Assembly: GCA_964016885.1 (NCBI GenBank)
Contig: OZ024753.1
Span: 12,152,001-12,216,000 of the forward strand
Reading direction: 5' to 3'
DNA: 64,000 nucleotides
From: Eledone cirrhosa
Taxonomy: Eukaryota
Part shown: piece by piece, positions 1 to 64,000 of the stretch
Layout of the letters: each line of letters begins with the position of its first letter
Numbering within the stretch: the stretch's first letter is position 1
Translations under genes and position numbers: made by a program
The notes under the pieces: model-generated
What the model saw: the letters and a program-made list of their open reading frames with translations, nothing else
Databases searched by the model: none
What the model was told of the DNA's origin: nothing

Positions 1-1181
1 ATGCTAATACACGTAGCACATAGACAATTCTATAGCAATCAGTGCCAACAGATATATAAATATATATTTGTTCCTATAACGAGAGTCTACATGCGGTTGA
101 TCGACCTGGTAGAAATAGGTGTCTAATTACCTCCAATGGACATACATCACTCTGCCTTAAAAATAGATTCATCCTTAAGGGAGTGTTTTAGCAATTTAAC
201 AGGAAGATTCAGTACTCAGATACATTTAAAGAACGGTGATTCGTGAGAAGATATTATCTTCAGACAGGAGATCTGGAAGGCACTTTTACAACAGACAAAC
301 AAAATATATGAACAAGTAGGAAGTGAAGTCTGCCACAGACGGAACGCATATAATTACGTCAGGTTTCGCTAATATTTCCTTTCCAGATTTATCCACCAAA
401 ACCGCTTTGAATCTCACTCATAATAAGTATCGAACCTCCCGTAGTTATAGAAGATAAATATTAGTCACATATCTTCTGCCAGATGATATGTCAACGGAAA
501 TGTACTTGCCACACTTATGCATGCGGAAATATACTTTGCGGTCTTACGTTTCTCCATGTTATGTGTACAGAAACTATGATGCCGAACGTTGCTCAACAAC
601 GCAGATTCAAATAAGTAGATAATATAAGTACCGGTAATAAGCCGATCTTTACCAAATTAGATAACACTACATCATTAATGAACAAAACGATTATTCACAT
701 TTTCCTGATTCCTAAGTGACAGAAACTCCAAAGAAATGTTATTGTAATTAGTAACGAATGGCATCAATGTCTTAGACTTTCGACGATGTTCTGTAAGATA
801 TTTATCTCTCACAATGTAGAATACATGAAACAAGAAGCAAAGTTCTAACATATACGTGTTAGTACAGTTTGTTGGCATTCTACGTTGCTATAAATTGGTG
901 AAGATTTGAGTGAATTATATCTGTGAAATAACTTAAATAACGGCGTATTGTGCACCTAAAGTAACATGAAAGAGGAAGCCAATTTCATTTACACACGAGA
1001 ACATTGTTTCAATAATTTTTATATGATGAAGGTGTGTAGTCTTACGATTTGGAATGGATAACAAATGTAAGTATATATTTCTTAGAATATGTAGAAAACA
1101 TCGAACGCTTAAAATAAGTCGATTGCTATATATAATAGCTTAGAAAATCGGGTACAAAACAGTATCCGGTTTTATAAGGTG

Positions 1182-1300
1182 CTAGACCTCACGTGACCCG
1201 TTGGGTCATGTTCTTTTCAAAATATTTTTTTTAAATTATGTTCACTTAAAAATAATTTTAAATAATTAAAATATATAGACATGTATATAATGTGTGTGTG
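1182..1300 (-). mobile_element. Non-autonomous Helitron 3' end fragment
   Basis: Minus strand shows hairpin TGACCC-AAC-GGGTCA followed by CTAG (1185-1182). About 110 bp is clearly similar to 5519-5635. Confidence 0.6.
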
Positions 1301-1308
1301 TGTGTGTG

Positions 1309-1610
1309 TTGTTATACTTGGGGAGGGTCATATTGTTATAATATTGCCAGAAATAATAACAGAACACACTCACTGGTTGGTTTGGGTTGGTTTTCGCTTC
1401 TGTATCTTTTATATCTCCATATTTAATTTATCTGGCAATCAAATTAACTATGAAGATATAAAATATACAGAAGTGAAAACCAACCCAAACCAAACACTGT
1501 GTGTGTTCTGTTATTATTTCTGACAATATTATAACAATATGACCCTCCCCAAGTATAACAATATTTGTTTTGACTCACGATTTCATATCAAAAATCTTGC
1601 AAAACGAATA
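1309..1610. mobile_element. Penelope-like element pLTR palindrome (inverted pLTR pair)
   Basis: Arms of about 120 bp (ttgttatacttggggagggtcata... / ...tatgaccctccccaagtataacaa). The same sequence flanks the GIY-YIG/RT remnant at 54960-55320 and 56560-56700. Confidence 0.75.
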
Positions 1611-2406
1611 TATATATATATATATATATATATTCTATTGATAATAAAACTCTACTTTCGAGGGTAATGCCTACACATTCCATGATAGTTTAAATTCTAA
1701 TTGTTAGTGCTCTGTTTGGCCCAGAAGTCCAATGCATCAACCCATAGGCCCATCATCTATTATATTATGGACATGACTATCAACAGAATCGTTATTTATA
1801 GATTTTTATTTGAAAGGGGAGGGGAAACCAACATGTCACTCTATGAATTGTATTTCAGTTAGGGCAACAAACATTCCTTCATATTGATTTATTTCACTCG
1901 AACAAAGTCACTCATTCCAGGAAAGTTTTATTGTCCATTTGTTGCATGAATGGGACATCATTTAGCTACTTACATTTCAACGTAAGGTAAAGACATTGCC
2001 AGAGGCGCTTGAAGTTAGAGAGTAAAGTAAAACTATTGTCAAGTATAAACATTTTCTGATAACGAAGAGATTTTCTCGAAAAGTTTCAAATCCAATCGGA
2101 AATAGTTACCGGAAAAACAAGTTAAATATATATCGTTTTTTTTAATGTTTTATTATTGTTTATTTCATGTAAAATTAACTTAAAGAACCAAATTCGACAA
2201 ATAAATATAAGAGATAGAAAGGTATGTAAGTAAGTATGCATGTACAATTGTGCGCATGTATGTATGTATATATACATGGTTGTTGTACGCGCGTGTATAT
2301 ATATATATATATATATATATTTTGTGTGTGTTAGGTCATGCAAGTTCATGCGTGTATATATGTTTATATAAAGAAACACGAATGCAAAATTACACACATG
2401 TATGTG

Positions 2407-2448
<42 letters not shown>

Positions 2449-3036
2449 GTGTGTGCGTGTGTATATAAAATACACGCATATACACACACACGCATACATA
2501 TATATACACATATATACACACACACATACATACATACATACATACATACACATATATATATATATACAAGGTGCTGGGGTGTGAGACAGCGAGAGTGTTT
2601 AAAAAGAAAACACAATTGTTAATGAAGGAACATACTGAGTGGCTGACAAAAAACGGTGAATGTTTAAATCAAGAAAATTGTCTTTCATATTAGGTTTTTG
2701 AAGCCGCTGGTTGCAAAAAACCCTCATATATCTATATTTATACTGAACAAGAGACATGGTTAACGAATGCGATAACAATATATCCTGTTTCTCTACTTCT
2801 ATATCTTTGTCTCTTATAATGTATCCTCTGTGGCTCTTCATCTATGTCTCCGTAGTTACCTCGCTCTTACACCTTCTTATATTCTTTGTATTGTTCCACT
2901 GATTATCTGTTTTTATTAGATGTCAAATCCCCATGCACCCAATATGTATATCGGCCAAAACGTGTTAACAACCCTCTCATCTGTCATTACAATAGACCCA
3001 TTCAATCGTTGAGACGTCGGATAGAATGCTTTACGG

Positions 3037-3075
3037 CAGGCATGTCAAACTGAGGTTTCTCCGAGGGCCACATGA
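3037..3075 (+). mobile_element. Possible hAT (Charlie-like) terminal fragment
   Basis: CAGGCATGTCAAACT...GAGGGCCACAT resembles hAT/Charlie termini. No partner TIR was found. Confidence 0.3.
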
Positions 3076-3529
3076 GTACGCAGCTGCATGTTACCAAATG
3101 TTTCAAAGCCTGCTCCAGCATAGGCCTTGGAGATGTTATTCACTAGTGTTGATTATCCTTGAGACTATACCTAAATGGCCGACCTTATTTACATGATATC
3201 TCGAAAAATGGAAGGGAGTAATAACAATGTAATAATAATTTAGTGTTTTTGTTTTTCATAGTGAGGGACACCTGTGTCTGTGATTTTATTTTTTTAAATG
3301 TAATTATTAAAATGTCAGTATTGTTTGCAAGTGTTCTGTGTTTTCTATATATAATTACATCGCTTATTGTAGTAAATGTGTTTCCATTTATTTTTATCAA
3401 TATTCTTTCTTAAAGCGTACTCTGCGTGTACTTGTGTGTGTGTATATATATTTATATTATTATAGGTGAGGTGTGATATTTGATTAGTTAAAGGTGTATG
3501 TGTTATTTATGTGTATATTATTTATTATT

Positions 3530-3735
3530 TAAACTTTGGGAGGGTCATGCTGCTAATAAAAACACATGCACCTGTCGCTTATCAATTCAATTTATTATAA
3601 ATTTCCTGTTGATTGGTTCAGTAACCCGATGACTGTTTATATATTGTCAAAGCATTTTAGTCACACATTCTGTGACCCCACGGTGTCTGATTATTTTGTG
3701 TCTCTCCTTTATTCTGTGCTTCGTCATCTTGTTTT
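3530..3735 (-). mobile_element. Degraded PLE pLTR/3' region copy
   Basis: Similar to 62178-62315 (attgtcaaa..ttt.gtc.cacattctgtgacc) and to the pLTR motif ttgggagggtcat. Confidence 0.55.
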
Positions 3736-3743
3736 TTTATGTA

Positions 3744-3906
3744 CCGTATTTCCCGGCGTCGAAGATTCTACTTTTTTTCTTAAATAAGTCTCAAAAATCT
3801 ACCATGCGTCCTGGAGGCCGAAGGTTGTTTATTATTTTGTTTTACATCTTCGGTTGTCAAAATTAGGGTGTCGAGGACGAAGCGTCTTGGGCGCCGGGAA
3901 ATACGG
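3744..3906. mobile_element. MITE, Tc1/mariner superfamily (Tc2/pogo-like TIR)
   Basis: Perfect 15 bp TIR CCGTATTTCCCGGCG / CGCCGGGAAATACGG with TA on both sides. Confidence 0.85.
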
Positions 3907-5518
3907 TATATTATTTATTTGAGTTATTGTATTTAACCGTATTTCGGTGTAGTATGATGAACAACACGACAGACAAAATAAAATATTTGTGTATATCTTG
4001 GCATATGTGTTCTCGCTATTTCGTTTCATAAGAATGTATATCGCCACTAATATTTAATGAAGCAAAAAGCTAATCAAATTATCGCGTTTGTCTAATTAAA
4101 TATTTATTTTGATATCTATCTGGAAATATTAAGTTATACAGCATTAGTTTCAAATTTATAACTGTACACACTCAAAAAATCACACACGTAAACAGGTATA
4201 CAAATAAATTACTGCCCAATATTTGTCGTACAATAACATGTTCAGCTTTAGTGAATTATTGTAATAATTATCAATATTAATAAACCTATCAATGGGTCAC
4301 GTGTACTTTACATAATTTTGTAATATTTGGTTATAATATTAGGCTGTTTATGACCTTTTAGAAAATTATAATAAAATTTTTGTGGGCGTTATTGACACAT
4401 ATTGCTTTCATATTCTGTTGCAAACAAAGCACGATTTGAGATTTTATATGTAGAAGTCTACAACTATCGACAAATTGGTATTACATATGGCATTTCTATT
4501 TACACAGTAGAATTAAAATAATGATTAAGTTTTCGGCGTTGACTTGATGCCCAAAGAATAGCACAACTATAATTTCCCAAGACATTCATAGAGTAATAAT
4601 GAGAAATCCATAATTATATTCAATTTCTGAACAGGCTGAAATAATAACGACGATAAATCAACTACCTTACCCCCCCCCTCCTCACGTCTAGCATAATATG
4701 ACTATTACAGGTACTACATTTTCCGTCTGCAGTATACAGGCTAAAACTAAAAAAAATGCCATTACTGAAAGGGATAGGAAACTTCATGTTAGTTCATTCA
4801 ACTGACTGAAATCGGAATTAAAATATATTCTTTCTGGTCCGATCTTATATTCTTTCTCTCTGAACGTGTCTTTCACTGTACATTCATGGGTAAGAATTCC
4901 CAGAGTCACGTACGTCAGTGTGATTCACTCTCTGGGGTGTTCTTTTTTTTTTCGAAGAGAAATTACGTCAATGATTCCCGAAGTAGGACATTCTTGGTTG
5001 CAATATTGTGAATCATAACCTCACTGGGAGACAATTCATTTCGACCTTCCAATTATGGAAAAGATATGTCCAGCCTAATACCAATCTTTTCTTATAATTA
5101 CTAGAATTATAAGATGTGTAAAATATTAAAATGAATCTCCATTTTCGAGGACGATGATTCCATAGATTCAGGCATTGAAATACCTAACCGTTTAATTTTT
5201 GATAAGCTTTCTACACCCTTGATATTCGTTCTATTAACTTAGACTGCAGACAGCAACATCCTGGCACAGCTGAACATTTGAATTACGGATTCAATGATCT
5301 CGGTTGCCAACCAAATACCCGTCTTCAAACATTCACTCCAAAGCGATGGTGAACATGAGGTTATAGTTACTATCGTAGTAACAAACATGACCCAGAATGG
5401 GAGAGAAGCTGGAACTACTGAGACGAATTAACATATAATAATACAGCTAAGATGTGAATAAATACATTTTGTTTTTATATACGTTTTATATATGTGTGTG
5501 TATAAATATAGCTTATTA

Positions 5519-5726
5519 CTAAACCACCCGTGACCCGTGGGTCACGTTAACATAAAAATATTTAAAAAAAAATGATGTTCACTTAAAAATAATTTTTGAA
5601 TAATTAAAATATATACAGACGTGTGTATAATGTGAAATGAAACTGGAAGGCCCATATATATATGTTTGCGTATGTGTGTGTGTATACATATATATGTGTG
5701 CGTATATATGTGTATATATGTGTGTG

Positions 5727-5757
<31 letters not shown>

Positions 5758-5838
5758 ACGGGTGTATATATATATATATATGGGTGGCAGTGATCTATAT
5801 ACACTGGTCATAGACACATACACATATGTATCAATACA

Positions 5839-5870
<32 letters not shown>

Positions 5871-6356
5871 ATTGGAAATCAGTAAAATCGAATCTCTGGT
5901 GGTTTGCAAGTAAATTCGGCCTACTTATATGAAATGATGAGTTAGCAAAGCACTCGATAAGATAGGACCTTAGAGTAATAACATACGTTTAAATAGCTTG
6001 ACAAATCGAACATTGTAGTAGGCGAAACTAACACACAATATATACCATAGCAACGATACAGCTCCACCAGCAGCTCTCTCTCTCTCTTCCATTCTCCTCT
6101 GTCACCTCTCTCTCTCTCTATGTCTCTATCTCAATCTATTCTCTCACACCCACTATCTCTTTCTCTCTATCCTTCTGTCTCTTTCTCTCTGTTTATGAAG
6201 GTACCCGGAGAAACCCCATATCTTGTTTTATTCCATTTGTGTCCCCATTTCAGGCTCAACTTCCTTTCAAAATAGTTTCCCCATTATGCCCCGTTTTGGC
6301 TGTATTATATTACAGACAAGCAGGCAATCTCAGACTTTTAGTTTTATATAGCTAGA
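5519..6356 (-). mobile_element. Non-autonomous Helitron, apparently complete
   Basis: The minus-strand 5' end is A|TCTAGCTATATAAAAC. The 3' end has hairpin CGTGACCC-AC-GGGTCACG then TTAG|T (CTAG variant). Internal TA/TG/CT microsatellites; no TSD. Confidence 0.7.
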
Positions 6357-6361
6357 TTGAT

Positions 6362-6485
6362 CGCCGAGATTAGATTTGCCTTTCATCTTTACAGAGTCGA
6401 TAAAATAAAGTACCAGTAACACTCTGGGGTCGATTTAACTTTCCCCTCTCTTTCAAATTGGTGGCTTTGTGCCTATATCAGAAGC
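6362..6485 (+). mobile_element. Nin-domain SINE, 5'-truncated
   Basis: GCCTTTCATC...GTCGATAAAATAAAGTACCAG core shared with the other SINE copies. Confidence 0.75.
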
Positions 6486-6803
6486 TGTTATAGCAGAAAT
6501 AATGTACGTTTGCTCTATCTGATTCAACTAATGCAAAATTCTAATAGAGGACGTAAATTTGTTTGAAATTATTTCTAAATTCGGAAGTTGTTTTTATGTA
6601 TGTAATTTAACAATATATTTTCATTGGTTATTTTACTATAAATCACAAAGCAGCTTATAATTGTTAACAATATCCATCTGATTCAGAATACTAAATTATA
6701 AATTATACAACCTATGTTATTCCATGTACATGAATTTATGTACATGGAAAGTACATGAATTTATTCTCAAATTTAATTAGAATGTAATATTATATCTTGT
6801 GAC

Positions 6804-7013
6804 CGCTTGATTGGCAGTATCGGTAGGACGCCATGCTTTGCAGCATAGAGTTAGGGCCCTTTATGATCTGAGTTCAAATCCCGCCGAGGTTAACTTTGCC
6901 TTTCATCCTTACGGGGTCGTCGATAAAATAAAGTACCAGTCAGGCATTGGAGTCGATTTAATCGACTTCCCCCTCCCCCAAAAATTGCTGGCCTTGTTCC
7001 TATATAAGAATCC
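6804..7013 (+). mobile_element. tRNA-derived Nin-domain SINE
   Basis: A-box-like TGGCAGTATCGG, B box GTTCAAATCC and Nin core. 15 bp TSD ATTATATCTTGTGAC at 6789-6803 and 7014-7028. Confidence 0.9.
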
Positions 7014-7097
7014 ATTATATCTTGTGACGCTAACCTGCACCAGTTGCACCAGTTTCAGACTGGCCATCAACATGAGATATTTTTCTCCACAAAGTTC

Positions 7098-7352
7098 GAT
7101 CACCAACATCAGAGTTTCAAGAGCAAAGATCAAATCCGGTCGATAAGTTGACATTATGAAGCCAGCGTTTTGGCTGTCGGCCTCTGCTTCTCTCACCAGC
7201 CAACCTTCCTTCCAGGAATATATAATACCTTTCAATCACCAACAGCAGAGCTTAAAGAGCAAAGGTCAAGTTCAGTTTATAGGTTGACATTATAAAGCCA
7301 TCGTTTTGGCTGCTGGCCTCTGCTTCTCCTACCAGCCAACCTTCCTTCCAGG
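7098..7352. repeat. Tandem duplication of about 120 bp
   Basis: 7098-7217 and 7234-7352 align (atcaccaaca.cagag...ccagccaaccttccttccagg). Confidence 0.85.
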
Positions 7353-7666
7353 CATAACCTACTCACACCACGAGTTGATCTTTTTATGACCGCATCGTTC
7401 TAGGTTGGGCACCTTTCAACAAGAACAAGGAAGTGCTAACAACAAAATGAGTTTCCTATCATTTGAAGGCTAAGATATTTGACATCCTACCAGTTGTGTT
7501 ATATGGTCTTGACTGTGTTAATTGGACGACAAGGTCACTTCAGAAGCTCACTACATTCCAGAACCACATCATGAGACATGCGACCGTATATGTAATATTA
7601 TAGATTCGTGTAAATGTTAATATCTTTTATCTCGTTACCTTTTGAGGTTTAATTATGTCTATTCTA

Positions 7667-7999
7667 CAGGGTAGTCCGAAAATCTTGTCACCCCTTACCC
7701 AAAGTAATGAGAAACAGTTTATATTCCCATCGCAGTATCGTCCTCTCTGGAGGAGCTGGTTTACTGAATTTTGCAGTGACGTCATGTCGCACAACCTCCA
7801 TGCTCTTGCCAGGATGCACATGATCGTGTGTCCATACATTTGCAAGCAGTCTCTCTTCCAAACTATAGGAGCCCTGAAATAGAAAATTATATTATTATAT
7901 ATTATAATTAATGATATTATATATTATATTATTAAAAAAAAAAAATTAAAATTAAAACATTATAGGACGAGGGGGTGACAAGAGTTTCGGAGCACTCTG
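7667..7999 (-). mobile_element. Internally deleted Tc1-like DNA transposon
   Basis: Imperfect 28 bp TIRs CAGGGTAGTCCGAAAATCTTGTCACCCC / GGGGTGACAAGAGTTTCGGAGCACTCTG with TA TSD. The minus-strand peptide ILARAWRLCDMTSLQNSVNQLLQRGRYCDG resembles a Tc1 transposase C-terminus. Confidence 0.8.
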
Positions 8000-8095
8000 T
8001 AGTTTCAATCTTTCTATCTTTCTCTCTCCCCCTGCCTTCTCTTTAAACTATATACATTTTCTCCTGTCATTATCATTCTGATTATTTGGAAGTAT

Positions 8096-8283
8096 GGCGG
8101 TGGTGGATTGTCAGTATCGGTAGAGGATCGGACGCCATGCTTTCCAGCAGAGTTACGTCCCTTTACGATCTGAGTTCAAATCCCGCCGAGGTTGACTTTG
8201 CCTTTCATCCTTACGGGGTCGATAAAATAAAGTACCAGTAATGCACTGGGTAATTTGCTGGCCTTGTGCCAAATGTAGAAACA
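8096..8283 (+). mobile_element. tRNA-derived Nin-domain SINE
   Basis: B box GTTCAAATCC and Nin core. 15 bp TSD ATTATTTGGAAGTAT at 8081-8095 and 8284-8298. Confidence 0.9.
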
Positions 8284-8509
8284 ATTATTTGGAAGTATCT
8301 ACATCTTTCCATTATCATATCACTCCAGAACTCAGCATCACTATTATATCATAAGTGAAGGAACAATATATTTATATATTTCCAGGCATGAATAAATTGT
8401 CATGTTAATGGCTTTATATGTATGTTGTATTATGTGAAGATTTCCATCTATATGTAAACGTATGCGTATATAAAATCATTTGCTTTGCTTATTATATGAC
8501 TGTTTGAAT

Positions 8510-8522
8510 ATGTATATATACA

Positions 8523-8577
<55 letters not shown>

Positions 8578-8797
8578 GACTGTATGTATACATATTCAAA
8601 CAGTGTCTTATATAATATATATACAAGTATGTTTCAATATATGTATATATATATATATCTATTTGTATTTATTTTTATATATATTGAAACATGTGTATAT
8701 ATGTATCTCTGTGTGTGTGTGTATATATATATATATTTGTATTTATTTTTATATATATTCAAACATATATGTGTATATATGTATCAGTGTGTGTGTA

Positions 8798-8828
<31 letters not shown>

Positions 8829-9293
8829 CTATTTGTATTTATTTTTATATATATTGAAACATGTGTATATATGTATCTCTGTGTGTGTATGTATATATAT
8901 ATATATTTGTATTTATTTTTATATATATTCAAACATATATGTGTATATATTTATCAGTGTGTGTATATATGTATATATATATATATATATATCTATTTGT
9001 ATTTATTTTTATATATATTGAAACATGTGTATATATGTATCTCTGTGTGTGTGTATATATATATATATTTGTATTTATTTTTATATATATTGAAACATGT
9101 GTATATATGTATCTCTGTGTGTGTGTGTATATATATATATATTTGTATTTATTTTTATATATATTCAAACATATATGTGTATATATGTATCAGTGTGTGT
9201 ATATATAATATATATATATATATACACAGAGATACATATATACACATAAATGTTTGAATATATATAAAAATAAATACAAACATACATATATAC

Positions 9294-9341
<48 letters not shown>

Positions 9342-9432
9342 ATTTAATTTTATATATATTCAAACATATATGTGTATATATGTAACTCTGTGTGTGTGTA
9401 TATATATATATATAATGTGTGTGTGTATACAT
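8510..9432. repeat. (TA)n/(TG)n-derived minisatellite with ~60/120 bp higher-order units
   Basis: Recurring tttgtatttatttttatatatatt(g/c)aaacat units; one unit is inverted near 9225-9290. Confidence 0.9.
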
Positions 9433-9880
9433 ATTCAGAGTGTCTTACTCTATTGGACAATGTGTAGCCTCAAGTAATGCCAATGATTGGACAATGTGTA
9501 GCCTTAAGTAATGCCAATGATTAGATAATGTATTCCAGGATTGAAGATACAATTACAAGTATTTTCCCTGAAAAATGCGTTTCTGGTAAATGTTCAACCA
9601 ATGGTTTTTTTTTTTTTTTTTTCTTATTTGATAATGCCTCCTGGCGAGAGAAAATTGAACAACGTTGCGGTGAATTTTTGAGAAAATGAACAAGTCTTAT
9701 AAGGGAATGTAATGTAATCAATATATATATATATCAAAACTATATTTATGTGAAGATTGGTATGTGGAATCACACTAATTTATGGGTAGCAATCTTTGTA
9801 GTGAATATATGGCGGACTTTAAGATTGATATAGAAGCTGTTTTTCTCTATCAAGCCTGTGCTATTTCGATATCGATACAA

Positions 9881-11631
9881 TTGAACTCTATGCCAAGAAC
9901 ATGGATGGGATGAAAAAAAATATTGACCTGGTTACAACGTTCTCAAAGGATATAGGAATGGAGTTTGGTCAAGATAAATGCTCATACATGACTGTAAAGC
10001 GGGGTACAACAAAAACCCAATCTAGCAACATTTTCATCAATGGTCTAACTGTTTCACCGATATCTGATGAGGACTGATACAGATACCTGGGGATAGATGA
10101 GAACATATCCTATAATGGTATCTGTAATAAAGAACGCGTAACCAGGGAATACTACACCCGATTAAGAAATATCTGGTCATCGGAACTCTCTGAGCAAAAC
10201 AAAACAGTGGCTCACAATGTGTTTGCTGTGCCTGTCCTAACATCAACGTTTGGAATACTCAATTGGACGATAGACGAAATCCGAGCAGTTGATGTTGGAA
10301 CTCGAAAAATACTGAACAACACCGGAAACTTCCACATCAAGAGTAAGATAGACCGCCTTTACTTGGAACGTAAGCAGGGAGGCAGAGGCCTAACATCAGT
10401 CCAGACAACATTTGAATGTCGCATCATATCTCTCCGACAACATATACGAACCTCGAAGCGTAGGCGCCCGCTTCTCGAGCAAGTATATCTGCATGAAACA
10501 GATAAGATCATGAGAGTTGGGAAGGAACTCCTTGAGAGATAATCCCTGTGTGATAAACAAAAACTCACACCCAGGGATGTCGCTCAGTAGTATCGCAGTG
10601 AATCCATGGATGAAAATCATTCATGGATATGTTGCCAGGAAGCTCCATAGTGAGAGTAATATAGATAACGAAAGTAGTCTATCTTGGACCAACAACCGCT
10701 ATATTTGCTCCCACTTTGAAGGATACGCTTTTGCAATCCAGGAATAGATTAGCACGAAATACCTGATTCACAAAAGAGATAGGGATGCAGGCAAAACACC
10801 TATATGTTATAACAAGTGCAGACTCTGCAGAACTAACATCGAGGATATCACCCATGTCATAAGCAGCTGTCCAAAGATGTCATCGCGGTGCCGTCTACCT
10901 ATGAGGCATGATGTAGTGGCCAAAACACTGTACAATGCAGTTCGTAAAAAAGATTGCCCCGATAATAAACATTAAAAGCTACAACAATGTGGAAGACATC
11001 CATGTACATAATATGAAAGGGTGGAATGTTCTAGTAAAAACCCCAATAAAATGCAGGCATAACAGACCAGATATTATGAGATGGGACAGGGAAAAGAAGG
11101 CATGCACAGTAGTGGAAATTAGCTGCCCAGCACATGCCAATATAATATCAAATATTAGTGAAAAGGAGAATATTGATGCAGAACTGATGAGAAATCTGCA
11201 GATACTCCACCCTGATTACACCTTCAGATTTATGCCTGTGATTATTGGGGCACTGGGAATGTTAGTAACTGCCTCAATACAAATCTTGAGAAGCTAGGCT
11301 TCACAGGAACAGAAAGAACACAACTAGTTAGAAACTACAAGTACAATCCATTAATGGAACAGTAAAAATATATAAAACATTCCAAAAATGTTGCATCTAA
11401 TAACTGCATATACACATGTACAAATACAAAGCATATACACATGCACACATACAACTCAAAACATCCACATCCACACATACAATAACATCCATATCTACAC
11501 ATGCATGCATGCATACATACATATCTTCCTAGTTGATATTGTGTAAATTCCAATGAGAGAGTCTTGTGTCTATGTTAGAAACCAACTCTCTCTCTATTGG
11601 TAAAACTTTGTGAAATTATAAAACCAGAAGA
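9881..11631 (+). mobile_element. 5'-truncated, decayed Dong/R4-clade non-LTR retrotransposon (RT C-terminus, CCHC, restriction-like endonuclease)
   Basis: Peptides FSKDIGMEFGQDKC, YLGIDE, DRLYLERKQGGRGL, CRLC...HVISSCP...RHDVVAK and RPDIM.WDREKK...VEISCP, interrupted by stops and frameshifts. Confidence 0.9.
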
Positions 11632-11858
11632 ATATATATACATATATTTATATGTTTAATTATCGTGTCTATAGTCTGCCTTTCATAGGTTATAGATTCC
11701 ATACACTGGTGGATTTTCCCTGTTTTATTGATAGCACACTGTTTCTCTCTAGTGTGTTACCTTTTCAACATATTGTATTTTAAAGAGCTCAGGATTCCTT
11801 CTCCTTTCAGCACATTATTGACAGGGAATAGCGAGAGGCTATGGCTCCGTTAATTTAT

Positions 11859-11948
<90 letters not shown>

Positions 11949-11950
<2 letters not shown>

Positions 11951-12080
11951 AAGTATGTTTTTGAAACAGTGAGTAAGTTTGAAATTAGAAAATAGAAGCT
12001 TTCTCCGTATTTTTTTACTAAAGGAATTTTAGCCTGATAGTGGGGTTTAGAACCCTCAGAGAAATGGAAAAAGATGAGTA
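11949..12080. repeat. Interspersed repeat, second copy at 61891-62025
   Basis: gtaagtatgtttttgaaac.gtg...tagcctgatagtggg...gagaaatggaaaaa is shared. Both copies abut TA arrays. Confidence 0.75.
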
Positions 12081-12099
12081 TACATATATATATATAATA

Positions 12100-12960
12100 A
12101 AAAAAAAGTTAGGGACGAAAGAGGGTATTATCCATCATCAGTTGTCTACTAGGTATCATCGATATTTATTCGCGTTAGAGACAAGATGTCTTAACCTAGT
12201 GCGATCAACAACTAAAATAAGTTATTGGGATAAAAAGGGGGAGAGAGAGAGAGGAAAATACGTAAACACACACGAAAAGTAAAGCAACGTAAAGGGAGGA
12301 AAAATATCAAGTCCTGGCAAGTGTGACGAGAGAGATCAGACACGTCTTGACTGTATCAGTGTGAGAGAGAAAAGAGACTGCTTGCAGTGGCGGAGAAGGG
12401 AGGAAGTGAGCTAGCGGAGAGAGGTAACCTAGCAGAGAGGGAGTACTGCTACAGTTAAGACGTTAGAAAATTGAAGCAGATATTGCAAAACATAAATAGG
12501 TATAGAAGTTTGTAAAAGTAAATTAAGGGGTGTAATTTGGTAATTAAAGTTAGTGTGTAACAAAATTGTTTCTGAGGAAATACCGGGTGATATCTGTTGT
12601 ATACAATTAAAAAGAAAAATATTAATGAACTTGCTGGTGATGTTACATGTGGAAGCGAATAGGTGAAAACGGTGGACAATACATATTATGCGTAGTTACC
12701 GACTGTATTTCACATGACAAAGGGGTTTTTCTAAACCTTCAGCATGAATTTGATAGTGCGTTGGGAACATTTGAAGATATCCGCCCTCTTATTCAGATTG
12801 TTGGTGGGAATATTCCCGCCGTACACAATTAGCACGTACTAGCGCCTGTTGTATAGGGTCGGTACATTTTAAGGATCTCAAAATATAATTGGTGTCAGTA
12901 AAGGATTTTAGGGACCTCTCTGGGACATATCTTAAATAGGCAGAAAATAGACAGAAATTA
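12100..12960 (-). mobile_element. Probable highly degraded PLE-like element (pLTR-like part homologous to 50200-50700)
   Basis: Shares aataacttattttagtt..t(g)atcgc and a CT-rich tract with 50200-50660. Only a weak GIY-YIG-like resemblance in 12520-12760. Confidence 0.35.
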
Positions 12961-12988
12961 TATATATATGTGTGTGTATTACACACAC

Positions 12989-13024
<36 letters not shown>

Positions 13025-13027
<3 letters not shown>

Positions 13028-13410
13028 TTTTAATTAAAGAAATGTAAACCAAATTCACAAAGAAGTGTTTTTTAGTTTACAATTCCTTCAAAACATTTGT
13101 AATCTAATAAACACTGTTCGTGAATTTGGCTTCAATTTCTCTAATTATAACTTTGGTATTTAAGCTCTACCTATATCTTTAATGTTTGGCTTATGCTTTG
13201 TGCATTAAAATTTCGGATTTCTAAAGTGAGAGTGACTATTGTCTCCCTTGCCTCTGCAGGACACCAACAGAGGGCGTTAGACCCATATGTTTTTTGCACA
13301 GATACGGCCTTCTCAATGCTTATCTAAAGACATACTCTGTTTCTTTAGAAATACACAATTCTAATACGTATCTGAATACAGCTATGCCTGAAGCTAAATC
13401 TTAATTCTAT

Positions 13411-13412
<2 letters not shown>
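13025..13412 (+). mobile_element. Repeat family copy (related to 29058-29400) with 5' fold-back
   Basis: ttgtc.cccttgc...ggaca.ca.cagagggcgttag...agctatgc.tgaagc.aaatc matches the minus strand of 29060-29190. Imperfect inverted repeat at 13025-13153. Confidence 0.65.
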
Positions 13413-13455
<43 letters not shown>

Positions 13456-13541
13456 ATGTGTATTTAAGGAATTATAATATATACATATATGTATTTAATG
13501 AATTATAATTTATATGTATGTATATAATAAATTATACTATA

Positions 13542-13581
<40 letters not shown>

Positions 13582-15545
13582 GAATTGTGTATATATATAC
13601 AATTTTAAAGAGTGTGGTAGGGAGATAGACATATAATAACTTTAAAGACCACTAAGCCAGATGAGATCAGAACCGAGGCCATCTTGGTTTCATTCAGCAT
13701 TAGACATGGTGCTGATACACACTTCACTATGACCTATTGTGTTGTAACCTAAATTTACTTAATTTAATATGAAGAAAACCATTATCGTATTACAAAAATG
13801 TTTTAAAGTTTTTACAGACTTTACCGTAAAGTATACTTTCCACAATCATTTGTATTAAATGTCGAAATTCGATTTTACTCTAAGAATCTCTATTTAGCCA
13901 CAAACAGATTAGAAAGTTAATGCGTTGGCAATCTTAGATATTTCATCATAACAATTTTAATGGTCTTGTTTCGTGTAATAGAGTTAAATCATTTCTTATG
14001 AATCAAAATTTTATATGATAGTGTTGTCACGAATTACCATGCTTGGTAAATGATTTTTACATTGAATAAAGGATTAAATGGTTTTGCAATTGAATGAATT
14101 TGTCATCAGAAAAATGATGATGAACTATTATGATTGACTTTATATACTTCCTTGCTTTTAACCACTTTGTCATTGAGCTACTATGGTTATATTAAATAGA
14201 AGAAATAAAATAATATATATTAAATGTAAGGATGCAGTAGACAGGCAAAAGATTATATTTTTATTCTTAGAAAGTGTTGCTATTTCGGAAACAACGTCAA
14301 TATTATTATATTTTATTTTAGATCGTTTAATGTTATTTTAATGTCTTCATGCTAACATTCAATTTCACTCTGTCAAACATTTCTACCGACTACAATAAGA
14401 AGTTTCTTCATATTAAAGTTCAACTTTCCTTTTAAATAAAGTATGAAAAGTGAAAGTTTATTTACGTTACTTATACTGATATATCTATTTCCATGTACTC
14501 GCTTCATATTAAATGTTACAACCACGATATCCTTGACTGATATCGAAGATAATCTGAAATAGGAAGTAGCTAAAATTAATTTCTGGTCGAACACATAAGA
14601 GAGTAATAGCTCAATTACTTTATCTATGATGGAATAGATTGTGGTTTCAACATGGAAGAGGAGTTAAATCTGTCGATTGAAAATACATATAATATACCTT
14701 AGGCATTTTCTTCGTCTACGTCATTTCATTTAGATGTTGTGCGGCGACCCGAAGCAATTTTATACAGGGTCATTTGCAACACAAGAAGACGCAGAACTAC
14801 TTATTCGTGAAGTGAAATTCTTAGACACATAAACATACATCTTTATACGTCAGGATCTATAGAAAATAAAAGACATATCCTTTAATTCTTAGGAGGCAAT
14901 TTCCTGGATTCGTTAGAGCGTTAACGTAAATGAGTCTTGCAATAGTTGAAATCTTTGGATTTACTTTAAAATTACATACTTCTCTTTCACGTTTGATAAA
15001 TGACATAGCTATCGCGAACCGGACCCGATTATCTTTTCCATTTTTTCTCTTTCCCATCTTCCCTCTTTCCCATCTTCCCTCTTTTGTCTCCAATGAGAGA
15101 TGCTCGTTAGAGAACTCTGAATGAATCTGAGTTCAGAGATGGGATAGATGATTTTAATGATATTATGCACAGTCAACGGTACCTACAAATTCCCACACGC
15201 TGTAATATTTGGTTGAGAATAATAGAGAATTTATAAATGGTTAATGTCCAATATTTAGCAGGTGTGTTATTTTGTATGCATCAACATGAAAGTAGGTGAA
15301 CAGTAATTATTAAATTGATTAATGTATCATAATCTAACGGAAAATTAATGACTTTAGTTTATGAAAAAATAGCTGAAATATATATCGAGGAATTATTTAA
15401 GCAACCAGGCAAATCATTGCATTATTATTTCACCTGCCAAGATATACCTTATTCGGTTTAGTAATCACCCTTTACGTTCTAATTTGAACTAACGTCGAGG
15501 TCAAATGCATCCTTTCCTCCTATTGAATTAAATAAAAGGAATTAC

Positions 15546-16260
15546 CATCTGGGCAGATATATAGTGATGATTATTCTGATAATAGCTCACCTGGAAGGAT
15601 ATTCAGCATTCGGTATATTGATCTAGGCTCACCTGGGAAGATATTCAATATTACTTTTAATGATAACATTTCACCTGGGAAGACATTCACCCTTCGATCA
15701 TACTGAGTACAGCTCACCTGGACAAATATTCAATATTTCGTATAATGATATTTGTTCACCTGGGAAGATATTCAGTCATCGATTATACTGAGAACAGCTC
15801 ACCTGGGCAGATATTCAGCCTTCGATTATACTAAGGCTGCTCACCTGGGCAGATATTCAATATTATGTATAATTGTTTCTACTTCTGGCACAAGGCTAGA
15901 CATTATCCTAGTGTATTACTGGTACTTTGTTATCGACCCCGTAAGGATGAAAGGCAAAGTTAACTTAGGCGGGATTTTAACTCGGACCATAAAGGGACGT
16001 AACTGTGCTCCAAAGCTTGGCGTTCGACCCTCTACCGATACTGCCAATCTATCGTCCTATATTTCGTATAATGGTAAGTTTACCTGGGAAGATATTCACC
16101 CTTCAATTATACCGAGGACAGCTCACCTATGTAGGTATTCCGCCTTCGATTATATTAAGGCAGCTCACCTGGTCAGACATATAGTGATGGTTATACTGAT
16201 TTAAGCTCACCTGTGCAGATATTCAATGTTTGTTATAACGATGACGGTTAACATAGGCAG
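15546..16260. repeat. Diverged ~43 bp minisatellite interrupted by a SINE
   Basis: About 12 units containing (gc)tcacctgggcagatattca. Confidence 0.85.
15871..16057 (-). mobile_element. Nin-domain SINE inserted in the minisatellite
   Basis: Reverse complement of the SINE core. The minisatellite resumes on both sides with a diverged TSD atatt..gtataat. Confidence 0.85.
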
Positions 16261-16300
16261 GTGTTTGGAGACGGCAAAGTATTATATTATTATTTGTGTC

Positions 16301-16672
16301 GAGGGCGGTGATTGGCAGTATCGGTAGAGAGTTACGGCCCTTTATGATCTGAGTTCAAATCCCGCCGAAGTTAACTTTGCCTTACGGGGTCGATAACATA
16401 AAGTACCAGTCACGCATTGGGGTCGATTTAATCGACTTTCCCCTCCCTTAAAAAATGCTGGCCTTGTGCCTATATAAGAAATCATTATTATGTGGATTGG
16501 CAGTATCGGTAGAGGGTCGGACGCCATGCTTTCCAGCATAGTTACGTCCCTTTGCGATCTGAGTTCAAATCGCGCCGAGGTTGACTTTGCCTTTCATCCT
16601 TACGGGGTCGATAAAATAAAGTACCAGTAATGAAATGGTGAATTGCTGGCCTTGTGCCTAAAGTAGAAACGG
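16301..16672 (+). mobile_element. Head-to-tail SINE dimer
   Basis: Two Nin-SINE units (16301-16490 and 16492-16672) enclosed by one 14 bp TSD, TTATTATTTGTGTC. Confidence 0.85.
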
Positions 16673-18445
16673 TTATTATTTGTGTCTATAATAAGAGTTC
16701 TGATATCTTGTGAACCATATTTCTTGAAGTAAACTCATAGTTCTAATATCTAGTTAATCCATGTTAGTTGAGGTAAACATGTTTCTATTCTGGCTTGTGT
16801 AGACATTCTGTCTTGCTGTTGTTGGAAAAAACAATATGGATACGAAACTATTAAATCAAGTTTTAATGTGAAAGTCTAACCGAAATAAAGTGCGCTTTCC
16901 ATGCTTTACGAAATATTATACAATGATACTAAGCATGCTAACAACATTTAAGTGTCTGAAAATCTCTATATAAATTTCTGGGATTCTGTCACATCACGTA
17001 AAGAGAGAGGAGTAGTTTGACTACCTCATACTAGTCCTCTTTCTTCTGCATATGTGTGTGTAAAATCAAGGAAGGGGATTGTGAATAATCTACGCTGTGT
17101 AAATGTGTGTGTGTCTGTGTTAATGTTTGTATGCGAGTGTATTTATGTGTGTCTGTGTTTGCGTCTTTATATCTCTATACTCATACATATACATGTCTGC
17201 ATATGTACATACACACGCACAAATATATACAGATACGTGTCAGTGTGTTGAAACAAATTCTAGTGCAATATATTATATTATTTTCTAGTATTGGCACAAT
17301 CATACATACTTTATAAAAGGTTAGATTCAACTTAATCTAATGGAATATTTGATGTGATATTATACTCGATTACATCGCGTCAGGTATATTATTATTAATA
17401 GATATTATCAACCGTACAAGCGTAAAAGAACAAAGTTGATCTCTGCGAGATTTTAACTCCGTAACAAAATATCATAAATCATTTTGTCAACCACGCACAC
17501 ATGTAAGCACGCAAGCACACACGCACGCACGCAAGCACACACGCACATACGAACGCACGTACGCCACATTCACTCACTCTCTATTTCTCTGTCTCTCTCT
17601 TACATGCTGTAAATCTGACTATACGGAATTATATATCTGCTGACATATACATATGTTGAATATGTATAACCAATATAACTAGAAATTCAATGTAGATAAT
17701 ATGGACACATGCGAAATAAAGGTCTGAATCTCGATCGTTTTGAAACAGTTATTTATTATTCCATTCTCTCCTATATTTACGTGTTTGCATGTCATCTCTA
17801 ACATATCTCAGCAAAGAAACACGACATGTTAATTCAACCTAACTCTTACGTTATAAAATATTATTTGTTATGTCTTCAAACATGTCATTATAAGCCTACA
17901 CAGATTTCAAGCAAATGCAAATTACCCAAAATGAGAGAGTGCACTTTCTTTATTTCGTTTAGTTTTGATATCTACTATAATTTATCTCTCTTCACAAGAG
18001 AGTGTCAAAAGAAAGTATATCTATGTACGTCATTTAAAATAGTTTTTATCAAACATATAAAGACATACTGCATAGAGCGTTCTAAAATTGCACAGTTAAT
18101 TTCGGTTGAATGTTGAGTATGCTTTATTTTATGATTCCTGATTCATTTGATACAGTTAGCATCAGAATTGTTTCTTTAGATTCTTCTTTAGTTTCTCTCA
18201 GTACTGCAGTTTTTTTTAGATTTCTCTGATATGTACTGTAATATGCTGCGTGAGAATTCAATCGACAATTAGTGCTGATACAAGTGAACCTAGCATGTAT
18301 TTTATTTAACTCAAACGACATTATCATTGAAATACCATTGAATATATTGTTATGCTATATTTCTTTTAAGTTTTGCATTTATATTCAGGACTGTCTTTCC
18401 TACTTAATCAATTAAAAAAGCAAATAATATCATTCATGAAATAAT

Positions 18446-18634
18446 TGTATCTACATTTGGCACAAGGCCAGCAATTATCCAGTGCATTACTGGTACTTTA
18501 TTTTATCGACCACGTAAGGATGAAAGGCAAAGTAAACCTCAGCGGGATTTGAACTCAGAATGGCAAGGGCCGTAACTCTATATGTCAAAGCATGTGCGTC
18601 CGACCCTCGACCGATACTGCCAATCCACCGCCCT
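18446..18634 (-). mobile_element. Nin-domain SINE
   Basis: Full SINE consensus with TSD ATGAAATAAT. Confidence 0.9.
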
Positions 18635-18744
18635 ATGAAATAATCGCAGACATATGTAGTATATCGTTGACAGGTTGATGATGGAGCATCAAGTCAATTC
18701 TATCACAGAATGGCACAAACGTTAATGAAGTGAAATATTTCACT

Positions 18745-19020
18745 CATATGGACATAGTCGAAGACACTCAACCGCCTGAGAATAGGAATGGGGCGATCAA
18801 AAGCTGCTATGGCCAGATGGCGCTACAAGACCGGGGCCCAACCATCTGCGAATGCGGAGAAGAGGACCATACGATGCAGCACTGCCTTGTTTGGCCTCTA
18901 CTACCCAACCAGTGCATCTTAAAAGATCTCGCAGAATTTAATAATAATGCACAGGACTCTGTAAATAAATGGGGAACTGTCATATAACCACATGCTTCGA
19001 AGATACGAAAACAAGAAGTA
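18745..19020 (+). mobile_element. RTE-clade LINE 3' fragment
   Basis: TLNRLRIGMGRSKAAMARW, then a frameshift, then CECGEEDHTMQHCL. Short 3' UTR ending GATACGAAAACAAGAAG. Confidence 0.75.
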
Positions 19021-19595
19021 GAAAGGTTATGTAGTTCTAAAAAAATGTATTACGTTATCAATTTACATTAACTCCATAAGGATATTCAATGATTTAAATA
19101 CTATATAATAAATAACGCTCAGAATCTGCAATGAAGAAACTCATTAATGTAAAACTGTTAATTGTATTCTGTCACAGATTATAGGAATATTATCTCTAAG
19201 TTGTAGAATCATTTTTTTCTTTTAATTATAAACAATTTTTTCATTAGATTACGCAACCATGATTGGTAAATACCTGCTGTTATTGTGTTATCGTCTTAGA
19301 TAATGAAATATCTATGGAAAACAGATTAGTTGCAATTATTCCAGTTTATGGCAATAATGTCCGTATGTAACTATCAAAATAAATCTAGATATTCTGAGTA
19401 GCAGTTATTGTCCATACACAGGGAAAACAATTCAGAAAATGTACGAACTCTCTGATAAGAATTCAAACCATACAAAACCGATGGGGATTTTCATAAATCC
19501 GCTTACAACATACAGAAGAAGAACCGTTTGTGGAAGCTTCTATTTATTTAATTTCTTTTCAAAGAAACATGTTTTTATACAGTTGCATAAATAAC

Positions 19596-19734
19596 TTTCT
19601 AGTTTAGGCACAAGCCCAGCAATTACCAGTGCATTACTGGTACTTTATTTTATCGACCCCGTAAGGATGAAAGGCAAAGTCAACCTCGGCGGGATTTGAA
19701 CTCAGATCGTAAAGGGACGTAACTACCGATACTG
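19596..19734 (-). mobile_element. Nin-domain SINE (internal deletion)
   Basis: SINE core with TSD TGCATAAATAAC. Confidence 0.9.
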
Positions 19735-20333
19735 TGCATAAATAACATTATTCATATATACAAATTGGCTTTAAAAACCATAGATGATTACATAAATATG
19801 AAAATCAAAGATATTAGCTAAATTAAGTAATGAGAATATTGGAGAGAGTTAAAGAAGGTCAGATCTAACTGCAGAAGAAATTAGAGGATTGAACTATCAA
19901 CGTCATAAATGAGAGCAAACGGAGGGGAACAGGAAGGAATCTAGGGCCACAAAAGAAAAGTAGAGGGAAGGTTTAAGTGAGGTGGGCTCTGCGCCTAGGG
20001 CGCATCGATCTCCGGGATGCACCCCGCGAAGATTCCTACATAAGTTATAGTGATTGAATATTCGGAACATAGGCTATGTAATTATTGAGAGAGAATTGTC
20101 AATATAGAGTGATAAGTTAGAATAGCTTGTATTAAAACAATTCTGGATCAAGGACTGGTAAAAAAAAAACTATACTCAGTTAAAATATATTTTCCTACTA
20201 CGATGACTTTATAAGTTTCATAGTTATTTGATTTATAAGAAAAACATGGGAGGCACGTTATTTTCTCCGTTTGTTAGCCCGTGTCTCTCTACCTTTTTAT
20301 CATCTCGAGGTGTAGCTTACAAGATTTTCTTAA

Positions 20334-20463
20334 CTAGCGTTTACAGTGATCAGGGATTATCGAACACATTCGTATTTAGACGTGCACAATATAAAAATGC
20401 ATGCATACACAGATACACAGATACGTACATGCATACACACATACATACATAAACACGCACACG

Positions 20464-20505
<42 letters not shown>

Positions 20506-20830
20506 CATACATACGATTGGAAGTTTAGTAAAATCGAAGCTGTGACGGTCGGCCAACATTGCGATAGAACAAAAATGCGGATTTGCACGAAGCAGTCAAT
20601 AAGAATGTATCGATAAATCGATACATCGTTGCACCTGAGGATCATAAACATACGTTAGATAGCATGACAAATTGGAAACTGTGGTTAAGAGGACAAAGCT
20701 ACAGAAGCCACCGCAACAACGAAAATACAATCGGGTTAACTAACAAACCTAGACCGTGTCGTAGGGTGTTATATAATATTCTCAATTGGTTTCTATGAAT
20801 CTAAAAGCAACAATCCGACTATATATATGA
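20334..20830 (-). mobile_element. Degraded relative of the 5519-6356 Helitron
   Basis: 20515-20680 resembles 5868-6020 (attggaa.t.agtaaaatcgaa...acatacgtt..atagc.tgacaaat). CTAG at 20334; the other end is uncertain. Confidence 0.4.
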
Positions 20831-21222
20831 ATAGTATTTAAAATAAAACATTGCACTCCTATGGTTCATATAAACTTAATTATGTTTATTACTAAGGCTA
20901 AAAGATTTTATTTATATTTTCTATCATACCACATCTCAAACTAAATGTAATTACTGGCACGAAACCCATTACAAATACGAATGCGTACTCAGCCCTGTAA
21001 GTTTCTCTCAATGTTATTACCAACTCCCAAAGACCCATCAAATCCCAAGCCTTATTGGTGCCCAACCGTTCTGGATAACAATTACAATGGAACACAAACT
21101 TCCAAACACGCACACTCACAGATATATATATATAGTAATAATAAGTAATACGTTTTCAAAAGATCCTGTTAAGGGTGACAGAAGCGATTATTTGCTTAAA
21201 CATTAATCTATTCTTATAATAA

Positions 21223-21265
<43 letters not shown>

Positions 21266-21330
21266 GTGAACTTTCAACCGTCAAGGTTGTTTTTTCCACG
21301 GTTATGTCAATATTTAAAAAACAAATCTTG

Positions 21331-21397
21331 TATTTTATCTGATGAAAGCGCACCAAGTATGCCTTGGTTGTCCTTGAAATATATATATAATAAAATA
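21331..21397 (+). ncRNA. Type I hammerhead ribozyme
   Basis: TATTTTAT-CTGATGA-[AAGCGCACCAAG tatgc CTTGGTTGTCCTT]-GAAA-TATATATA-TA-ATAAAATA: perfect 8 bp stem I, intact core, palindromic stem III. Confidence 0.8.
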
Positions 21398-21432
21398 ATT
21401 ATGGTTTTATAAATATAGTTTCCATTTAATAT

Positions 21433-21491
<59 letters not shown>

Positions 21492-21914
21492 AAGCACAAA
21501 CACGCATACCAAACACACACGCACAAATAAAGGTCATAAACATCTCTCTCTAAATGTCTCTATAGGTATTGCTCCGCCAAAATTGATATAATAATGTACT
21601 AACGTAAATCGAAGAATATAAATGAAATAGTTTGAGTCTGGAAAATGATTTAAATATTGCCAGCAGTAACTGAAAAAGAACAATCTAATTTTTTTTCAAT
21701 GATTTAAGTGATATTAACTAGAGTAAACCTATGTGATTGCTAACGATTAGAGACAAATTCTGGGCAGACATTCAAAACAAATATTTATTTAAAACAATTC
21801 AAAACAAAATCTACGAGTGTTTATTGAAAACAGTTATGATTATAACATCACGTATTGGAAAACAACACCCAAAGACATAAAACAGATGAAAAATAGTTAT
21901 GATCCTGAAAAATA

Positions 21915-21933
21915 ATGCGCGTGTGCGCGTGTG

Positions 21934-22019
<86 letters not shown>

Positions 22020-22056
22020 TGTGTGTGTATATATATATATATATTTATATATATGC

Positions 22057-22103
<47 letters not shown>

Positions 22104-22113
22104 CGTGTGTGTG

Positions 22114-22145
<32 letters not shown>

Positions 22146-22159
22146 CGTGTGTGTGTGTA

Positions 22160-22204
<45 letters not shown>

Positions 22205-22254
22205 ATCTATATATATATATGTGTGTGTGTGTATCTATATATATATATATATAC

Positions 22255-22285
<31 letters not shown>

Positions 22286-22349
22286 CGTGTGTGTGTATAT
22301 ATGTATATATATACGTGTGTGTGTATATATGTATATATATATATATGTG

Positions 22350-22386
<37 letters not shown>

Positions 22387-22517
22387 GTGTGTGTGTATGT
22401 ATGTATATGTAGATATATACACGTGTGTGTGTGTATATGTATACGTGTGTGTGTATATATGTATATATATATATACGGGTGTGTGTGTGTGTGTATATAT
22501 ATATACGTGTGTGTGTA

Positions 22518-22551
<34 letters not shown>

Positions 22552-22604
22552 CGTGTGTGTGTGTGTGTGTGTATATATATGTGTGTGTGTGTATATATAT
22601 ATAC

Positions 22605-22657
<53 letters not shown>

Positions 22658-22677
22658 TTTGTATATATATATATATA
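21915..22677. repeat. Compound (TA)n/(TG)n microsatellite
   Basis: Direct inspection. Confidence 0.95.
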
Positions 22678-23377
22678 TCTATATATATAAAACTGTGGTT
22701 GTCTGTCTGTCTATCGATTTTTGGCACACATCTCCTCTTAGAATCTCTCACGGAATTGCACCGAAATTGCTATACTTGTACATTGAGCCCTAGCGAAGAC
22801 ATCGGAAAAAAATATTTTAAATTGACCCGCCCTATCTGACGAAATTGAATATAATGTATCGATTTTTGAGCGTAAGTGATCAGTTATTTCCCTTTGTTCT
22901 GTTTACATTGAGCGTCTGCGTGCAAAAATTAAAAAAATTACGCTACGCGTGCAGACAGACAGTCGTGCAGAGAGGTGATATACGCGTGCAGACAGACAGT
23001 CGTGCAGAGAGGTGATATAGGCGTGCAGACAGAATGTCGTGCAGAGAGGTGATATAGGCGTGCAGACAGACATAACTGATAATTTGGTTACGCTAATGTT
23101 TTTCTCTGCGTTGCAGTGTTTACATTTTCGATCTTTGTTAATAAATAACCAGTGCAGTTTTTATCCCCAGCATCGTCTTTTGTTATAACATTGGGGTTAT
23201 CGTTATGTTTTCTTAACTTCATAAGGCATATTGTTGGTTGAGGGAATATTAATCAAAAACACCACATGCAAGTCTGCACAGTAGAAACTACAGTTTTTAA
23301 GCCAAAAAAGAAACTTAACATTGTAACTTTAACACAGCTACTGAGCGACCCCGAGCAACGCCGGGCTTTACTGCTAG
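22678..23377 (+). mobile_element. Complete non-autonomous Helitron
   Basis: 5' A|TCTATATATATAAAAC with (GTCT)n. 3' hairpin CCCGAGCAACGCCGGG then CTAG|T. Internal ~36 bp tandem repeat, three copies plus a partial one (22947-23071). Confidence 0.85.
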
Positions 23378-23430
23378 TATGAAATAAAGTTAAATAAAAG
23401 TCAAATGATTAAAATTTAGCTTCGTTTATT

Positions 23431-23485
23431 ACGGCTATATATATTTCAGTTACAGCCATCTTTGGCTGCGATCTCTTCAGGCAGT
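23431..23485 (-). ncRNA. Type I hammerhead ribozyme (one stem I mismatch)
   Basis: Minus strand: ACTGC-CTGAAGA-gatcGCAGCCA aaga TGGCTGTaact-GAAA-TATATA-TA-GCCGT. Confidence 0.6.
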
Positions 23486-23879
23486 TTGAATTAGTATGGT
23501 ATAGACAAGTACATATGTTGTTTAGGTGTATAATATTGTCAATGCTCTGATATTCCCAGTTCCTGGTTGGGTTGTTATTTCACTGAGGAACTGGAGTCAT
23601 ATGAATTCAAACAAACGAATTTCAGTGTCAAAGGTCCTCTTCTCTTCTCATTGGTCAGTTATTAGAACATTCCTCATTCTAAGTGTTGTTATTGTTGGAG
23701 TTAGCTTAAAAATTGACAAAATGGTAGAAGGGACAAGGTGTTAAAGGAACAAAATAACAAAAAAAGTGTCAAACTTCCCATTGGTCAGTTCTGAGAGCAT
23801 TCCTCAGTCAGAAGTCTATAGAATTAATTCTGGGGTGGGGAGCCTCACCCCATATATTCATATATTAATTCAAAATATT

Positions 23880-24072
23880 AACAAAAATAGACATTCGTGC
23901 GATCAAGTATATTTTATTTCAGAGGTACTGAACAGTACGTCGTCATCAGATAAAATGAGATGATGCATGACATACCAAGACTTAGTAGATGGTTAAGATC
24001 CACCCTGTGGAGTGCTTCCAATCTATTGTAAAACTCATTCTTTGATTTATTCATTGAACACTGTTTAACCTT

Positions 24073-24075
<3 letters not shown>
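23880..24075 (-). mobile_element. pLTR/retrozyme-like island with a degenerate hammerhead
   Basis: Minus strand: ATTTTAT-CTGATGA-cgacGTACTG tt CAGTACctct-GAAATAAAAT, with stem III and the cleavage site deleted. Shares tccac..ctgt.gagtgcttc with 63360-63385. Confidence 0.55.
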
Positions 24076-24135
<60 letters not shown>

Positions 24136-24298
24136 CAGAGATATAAAGTAAAAACATCCATAACACACAACGAAATAGATTGGCTGAAAAAAAATGATTT
24201 ACGAAATTAAACAAATAATAATTCTCTAGCCGAGCCAAATACGAAATAAATTATGTTTTGCTTCGCTTCAATTTTTGTGATATTTCTATTGTATTTTA

Positions 24299-28305
<4,007 letters not shown>

Positions 28306-28640
28306 GTGGTTTCTCTACCCTCGTAATTTTAGACACATGATATTCTGTGTTTATTTCTACATATATTATTATATAATGCTCAGTATTTATACTTTCAGCT
28401 TGTTAATTGCAAGTATCAATATGAGTTAGTAACTCTGAATTTTATTTGTATATGTATGTATATATATATATGTAATGTGTATATATATATATGTGTGTAT
28501 GTAATGTGTATATATAATATATATGTGTATGCAATGTGTGTGTGTATATATAATAATAGATGTATGTAATGTGTATATGTATATATATATGTATGTAATG
28601 TGTACATATATATATATATATATACACATTATACATGTAC

Positions 28641-28722
<82 letters not shown>

Positions 28723-28774
28723 TATACATATATATGTGTATATATATATATATACACTATATATTTATATACAC

Positions 28775-28828
<54 letters not shown>

Positions 28829-28903
28829 CACATTATACATATATACACGTTACATATACATTACATATACATATATACATTACATGTACATAGATTGTAT
28901 ATG

Positions 28904-28998
28904 TTTAACTTTGCCATTCATCCTTACGGGGTCGATAAAATAAAGTACCAGTAATGTACTGGGTATTCGCTGGCCTTCTGCCCAAATGTAGAAACAAT
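28904..28998 (+). mobile_element. Nin-domain SINE, 5'-truncated
   Basis: SINE core and tail. Confidence 0.8.
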
Positions 28999-29057
28999 TA
29001 TATATATATATATATATTTACTGTATATATATATGTAATATACATGTATATATTTAT

Positions 29058-29391
29058 AAATAGGATTTCGCTTCAAGCATAGCTTTATACAATATGTATA
29101 AATATTTCGTATCTCCAAAGAAATACGGTTTGAGGAAGCCGTAGCTGGGCTAACGCCCTCTGGTGATGTCCAGCAAGGGGGACAACCGTCTATGCATTTC
29201 AGGCTTAACTGGCCTTCGTCAGACGGTCCCTCCCACCGCTTGCGACTGAATATATACTTCTGTCGTCTGTGTAAATAAGGTGATTAATCTCAGTTGCATA
29301 TGAAGCTGCATAAGTTGGCTCAACTTCTAATAAAAAAGAAATAGGATTTCGCTTCAAGCATAGCTTCATACAGTATGTATAAATATTTCGT
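29058..29391 (-). mobile_element. Retrozyme/pLTR-like unit: 281 nt monomer plus 53 nt terminal direct repeat
   Basis: aaataggatttcgcttcaagcatagc...aatatttcgt at 29058 and 29339, with an HHR in between. Confidence 0.65.
29185..29227 (-). ncRNA. Minimal type I hammerhead ribozyme
   Basis: Minus strand: ACCGT-CTGACGA-AGGC cagttaa GCCT-GAAA-TGCA-TA-(G)ACGGT. Stem III is palindromic (ATGCAT); there is one extra G at the base of stem I. Confidence 0.65.
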
Positions 29392-29631
29392 TCAATATGT
29401 ATAAATATTTTATCTTTGTTATTATAGTACCAGTAAGACTCTTGTGTCGATTAAACTTTCCCCTCCCCTTCAAATTGGTGGCCTTGTGTCTAAATCAGAA
29501 ACCATTACTGCAGAAATAATATACGTTTATTGGCTCTACCTGATTCAACTAATATAAAAGTCTATTAAGGGACATAAATACAAGCAAGCAATCACAGACA
29601 TTTAGTAATATACGTATATATATATAGGTAA

Positions 29632-30655
29632 CATTCTTTATTAGCCACAAGGGCACAAAAGAAGGGGACAAATACAAATGAGGAGTTTACGTACAGGTAT
29701 ATGAAAATAAAACTATTAATAAAACAACAAATAACAATTGAAATCCCCAATAGGGGGGAGGTGTTGCACAGAGGTTATACACACCCCGAAAAAATGTACA
29801 ACCCTCATCTCCAGGAGCACCAAGAGTTAGTACTCCCTTCCTCTCTTCCTCTTTTTCCTCAACCTACAGGCTTATATAGAGAGAAGGCCCAACCACTCGG
29901 GCGTTCTTTGCCACATTCACCAACCTTTTATAAAATTTGCTGGGGTACAGCACCTCTCTCTCCATCCTGATTCTTCTTCCAAAATGATATTTGAAAAAAC
30001 GAATCAGTTGCTCGCCGGAGAGAAAGGTGTCTGACCTCAGACCTTTTAACCTCGTCCACCATATAACCTCTTTCACCATAGCCAAAACACATTGAAAACC
30101 GCCTCTCCCTCGTTTGTGAAGGAGGGTGGCGGTTTGATCATGACAATGGACTAGGTGGTCAACTGGATTGGTCCCACCCGCGACAATAGTCGTTCTACAT
30201 AGCCCCACAGGTCGGTAACGCCCGGGCAGTGTACAAATGCGTGTGCGACGGTTTCCTCGTCGCGCACGCATCTCGGACAGATCTTTCTCGAAGGGTCCCT
30301 ACTCGGGCGCCCGTGTCTGTAGAGCTTGTCTCGAACTGGTAGAGCTCCTCGGTAGCACTGCCAGGCCAGGGACTTTTGGAAGTTGTCCATTGGTCCCGGT
30401 CGGAAGGTCCTACCGAACAGACTGGCCAGTTCGTCCTCCTGTACGCCGAGAGTTTCTCCGAGCGTGTCGTCGCACTTGCTGCGGACCAACCCTCTATAGA
30501 ATATCGAAGTGGAGTCTCCACTGATCGCCGGGTTCGTTTGCCAGAGGACTGTGAGCGCCTGAGCACATTCGATATTCCAGTCGCCCATTTTCCTCGGTCT
30601 TTGCTTGACTTAGGTCTGCAGCTCGGTCAGCGAGACGAGTCGTGGGAAGGCTCGC
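29632..30655 (-). mobile_element. L1/Tx1-clade LINE 3' fragment (zf-RVT region plus 3' UTR)
   Basis: LAWQCYRGALPVRDKL...CPRC...EETVAHAFVHCP...LW motif. AATAAA on the minus strand near 29640; flanked by TA repeats. Confidence 0.85.
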
Positions 30656-31366
30656 ATATATATATAGAGAGATAGATAGATTGTGTTGGTGTGTATGCTT
30701 ACACAAGTATATTGTTTGTTTTTTCTGTTTTTCTGAATATTATTAATACTAGAATTTAAACATAAAATACGAAACATGATTAGAGGTTTTAGTAGTGTTC
30801 TCAACATATATACAGTAATCTCGAACAATAATACTTGCATAATCGCCAGTAATTAAACTAGGTGATACTAAATATGCCGTTAAACTGAATAAAAATGCGG
30901 AGAAGCAATAATTAATCAATATTCAATCCTGCAAGGCTGAGACAGAAATTAACAGCTTGCATTATATTGTGCAGCTGTAGATTTTACAGATGAACAATTT
31001 CTTAGTAATGAAAGACATTCGAAATAGTAGATCATTCAGCAATACAATGGAGAATTTTAACATTCTTACTAATAAATAATGGCTATTCTGTACTTTTATA
31101 TAGAAAGTATTCTGTAATATATTGCTTTAGAATAACAAGGAACGGTTTTAATGAGAGTAAATAATTGAGAGTTAGAAGGACAATCTCACAAACAGTTGTT
31201 ATTTTATTTCACATTTAAGAGATAAATAAACAACAAATTAGCAATTCGTATATATGGGGTCTAGTGTAACTTCTTGACTTTCTAGATACCAATTATTCCG
31301 TGCACCTTCTCAGATATTCTAACGTGTGTGTGTGTGTCATTACACGTGACCAATATAATTGTTGAT

Positions 31367-31725
31367 AATAATAATGGTTTCTTATATAGGCACAAGGCCA
31401 GCAATTTTTGGGGAGGGGAAAGTCGACTTAATCGATCAGTGCGTGACTGGTACTTTATTTTATCGACTCCCGTAAGGATAACAGGCAAAGTTAACCTCGG
31501 CGGGATTTGAACTCAGATCGTAAATGGCCATACCTCTATGCTGCAAAGCATGGCGTCCGACCCTCAACTGATATTGCCAATCCAATGATATTGATGTATG
31601 ACCGAAGATTTCGGTTTATTTCACAGTTAGTCTACTTTTGGCACAAGGCCAGCAATTATCCCAGTGCATTAATGGTACTTTATTTTATTGACCTAGTAAG
31701 TATGAAAGGCAAAGTTAACCTCGGC
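31367..31725 (-). mobile_element. Two adjacent Nin-domain SINEs (31367-31585 full; 31628-31725 partial)
   Basis: Reverse complement of the SINE consensus, twice. Confidence 0.85.
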
Positions 31726-31908
31726 TGATAGTAATAGCATGCAATAGATAGTATGTAACAATCCTGGTAATAAATAATATTTATTTCTTTAACATATCTA
31801 CACGACAACATTCATGCTGGTTTCAAATATCGAATGTACAGTTTGATATTTGAACATTTTCTGAGTTAAAATACAAAAAAAATAAAAGCAAAATTCACGT
31901 ATAACGAA

Positions 31909-32131
31909 ATAATTGTTTCTTATATAGGCACAAGATTAGTAATTTTGGGGGGAGAGGAAAGTCGATTAAAACGACCCCAGTGCGTGACTGGTACTTTATT
32001 TTATCGACCCCGCAAGGATGAAAGGCAAAGTTAACCTCGTCGGGATTTAAACTCAGATCATAAAGGACCGTAACTCTATGCTGCAAAGAATGGTGTCAGA
32101 CCGTCTACCGATACTGCCAATCTCCCGCCCT
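31909..32131 (-). mobile_element. Nin-domain SINE, long form
   Basis: Full head, core and tail. Confidence 0.9.
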
Positions 32132-32368
32132 TGTATAATGGAACATACGACAGTAATATTCACTTGAAAGAGAGGTACGTTACGTAAATAAAGTAAGTTA
32201 ACAATACTAGTTAGTCCGTCGTTTGTTAACGTCGAATACTATGTAATTATAATCTAATTCTCTGTGGACTTGTACCTACATATATATATATGTGTATAAC
32301 ATATATATATATGTTATACATATATATATGTTATATATACATATATGTATAATATATATATATATGTA

Positions 32369-33396
32369 CTAGCAGAGGTACCCGGCGTTGCTCAGGTATT
32401 AAAAAAGCAGTTGTGTATACCATTTATGCCAATACTTCAGTGCTACTTCGAAAACTATACTTTTACAAAATCATCGGCTTTTTCGAAAAGAGGGATCCTT
32501 TCCCAAGGGGTTCCCTATACAATAAATGCCAATTCTGAGAGTTCACATTCAATCTGTAGGACAAACGTAGCCCATGTGTCAAGTTTTGTGAAAATCGGTT
32601 GCGAACTCCAGAAGTTATGACGTTTTGTTGCATTGTACTGCAGTTCTTCAGTCGACTCCAAGGAAGTGGTTAAAGGGGGTTATCTGCCGGTAGGCCCTAT
32701 AATAAATATCTGTAAAAATGAAAGTGCCCATGACCATCCGAAGTACATATGTAACCTATGTCTTAAGCTTGGTGAAAATACTGTAGAAATGCATAAGGTT
32801 TATACACGCGCGCGTTCGTGTGTGTGTGTGGAGGGGGGGTATGTATTTATGTGTGCGTATGTCTGTGGATGTCCGTCGAGGCATACGTATGTACTGGCCT
32901 AAATCTTCACTATTTATTGTACTATTTTAATAACATCTGTCATTTTCGTTTTCAATATTATTTACATCATTCTTAAACACCGGGGCTGGAAATCATTCTG
33001 TTATGTTAAATAGAATATTAGTCTAACGACTCCATTTATACCATAAACTTGGTCTTGTCTTTGCATGAAATTGTTCTTCGCGATCCACATAACGACGTAT
33101 TATCCTCGCTTGTTTTCCCGTTCATTGCCAAGGAACGTCTTCACGAACCAAAATATCGTCTTCCTGTTTTGCCTCGGTTGGAACGTTTCTCGAAATATTT
33201 ACTTCTGCGTTCACAGATTACTCTCAGTTCAATTTGAATGGGAAATTCCTGTTTCATGGATTTTCTCCTTCTCGGGTCATTCTGCATAACTGTGTAAATT
33301 TTCGCTGTATTCCACCAAACCGTTTAGACGTTTATCCGGCTTAACCTACTTACTTAAATATACAACGTCCGACCACTTCACAATTTATATAGTAGA
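32369..33396 (-). mobile_element. Complete non-autonomous Helitron
   Basis: Minus-strand 5' end is A|TCTACTATATAAATTG. The 3' end is ACCTGAGCAACGCCGGGT...CTGCTAG|T, the same terminus type as 23350-23377. Inserted in a TA array. Confidence 0.85.
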
Positions 33397-33719
33397 TAAC
33401 ATATATATATATATATATGTTATACATATATATATATATAGTAGATAACATATATATATATATGTTATACATATATATATACATATAATATATATATATA
33501 TATATGTTATACATATATATATATAGTTATACATATATATATATATATATATATAGTTATACATATATATATATATACATATTATACATATATATATATG
33601 TTATACATATATATATATATACATATTATACATATATATGTTATACATATGTTATACATATATATATATCTATATATAGGTTATATATATATGTGTGTAT
33701 AACATATATATATATATAG

Positions 33720-33734
<15 letters not shown>

Positions 33735-33754
<20 letters not shown>

Positions 33755-34169
33755 AATAGTTAGAGAAGCAAAAAATTGTGATCCAGTTCTTGGTTAAGAA
33801 AGCCAGTTTCATGGATGGTTTCAACGTACGGTTAGGGGTAACTCCACAAGTTTGTAAGAATTCCGTTCAATCTTGGAGTATAAAGTATAAAAGAGAAAAC
33901 ACAGGTCAGCATTAGAGAAGGATTTTATCCAGGTATTTACGACCGTTTCATTGGTAAGTGCAACCTTATATTGCTATACTGCAATTAGCAGCCACTCAAT
34001 TATAATTGTTGTTCACAGTCCAAATTTTCAAAATAGTGAACAACAATTATAATTGAGTGGCTGTTATTTGCAGTTATAGCAACATAAGGTTGCACTTACC
34101 AATGAAACGGTCGTAAATACCTGGATAAAGTCCTTCTCTAATGCTTACCTGTGTTTTCTCTTTTATACT
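33735..34169. mobile_element. PLE-type pLTR fold-back (palindrome 33884-34169)
   Basis: Inverted arms of about 130 bp, each carrying the HHR 3' half GAAA-CGGTCG-TA. Homologous to the 42030-42498 element. Confidence 0.7.
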
Positions 34170-34417
34170 ACACAGGTTATATATATATATAAATATATTT
34201 ATCTTTGTGTGTGTATAATATATATATATATATGTGTGTGTGGGTATAACATATATATATATGTGTATAACACATATATATATTATATATATATATATAT
34301 GTGATTAACATATATATATATATTACATATATATATATGTTATATGTATATATATTATATATATTTTCTATATATATGTGTGTGTATGTGTGTGTATAAC
34401 ATATATATATAGGTTAT

Positions 34418-34613
34418 TATGTCAGGTCACTATTGAGTGCTACTGGTAACATGTAAACCAGTACAACCTGTCGCATGGTCGGGTCGTCGGCGACTAAACT
34501 GGCAACCCCACCAAGTGTACTTGGTTAGGGGGTGATTTTGGACACCCTGCAGAACAAAAAGCAAAACCTGACAAAGGGCGGAAGAACTAATTAGAGTCAA
34601 CGGCCATCCAAAA
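34418..34613 (+). repeat. Interspersed repeat (LINE 5'UTR/SINE-like), second copy at 44073-44270
   Basis: tatgtcaggtcac...ggtcgggtcgt.ggcgactaaactggcaa...gagtcaa..gccatccaaaa is shared. Confidence 0.8.
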
Positions 34614-34678
34614 ATGTGTAAATATGTATATACACATGTACATATGTATGTGTATGTATATGCGTGTGTATATGTCTA

Positions 34679-35376
34679 GGGCGTTAGGGAGGGGCATGTA
34701 CGTCTATAGGGAGGGCTAGCCATGCCCTTTTCATGACAGCCCGTCCTGCCTTGGGTCCCACCTGACACTCAGCTCTCACCTGTGGCCCCAAGAAGCTGTA
34801 GCATGCGAAAGCATCCATACCCCAGTAAACCGCCTTGGTTGGCGGGCTGTACCAGGTTGAGGGTAGCCGGACGGGCCTGAACCCCCCGGTGAGTTAGACA
34901 GGGGATCCCTGCCGTTGCATGCGAAGACTGGAGGAGGACAACATCGTCCCAACGGTCACAAAGGCGACGACAGCAAGCGTGTGGAGAGCTAGGGCAGGGC
35001 AAGGCACTACAGACGTCGTGGCCATCCACTGCAGCCAAGGAAGACCCTGGTCGTGACGGTCCTCCGTACCACCGGATTCTGGCTTCTGCGGCCGAGTGAG
35101 TGGGACCCTCACTGTGCACTGGCCCTCCCATTATAAACCTTTCCCGCACAGGTGTCTTCTTTAGCGTGCACTCCCTGCGGCGATGGGCGAGAGGTGGAGG
35201 TAACTGGTGGAGGTAACCTCTGGGAGTTGCCAGTCTGACTCCGGTCTCTTCCCCTGCCCCCGTCTCTAGGGACCTGCAAGTCAAGGATCGGCCTCCACAG
35301 CCACCTTCGTGCCAACGGCAGACGGGAACAACATTAAAGATGTCATCATCGTTTAGATGGACAACCAAGAAGGAGA
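34679..35376 (+). mobile_element. Non-autonomous bipartite RTE (BovB-like) derivative
   Basis: GC-rich non-coding 5' part joined to the remnant FPCP..R/TCKSRIGLHSHLRA* (RTE C-terminal zinc finger) and an RTE-type tail CATCATCGTTTAGATGGACAACCAAGAAG. Confidence 0.7.
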
Positions 35377-36033
35377 TAGGTTATATATAAATATATATAT
35401 ATAACCTATATATATATATATATATAGCATATATATACTGTATATATATAACATATATATACTGTATATATATATATATATAACATATATATACTGTATA
35501 TATAACATATATATACTGTATATATATATATATAACATATATATACTGTATATATAACATATATATACTGTATATATATGTTATATATATATATACAGTA
35601 TATAATGCTATATATATATATATACAGTATATATATGTTATATATATATATATATATATGCAGTATATATGTAGTATATATATGTTATATATGTTATATA
35701 TATATATATATATACAGTATATATGTAGTATATATATGTTATATATGTTATATATATATATATATATATACAGTATATATGTAGTATATATATGTTATAT
35801 ATATATATATAGATATATATACAGTATATATGTTACATATATATATAACATATATGTAGTATATATATGTTATATATATATATATATATATAGATATATA
35901 TACAGTATATATGTTATATATATATAATATATATGTTATATATATATATATATGTTATATATATATATATGTTATATATATATATATGTTATATATATAT
36001 ATACTGTGTATATATGTTATATATATATATATA

Positions 36034-36540
36034 TGAATATAGACATAGAATATTCGAAAATATTCTGTATGTTTATAATAAACATTTTGAAGACCTAATC
36101 GCTATAGAATAGAATACGTCACGTATTACAATTAGATTCTCGATAAATTAGAAATTGGAATAAATGCTCTGAAATAGCGATATATATGTGAATATAGACA
36201 TAGAATATTCGAAAATATTCTGTATGTTTATAATAAACATTTTGAAGACCGGCAACCGCTCTTTCAAACCAGTTCCTGTACACAGCTAAGTATTCTATAA
36301 GTCTCTAGCTGTGTCATTCTCGATAAAAGCACTGGATATGTAGTCCTGATGATTTCTAACAAGAATGAAACGCGTAGATTACTTCCCTTGCTTTTATCGA
36401 GAATCTAATTGTAATACGTGACGTATTCTATTCTATAGCGATTAGGTCTTCAAAATGTTTATTATAAACATACAGAATATTTTCGAATATTCTATGTCTA
36501 TATTCACATATATATCGCTATTTCAGAGCATTTATTCCAA
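36034..36540 (+). mobile_element. Fold-back ribozyme-bearing element (pLTR/retrozyme-like)
   Basis: Perfect ~96 bp inverted arms (36155-36250 / 36445-36540). 36034-36147 is an inverted copy of 36393-36506. Central HHR. Confidence 0.75.
36340..36382 (+). ncRNA. Minimal type I hammerhead ribozyme
   Basis: GTAGTC-CTGATGA-tTTCT aaca AGAAt-GAAA-CGCG-TA-GATTAC with a GUA cleavage triplet. Stem I extends past an internal loop by 16 bp (36316-36331 / 36389-36404). Confidence 0.85.
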
Positions 36541-37425
36541 TATATATATATATGTTATATATATATATGGTATATATATATATACAGTATATATATATAT
36601 ATATGTTATATATATATATATATATATATGTTATATATATATATGGTATATATATATATACAGTATATATATATATATATATGTTATATATATATATATA
36701 TATATGTTATATATATATATGTTATATATATATATGGTATATATATATATACAGTATATATATATATATATATGTTATATATATATATATATGTTCTATA
36801 TATATATATGTTATATATACTGTGTATATATATATATATATATGTTATATATATATACTGTGTATATATATATATATATGTTATATATATATATATATGT
36901 TATATATATATATATGTTATATATATATATGTTATATATACTGTATATATATATATATATAACATATATATACTGTATATATATATATATATATAACATA
37001 TATATACTGTATATATATATATATATATAACATATATATATACTGTATATATATATATATATATAACATATATATACTGTGTATATATATATATATATAT
37101 ATAACATATATATACTGTGTATATATATATATATATATAACATATATATACTGTGTATATATATATATATATAACATATATATATATGTAACATTTATAT
37201 ATATATATATATATATATAACATATTTATATATATATATAACATTTATATATATATATATAACATTTATATATATATATATATAACATATTTATATATAT
37301 ATATATATATATAACATATTTATATATATATATATATATATAACATATTTATATATATATATATATAACATATTTATATATATATATATATAACATATTT
37401 ATATATATATATATATATATATAAC

Positions 37426-37458
<33 letters not shown>

Positions 37459-37959
37459 ACTTATTTATATATATATATATATATATATAACTTATTATAT
37501 ATATATATATATATATATAACATATTTATATATATATATATATATATAACATATTTATATATATATATATATATAACATATTTATATATATATATATATA
37601 TAACATATTTATATATATATATAAACATATTTATATATATATATATAACATATTTATATGTATTTATATATATTAACATATTTATATGTATTTATATATA
37701 TTAACATATTTATATATATATATATATAACATAACATATATAAAACAGGATACACATAGGTAGATAGATAGACAGAACACAATCATTGTAATATAATGCA
37801 TATATGGTTGATAATGATTGAAGAAAAATGCATTGTCGTGCTAGGACTCGACAGTATTGTTTCTCGACTGTGTACCGAGATATTGAGCTGTATCGGTTGG
37901 ACACTGAAAGAGATATTCGTGTCTGTTTGGTGTCATATGAATATATTATGTGCGTATGT

Positions 37960-38317
37960 TAACACTGTTTACAATATAAACATTGTAGATCTTGATTGTC
38001 ATTCTAATATTGAAGACGATAAGATCTCTTTAAGAGTGAAAGCAGCGATTCTTTTCTTAAACTTTAATCTGTTATTTTAATAAATATTTTCTCTACGGTT
38101 CTTATATATTTGTTATATATTCATCCTTATCGAGCCCTCTTTCGATTTTAGTCTTCAAATTTATTATTATTATTAATATATATATATATATATTTATTAA
38201 AATAACAGATTAAAAGATTAAAGTTTAAGCAAATAATCGCTGCTTTCACCCTTAACGGGATCTTCTGAAACTCTTATCGAGCCCTCTTTGGATTTTAGTC
38301 TTCAATTTTATTATTAT

Positions 38318-38391
<74 letters not shown>

Positions 38392-38482
38392 CGTCTTCAG
38401 TATTAGAATGGCAATCAAGATCTACAAATGTTTACAATGTAAACATTTGTAGATCTTGATTGTCATTCTAATACTGAAGACG

Positions 38483-38484
<2 letters not shown>
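37960..38484. mobile_element. Cluster of direct and inverted pLTR-like repeats, including near-perfect palindrome 38390-38484
   Basis: 38020-38085 is the inverse of 38190-38265; 38126-38172 is approximately 38273-38318. A further copy lies at 21153-21225. Confidence 0.65.
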
Positions 38485-38532
<48 letters not shown>

Positions 38533-38534
38533 CA

Positions 38535-38827
38535 CCTTCTAATACAACGTAATATAATATTTGTATACAACAACTACAACGATACGCGATGGGCCCACCC
38601 ACAGCCCCGGCAGACAGAATGGAGAAGGCGTTTCCCCGGAGGAGGACGGCAAGGGAGACGCCCTGGAAAAACCACTCCAACTCGCGGGGCTCACACCTGC
38701 GGCTTGCCAGCTCAGCGCCTATGGTGGTGAGTAAGGAGGTAGCCCTGGGGCCGAGGACACCAGAAGTCTCCACTGCCAGGGGTACGACCGCAAACCTGTC
38801 GGAGAGCGACCGGTATTTGAGCAGTTT
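38535..38827 (-). mobile_element. CRE-clade non-LTR retrotransposon 3' fragment
   Basis: KYRSLSDRFAVVPLAVETSGVLGPRA...IGAELA...EPRE...FQGVSLAV.LRGNAFSIL, typical of the CRE REL endonuclease C-terminus. Confidence 0.8.
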
Positions 38828-38855
38828 ATATATTTCGAAGTTCTATTAATATAAT

Positions 38856-39046
38856 TGTTTCAACTTCTGGCACAAGGCAGCAAGTACCCAGTGCATTACT
38901 GGTACTTTATTTATCGACCCCGTAAGGATGAAAGGCAAAGTTAACCTCGACGGGATTTTAACTCAGAATGGCAAGGGCCGTAACTATATACGTCAAAGCA
39001 TGGCGTCCGACCCTCTACCAATACTGCCAATCTACCGACCGAGGGG
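38856..39046 (-). mobile_element. Nin-domain SINE
   Basis: 15 bp TSD TTCTATTAATATAAT. Confidence 0.9.
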
Positions 39047-39779
39047 TTCTATTAATATAATGTTTGTTTACCAATCTGGTGCTTACACTCTTAAACATCG
39101 CAAAGAAATGTAAATAATGTATACAAAATAGGTATTATAATAAAGGAAGTGAGATAATTCTTCAGAACATTTCATTAACATTATTGCTTAGGGGATAAGG
39201 AGAAAGCTATTGTCTGATGTTTGTGATGTAAAGCATTATAACAAGATGTACTTGAAACATTTATCTGGAGGTTTCTCTGTAGTATTTCAGATCTACTTTC
39301 GTTCAGCTTATGAATTTGTCTCTTAAAACATAATGGATATAAAGAAAAACATTATTTCAGAGAAATATGACCATACAACTCAATCATAACAGTACACACT
39401 ATTCCAACGATTTATTTATTCATAATACGAATAATTACTGAAAACCAAATACGATAGTACAATAGATAAACAAATTTTGAGGGGAAATATAGAAAATTAT
39501 TGACTTTATTTCCTCATTAAATATAATTAATTTTCATTTGTTTATATTGCGTGAATAACAGAATGCTAGAATTATGCTAAATCGCTGACAATCATAATTA
39601 TATTCGCACTCATATAATTATCAAAACACATTACGTAAATTCAAAACAAAAGATTGATTGTCAAGACCGAAATAACCTATATGTCAATGAATATATACAC
39701 GGAAATCTGTATGCTTATATCATTGTAAATAGGATTTAAATGTAAATTTGAATCTCGTAAAATCAATGTAAATTATTTC

Positions 39780-40115
39780 AGTTTAAAATATATTATTATT
39801 GCCATATACACAGATTAAATCATGAAAAAAGAAATATAGTTTTTCATAGTATCGTTTACATCATTCACACACTCTGAATACATATATGATTGTAGATATA
39901 TACACACAAGAACATATACAGGCACACCCTATAAATATGTATGTGTAATTGAGTTTAAAATATATTATTATTGCGATATATACAGATTAAATAATGAACA
40001 AAGCAATACAGTTTTCATAGTATTGTTAACATCTTTCACACACTCTGAATATACATATTATTGTACACATATACGCACGAACATATACACGTACATCCTA
40101 TAACTATGACTGTGT
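39780..40115. repeat. Diverged tandem duplication, ~172 bp unit
   Basis: agtttaaaatatattattattgc...cacacactctgaata at 39780 and 39952. Confidence 0.85.
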
Positions 40116-40323
40116 TTTTCGTAGGGTGAGAGAGAGAGCGTTGGGTGTGTGTGTGTGTGAGACAGAGCCTATTTGGGTGTGAGAGAACGTGTCTGTGTGT
40201 CAGCCTATCGGTGTGTGACCCCGTCTGTGTGAATGTGCTCGTATATGTATAAATGATAAAGAACTTAATCCATATTTAACAAAGTATGTGATTCCTATTT
40301 TGAAACACATCATTATTATCGGT

Positions 40324-40695
40324 AGAGGGGTGTTGATTTGTCAGTATCGGTACAGGGTCGGACGCCATGCTTTGACGCATAGTTACGGCCCTTGCCATTC
40401 TGAGTTCAAATCCCGCCGAGGTTAACTTTGCTTTTCCTCCTTACGGGGTCGATAAAATAAAGTACCAGTAATACACTGGTTAATTGCTGGCCTTGTGCCA
40501 AAAGTAGAAACAATTATTATCGGTTGAAGGTCGGACGTCATGCTTTGCAGCAAAGAGTTACAGCCCTTTATGATCTGAGTTCAAATCCCGCCAAGGTTAA
40601 CTTTGCTTTTCATCCTTACGGGGTTGATAAAATAAAGTACCAGTAATGTAATGAGTAATTTGCTGGCCTTGTGTCAAAATTAGAACGAATTATTA
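40324..40695 (+). mobile_element. Two tandem Nin-domain SINEs
   Basis: The first unit is flanked by ATTATTATCGGT repeats, i.e. inserted at the 5' edge of the second. Confidence 0.85.
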
Positions 40696-40825
40696 TAATT
40701 ATGTACTCACGTGCTTGCACAGCCAGAAATATAAAGGTAATACGCACACATTCATACGCACGTTATTGCAAAAACACTCGAACACACGCACGCACGCACA
40801 CACACACGCACACACACACACTTTA

Positions 40826-41407
40826 TTCCGGGTTCAATCGGGGGTAACCGCAGTAACTAAGTTACTCAATAGATTGCAGAGTATAAATATTTTAATATAG
40901 AAAAGCTTTTTGGGGTGCTTCCCCTTATTGTGAAGTTTCTCTTAAATTATATTCCAGGTGTCAACAAGCACATTCACACACGCGCCCACTTACACAGACA
41001 AACTTCACAATAAGGGGAAGCACCCCAACACTTGAACCTGTTTCTAGAACCCTTTCTGCCTTTGACACCTTTATTTCAGCCTCAAAGAATTAGCTTCTAA
41101 AGAATTTCCATTGTCTTTAAACCAATGAACCCCACCCATCCATAAGACACCTGTCTTACAGGCAGTGTTAGTCTAAGTGATAAACAAGGATTGGTATTCC
41201 AAATTTGAATTTGTTTACAGTATTCTTTCTGCCTTTGTTAATATTATAGCTTTAAAGTATTAGCTTTTAATGAACTCCCTTTTCTTTAAATGCATCAACC
41301 AATGACCGCCACCCATACCAATACGCACCCTCTCCTACCACCAGAGAGCTTCCTGGTGATTTCTCACGAATGAAACAGTCCTAGTCCTGTAGAAACTCTT
41401 CTATATT

Positions 41408-41412
<5 letters not shown>
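40826..41412 (+). mobile_element. pLTR-like element with inverted repeats and a degenerate HHR (41345-41399)
   Basis: Perfect ~28 bp IR at 40909-40937 / 40999-41028, an internal ~100 bp direct repeat, and AGAGCTTC-CTGGTGA-tTTC tcac GAAt-GAAA-CAG..CTG-TA-GAAACTCT. Confidence 0.6.
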
Positions 41413-41448
<36 letters not shown>

Positions 41449-41596
41449 TTCAAGAGTAACCAATCTTAAAGAGAGAGACGGAGATAGGAGAGGAGAGGAG
41501 AGATTGGTGAATTAGTTAGAAGCCAAAAGCGTAATATGCAGTGGAAGGCAGCTAGATGGCTGGGTTCATGCAGAGGTTTGGTGCACAGAGCTGGAA

Positions 41597-42011
41597 ATAT
41601 TCATTAGTTAAGCAAAACAAAACCACAAATTTCACAAGGAAGACATTATTAAAAGATTGTCAACATATTTTAGTTTGATTAAGGAATGTGGATAATAATA
41701 ATAATAATAATATTAATAATTGTTTCTACTTTAGGCACAAAGCCAGCAATTACCCAGTGTATTACTGGTACTTTATTTTATCGACCCCGTAAGGATGAAA
41801 GGCAAAGTTAACCTCGGCGCGATTTGAAGTCAGACCGTAAAGGGACGTAACTATGCTGGAAAGCTGTCCGTTTACAATTGTTTCGCTACTACATAAAATA
41901 TTTCTGGATCAAATGTCTACATTCCTTACATCAATCTAAAATATGTTGACAATCTTTTAATAATGTCTTCTTTGTGAAATTTGTGGTCTTGTTTTGCTTA
42001 ACTAATGAATA
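41597..42011. repeat. ~95 bp inverted repeat pair enclosing a truncated SINE (41717-41866, minus)
   Basis: 41597-41692 is the inverse of 41916-42011. The minus strand carries GAAA-CAATTG-TA (HHR 3' half) at about 41872-41884. Confidence 0.75.
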
Positions 42012-42029
42012 TATATATATATATATTAG

Positions 42030-42494
42030 GTATAGGATTATCCTAGATGTAGTAATGGTTAATTACTACACTGGATATGGTTGACGTACGGTGAGATGTT
42101 ACTCTACGAGTTATGGAATAATTGTTGAAGAAACTTAGTTCTTGATCCTTCTGTATTCCGGAGTGTGTACAAAGAATGAATAATAACAGACATCATAAAA
42201 AGGTAATTTATTCCGTGTGCTTACAAATGTTTCCACGGTGGTAATACAGCCTAGTTATGCTATGTGCAAATTTACAACTATTTGCAGAACTCAAATATCC
42301 AATGCTGTGACCACTGTATCATCAGAGCAGGATTCTGCTCTGATGATACAGTGGTCACAGCATTGGATATTTGAGTTCTGCAAATAGTTGTAAATTTGCA
42401 CATAGCATAACTAGGCTGTATTACCACCGTGGAAACATTTGTAAGCACACGGAATAAATTACCTTTTTATGATGTCTACCTGTTATTATTCATT

Positions 42495-42498
<4 letters not shown>
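42030..42498. mobile_element. pLTR fold-back with near-perfect ~160 bp arms (42171-42498)
   Basis: Axis at agagcag-gatt-ctgctct (about 42332). The arms are identical except for a small indel. Confidence 0.8.
42336..42447 (+). ncRNA. Hammerhead ribozyme with long loop II insertion (mirror copy on minus, ~42218-42329)
   Basis: TGCT-CTGATGA-TACAGTGGT-[~67 nt]-ACCACCGTG-GAAA-CATTTG-TA-AGCA with a GUA triplet. Confidence 0.65.
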
Positions 42499-42564
<66 letters not shown>

Positions 42565-42980
42565 CAAAGAGGGTGTGGAAAGGTTCCGGGTGGACCATTT
42601 CGCCCCACAGTACTCGATACATGGGGTAGTAGATCGGTTAATATGAAAAGATTCAGGTCTCCAACGGCTGAGCTCCAATTAGGGGCTTAGTTCGGATCTA
42701 GGTGTCGAAACGGCCGGAACTCAGCCATCGGGATCCTGACACTTTTCCTATATATATATATATATACACACACACACATATACCAAAATATCCGTTTGGA
42801 TCTAGCTGTCGAAAAGCCCAGAGCTCAGCCGCCTGGGTCCTGATTCTTTTCCCATATATATATATATATAATATATATATATAAACTTACATGGCTGGAT
42901 TAACGGTTGATCTGGGTTCATCTCCCGCCCAACGCATCTCTCTTTGTCAGTAGGTGCTATTAAGTAAGACATTATTATAA

Positions 42981-43080
42981 TTGAGGTTAACTTTGCCTTT
43001 CATCCTTACGGGTTCGATAAAATAAAGTACCAGTAATGTACTGGGTATTTGCTGGCCTTGTGCCTAAAGTAGAAATAATA
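42981..43080 (+). mobile_element. Nin-domain SINE, 5'-truncated
   Basis: Core and tail with TSD ATTATTATAAT. Confidence 0.85.
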
Positions 43081-43800
43081 ATTATAATACTATTCATAAC
43101 CAGCGCTAAGCTTTTACGTAAACCATATATGCCATTAAATCATTAGGTAAAGTAATAATCGAGAGAGCAGTTAAATACTGGTAGGGGATGCTTTGTGTTA
43201 TGAAATATAATATAATAAAACTCATATATTAATGGGGTGCATATTGTACAAAAGAACAGAACAGGCTAATTCTATAGTACGGGATCCGTTTTAATTAACG
43301 CTTGACAGAATGTCACTGAAATAGCGAATTCTACAGAGAAAGTTTGCATATAGCAATGTTGAAATTACTCATATAACGTAGGTATAAAAGTATTTAGATT
43401 CTACAAAGTATTATCGTTCGTATGGAGGAGAGTGTTATGGGTCATATATATATATATTCTTTTACACAATTTACTGATTAAGCTAATGCATTATTCAACG
43501 GTGTTAGTGAAGCATCGCCAAACCCAGTGTTCATGGTTATATGTCGAAAAGCAAATTAAAACTTTGATGGTCACTGAAGCAACACGACACTGTTAAATAT
43601 GAACATAGACACATACATACACGCATGCGCACACATATGCACACGTATATATGCACACACACACACACACGCACACGCACACGCACACGCACACACTGAC
43701 TAGTTAGTTTATTAACGCGATCAAATATATATGTATATAGCGTATATATGTACAGTGTATGTGTATTTAGGGTAGTTAGGGTGAATAAATAAACAGTTTC

Positions 43801-43843
<43 letters not shown>

Positions 43844-44072
43844 TACATGCATGTATATATAAATGCGCGCGTATATACATGTGCGTGTATATATATATAT
43901 ATATATATATATATGCGTGTATATATAGCGTATATATGTATATATATACATATGTATATATATATACATTGTATATATATATATACATTGTATATATATA
44001 TACATATGTATATATATATACATGTATATATATATACATGTATATATATATACATGTATATATATATTTATT

Positions 44073-44680
44073 TATGTCAGGTCACCAGTTGGTGCTACTG
44101 GTAACATGTATCCCAGTACAACCTGTCTCATGGTCGGGTCGTTGGCGACTAAACTGGCAATCACACCAAGGTTTCTTGGTGAGGAGGGTGACTTTGGACA
44201 TCCTGCAGGACTAAAAACAAAACCTGTCAAAGGGCAAGGGAGCTCTTAAGAGTCAATAGCCATCCAAAATCACCGGGAGAGATGACCCCTTAGCCTTTGT
44301 CAAGGCAGAATTCTAGGAGAAGGAACACTCTGATATAACACCTGCAACTCTGATGGTATCCAATGATGTTGACCTGTTCTTCTTTTTGGTAAATATCATC
44401 TTGGTTAAGAGAGTGGGACTGGCTTTGTGCAGTGCCTTTGCTCACTATAAAAGCTTCACGGCACAGGCATTGCTTTATATCTGGAGATCTCTCTGCACTT
44501 GTCGTCACATGGTACCATGGGCCCAGCACTATGTGTCAATAATTGTCACAAGTGTAGTCTTTGTACCAGAGTTTTCAAGTCGCTGGCTGGACTAAAGTCA
44601 CATTCGTTCAGCGCATCGGTAGGGGTTCTCTACATGGATATAAAGTAGTGGCCGTACTCGAAAACGAGTTGGCAGCCACC
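44073..44680 (+). repeat. Interspersed repeat (copy of 34418-34613) plus unassigned downstream TE-like sequence
   Basis: Alignment by eye over 44073-44270; the remainder is unassigned. Confidence 0.6.
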
Positions 44681-44760
44681 ATATATATATATATATGTAT
44701 ATATATATATGTATATATATATATGTATATATATATATGTATATATATATATATGTATAT

Positions 44761-44792
<32 letters not shown>

Positions 44793-44801
44793 GTATATAT
44801 G

Positions 44802-44838
<37 letters not shown>

Positions 44839-45007
44839 GTATATATATATATGTATATATATATATGTATATATATATATGTATATATATATATGTATAT
44901 ATATATATGTATATATATATATGTATATATATATATGTATATATATATATGTATATATATATATGTATATATATATATGTATATATATATATGTATATAT
45001 ATATATG

Positions 45008-45038
<31 letters not shown>

Positions 45039-45101
45039 GTATATATATATATGTATATATATATATATGTATATATATGTATATGTATATATATGTATAT
45101 G

Positions 45102-45186
<85 letters not shown>

Positions 45187-45500
45187 GTATATATATATAC
45201 ATATGTATATATATATACATATGTATATATATATACATATGTATGTATATGTATGTATGTATATGTATGTTATATATGTATATGTATGTATACATATGCA
45301 TATGTATATATATGTATATGTATGTATGCATATGTATATATATATGTATATATGTATGCATATGTATATATATGTATATATGTATATATATATACATATA
45401 TGTATATATGTATATGTATGTATGCATATGTATATATATGTATATATGTATATACATATATGTATGTATATATGTATATACATATATGTACATATATATA
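44681..45500. repeat. (TA)n/(TATG)n array
   Basis: Direct inspection. Confidence 0.95.
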
Positions 45501-46772
45501 TTCTCTTTTACTCTTTTACCGCCATCCGGTTGAGGCCATGCTGGGGCACCGCCCTTGTTGCTACACATTTTATCTCCAGCCTGTATAGGTTGGCCACTGG
45601 TGTAAGAGGGAGTTTGTTGCTGCTGCCCTTGGGTTTCCCTCGAGTCTTGCTGTGGGCTCATCCGGGATCCTGGATAACAAGGTGTCGAGATGTTTCTTAA
45701 AGACATCCACCTCCACGTCATGCAAGTCTCTCAGATGCCTCGGCAGCCTGTTGAAGAGTTGAGGGCCCTTGAATCCCAGGCTATTGCAATACCTGCTCCT
45801 TATTCTAGATGTGGAAGACGGGACCTTTGGCACCACACAGTGACGTCCTGTTCGACGGTTGGTCCAGCTCCCAATGCCAAAGTTTGGTGCTAGTCCCTCC
45901 AGGATTTTCCACATGTAGATCACTGCGTATCTCTCCCGTCTTCGCTCCAAGGAGTAGAGGTTCAGTTCCTTCAGCCTCTCCCAGTAGCTTGTCTCCCTCA
46001 TCTTGGCAATCCTCTTGGTGTAGCTTCGCTGGATTGCCTCAAGCTCCGTGGTTAGTTTGACACTATGGGGTGACCACAACTGGGAGAAGTAGTCCAGGCG
46101 GCTTAGGACAAAATCCTCCACAGTGTCAACATGGTATCTCGACCTCTTGTCCGGAAAGTCCTCAAGATCAAGCCAGCGAGTCGTCTGCACATTGTCGCTA
46201 CCTTCATGATGTGTGAAGAAAAAGATGCATCATCGCTCATGTCTATGCCCAGGTTTCGTATCGATTTTGACACGGGGATATCGGTCCCTCCTGGTCCTGT
46301 GTAGCTGTGTTCCACTATATTTGTGTTTGCAGGTTTGTATTGTAGGGCTTGGAATTTGCCAGCATTAAACTGCATGTTGTTTTCTTCGCCCATCTGTATA
46401 TGGCATCCAGATCTGCTGTAGAAGGGCAGCGTCAGCCGGGTTTTTGATTGCCTGTGCTACCTTAGTGTCATCAGCATAGCTAGTGAGGGATGTTGTTGTA
46501 TGCACCACAGAGGGCATGTCCAGAGAGCCACGAAAAACAGTAGTGGTCCAGGACTGTCTCCTGGGGCACACCACTTGTTATCGGTGTTTCCCTCGAGAGG
46601 GACCCATTTGCTGCGACTGCCTGGCTTCTGTCCCTTAGGAAGCCATGCAGCCACTCACCCACTTTTCCAGTTATGCCGAGTCCGTGTAGTTTGTGACATA
46701 TCATTCCGTGGTCGACCTTGTCAAAGGCCTTCGCAAAGTCAAGATATATCACGTCTACATGTGAGCTGTCTA
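45497..46772 (-). mobile_element. 5'-truncated CR1-clade LINE (frameshifted RT pseudogene)
   Basis: [43 protein letters not shown] and YWERLKELNLYSLERRRER motifs. Tail GTAAAAGAGTAAAAGAG; both ends lie in TA arrays. Confidence 0.93.
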
Positions 46773-46777
46773 GTAGT

Positions 46778-46791
46778 TATATATGCATATA

Positions 46792-46838
<47 letters not shown>

Positions 46839-47299
46839 ATATGTATATATGTATATGTATATATATGTATATGTATATATATGTATATATATGTATATGT
46901 ATGTATATGTATATATATGTATATATATATGTATATATATATGTATATATATATGTATATATATATATATGTATATATATATGTATATGTATATATATAT
47001 GTATATGTATATATGTATATGTATATGTATATATATATACGTATATGTATATATATATACGTATATGTATATATATGTATATATATATGTATATATATGT
47101 ATATATATACGTATATGTATATATATGTATATATATATGTATATATATGTATATATATATGTATATGTATATATATATACGTATATATATATGTATACAT
47201 ATATAATATATATATGTATACGTATATATATATGTATACGTATATATATATGTATACGTATATATATATATATATTTATACGTATATATATATATGTGT

Positions 47300-47358
<59 letters not shown>

Positions 47359-47736
47359 TATATATATGTTATATATATATATGTTATATATATGTATACG
47401 TATATATATGTATATATGTATATGTATATATATATAAGTATATATATGTATACGTATATATATGTATATATGTATACGTATATATATGTATATATGTATA
47501 TGTATATATATATAAGTATATGTATATATGTATATATATATGTATATATATATGTATATATATATGTATATATATATGTATATATATATATGTATATATA
47601 TATGTATATATATATATGTATAATATATGTATATATATATGTATATATATGTATATATATATGTATATATATATGTATATGTATATGTATATATATATGT
47701 ATATATGTATATGTATATGTATATATATATATATGT

Positions 47737-47769
<33 letters not shown>

Positions 47770-49987
47770 TATATATGTATATGTATATGTATATATTTGT
47801 ATATATGTATATATATATATACGTATGTATATATATGTATATATATATGTATATGTATATATGTATATGTATATTATATATGTATATGTATATGTATTAT
47901 ATATGTATATATATGTATATGTATATATATATGTATATATATATGTATATGTATATATATATGTATATATATATGTATATATATATGTATATATATGTAT
48001 ATATATGTATATGTATATATATTGTATATATATGTATATATATGTATATATATGTATATGTATATGTATATATATATGTATATGTATATATATATGTATA
48101 TGTATATGTATATGTATATATATATGTATATGTATATGTATATATATATGTATATGTATATATATATGTATATGTATATGTATATGTATATATATATGTA
48201 TATGTATATATATATGTATATATATGTATATGTATATATATATGTATATGTATATATATATGTATATGTATATATATATGTATATGTATATATATATGTA
48301 TATGTATATATATATGTATATGTATATATATATGTATATATATATGTATGTGTATATATATATGTATATATGATATATATATGTATATGTATATATATAT
48401 GTATATGTATATATATATGTATATGTATATATATATGTATATGTATATATATATGTATATGTGTATATATATATGTATATGTATATATATATGTATATAT
48501 ATATGTATATATATATGTATATATATATGTATATATATATGTATATGTATATATATATGTATATATAATATGTATATGTATATGTATATATATATGTATA
48601 TATATATGTGTATATGTATATATATATGTGTATATGTATATATATATGTATATATATATGTATATATATATGTATATATGTATATGTATATATGTATATA
48701 TGTATATGTATATATGTATATATGTATATATGTATATGTATATATGTATATGTATATATATATATGTATATATATATATGTATGTATGTATATATATGTA
48801 TGTATGTATATATATATATGTATGTATATATATATATGTATGTATATATATATATGTATGTATATATATATATCTATGTATATATATATATGTATGTATA
48901 TATGTATGTGTATATATATATATAAGTATATATAGATACATGTAAAGTTATATTTTAAATATAAGTATATATATATATATAAGTATATATATATATATAA
49001 GTATATATATATATATATATAAGTATATATATATATATAAGTATATATATATATATATATATATAAGTATATATATATATATATAAGTATATATATATAT
49101 AAGTATATATGTATATATATATATATATATAAGTATATATGTATATAATATGTATATATATATATATATAAGTATATATATATATAAGTATATATATATA
49201 TATATAAGTATATATATATATATAAGTATATATATATATATAAGTATATATATATATATATAAGTATATATATATATATATAAGTATATATATATATATA
49301 TAAGTATATATATATATAAGTATATATATATCTATATAAGTATATATATATATATATAAGTATATATATCTATATAAGATTATATATCTATATAAGATTA
49401 TATATCTATATAAGTATATATATATATAAGTATATATATCTATATAAGTATATATATATATAAGTATATATATATATAAGTATATATATATATAAGTATA
49501 TATATATATATAAGATTATATATCTATATAAGTATATATATATATAAGTCTATAAGTATATATAAGATTATATATCTATATAAGTATATATATATATATA
49601 TATATAAGATTATATATATATATATATATATATAAGTATATATATATATATATAAGTATATATATATATATATAAGTATATATATATATATATAAGTATA
49701 TATATATATATATATAAGTATATATATATATATATATAAGTATATATATATATATATATAAGTATATATATATATATAAGTATATATATATATAAGATTA
49801 TATATATATGCGTGTATTTGTATGTATATGTATATCTGTGTATATATATATATATATATAAGTATATATATATATAAGATTATAATATATTTAGAAACAC
49901 ACAGATACATATATAAGATTATATATATATATATGCGCGTGTATATATATATGTATATATGCATGTATATATATATATATATGCGTG

Positions 49988-50019
<32 letters not shown>

Positions 50020-50135
50020 TGCGTGTATATATATATATGTATATATATATATTTATATGCGTGTATATATATAGGTATATATATATATATATTCGTGTAT
50101 ATGTATGTATAAATATTCATATATATATATATATG
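46778..50135. repeat. 3.3 kb TA-based array: TATG zone, then TAAG zone
   Basis: The switch occurs at the 22 bp non-repeat junction at about 48939-48960. Confidence 0.95.
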
Positions 50136-50141
50136 TTATCC

Positions 50142-50718
50142 ATAACATGTTATCCATCTGCAACCAGCAGTATTCTTCTCACCCATATTTTCATATATTT
50201 ACCCAAACTGCAATTCTGTGTTTCTCTCTTTCTCTCTTACTGCTCCCTCGTTCTCTCTGTTTCTCTTACTTTCTTTCGTCCCCTCTGCCATGTCAGTTAA
50301 CTCTTTCTCTCTACTGACCTCTTCCTCGAACTCCCACTCACTCAGTCCCTGTTTCTCCCCTTCTTTCTTCCTCCCGTTCGCTGGGAAAACGGTTTTCATT
50401 CTTTCTAACACCGGATTCACTAGCGAAAGGTCTGTTTTCTGACTCGCTCATATATTCACACAGCTTACGCTGAAAGAATAACTATGTTGCTTGTGTTTAT
50501 TTCCATCTTCGGTTAGCTTCCCCCTGTGTTGTTTACTTGTCTCACTCGCTTTACGCGTTTCTATTGCCCTAATAACTTATTTTAGTTATTATCGCTCCAA
50601 CGTGAGGTATATGATTTTTAATGCGATGAAATACCCATGATCGTTTGGTAAATCGATGAGGGACTCATTTTATAACATGTTATCCATGTGCAAACAGCAG
50701 TATTCTTCTCACCCATAT

Positions 50719-50728
<10 letters not shown>
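50142..50728 (+). mobile_element. 530 nt unit plus 57 nt terminal direct repeat (pLTR-like)
   Basis: ataacatgttatccat.tgcaa.cagcagtattcttctcacccatattttcatatat at 50142 and 50672. Homologous to the minus strand of 12100-12450. Confidence 0.65.
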
Positions 50729-50757
<29 letters not shown>

Positions 50758-50788
50758 CATTTGTTTCCACTAGGTATATATATATATA

Positions 50789-50840
<52 letters not shown>

Positions 50841-51879
50841 AAATTATTAACGTTGTTGGTTTTCAATCAAAAGTACTTTGTCAGTAAAATGTTTTAACAC
50901 GCAACATGAACTGTGAGTCTTGTTCTGCGGTTGGTTTAAACCTGGAACCATATGTTTCAGAAGGAACATTTACCACACGGCCTTTCCTGAGTTATATCAG
51001 ACGCTAATAAATAAATGTCATCTTACCAGCGTATAGCAATGATATATCCCCATGAAATACATTGTTGATTCCCGATAGCACACTGTTTATTACATTACAA
51101 ATATTATATAAATGTTGGTCTTTACGCTAACTCGATAAGAAACCGATAATATTGATCGTGTTTACACGCAATATATTTTGGTTGTTCAGCTGGAAATATT
51201 GTTGTTGAAAATATCTGCGTTTCTATGAGATTCTTCTGGATGCTACGTAAGTGTATATTGAAACTCTTCGTTTCTTACATTAGTATGAAATTACGTTAGT
51301 TCATCGTCAGAATTATGACAAATCGACATATTTTATTAACGTCTGATTATGAATCCGAACAAAAAGATTCACTGTAGAATCAAGTGAAGCTAAAGGAAAT
51401 TCAATAGAATATATAGTCCAGTAGACTAAATGTATTTTACAATAATTCAATAACCTAACAATTTCCGTTAAAGAAAACCGAGCGAATTTCCCTTTACTTC
51501 AAATATATTCGTATCTCTACAACACAATTCTGTTATAGCATTACCGTTGTTATTGTTTCGATTCTGATTTATTTAAGATACCTATGTTTATTATGTGTCA
51601 CTGATAGTATTTTCCAATATTACCTTGCTCTTCTATGGCTGTAGTTTATATTTTAGGTGAAGTACTAATTCTATTTCTAGCAGGTCGATCGAACATGTAC
51701 AGATACCTTCAATGAATCGAAAATATTAATATATTTCCATATGTGAAAGTATTCCTGAATCTTTAACACAAACATGCAGGACATTATCTGGAGAATTTTT
51801 TTGCCACGTACACATGGAATGGATTATGATTTAAAAAATGTTTGTACTGATTTCTTCATGTGTAGTGTGAATTGTATCA

Positions 51880-52760
51880 ACATGTAAAGAATCGCTGTCT
51901 AACGCTTGTTGTTAGTGGCTCAATGTCATATCTTTTCTGCAAGGTTTGGTTATAGGTTTGTTGTTAAATGATTTTTCATCATTTTAATTCTTTACGGCAT
52001 TGTTTCTGCTGTAATAGAAACGGTGTTATTGCACTCAAGGTCTTCTTCTTTGTATGAATAGAGAATATTTTCTGTGATTTTCAGGGGTTCTGTCTCATTC
52101 TTCATTGAGCATTAGGATTCAAGCAATTAGGGGTTATTTCTGTTTCTGTAGGAACCCCATTAAGCTATGTACAAATACCTTAGGTGCCCGTGTTAAATAT
52201 TTAAACCTGCTGTTTGAGATTCTTCTGGTACCTTCAAGTTAAGTTTTTTCTATTTCCAGTGTGTTTTATATATCACCTCATTTTTGACGTCTTCCAATGT
52301 TGATGCAGTGTTTTGTTAGCTTTTCTAACCAGCCACTTTTACTGCATTTAGCTGTCTCCAGAACACTTCTATATATTATCATTGGTGTTACATTCCTTGT
52401 GTATGGTTTTCTACCAAGTTCCCATATTTGAGAGTGATGTTTTTTTTCTTATCTATGGATTCTTTGTGCTAAGTAAAATCTTTTGTTTTGTTTCGTTTCA
52501 TATGATATTCTGTTTCAGTGACGTCACTCTTTGCCATGTCTTTCATTATTTTTGTGTTCATTTATTCTTCAAGTAGTATTATGTTATTTCCTATAGCATT
52601 TAAACCTGGCAATCCTTTTCTACTATTTACTACACGTTTTGTATATATCTCTTCTTCCTGTTTCTGTTGGTTTTGCCATTGAGGCTTCTATAGATCTGAA
52701 GGAATATTCAACTTGTTTGTAAAACTATAGTGGCTGTTGTGTGTATATTGAAATATCATC
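51880..52760 (-). pseudogene. Very old Dong/R4-like LINE remnant (region upstream of and into RT)
   Basis: Fragments KPQWQNQ, GWLEK, TLEDVKNEVIYKTHWK and LLQQKQCRKE occur in the expected order, with many stops. Confidence 0.45.
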
Positions 52761-53627
52761 ATGCTAAGGGCCCAAATCACATTACACCCTTCTCTCTTCA
52801 GAATAATGACATAATCGATAATATAATACTATTGACATTATATCTGGAAAAAGAAATTCATAATGTACAGCTGAAATACCTTTCATCATAGGTCTGCAAG
52901 TTCATAGCGTTGGGAGATCTACGTTGCAATAGAAATAATGGAGATATTAAATATCCACAGAAAACTGCAGCTAAGTACAATAACACCCTGAGGAAATTTG
53001 TTCCTGTGACTTCAAGTCGAACATTAGGATGTTAAATGACTAATTTATTCAATAGTCATATAAGTATGAAGAGGTTAAATGGTAAATTTATTCAATAGCC
53101 ATGGTAGAATCAAAGCAAATCGGACTTAATCTTAATGAAATAAAACGTCCTCAACAAAGGTTACCGAATATACAGGGAATAAAGTATATTATCGAAAATT
53201 GTTTAGAAAAAATCAAAAGAAATTCGTTTGCATCGCAATATGAAATATAGAGCTGAGAATATAAAGAAAACTAATAACATAGTAAGAAACAAAACTAATC
53301 GAACAGTTTTGAAATAAAGGGCCAAACAAAACAACATATTTTACTGAATATTATCCTTTGTAAATTGTGAACATATATTTCATTGGAGTAAGTTATTTGA
53401 AAATAATGCTAAAACATTGCACTGAGATGCCCGGAGAAATGCATAATGGTGAAGGATAACTCATAAACATCAACGTAGATGAAAATACACTAAGCTAAAT
53501 CGTAAAGTAAACCACAGAAATAGAAAATAGACCTTTCAATGAAACCAAAAGCAGAATGAATTACAATATATAAATCCTAACATGTCCACATTTACTATTG
53601 TGGAATTTATTAATATTATCTGGATTG

Positions 53628-53815
53628 TGGTGGATTTGCAGTATCGGTAGAGGGTCGGATGCTATGCTTTGCAGCAAAGACTTACGGCCCTATATGATCT
53701 GAGTTCAAATCCCGCCGAGGTTAACTTTGCCTTTCATCCTTACGGGGTCGATACAAATAAAGTACCAGTCATACACTAGAATAATTGCTGACCTTGTGTC
53801 AAACGTAGAAACAAT
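53628..53815 (+). mobile_element. Nin-domain SINE
   Basis: B box and core; TSD-like ATTAT(C/A)TGGATTG. Confidence 0.85.
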
Positions 53816-54171
53816 TATATGGATTGATAACTTCGGTAGTCCCGAATGTATACTAATGCTTGTCCTTTCTAGCAAAAATAATAAACTAGTACCGCAGTGG
53901 TATAGCATCAATCCACAAAGACAGAAATGAGATACACAAACATATTAAAATAAACAACATTTTGTTGTCGGGTGAACAATTGGAAATGTATCAATGAAGA
54001 TGCTATATAATTATAAATTGGGATCTGAAAAACCTTTAGCCAGGAATAGTAGTCGACTATGTCTACGAGGTAAAACAATATATCATGTCTATATGATTTC
54101 AATGCTTATTAAATGTCAGGAATGGAGGGATGAGAGCGTTAAATGAAAATACGGAATATATATTCATTAAT

Positions 54172-54348
54172 TGTTTCTACTTTAGGCACAAGGCCAGCAA
54201 ATACCCAGTGCATTACTGGTACTTTATTTTATCGACCCCGTAAGGATGAAAGGCAAAGTCAACCTCGGAAGGATTTGAACTCAGATCGTAAAGGGACGTA
54301 ACTATGCTGGAAAGCATGGCCTCCGACCCTCTACATATACTGCCAATT
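54172..54348 (-). mobile_element. Nin-domain SINE
   Basis: TSD TATTCATTAAT. Confidence 0.9.
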
Positions 54349-54394
54349 TATTCATTAATGCTGCCTCGTAAGTTCGTGCATTTCCCTAAAATGA

Positions 54395-54660
54395 TGAAAA
54401 ACATTGCAGCAATACAATGGGAGGGAACATGACATCACTGATGATGTCACGAGTGTGTGAAGAAATAATTCTGAGAAATTATACTTGTTTATATTTATAA
54501 CTGTTGGTCAATCAATGATTAATGTTGATTGCCAGCTGAATTAATTATAGATATATATAATATACTGAAGTAAAAATCAACCAAAACCAAACAGTGTGTG
54601 TTTTATTATATATTTCTGGCAATATTATAAAAACATGACCCTCCCAAAATATAACAATAT
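54395..54660 (+). mobile_element. Solo PLE pLTR with HHR-like motif
   Basis: Aligns with 56425-56695; CTGATGA-tgTCAC gagtgt GTGAa-GAAA at 54438-54465. Confidence 0.7.
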
Positions 54661-54959
54661 AAAAAAACATTATTGACCTAAGACATGGTTATAAGAATGA
54701 ATTCTATCTTGCTGGCTTTAGAGACGAATAAAATATAGAACTGCTAATCAAAGTGACAGGATATAAGTACTTCCAGCTAAGCTGATTTCCTCACACTTCC
54801 CTCGTGGCTTTTTGATAGTTAAAAGGCTATGGGCGCGATATGGATAGATGTTCTGTTTATAATGCGCCGAAACATCCATGATCCATTGTAAACAGCTGAC
54901 GAAGGGAAACTGTCCATCCCTTGTTTGTGTCGCCTTACCTTCTAACACTATATATATAT

Positions 54960-56237
54960 ATTTATTTATTTGTTTTGTAAGGTATTTAATATGAAATCGT
55001 GTGTCGAAACAAATATTGTTATACTTGGGGATGGTCATAGTGTTATGAAGTGAAGGCGTGTGGCTGAGTGGTTAGAGAATTGGATTCGCAATCGTAAGGT
55101 TGTGAGTTCGATTCCTGGACCAGGCGATGCGTTATGTCCTTGAGCAAGACACTTTATTTCACGTTGCTCCTTCTACCTGGAGTTGCGACCGATAGATAGT
55201 ATTAGCAATTGGAAAGACCAACGGAAACATTGTTCCCTCGGTCCGATTTGACGAAAGTCAACCGTTCCTTATAGTGTTATGATATTGCCAGAAATAATAA
55301 CAGAACACACTCATTGTTTGATTTCCTAACTAACTGCATAATAGCCAGTATGGATGTAGTATCTCTGTACCCATCCATTAACAATGATTTTGCTTTGGAA
55401 AAAATGTGGGGAAATAATCAATGAGATCGAAGTAGAGTTCTGCGACGTCGACACAGATGAACTGGGCCTCCTACTTAGACTTACTACTTATGACACCGAA
55501 TACCGAGATAATCATGACCTTTGCTGATTCTGCCGCAGTTGACCTATATGAGGTAGACCCCCCCCCCCAACCACCACCACCACCATAACCACAATTTCTA
55601 AAAGGACTCCCATAGGAAGATGGATTGGATGGACCAAAGCGATACGGACACCCCAAAACAATGATCAGGTGAGATAAATAGGGGCTAGTATTAAAACTAC
55701 TCTAAAGGGCCATATGTTTATATTTAATCAAAAGATCTACACCCAGAATAAGGGAGCAGCAATTGGCGTCAGCATAGCTGGCGATGTTGCCAATCTATTG
55801 GTATGGTGGGTGAGGAGACTCTACCCCTTTAAGAAAACCTACTGTACGAATAAGAAATGTGTTATATGTAGAATGAACCACCAGATAAATTGTAAAACTA
55901 GATATGTAGTCTATAGTATAAGATGTACAGAGGGTACTTGTAGAAACATGACAAAAAGATACAAAGGTGAGACAGCTCGAAGCATAGGAGAAAGAATAGA
56001 GCAACTTCGGGGAGAGATAAAGGGACAAAAAAAGGAGACGGTTCAGTACTATATGAACACGCCAGACAAAAACATAACGGTAATATAGACAACATAGAAA
56101 TGACTCAACTGGTAGGCAAGTCAGAGAAACAACTGAGATAGAACTAAGAAGACCGATGTTGAACAGAAAGACCCAATGGAAAAACAAAAACAATCATACC
56201 CAAACAAACAATACTGACTTAAGGGAAACATAAATAA

Positions 56238-56282
<45 letters not shown>

Positions 56283-56700
56283 AGTACAATGACAACAAAC
56301 ACATATAAAAAAAACTAGTTAACAAAGATAGAATACGAAAACAAAAGAATAACATACCCTCAAACGCGAACGCAGAAACACAAACGCATGTGTAGAGACA
56401 GACAAAAATAAATAAATAAATTTAAAAAAAATGGCAATACAATACAATGGGAGGAAATATATTAGCACCACTGACGATGTCACAGATGTGTGACGAAAGA
56501 AATTTGATAGACTATATATATATTTTTTTATCTGTATTTTTAACCGATGGTCAACCAATGATAAACATTGATTGCCAAATAATTAACTATGGAGATATAA
56601 AAGATACAGAAGCGAAGACCAACCAAACAGTGAGTGTGTTCTGTTGTTATTTCTGGCAATATTATATCAATATGAACCTCCCCAAGTATAGTTATATATA
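54960..56700 (+). mobile_element. Penelope-like (Neptune-type) retroelement, internally deleted, with inverted 5' pLTR and direct 3' pLTR
   Basis: RT motifs IASMDVVSLYPSI and YTQNKGAAIGVSIAGDVANL are fused to the GIY-YIG region C...C.IC...CKTRYVVYSIRC...YKGETARSIGERI. Inverted pLTR at 54960-55320. Confidence 0.85.
55049..55270 (+). mobile_element. tRNA-derived CORE-like SINE nested in the pLTR
   Basis: A box TGGCTGAGTGG, B box GTTCGATTCC and CORE-like TGTCCTTGAGCAAGACACTT. 12 bp TSD ATAGTGTTATGA. Confidence 0.85.
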
Positions 56701-56746
56701 TAGATATCCAAAATTAAGGGTGTCATGTTCAAGAGACAGGCGCCAT

Positions 56747-56793
<47 letters not shown>

Positions 56794-57539
56794 CATCATT
56801 ACGCCATTTGTAGAAATTGCTCCTGGCATATATACCTTTAATGATATGGGTAAAATGGTTGATAGATATTCCGGAATCGGGGAATACACAATCTTTTTAC
56901 CTGAAAAGATTGTAATATAACGGATTTTAATAAATTCCCTATTTGATTTAGTAAAGGAATTTGCGAAGATAATCGGATCGAAACTATGGTAATTTGACCA
57001 GAAAGAAACAACTACTTGATCACACTTCCCCGAATTGTCTCTGTACGATCAGGTTATATTAACATCAAACGAAAGCTGGTGAATCGGAGTTACATTTGTT
57101 TACATAGTTTATACAAACTTTTACTTCAATAAAATTGTAAATGTTATTGAATCTAGAGAGCCGTGTATTTGTATAACCTAAGTATTCCATAATAATTTTA
57201 ATACGTACGCACACACGCGCGAAAACACATGGACAAGCAGGCACACACACACATATATATATATACACATATACATGTGTGTTTGTGTGTGTATGTGTGC
57301 ATATATATATACATGTATATCTATTTATGTCTTTATATATATATGCGCAAACAATATTATTTACGATTGCACAATAACAGCACCTATAATCTAATTTTTA
57401 TTTTCGATTCTCAATCATGAATAAAGTGGTTGCTTTGAAATGTGTCTATAGTAATATAGAGAACATTACTTTACAAATTACATGATCATATTCTGGGACA
57501 AATACATGCACACACACATACATACACATACATACATGC

Positions 57540-59478
<1,939 letters not shown>

Positions 59479-59480
<2 letters not shown>

Positions 59481-59765
59481 TGTAAAGTTATATTTAAAAT
59501 TGTTGGGTTACAACTAGTAAATATTTATAACTAATATAAAAGCACTCGACAAATATTTGGAGTATATTTACAATATTAAATAAATGGAAAACTATATTTA
59601 TAAAACCATATTTATTTCATTATATATATTTCGGGGATATCATATTAACAATATGCTATGCCTTCATCAGACAAAATACAATATAAACAGTTTTATAGAT
59701 AAATATATTCGACATACCGTAATAAACATCAACGTCATTTGAAGAGGTTTACTCTAGTTTACTCT
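59479..59765 (-). mobile_element. ~285 bp HHR-bearing island between TA arrays (same family as 21260-21435)
   Basis: The flanks align with the 21.3 kb copy (ggttatgtc.aatattt...ttgtatttt.tctgatgaa; tatggttttataaatatagttttccattta). Confidence 0.75.
59613..59678 (-). ncRNA. Type I hammerhead ribozyme
   Basis: Minus strand: TATTTTGT-CTGATGA-aGGcATAgCATATT gtt AATATGaTATcCCc-GAAA-TATATA-TA-ATGAAATA. Stem I is preserved by G-U pairs. Confidence 0.75.
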
Positions 59766-61868
<2,103 letters not shown>

Positions 61869-62169
61869 AGCAAATTATAAATGTAAACATGTAAGTATGT
61901 TTTTTGAAACGGTGCGCGAGTTTGAAAATTAGAAATTAGAAATTATAAGCTTTAACCGTATTTTAGACTAAAGAAATTTCTAGCCTGATAGTGGGATTTA
62001 TAACCGTTGGAGAAATGGAAAAATGTCAGTGTTGCCTTACATGGGAGTCGAACCCACATCTTATTATATATAAATATACATATACATATATATACATATA
62101 CATATATACACATATACATATATATATATATATATACATATATATATACATATTTAGGAATTTATAAAT

Positions 62170-63138
62170 ATCCGGGTTATTGGTTGGTTCCACAACCAGA
62201 TGGTTGTTCATACATTGTCAAATTCTTTCGTCGCACATTCTGTGACCTCTTCAGTGACTGGGAATTCATTTCTTTGTTTTGGTGCCTCTCCTTTGTTCTT
62301 TCCTGCGCCATCTTGTTTCTGTGTGTGTGTGTTGTGTGCTCAGTCTGCGCATGCGCCACATCCGGGTGTCTGTGTGTTTATATTCGTTTATTTATTTGTT
62401 TATTTACATGTTACTGGTTGGTTGGTTGTTCTATGTGCGTGTGTGTTTTCAATTTGTCCTTAATTGTAAGTTGAGATGTTCCTGTTCCACTCATGATTTC
62501 TATTTAATTTTGGTTGTAATTCTTTTATGTTTATTGCCTCTATGATTTGCCTAAACATTGCGTCTTTTCTGTGTGTAGATTCTATTTTTTATTTCTATGT
62601 TGTCTAATTTACCCTTATGTTCTATTTTAGCATGTTGGTAGAGTACAGATGATTTTTTACTATCTTGAAGGTCTCGCCAATGTTAATTTATCCGTTCCCA
62701 TATACTACGAGCTGTCTCACCTATGTACACTATATTTTTATCTCTACATTGTCCTTCAGTACATCTTATGCTATATACTACATTTCTAGTTTTACAGTTA
62801 ATATGGGCGCTTAATTTACATATTATACATTTCTTGTCTATACAGGGAGTTCTTTGAAAAGGGTATGTCTTGCTAATAACTGTTTTTATGGAGGTACCTG
62901 GTGTTTCTACTATCTTAATATTGAGTTCATGTTTATTTAGGGCCCTTCTAAATGTGTAAGCTAATTCACCTCTAGGGGTTGTATCGATGAACATTACACT
63001 CTGGTATTTATTGCTATTATACCATGAGTTTATTCTATTAGCCTTATTCCTAGTTCTTTCTATTCTATTCTAAAATGTGCTCCTATACAAGGGGCAGGTC
63101 CCATTTGTGTCATTATTTGCCATTTTTTCTCATTTGGT
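62170..63138 (-). mobile_element. Penelope-like element 3' part (GIY-YIG endonuclease region, 3' UTR, pLTR with HHR-like motif)
   Basis: ORF 62683-62994 reads C.DKKCIIC...CKTRNVVYSIRC...YIGETARSIWERI. The motif GTCA-CTGAAGA-gGTCAC..GCGAC-GAAA-GAATT-TGAC is at 62258-62217. Confidence 0.85.
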
Positions 63139-63204
63139 TATATATATATATATATATGTATATTTATAATATAAGATCAAAAGATGGTTAAAGGAGTTCC
63201 ATAT

Positions 63205-63271
63205 ATTTTATTATGCGCATTTCAAAAACAAACATCATCAAGCAATAATATTTGTTTTCATCAGATAAAAC
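63205..63271 (-). ncRNA. Type I hammerhead ribozyme
   Basis: Minus strand: GTTTTAT-CTGATGA-AAACAAATATTATT gctt GATGATGTTTGTTTtt-GAAA-TGCGCA-TA-ATAAAAT. Enclosed by a 17 bp IR at 63166-63182 / 63333-63349. Confidence 0.8.
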
Positions 63272-63434
63272 AGGAGAACATGATATGAAGGCTAAAAAAC
63301 ACTTGTTGATAGTGTAGTTTTAAATCAACTTGTTTTGATCTTATATTATGCATACTCCAGTCCACAAACTGTAGAGTGCTTCTTATCCGATATCTGCATT
63401 GCTTTATTGTACTACAATAAAACTCACCTCCTAC

Positions 63435-64000
<566 letters not shown>

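What the first reader, a model, noticed from the sequence alone, without database searches (positions are those of the whole stretch)
21260..21435. Same-family HHR copies keep the fold while stem II sequence is completely replaced
Seen: the 21.3k (+) and 59.6k (-) copies share flanks and core, but stem II is ACCAAG/CTTGGT in one and CATATT/AATATG in the other. Stem I changes are G-U compatible. The 63.2k and 23.9k copies have the same stem I (TTTTAT/ATAAAA) with two further stem II hairpins. Inference: structure-level selection acted on the source elements, which is good evidence for functional ribozymes. Stem III is itself a (TA)n tract, so the ribozyme includes the microsatellite motif these elements sit beside.
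Basis: partly seen in the sequence, partly recalled or inferred. Interest (0 to 1): 0.7.

Follow-up and report, generated by a model that had tools for sequence, protein, structure and literature searches.

The report
Decayed Penelope-type hammerhead ribozyme copies
These are real hammerhead-ribozyme motifs in short, high-copy repeats sitting in microsatellites, likely the broken ends of Penelope-like jumping genes; their paired regions are conserved while the loop varies, an already described pattern, and nothing here shows that these particular copies still cut.

Summary
The motifs are real: 4 strict hammerheads in the window against a mean of 0.01 in 200 shuffles. Copies A (21.3k, +) and B (59.6k, -) are one family. 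In register 6 of 12 letters match on each arm, with 4 compensatory changes, 2 broken pairs in B and a shared C·C mismatch. Two copies alone give weak statistics (P 0.02-0.12). Genomic reads show a high-copy family (about 2,400-2,600 contigs laid) with an invariant core and inner stem II arms but a variable loop, which does support constraint on the source elements. Linked covariation was not measured. The 63.2k and 23.9k copies share no flanks with A/B, and 23.9k lacks stem III and the cleavage triplet. Stem III is a palindrome, (AT)n in only 3 of 6 complete motifs; two copies of A are predicted to fold as a double hammerhead. This matches the published dimer-type hammerheads of Penelope-like elements. 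No coding frame was linked to the family and no cleavage or expression was shown. Ordinary.

The parts
21262..21434 (+). Copy A: 173-nt repeat fragment between two microsatellites, likely the 3' end of a 5'-truncated Penelope-like element
   Evidence: the element type is inferred
21215..21261 (.). (TA)n tract on the 5' side of A
21331..21338 (+). Stem I, 5' strand
21339..21345 (+). Core CUGAUGA (C3-A9)
   Evidence: no variant row shown
21346..21375 (+). Stem II: 3 bp, C·C mismatch, G·U, C-G, one-letter bulge, 6 bp, 5-nt loop 21358-21362
21376..21389 (+). GAAA, 10-nt palindrome 21379-21388 (stem III, predicted dimer interface) and H17 = A21389; predicted cleavage 3' of 21389
21390..21397 (+). 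Stem I, 3' strand
21398..21434 (+). Conserved tail after the ribozyme (first 21 nt: 20 identical in B)
21435..21490 (.). (TG)n tract on the 3' side of A
59613..59678 (-). Copy B, same family as A; 8-nt (AT) palindrome; two broken stem II pairs; predicted to misfold
63204..63272 (-). Motif C: same stem I and core, 14-bp stem II, palindrome ATGCGCAT; flanks unrelated to A/B
23910..23957 (-). Motif D: stem I, core and stem II present; stem III and cleavage triplet absent
36340..36382 (+). Motif E, unrelated family, palindrome ACGCGT (not in the finding)
23430..23486 (-). Motif F, unrelated family, 8-nt (AT) palindrome, one mismatch in stem I (not in the finding)
29184..29229 (-). Motif G, unrelated family, palindrome ATGCAT, one C short at the stem I/core junction (not in the finding)
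62439..63129 (-). Broken coding remnant with Cys/His and GIY-YIG-like motifs (motif names recalled), downstream of C across a short (TA)n; has its own, different hammerhead-like motif at 62254
55326..56212 (+). Second remnant of the same protein family, RT-like part followed by endonuclease-like part; hammerhead-like motif at 56471

Best explanation
A and B are diverged copies of one high-copy dispersed repeat that carries a type I hammerhead motif with a palindromic stem III, and they are likely the 5'-truncated 3' ends of Penelope-like retrotransposons inserted in microsatellites. Shown: the motif, the kinship of A and B, the high copy number, and the pattern of invariant core and arms with a variable loop. 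Inferred mechanism: in a tandem or read-through transcript of an active source element two motifs swap strands through the palindrome and stem I to form a double hammerhead that would cut after AUA, probably slowly and helped by the element's protein. Reverse transcription likely starts downstream, at the end of the conserved tail, so that copies keep the whole ribozyme plus about 45 nt. Source lineages likely diverged stepwise under selection for pairing, which gave the A-type and B-type stem II. After insertion the copies likely decayed neutrally, and a lone genomic copy would be largely inactive.
For: Motif excess over shuffles. The minimum-energy fold of two copies of A is the full double hammerhead (-27.0 kcal/mol), whereas the monomer folds stem II only; 3 of 6 complete motifs (A, C, E) give that dimer and G nearly so. 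In organism A, 2,359, 2,386 and 2,595 contigs of three runs of one sample lay on the stretch. Positions with a shown variant row: stem I 5' plus core 0 of 15, inner stem II arms 0 of 10, loop 4 of 5 (P 0.004), upstream flank 17 of 57 (P 0.015 against the core), tail 1 of 26. 7 of 9 substitution rows at paired positions outside the bulge zone are pairing-compatible. Loose ends show family 3' arms that would pair where A and B do not. A vs B: 4 of 5 two-sided changes restore Watson-Crick pairs. Cervera & de la Peña 2014 (PMC4209133) describe such motifs in Penelope-like elements: dispersed singles, long helix II, palindromic helix III, covarying families, weak cleavage as dimers. Craig 2021 (PMC8557442) reports (TA)n insertion and hammerheads near the element end. 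Frangieh 2024 (PMC11167929) shows internal initiation defining a tail, and a protein-assisted hammerhead. Two coding remnants of Penelope-like layout lie in the same window.
Against: No coding frame is linked to the A/B family: tblastn with 150 relatives of the window's remnant hit only the two remnants. Rfam finds nothing at gathering score in the window and no hammerhead family among 12 weak matches at A. Two-copy statistics are weak: 2-12% in simulation; stem II energy is matched by 4.6% (A) and 8.8% (B) of shuffles; whole-motif monomer z is -0.68 and +0.79. 7 of 9 compatible changes gives only P 0.09. One search gives columns, not linked changes, hides 19 of 59 substitution rows, and keeps only records at least 80% like A, which favours apparent conservation. 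B and F do not fold as double hammerheads. The G10.1-C11.1 pair and the unpaired letter before helix II, typical in PMC4209133, are absent in A. No cleavage or transcript was observed.
Confidence: 0.8

Rival explanations
1. The compensatory look of stem II comes largely from template-switch (quasi-palindrome) mutation, which copies one arm from the other in one event, and not from selection on each pair.
For: Stem II arms are far more diverged between A and B (12 of 24 letters) than stem I plus core (14 of 15) or the tail (20 of 21). Changes co-locate on both arms (5 of 6, P 0.04). The mechanism is described in PMC8794818 (abstract).
Against: It cannot explain the invariant single-stranded core, the shared C·C mismatch (a switch would erase it), or inner arms that show no variant rows while the loop varies. 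It can supply the variants on which selection then acts.
Confidence: 0.1
2. The repeat is a non-autonomous hammerhead element (dispersed retrozyme monomer or ribozyme-bearing SINE) moved by a Penelope-like protein in trans, not the truncated end of a coding element.
For: No frame was found upstream of A or B. Animal retrozymes are proposed to derive from Penelope repeats, and solo monomers occur (10.64898/2026.07.22.740005).
Against: A and B are single, 173 and about 200 nt, not in tandem arrays. Read depth falls steeply towards the 5' side, which fits truncation but also divergence. Retrozyme hammerheads are mostly canonical with loop 1-loop 2 contacts (PMC7229834); those contacts were not tested here.
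Confidence: 0.12
3. The fold is kept as a protein-binding or reverse-transcription landmark and self-cleavage is incidental.
For: In a Poseidon element, hammerhead mutants did not affect insertion in vitro and no RNA-seq reads began or ended at the cut site (PMC11167929). The tail here is as conserved as the core.
Against: The catalytic letters, a permitted cleavage triplet and the palindrome are all kept, in several unrelated families.
Confidence: 0.07
4. Chance motifs in AT-rich DNA.
For: Similar patterns gave chance hits elsewhere: 2 and 10 viral, 14 metagenome and 1 genome locus.
Against: None of the 16 loci examined had a palindromic stem III, and none of the 10 a paired stem I; the window has 4 strict motifs against 0.01 and 6 relaxed against 0.12.
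Confidence: 0.01

Closest known systems
Minimal and short-helix-III type I hammerheads of metazoan Penelope-like elements (Cervera & de la Peña 2014, PMC4209133; Lünse et al. 2017, seen only through the review PMC6765202)
   Same: Type I topology, CUGANGA/GAAA core, long helix II, palindromic helix III, predicted dimer, dispersed single copies, families with compensatory changes.
   Different: A lacks G10.1-C11.1 and the unpaired letter before helix II; it has a 3-bp base plus a C·C mismatch, an 8-bp stem I and an 8-10-nt (AT) palindrome. No link to a coding frame shown.
Hydra- and Neptune-clade Penelope-like elements that insert in microsatellites (Craig et al. 2021, PMC8557442)
   Same: (TA)n surroundings; hammerhead close to the 3' end of the element.
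   Different: 0 of the 26 Hydra rows of File S2 have a pure (AT)n helix III; 6 A/B-type strings (stem I plus core, core plus stem II, stem II plus GAAA, tail) gave 0 hits in the supplement (line breaks can hide hits). Clade of this family not determined.
Non-LTR retrozymes (Cervera & de la Peña 2020, PMC7229834)
   Same: Short non-coding repeats with type I hammerheads in animals.
   Different: A and B are not in head-to-tail arrays; circular RNA not tested.

Membership tests
Type I hammerhead ribozyme | CUGANGA and GAAA core with NUH triplet | tested here: met
   A, B, C, E, F; not met in D (no triplet); G one letter short
Type I hammerhead ribozyme | Three helices, open at helix I | tested here: met
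   Stem I 8 of 8 pairs in A and B; stem II; stem III 3 bp as monomer or 10 bp as dimer
Type I hammerhead ribozyme | Match to an Rfam hammerhead model | tested here: not met
   0 matches at gathering score; no hammerhead among 12 weak matches. Whether Rfam models this variant was not checked.
Type I hammerhead ribozyme | Self-cleavage 3' of H17 | not testable with these tools
   needs an in vitro assay
Penelope-element dimer-type hammerhead | Palindromic helix III allowing a double hammerhead | tested here: met
   4 of 5 distinct cores in the scan that did not ask for a palindrome have one; cofold gives the double hammerhead for A, C, E
Penelope-element dimer-type hammerhead | G10.1-C11.1 pair and unpaired letter 5' of helix II (typical, not universal) | tested here: not met
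   A has A-U at the base and no extra letter; A-U closing also occurs in published Hydra rows
Penelope-element dimer-type hammerhead | Family-wide covariation | tested here: inconclusive
   Column pattern fits; linked changes not measurable; two copies P 0.02-0.12
Penelope-like element | RT plus GIY-YIG frame upstream of the repeat | tested here: inconclusive
   Only 70-95 nt of non-microsatellite sequence lie upstream of stem I in A and B; no tblastn hit there; no genome held
Penelope-like element | High-copy, dispersed, 3' part most abundant, microsatellite surroundings | tested here: met
   depth is no copy number, and D and F lie 1,240 and 759 nt from the next 3' microsatellite
Non-LTR retrozyme | Head-to-tail repeats of 150-450 nt each with a hammerhead | tested here: not met
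   no such array at A, B, C or D; other loci of the genome not seen
Non-LTR retrozyme | Abundant circular RNA | not testable with these tools
   no RNA run was available to lay

The most novel reading that the evidence does not exclude
The (AU)n stem III does double duty: after self-cleavage the upstream RNA ends in an (AU)4-5 run that anneals to a nicked (TA)n tract and primes reverse transcription, so the ribozyme itself supplies microsatellite targeting. Against it: A, B, C and F all continue past the cut site, the tail is the most abundant part in the reads, motifs with other palindromes (C, E, G) lie in the same surroundings, (TA)n-targeting Hydra elements lack an (AT)n helix III, and a tested element starts reverse transcription internally. 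Not excluded, because contigs break at microsatellites and 236 loose-end rows were hidden.
Probability: 0.04. Interest if true: 0.7.

Novelty: new member of a known kind. Interest (0 to 1): 0.2.

Why it matters
It adds an apparently uncatalogued, very abundant family to a known class. A family with thousands of variants would be good material for an open question: whether Penelope hammerhead stems evolve by stepwise compensation, template switching or RNA-level replication, and whether cleavage is needed at all. The finding as written does not answer this.

Tried and rejected
No genome is held for the window, so copies could not be collected. Pattern scans for relatives found only chance hits: viral 2 and 10 loci, metagenomes 14, prokaryote genomes 0 and 1, inspected. 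No RNA holder listed; this says nothing about expression. Pfam gave no family for the two coding remnants and a sub-threshold RVT_1 match in 2 of 8 longer relatives, so their naming rests on recalled motifs and layout. The word-based protein search found nothing. Sequence-only MAFFT misaligns the 3' arm of stem II, so stem II pairs were counted by register in a script; that register was chosen after seeing the data. One search had columns off by two and was redone. Trans-cleavage of pure (UA)n RNA rejected by inspection: the letter after the triplet would not pair with stem I. Reading D as a hammerhead without helix III rejected: stem I then fails to pair. C as the upstream repeat of the 63.1k coding remnant is unlikely: that remnant's downstream motif (62254) has a different stem II. 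Whole-window ORF and repeat listings were swamped by microsatellites. Earlier findings by place and sequence: none. Lünse et al. 2017 could not be read.

Full report
Setting. The window is AT-rich, microsatellite-dense animal-like DNA full of repeat fragments. That it may be a cephalopod is a recalled resemblance that no call tests. No genome is held. Rfam gave 0 matches at gathering score.

The motifs. A scan for CUGANGA, GAAA, a UH triplet and at least 5 bp of stem I hit 5 distinct cores. Four have a palindromic stem III: A (21339, +), B (59670, -), C (63264, -) and E (36346, +). With the palindrome required, the window has 4 against a mean of 0.01 (maximum 1) in 200 dinucleotide shuffles. 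A relaxed scan adds F (23480, -) and G (29222, -): 6 distinct motifs against 0.12 in 100 shuffles. D (23949, -) has stem I, core and a stem II, but GAA runs straight into the 3' strand of stem I, so it has neither stem III nor a cleavage triplet.

Which copies are kin. A and B align at 78% over 106 nt and share both flanks (z 4.7 and 9.2, 0 of 500 shuffles each). None of the other 40 flank comparisons among A-G exceeds z 2.4. C and D therefore share only the short stem I/core motif with A/B and cannot count as covarying copies.

Stem II in register. Counted from the base, A reads AU AU GC C·C GU CG (bulge) AU CG CG AU AU GC, and B reads A·C GC GC C·C AU UA AU G·A CG AU UA AU UA UA. Five positions change on both sides, of which 4 restore a Watson-Crick pair and 1 does not; two change on one side, one compatible and one broken. 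So the stem is heavily substituted and extended, not replaced. Applying 6+6 random changes to A's arms keeps at least 9 of 12 pairs in 2.2%, 5.6% or 12% of trials, depending on transition bias, and the register was chosen after seeing the data. Stem I shows 2 one-sided G·U changes in 8 pairs and no two-sided change. Two copies are suggestive only.

The family. Three runs of one sample hold part of A. Laid at 80% likeness, 2,359, 2,386 and 2,595 contigs and 24,752 reads of a fourth run cover the stretch: a high-copy family with many lineages. Among the 40 shown of 59 substitution rows, positions with a variant are: upstream flank 17 of 57; stem I 5' strand plus core 0 of 15; inner stem II arms 0 of 10; loop 4 of 5; GAAA to H17 1 of 14; stem I 3' strand 2 of 8 (both A>G, G·U-compatible); tail 1 of 26. 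Loop against arms gives P 0.004, flank against core P 0.015. By type of change, the shown rows can account for all 35 calls of run X1, so the hidden rows seem mostly to come from the raw-read run (inference). Of 9 substitution rows at paired positions outside A's bulge zone, 7 are pairing-compatible (P 0.09); the two exceptions are at the pair closing the loop. Loose ends show two kinds of 3' arm, one like A and one like B, that would pair where A has its G·U and bulge and where B has G·A and A·C; these defects are likely private decay. A 2-nt shorter palindrome is common (45-46 contigs per run). Caveats: columns only, no linkage; records unlike A are excluded; depth is no copy number.

Stem III. 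It is (AT)n in A, B and F, but ATGCGCAT, ACGCGT and ATGCAT in C, E and G. What is shared is self-complementarity. Alone, A folds only stem II (-9.1 kcal/mol; the active monomer scores -7.1). Two copies fold as the complete double hammerhead (-27.0). C and E do likewise and G nearly; B (active dimer -14.4 against -20.9 for a misfold) and F do not. (AT)n is simply the AT-rich palindrome and stays palindromic under slippage. None of the 26 Hydra rows in Craig's File S2 has a pure (AT)n helix III, although nearly all those families insert in (TA)n.

Context. Two broken coding remnants (55.3-56.2k, +; 62.4-63.1k, -) are 62% identical over 63 residues. One has 964 relatives at E up to 0.001; 2 of 8 relatives scanned show a weak RVT_1 match. 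[quoted passage not shown] Each is followed by a degenerate hammerhead-like motif of a different family. tblastn with 150 relatives hit only these two places, so the A/B family is not tied to a frame here.

Mechanism. Shown: motif, kinship, copy abundance, pattern of conservation. Predicted by folding: dimer dependence. From the literature, by analogy: slow cleavage as dimers (PMC4209133), protein-assisted cleavage that was not needed for insertion in vitro, and internal start of reverse transcription that leaves a tail (PMC11167929). Inferred: A and B are 5'-truncated insertions from two source lineages that diverged under selection for pairing, then decayed. Template switching (PMC8794818) may have supplied multi-base changes; stem II is more diverged than its neighbours, but that route would not keep the core or the C·C mismatch.

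Known or new. PMC4209133 already lists families full of covariation, palindromic positions 15.2-16.2 and dispersed single motifs as features of Penelope hammerheads. Searches for hammerhead with octopus or cephalopod listed no title on this family, and 6 A/B-type strings were absent from Craig's supplement; Repbase and Dfam were not searched. The C·C mismatch (A, B, D) was not mentioned in what I read, but I ran no search for it. A C four letters after the core is seen in 10 of 10 hammerhead-like motifs against 4 of 21 other core matches; it is also in 16 of 26 published Hydra rows, so it is probably a general trait.

What I saw of each paper. PMC4209133: parts 1-2 of 4. PMC8557442: passages, section 11, supplement part 2 of 59 and term searches. 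PMC11167929: parts 1-2 of 4. 10.64898/2026.07.22.740005: part 1 of 5. PMC6765202 and PMC7229834: passages. PMC8794818: abstract and opening. Lünse 2017: nothing but its reference and the review's summary. Figures and the supplements of the 2014 paper were not seen and may already show the stem II features noted here.

Verdict. Real motifs, a partly mistaken comparison, a broadly right inference about the source elements, and a known kind of element. Interest 0.2.

Noticed in passing
window 36340-36382 (+), 23430-23486 (-), 29184-29229 (-): Three more hammerhead motifs of unrelated families (E, F, G), each with a palindromic stem III. G lies between 53-nt direct repeats (29058-29110, 29339-29391; 96%), E inside a partly inverted and duplicated block (36036-36540).
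   Followed up: partly
window 54438 (+), 56471 (+), 62254 (-), 3595-3742: Degenerate hammerhead-like motifs of one further family with a GTCAC stem II arm; two lie downstream of the coding remnants.
   Followed up: partly
window 21154-21212, 38021-38087, 38212-38270, 38391-38483: Another repeat family with a hammerhead-like core ends just upstream of the (TA)n before A, so two families share one microsatellite; 38391-38483 is a near-perfect inverted repeat whose arms end a few letters after CTGAAGA at microsatellites.
   Followed up: no
window 42172-42497, 33884-34169, 1309-1561: Long fold-back inverted duplications (91-97% identity, 250-330 nt) next to microsatellites; the first turns a few letters upstream of a CTGATGA. 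Inverted insertions are typical of Penelope-like elements.
   Followed up: no
all ten hammerhead-like motifs; stem II of A, B, D: C at the fourth letter after CUGANGA in 10 of 10 motifs against 4 of 21 other core matches; it faces another C in A, B and D. Possibly a tertiary contact; also common in published Hydra motifs.
   Followed up: partly
window 21398-21434 and the tails of B and C: ATGG...CCAT recurs downstream of stem I in A, B and C with different spacers; 4 bp only, may be chance.
   Followed up: no
window about 22690-23380: Repeat that begins near TC and ends in a short GC hairpin plus CTAG, Helitron-like (motif recalled); a similar end is joined to position 21384 in 297 reads of run X4.
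   Followed up: no
window 8100-8290, 16492-16677, 18440-18633, 38851-39040, 40338-40696, 53627-53823, 54168-54347 and others: Many copies of a roughly 185-nt SINE-like repeat, 80-95% alike.
   Followed up: no
window 10078-11297, 29864-30609, 45570-46776: Fragments that look like non-LTR retrotransposon frames; 30151-30609 matches zf-RVT.
   Followed up: partly

Follow-up and report, generated by a model that had tools for sequence, protein, structure and literature searches.

A 1.19-unit insertion of a very abundant non-coding hammerhead family in Eledone cirrhosa, probably mobilised by Penelope-like enzymes

The insertion and its neighbours in the window

The stretch analysed here, hereafter the window, comprises 64,000 nucleotides of the Eledone cirrhosa genome (assembly GCA_964016885.1, contig OZ024753.1, positions 12,152,001 to 12,216,000). 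Positions 29058-29391 harbor an insertion of 1.19 units, made of a 53-nt 5' copy and a 281-nt unit featuring a single hammerhead. Read in the hammerhead sense, the locus passes from an 18-nt re-copy to the repeat, a T-run, an upstream segment, the hammerhead, a downstream segment, the repeat again and a (TA)n tract (Table 1). The direct repeats at 29058 and 29339 and the lack of an open reading frame, both noticed in a first-pass annotation made from the sequence alone, were borne out: the repeats are identical at 51 of 53 bases with an offset of 281 (E 7e-20, BLAST inside the window), while ATG-started frames reach at most 54 aa and stop-to-stop frames at most 75 aa. The unit has a GC content of 0.43 (43%). 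The same annotation had overlooked that the 18-nt sequence of 29090-29107, which occurs only twice in the window, is repeated exactly at the 5' junction, where the re-copy likely reflects a slip of the reverse transcriptase. AT-rich or (TA)n flanks are found at 29058 and 13411. No target site duplication was found at the insertion, the best match between its flanks being 6 AT-rich bases, and a tRNA-derived promoter was sought in vain, with no tRNA found in the window.

Table 1. Features of the insertion, of its relative and of the other hammerhead and Penelope-like sequences in the window
Feature	Position	Strand	Remarks
3' terminal copy of the 53-nt repeat, abutting (TA)n	29058..29110	-	3' end of the insertion; short hairpin 29083-29070
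Segment downstream of the hammerhead	29111..29184	-	the outer arm of helix I falls here (29177-29173)
Type I hammerhead with palindromic helix III	29185..29227	-	cleavage predicted at 29191/29190
Extended helix I, 5' arm, with loop 1 and the outer arm (29243-29239)	29228..29249	-	
Candidate snRNA-type promoter	29250..29299	-	octamer 29299-29292, PSE-like 29283-29267, TATA 29256-29250
T-run at the head-to-tail junction	29332..29337	-	3' end of many other family copies, followed by (TA)n
Redundant 5' copy of the 53-nt repeat, forming a pseudo-LTR-like partial tandem	29339..29391	-	
18-nt re-copy at the 5' junction, identical to 29090-29107	29393..29410	-	
Diverged relative (downstream segment and repeat)	13233..13406	+ (hammerhead sense)	ends before (TA)n
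Second hammerhead element, between (TA)n runs	36030-36541	+ (hammerhead)	hammerhead 36340-36385; type I, intact-looking, long outer helix I, Rfam HH9 E 0.026
Cys cluster and GIY-YIG-like fragments	55678-56088; 62683-63069	+; -	62% alike over 63 aa
Long-helix-II hammerhead cores	56471; 62226-62254; 54438	+; -; +	related; one after each GIY-YIG-like fragment
Further hammerhead-core matches	21339; 59629-59670; 63204-63272; 23917-23949; 23444-23480; 51271-51310	+; -; -; -; -; -	

The diverged relative, previously placed at 13236-13410, was recovered with slightly different limits. Its repeat part is 57/76 identical to the unit (E 1e-9) and the part matching the segment after the hammerhead 35/47 (E 0.003), and its 3' end coincides with that of the studied unit, both preceding (TA)n. 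We considered that this relative might start exactly at a hammerhead cut and dropped the idea, since the bases upstream of 13233 weakly align to the hammerhead at 36346 (score 39, reached by 3 of 200 shuffles) and since family copies show no accumulation of ends at the cut site among 18 of the 420 loose ends; a decayed hammerhead may possibly lie just upstream, at about 13214-13232.

The window is unusually dense in hammerhead motifs, with 13 core matches. The 36030-36541 element is a young Penelope-type insertion, in which two inverted 5'-truncated copies (36030-36147 and 36154-36250), 99-100% identical, precede the hammerhead; the family represented by 36251-36541 is not alignable overall to the studied unit, 6 of 200 shuffles scoring as well. 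The two GIY-YIG-like fragments are remnants of coding Penelope-like elements, with one weak Pfam match (E 0.08) for one of them and none for the other; by their motifs, we take them to be Neptune-type. Several of the further core matches have an AT-rich helix I and a palindromic helix III, and those at 21339 and 59629 have common downstream sequence. None of 10 other hammerhead-core regions in the window aligned to the unit better than its own shuffles, and no autonomous partner with the same 3' end or pseudo-LTR as the unit was found in the 64 kb.

Other repeats were also observed. Two SINE-like pieces (28903-28990 and 29425-29505) flank the element at a distance and resemble what we take to be the 3' part of a common SINE, presumably of the octopus tRNA-derived type; these pieces and the TA-rich DNA around them have a cephalopod look. 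A GC-rich stretch at 29154-29165 (minus strand), kept in the relative at about 13262-13279 (plus strand), resembles what we presume to be a CTCF binding motif. On the minus strand, 29864-30609 is a piece of a LINE that contains a zf-RVT domain (Pfam E 1.1e-7), and decayed non-LTR pieces at 10078-11297 and 45570-46776 gave no Pfam match. The repeat-finder output for the whole window was dominated by microsatellites.

Family copies, closed unit and internal motifs

Other copies were read from four of nine public sequencing runs, by alignment to positions 29030-29424 at 80% likeness. Runs X1 and X2 come from the same sample, possibly the source of the assembly, X4 carries another organism label, and X7 consists of RAD reads from an independent study. 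The stretch recruited 2,584 of 16,285,364 contigs in X1, 2,667 of 17,142,217 in X2, 2 of 8,254,286 in X4 and 1,453 of 12,467,656 reads in X7. Summed depth, which is not a copy number and whose dips track the indels of this copy, amounts to 100,000-200,000 over indel-free parts, compared with about 5 for the contig identical to the locus, and we infer a family of thousands to tens of thousands of copies. Depth is high over 29058-29365 and collapses outside, climbing at 29058 from about 3,500 to 52,000-57,000; the upstream segment is as deep as the 3' part, with no fall toward the 5' side. Both differences between the direct repeats are private to the 5' copy (29367 C>T in 234/235 reads and 29373 G>A in 19/20 reads of X7), hence the repeats were identical at insertion.

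Other copies are longer than the one at the locus: an additional 6 nt follow 29171, another 12-14 nt follow 29146, and some 21 nt more are found near 29248, the first two stretches being also present in the 13233 relative. Loose ends occur at 29222, 29248 and 29263. These extra stretches imply a common unit of about 320-325 nt, from which this copy is short by about 42 nt in four places. The retrozyme-like architecture proposed earlier on a 281-nt monomer is upheld as a short non-coding hammerhead unit whose copies span a head-to-tail junction, while the length given for it is not that of the common unit. Records 1 and 3 of X1, 86-92% alike, span the sites of the missing stretches with few gaps; a short form near 282 nt may therefore be a minor subfamily, so that the loss would not be wholly private. 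This copy also has about 7-8 substitutions of its own. Separately, 106 reads of X7 diverge from the unit at 29094 and continue into sequence that starts with CTAG, where a different mobile element may have inserted into one copy. Putative relatives in metagenomes (a 19-nt pattern, 3 loci, matches of at most 23 nt) and viruses (a 15-nt pattern, 49 loci) were taken as chance, the longest alignment over all 52 loci being 28 nt. No description of the family was found in the literature on octopus hammerhead ribozymes or on retrozymes and polymerase III, subscription journals and Repbase/Dfam being outside the scope of this search.

The unit closes on itself: contigs cross all four internal joins, from the repeat to the upstream segment, the hammerhead, the downstream segment and back to the repeat. 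Eight of the contigs listed pass from the upstream segment into the repeat, and loose ends bridge the upstream segment and the hammerhead. The junction between repeat and upstream segment is common in the family (depth 54,000-70,000 at 29338-29351), and no alternative continuation behind about 29338 appears among the 18 best-supported of the 420 loose ends. Record 17 of X4 steps back by 281 and then runs 83 nt past the junction, an overlap of more than 53 nt; a contig of X2 steps back by 280, extends beyond 29093 for 39 nt or more and has as much on either side. The evidence for overlaps above 53 nt consists of two or three individual contigs with a depth of 7-16. None of the contigs or reads is long enough to display two hammerheads in tandem.

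The 3' ends of the copies are clustered. Loose ends before 29330, 29336 and 29058 are mostly TA-rich, with 26, 27 and 31 contigs at the three sites; in X7, 246 reads end before 29058, and 107 reads before 29330 carry a different, A-rich flank. Among 18 of the 420 loose ends, the usual 3' end of the family is the T-run, 5-9 nt beyond the end of this copy, and there is no pile of ends at the hammerhead cut site. Inverted 5' copies are represented by four opposite-strand joints among 15 of the 17 joints, plus record 18 of X4 (5' to 5'), each on a single contig.

The family hammerhead is a canonical type I motif, with a 6-bp helix I, a 4-bp helix II and a short palindromic helix III; 9-mers in the loose-end consensuses at 29248 and 29172 are exact reverse complements and give a 9-bp outer stem that extends helix I. 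At the locus, on the minus strand, the 5' arm of helix I (29227-29223) is followed by CUGACGA (29222-29216), a 4-bp helix II (29215-29201), GAAA with palindromic helix III (29200-29191) and the 3' arm of helix I (29190-29185), with a UA cut site. The motif annotated earlier is present, except that its helix I closes only through a 1-nt slip. One helix I base beside the core is missing behind 29221 in this copy and present in others, namely in 53 contigs of X1, 43 of X2, 1/1 of X4 and 40/363 reads of X7, while a further 48 and 46 contigs and 175 reads show a loose end at 29222; with this extra base, helix I is a perfect 6-bp stem. In its absence, pairing of C3, U4 and G5 with the strand of the cut site is predicted (probabilities 1.0, 0.98 and 0.89), and opening the catalytic core would cost 5.9 kcal/mol; according to this folding model, the missing base would trap the core. 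Being both single and damaged, this hammerhead would not allow the locus to release a circle by itself. Among 40 of the 79 substitutions, none affects the core, helix I or helix III, and two unphased helix II variants (29213 and 29203) would turn a G-C pair into A-U. Rfam gave no match in the window at gathering score and no hammerhead model on 29058-29391 at E up to 10; it is insensitive to such hammerheads, as the intact one at 36346 reaches only E 0.026.

Upstream of the hammerhead, the octamer matches at 7/8 positions in this copy and at 8/8 in the family, the difference being 29293 G>T (152,643 of 152,908 in summed depth for X1 and 312/314 reads in X7); it has one exact match in the 64 kb. 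We take this octamer to be a promoter motif and the stretch that follows presumably starts like a vertebrate PSE, while the TATA box stands immediately before the outer helix I. The deepest segment of the unit is 29282-29309, a depth that depends on the differences of this copy. TACACAG lies exactly 10 nt before TATA in both the studied unit and the 36346 family, and their 3' hairpins are similar too. This 7-mer is found upstream of only 2 of the 13 hammerhead-core matches, the two with a 6-bp helix I and a 4-nt palindromic helix III. Outside microsatellites, the 7-mer-plus-TATA pattern was observed twice for 0.085 expected, after 7 of 9 matches lying in or against microsatellites had been set aside; a shared run of at least 7 at equal distance from TATA has P 0.0018 (5,000 shuffles, TATA fixed) for a motif chosen after the fact. 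Common ancestry could explain the shared pattern.

Judged by sequence, the octamer, PSE-like and TATA motifs may form an internal promoter of the snRNA type, comparable to that of newt satellite 2. The spacer between the PSE-like motif and TATA is 10 nt as drawn, compared with 15-19 in human and 14 in S. japonicum; no mollusc PSE was found in the published literature, the available portions of PMC9652321, PMC10886601 and PMC11892584 holding nothing usable. The 36346 unit contains internal T4 runs, which speak against a straightforward use of polymerase III. We tentatively raise the possibility, which we rate as doubtful, of a self-transcribing retrozyme, where the predicted octamer, PSE and TATA of each unit would start RNA at the foot of the long helix I, and the junction T-run, being leaky, would both end most transcripts and mark the start of Penelope reverse transcription. 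If true, the design of newt satellite 2, an snRNA promoter with a hammerhead, would also be an invertebrate design, and both the high expression of retrozymes and the existence of solo copies as dead ends would be explained. The candidate promoter concerns the least understood step of the cycle.

Origin of the insertion

The clustering of 3' ends before (TA)n together with inverted 5' copies reproduces the pattern of Penelope-like elements, so that we are dealing most likely with a non-autonomous hammerhead unit mobilised by Penelope-type enzymes, an identity in which we have high confidence. Hammerhead-bearing non-autonomous Penelope partners are already known as a class across animals. As to how this copy arose, we consider somewhat probable that it is a mutated 1.19-unit insertion of a very abundant non-coding family of about 0.3 kb, mobilised in trans by Penelope-like enzymes from an uncut multimeric transcript. 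The endonuclease would nick (TA)n DNA, a junction-spanning RNA would be reverse transcribed from a fixed position beside its 3' hairpin, and the reverse transcriptase would copy one unit plus 53 nt, slip once (18 nt) and stop; point mutations, and the loss of the helix I base at the least, would come after insertion. Against this explanation, the two 3' end positions are only 5-9 nt apart, whereas a typical Penelope tail measures 30-40 nt.

The first-pass annotation had seen here just over one round of reverse transcription on a circular RNA of about 281 nt, and had proposed to check whether other copies are circular permutations or multimers of this unit. The 3' ends are clustered and not freely permuted, and since Penelope reverse transcriptases start internally on uncut RNA, a linear multimer yields the same overlap, which alone cannot discriminate a circle. 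The full cycle that this view belongs to is the classical one of retrozymes, where tandem masters are transcribed, paired hammerheads cut monomers, a host ligase circularises them and a Penelope-type reverse transcriptase runs 1.19 rounds from a fixed internal site. It agrees with the closed unit map, with overlaps of varied length and with a family hammerhead that is canonical and not minimal in the sense of PMC4209133, and retrozymes of similar size in coral, mussel and axolotl are expressed as circles (PMC7229834). We nevertheless find it rather unlikely. Hammerhead cutting is dispensable for Penelope insertion in vitro (PMC11167929), hammerhead-less Naiads produce the same partial tandems (PMC8557442), only 1 of 9 tested Xenopus dimers was cleaved (10.64898/2026.07.22.740005), and arrays with two hammerheads were not seen in contigs and reads too short to hold two. 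The unit does fold as a circle better than shuffles (z -3.1, 0 of 100 as good), but we rejected this strong folding as evidence for a circle because the opposite strand is just as stable (z -3.1, matched by 1 of 100 shuffles). A linear template is thus slightly favoured over a circular one, the latter being possible since retrozyme RNAs accumulate largely as circles. Circular copying was proposed in the retrozyme papers without demonstration there, and a fixed 3' start combined with such abundance means that genome data alone could decide between circles and linear multimers.

The outcome that the earlier annotation had opposed to its own reading, in which every copy derives from a long coding Penelope-like element as a fragment, does not hold among the copies examined. 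The locus would in that case be a pseudo-LTR piece, a 3' end truncated on its 5' side and preceded by a second, shorter truncated copy, and truncated Penelope-like elements do carry most hammerheads in such genomes (PMC4209133), partial tandems being their normal form (PMC8557442) and the 3' end being fixed here as well. This origin is improbable in view of an upstream segment that joins the repeat, and no coding frame, in the contigs listed, with no other continuation among the 18 best-supported of 420 loose ends, of a depth that does not drop toward the 5' side, and of coding fragments in the window that precede a different, long-helix-II hammerhead (56471 and 62226), while the 10 other core regions resemble the unit no better than shuffled sequence. 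We give still less credit to an origin of the 53-nt repeat at the DNA level, by local duplication or by recombination trimming a tandem array to 1.19 units, which would be uninformative on the RNA template. Unequal crossover can grow or shrink such arrays (10.64898/2026.07.22.740005) and an 18-nt local duplication adjoins the repeat; yet the repeat-to-upstream junction is family-wide and the 3' end of this copy is the usual one of the family, and recombination would keep the ends of an original insertion that already required a junction-spanning template.

Comparison with known systems

Penelope-like elements display partial tandems, inverted 5' copies and (TA)n targets (Craig et al. 2021, PMC8557442), and in experiments with a purified Penelope-like protein, AT-rich DNA was nicked, reverse transcription began at fixed internal positions and insertion was as efficient with a dead hammerhead (Frangieh et al. 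2024, PMC11167929). The studied family resembles their non-autonomous forms in the full unit behind a 5'-truncated copy, the inverted 5' copies, the (TA)n targets, the lack of a clear target site duplication and the fixed 3' start. It differs from Penelope-like elements in its 3' ends, which among 18 of the 420 loose ends are offset by 5-9 nt, compared with an optional 30-40 nt tail, from coding ones in having a canonical hammerhead where theirs is minimal (PMC4209133), and from an autonomous element in that the unit closes on itself with no ORF for a reverse transcriptase and GIY-YIG.

Animal retrozyme RNAs are largely circular (Cervera and de la Pena 2020, PMC7229834), and a circular template has been proposed for retrozymes (PMC4209133, PMC7229834). 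With the metazoan non-LTR retrozymes, the family shares a non-coding unit within 150-450 nt (281 here, about 320-325 commonly) and below 50% GC, a canonical type I hammerhead with palindromic helix III, head-to-tail junctions and coexisting Penelope-like elements; solo 'monomer' copies are also described there. Xenopus retrozyme families match pseudo-LTRs (Li, Clavereau and Pollet 2026, 10.64898/2026.07.22.740005), in a work whose family tables cover vertebrates, three insects and a coral, and for these authors an active retrozyme consists of two consecutive hammerhead units. Unlike such an active retrozyme, the locus holds one damaged hammerhead in 1.19 units and is therefore a solo derivative. 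The available portions of PMC7229834 and 10.64898/2026.07.22.740005 describe neither the octamer/TATA module nor the fixed 3' end.

The closest parallel for the module lies in newt satellite 2, driven by an snRNA-type promoter, and in the Schistosoma hammerhead repeats (PMC2220036, PMC6765202), which likewise have a unit of about 0.3 kb with the promoter, here predicted, before the hammerhead. In those systems, this order means that only tandem copies regenerate the full unit. The long arrays of these repeats contrast with the short contigs and reads at hand here, in which none was seen, and the newt satellite uses polymerase II, whereas the TATA box of the promoter predicted here would point to polymerase III.

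Follow-up and report, generated by a model that had tools for sequence, protein, structure and literature searches.

A 310-nt hammerhead retrozyme unit inserted head to head in a TA microsatellite, probably by Penelope-like enzymes

Introduction

A hammerhead ribozyme motif lies within a long fold-back in the window analysed here, a stretch of 64,000 nucleotides of Eledone cirrhosa DNA. An earlier note on the sequence had taken the whole structure for a rod-like, viroid-like element of which the paired arms are a part. The question that the locus raises is whether the fold-back belongs to the repeat unit or arose when the unit was inserted. Retrozymes are common and are known from many animals, so that the element itself would be an ordinary one.

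Results and Discussion

Anatomy of the insertion

Two inverted pairs without a single mismatch were found at the locus: perfect arms at 36154–36250 and 36445–36541 (97 bp, 0 mismatches), as had been claimed, and upstream of them a further inverted copy of the right arm, with 36034–36147 matching 36393–36506 (114 bp, 0 mismatches). The minimum-energy fold also contained the inner hairpin (36280–36288 with 36306–36314) and the 16-bp stem (36316–36331 with 36389–36404) that the earlier note had described, and the fold of 36034–36560 gave z = −24.9 against 100 shuffles. The window as a whole is AT-rich, with many TA-type microsatellites and short interspersed repeats. Features of the locus are listed in Table 1.

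Table 1 Features of the insertion locus, in window coordinates.
Feature	Position	Strand	Description
Whole insertion	36034–36541		508 bp; island within a compound TA microsatellite; antisense piece and sense copy, head to head
Antisense piece 2 (further inverted copy)	36034–36147	−	114 nt, equal to 36393–36506; stops at the internal AT tract of the unit
Joint with 3-nt microhomology	36145–36147		leaves out 152 nt of the unit, among them the ribozyme (omitted length computed from the 310-nt unit)
Antisense piece 1 (left arm)	36145–36250	−	3' 106 nt of the unit as aligned
Sense copy	36247–36541	+	carries 295 nt of the 310-nt repeat unit; spans the predicted cleavage site
Head-to-head joint	36247–36250		4-nt microhomology, GACC
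Inner hairpin	36280–36314	+	native to the 310-nt unit
16-bp stem with internal loops, extending stem I	36316–36404	+	native to the 310-nt unit
Type I hammerhead motif	36340–36382	+	GUA triplet; predicted cut after 36376
35-nt extension	36507–36541	+	at the right outer end only, not at the left; 26 nt with the AT tract assigned to the element

The insertion has both of its 3' ends on the outside, directed into (TA)n and separated by 35 nt of the unit. The left outer end sits at the internal AT tract of the unit, with a 9/10 match to the (TA)n target. In a check for a target-site duplication longer than 4 bp, a 22-nt match between the two flanks proved to be part of the microsatellite and is repeated on either side, and no LTR pair was seen at 36034–36541. 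This locus carries only one ribozyme, so that no dimer can form in cis and dimer cleavage would need arrays elsewhere. Its two joints, with microhomologies of 3 and 4 nt, support the earlier suggestion of template switching during copying. The terminal 9 nt of antisense piece 1 (36145–36153) are missing from the sense copy, and the left arm was therefore not copied from the present right arm. A derivation of 36148–36154 from the ribozyme loop was considered and abandoned, since these letters belong to the 3' end of the unit itself.

The 310-nt repeat unit

Public runs were queried with 36125–36444, a stretch that spans both joints, by means of 29 sampled words. Runs X4 and X6 each yielded one 340-nt contig that closes into a 310-nt period, in the order 36247–36444 forward, 36250–36145 in reverse, six letters absent from the window, and back to 36247. 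Over the 304 letters compared, the unit in X4 and X6 showed 0 differences from the window, in agreement with the recent origin proposed earlier. The sense copy is identical to the closed 310-nt contigs of both runs at 36247–36444, and at 36445–36541 it is identical to the reverse complement of 36154–36250, which the X4 and X6 contigs match as well. A closed 310-nt unit was thus found in two of the four runs examined in detail (X1, X4, X6 and X21), with the proviso that a tandem array and a circle give indistinguishable closed contigs.

The closed contigs imply that the unit has one arm copy and that the inner hairpin and the 16-bp stem are native to it. Paired arms are therefore not part of the element, a finding that the earlier note itself had named as one that would speak against its view, and the fold-back is likely a product of insertion rather than a part of the repeat unit. 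We found the unit to be non-coding, with a GC content of 34% and a longest ATG frame of 30 codons on either strand. Folded as a circle, it is branched and has 60% of its bases paired, at −67.8 kcal/mol (z = −4.2, with 0 of 100 shuffles as good), and the hammerhead occurs on the + strand only, so that the description of the element as a rod-like, viroid-like RNA is not supported. A transcript of the locus could still fold into the highly paired RNA that had been envisaged, but it would carry one ribozyme and would not be the replicating unit. Rod-like folds around genomic hammerheads should accordingly be viewed with caution, in that they may be by-products of insertion.

A search for further copies of the unit in the window brought up none, apart from a weak match of 28 nt to the decayed hammerhead at 41351. 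Run X1 contained 560 contigs, with an internal joint of the unit at a depth of 25,015 and five private joints at depths of 6–27; if X1 is genomic DNA, the contrast would put the family at around a thousand copies in order of magnitude, depth being no measure of copy number. The joint that closes the unit was listed in X1 at a depth of 17.9 as one joint, together with loose ends in 8 and 4 contigs that are listed without a depth, and tandem arrays may therefore be a minority of copies. A 168-nt contig of X4 represents a second family, with other flanks and a related hammerhead that matches 36330–36372 (5 differences in 43 letters).

The hammerhead motif

The hammerhead with its GUA site and predicted cleavage position, as given in the earlier note, was matched by a descriptor. 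Stem I comprises 36340–36345 and 36377–36382 (6 bp), the core CUGAUGA begins at 36346, GAAA occupies 36367–36370, and stem III is the palindrome ACGCGU. Stem II consists of a U.U at its base, three standard pairs and a 6-nt loop, with a pair probability of 0.13–0.16. Given this U.U base and the mere three standard pairs, the term "well-formed" was an overstatement. Nor does "minimal" apply, the design being that of a canonical metazoan type I hammerhead by the terms set out in the available text of PMC4209133.

The descriptor matched this site and three others in the window, compared with 0 per window in 30 shuffled windows. A search of the 64-kb window with Rfam gave no match at the gathering score; for the motif itself, Hammerhead_HH9 scored 19.2 bits (E 0.066), below the gathering score of 52. 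Exact-pattern scans for the hammerhead yielded 0 matches in metagenome contigs and 0 in viral contigs. One variant was listed within the hammerhead in X1, 36361 A>G in loop II, at about a quarter of the depth.

Cleavage as a dimer had been suggested from the ACGCGT stem III. In a model of tandem units limited to secondary structure, a double hammerhead lay 2.8 kcal/mol above the minimum fold, versus 17.1 kcal/mol for two single hammerheads. The modelled fold energies thus support dimer cleavage of tandem units, although not at the present locus in cis. Two axolotl hammerheads described in the available text of PMC7229834 offer parallels: helix II of HHR_Amex2 begins with the same U.U, and HHR_Amex1 has a helix III of a single pair and a palindromic tetraloop, as here; both motifs are poor cutters on their own and improve as dimers.

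Other hammerhead-like motifs were noted in the window. Those at 21339 (+), 59670 (−) and 63264 (−) have a palindromic stem III and pass the descriptor, and one at 29222 (−), also with a palindromic stem III, was found by a looser pattern. A decayed type I hammerhead at 41343–41401 (+) shows one core change, shares the U.U and UUC/GAA of stem II, has a longer stem III and runs into (TA)n.

Proposed origin of the locus

Our preferred reading, which we hold with reasonable confidence, is that the locus is one insertion of a 310-nt hammerhead unit, a metazoan non-LTR retrozyme, which Penelope-like enzymes are likely to have copied into a TA microsatellite, and that the fold-back is a product of this insertion. 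The unit, its length, its joints and its ends are observed. Outward-pointing 3' ends, an inverted copy and a TA target match the pattern of Penelope-like elements, and mobilisation of the unit by Penelope-like enzymes is therefore likely. No sequence link was found between the 310-nt unit and any autonomous element, or between the unit and the putative Neptune-type remnant described below.

The insertion may have proceeded as follows. Tandem arrays elsewhere would be transcribed, and paired hammerheads would cut the RNA to unit length, after which it may circularise. A Penelope-like endonuclease, probably of Neptune type, would cut (TA)n, and each DNA end would then prime a separate cDNA from an internal site of the RNA, with 35 nt between the two sites. 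The right cDNA would be copied for 295 nt across the cleavage site, which implies a circular or uncut template. The left cDNA would extend for 114 nt, jump over the ribozyme domain at the 3-nt microhomology and continue for about 100 nt more, and the two cDNA ends would finally join at GACC.

As far as the available texts of PMC7229834 and bioRxiv 10.64898/2026.07.22.740005 show, arguments about the enzyme that moves retrozymes in animals still rely on co-occurrence and phylogeny. The present family, young and of high copy number, with a Penelope-like tail, an inverted copy and a TA target, could allow the mover enzyme to be tested by counts of copy ends in one genome. It also offers an RNA with which priming could be assayed in vitro.

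Penelope-like remnants and the possibility of a pseudo-LTR

A 128-residue fragment encoded at 62686–63069 (−) has 964 relatives at E values up to 0.001. It aligns to the C-terminal part of the three long relatives examined, behind RT motifs and a Cys-rich linker; these proteins have a GIY-YIG-like end. With these motifs read by eye, the fragment fits a Neptune-type remnant as defined in the available text of PMC8557442, and an element of this type is a possible source of the copying enzymes. Pfam gave nothing at cut-off for the fragment and no GIY-YIG match, and RVT_1 appeared below cut-off in one of eight relatives. None of 24 candidates was scored in a word-index protein search with the fragment, and PDB sequences gave 0 matches for P0074. 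Broken 3' Penelope-like remnants with a Cys linker and a GIY-YIG-like end are present at 62200–63138 (−) and 55678–56088 (+), and a hammerhead-like motif lies near 62254, at the former.

The window contains both Penelope-like remnants and several other hammerheads, which would also suit a different reading, namely that an autonomous Penelope-like element left its 5'-truncated end (pseudo-LTR) at the locus and that pseudo-LTRs in tandem, a minority, gave rise to the closed contigs. A tail, an inverted copy and a TA target are marks of autonomous elements in the available text of PMC8557442, and the low listed depth of the closing joint in X1 points the same way. We nevertheless regard this reading as unlikely, although it is the most credible of the alternatives. 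In both X4 and X6 the sole contig that covers the stretch closes on itself, and the X1 loose end at 36247, among the 8 of 30 loose ends listed, represents the 3' end of the unit itself in variant form. The hammerhead is moreover of the canonical kind that PMC7229834, in its available text, assigns to retrozymes, and lacks the long stem II that minimal PLE motifs have.

Other repeats of the window are recorded here for comparison. A near-perfect palindrome of 334 bp (96.7%) at 42168–42501 ends in (TA)n and folds back just 5' of a CTGATGA motif; an unrelated family probably produced it by a further head-to-head insertion. A cluster of direct and inverted repeats, nested in one another, at 37966–38483, between TA/CA microsatellites and related to 21154–21249, appears to be an older insertion in the same style. 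An inverted pair about 95% alike (41597–41692 and 41916–42012) flanks a copy of an interspersed repeat of about 190 bp, of which the window contains a dozen or more copies.

Source of the joints

A second alternative is that a retrozyme was inserted normally and the locus was then rearranged at the DNA level, by a template switch at a replication fork or by break repair in the TA array. Microhomologies of 3–4 nt are typical of DNA fold-back repair, and those of the two joints would fit it too; the AT-repeat flanks are unstable, and a near-perfect palindrome also occurs at 42168–42501. Against such a rearrangement, which we consider improbable, stand the 9 nt of the left arm that the right copy lacks, and the position of the outer left end at an AT tract where X1 contigs also stop. 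Ten contigs of X1 exit the element at this internal tract, at 36180, into TA-rich DNA.

Among the joints listed for X1, five of seven lead from antisense arm to sense core with other breakpoints, at depths of 6–27; each of these five is represented by one contig, with sides of 20–27 letters matched at 88% likeness. The two joints of the locus itself were seen in no run, and the depth was 0 at 36125–36135 in all four runs examined. Joint 36250/36251 was not crossed among the 15 of 589 pieces listed, and the right end at 36541 was absent among the 8 of 30 loose ends listed. The best run contained 0.83 of the words, compared with 0.84 expected if all joint-spanning words were missing. This near-equality suggests an arrangement confined to the locus or, with lower probability, an artefact.

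An assembly or chimeric-read artefact as the source of the fold-back would account for the joints being found in none of the four runs and for the share of words in the best run, and the site does lie between long low-complexity arrays. The symmetry ends after 97 and 114 bp, however, and includes letters that the mirrored copy does not contain, and X1 contigs carry similar joints with other breakpoints. We therefore give an artefact little credence, and the unit is real either way.

Distribution over public runs

Half or more of the 29 words were present in 20 of the 24 listed runs, and these 20 span 16 studies and 17 organism codes; the letter-by-letter check of the unit covered X4 and X6. 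None is recorded as RNA, a count that says nothing about expression, and run kinds are not on record. In X21, a Hi-C run that shares its study and organism code with X17, a run in which the words are present, 0 reads were found in 1,938 million letters, about 1/100 of the run, a sample in which an absence carries no weight. X23 and X24, which carry the organism code of X10, another run with the words, and derive from another sample, contained 0.00 of the words.

An abundant repeat or RNA carried over between samples, diet or related hosts seem far likelier explanations of the spread over 17 organism codes than a mobile RNA, with carry-over the likeliest. It is very improbable that the unit, besides being a genomic retrozyme mobilised by Penelope-like enzymes, travels from one animal host to another as a free circular RNA, a viroid-like agent of animals with a DNA reservoir. 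If that were true, a host-passing circular RNA would explain the identical closed units under different organism codes as well as the absences from the Hi-C run X21 and from the other sample of X10's code. Very improbable, too, is the reading in which the unit is also a free viroid-like circular RNA, replicating or moving between hosts, with the locus as an integrated copy: the breadth of the spread, the single closed, variant-free contig in each of X4 and X6, and the absences from X23, X24 and the sampled part of X21 would suit it, but the hammerhead occupies one strand only, X1 has many diverged copies with genomic flanks (560 contigs), viral and metagenome contigs gave 0 matches, and trace carry-over of a high-copy repeat, diet and related hosts would produce the same picture.

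Comparison with known systems

Metazoan non-LTR retrozymes, as described by Cervera and de la Pena (2020) in the available text of PMC7229834, share with the present element a unit of 150–450 bp, a GC content below 50%, the lack of an ORF, one type I hammerhead per unit, a self-paired fold, and a head-to-tail or circular arrangement. Four of seven retrozyme features were found (type I hammerhead, unit size with head-to-tail order, non-coding sequence with GC below 50%, and stable fold), and none was contradicted. Those retrozymes occur in tandem, whereas the present locus is head to head with a tail-like end, and its self-cleavage is predicted. The words "inverted" and "tail" have 0 occurrences in the main text of PMC7229834. 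A survey of titles and the beginnings of abstracts, with most subscription papers beyond reach, revealed no cephalopod retrozyme and no inverted or tailed retrozyme insertion. The 310-nt unit may represent a previously undescribed family within the known retrozyme kind, with the reservation that the supplements of PMC7229834 and of bioRxiv 10.64898/2026.07.22.740005 may list it.

EN+ Penelope-like elements, those of the Neptune clade in particular, share with the locus, according to the available text of PMC8557442 (Craig et al. 2021), an inverted 5'-truncated copy, a tail of 30–40 bp at one end, microsatellite or AT-rich targets and a hammerhead in the terminal repeat. The combination of inverted copy and tail is present here, at one locus, as a 114-bp terminal inverted repeat and a 35-nt right extension. 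The unit differs from an autonomous EN+ Penelope-like element in that it has no RT/GIY-YIG ORF and closes on itself at 310 nt. In the in vitro work of Frangieh et al. (2024), as given in the available text of PMC11167929, the tail is the stretch between two internal starts of reverse transcription and uncut RNA is the main template. Priming in that system proceeds without target homology, whereas the left end of the present insertion matches (TA)n at 9 of 10 positions.

A link between retrozymes and Penelope-like elements has already been proposed in the available texts of PMC7229834, PMC7761336 and bioRxiv 10.64898/2026.07.22.740005, in the last of which Li, Clavereau and Pollet propose that retrozymes use Penelope-like enzymes. 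The evidence in the available text of that preprint comprises co-occurrence and terminal-repeat phylogeny, mostly for vertebrates, and differs from the insertion anatomy described here; it uses "tail" 0 times and "inverted" once, in the title of a reference. Insertion-level evidence for the link was not found in the literature surveyed.

Hammerhead viroids (Avsunviroidae) resemble the unit in size, hammerhead, self-paired fold and possibly a circular form. These viroids carry hammerheads in both polarities and replicate from RNA to RNA with no DNA stage. The present unit, in contrast, has its ribozyme on one strand, exists as integrated DNA, both at this locus and with varied flanks in X1, and belongs to an animal host, and the rod that invited the comparison with viroids is local to the insertion.
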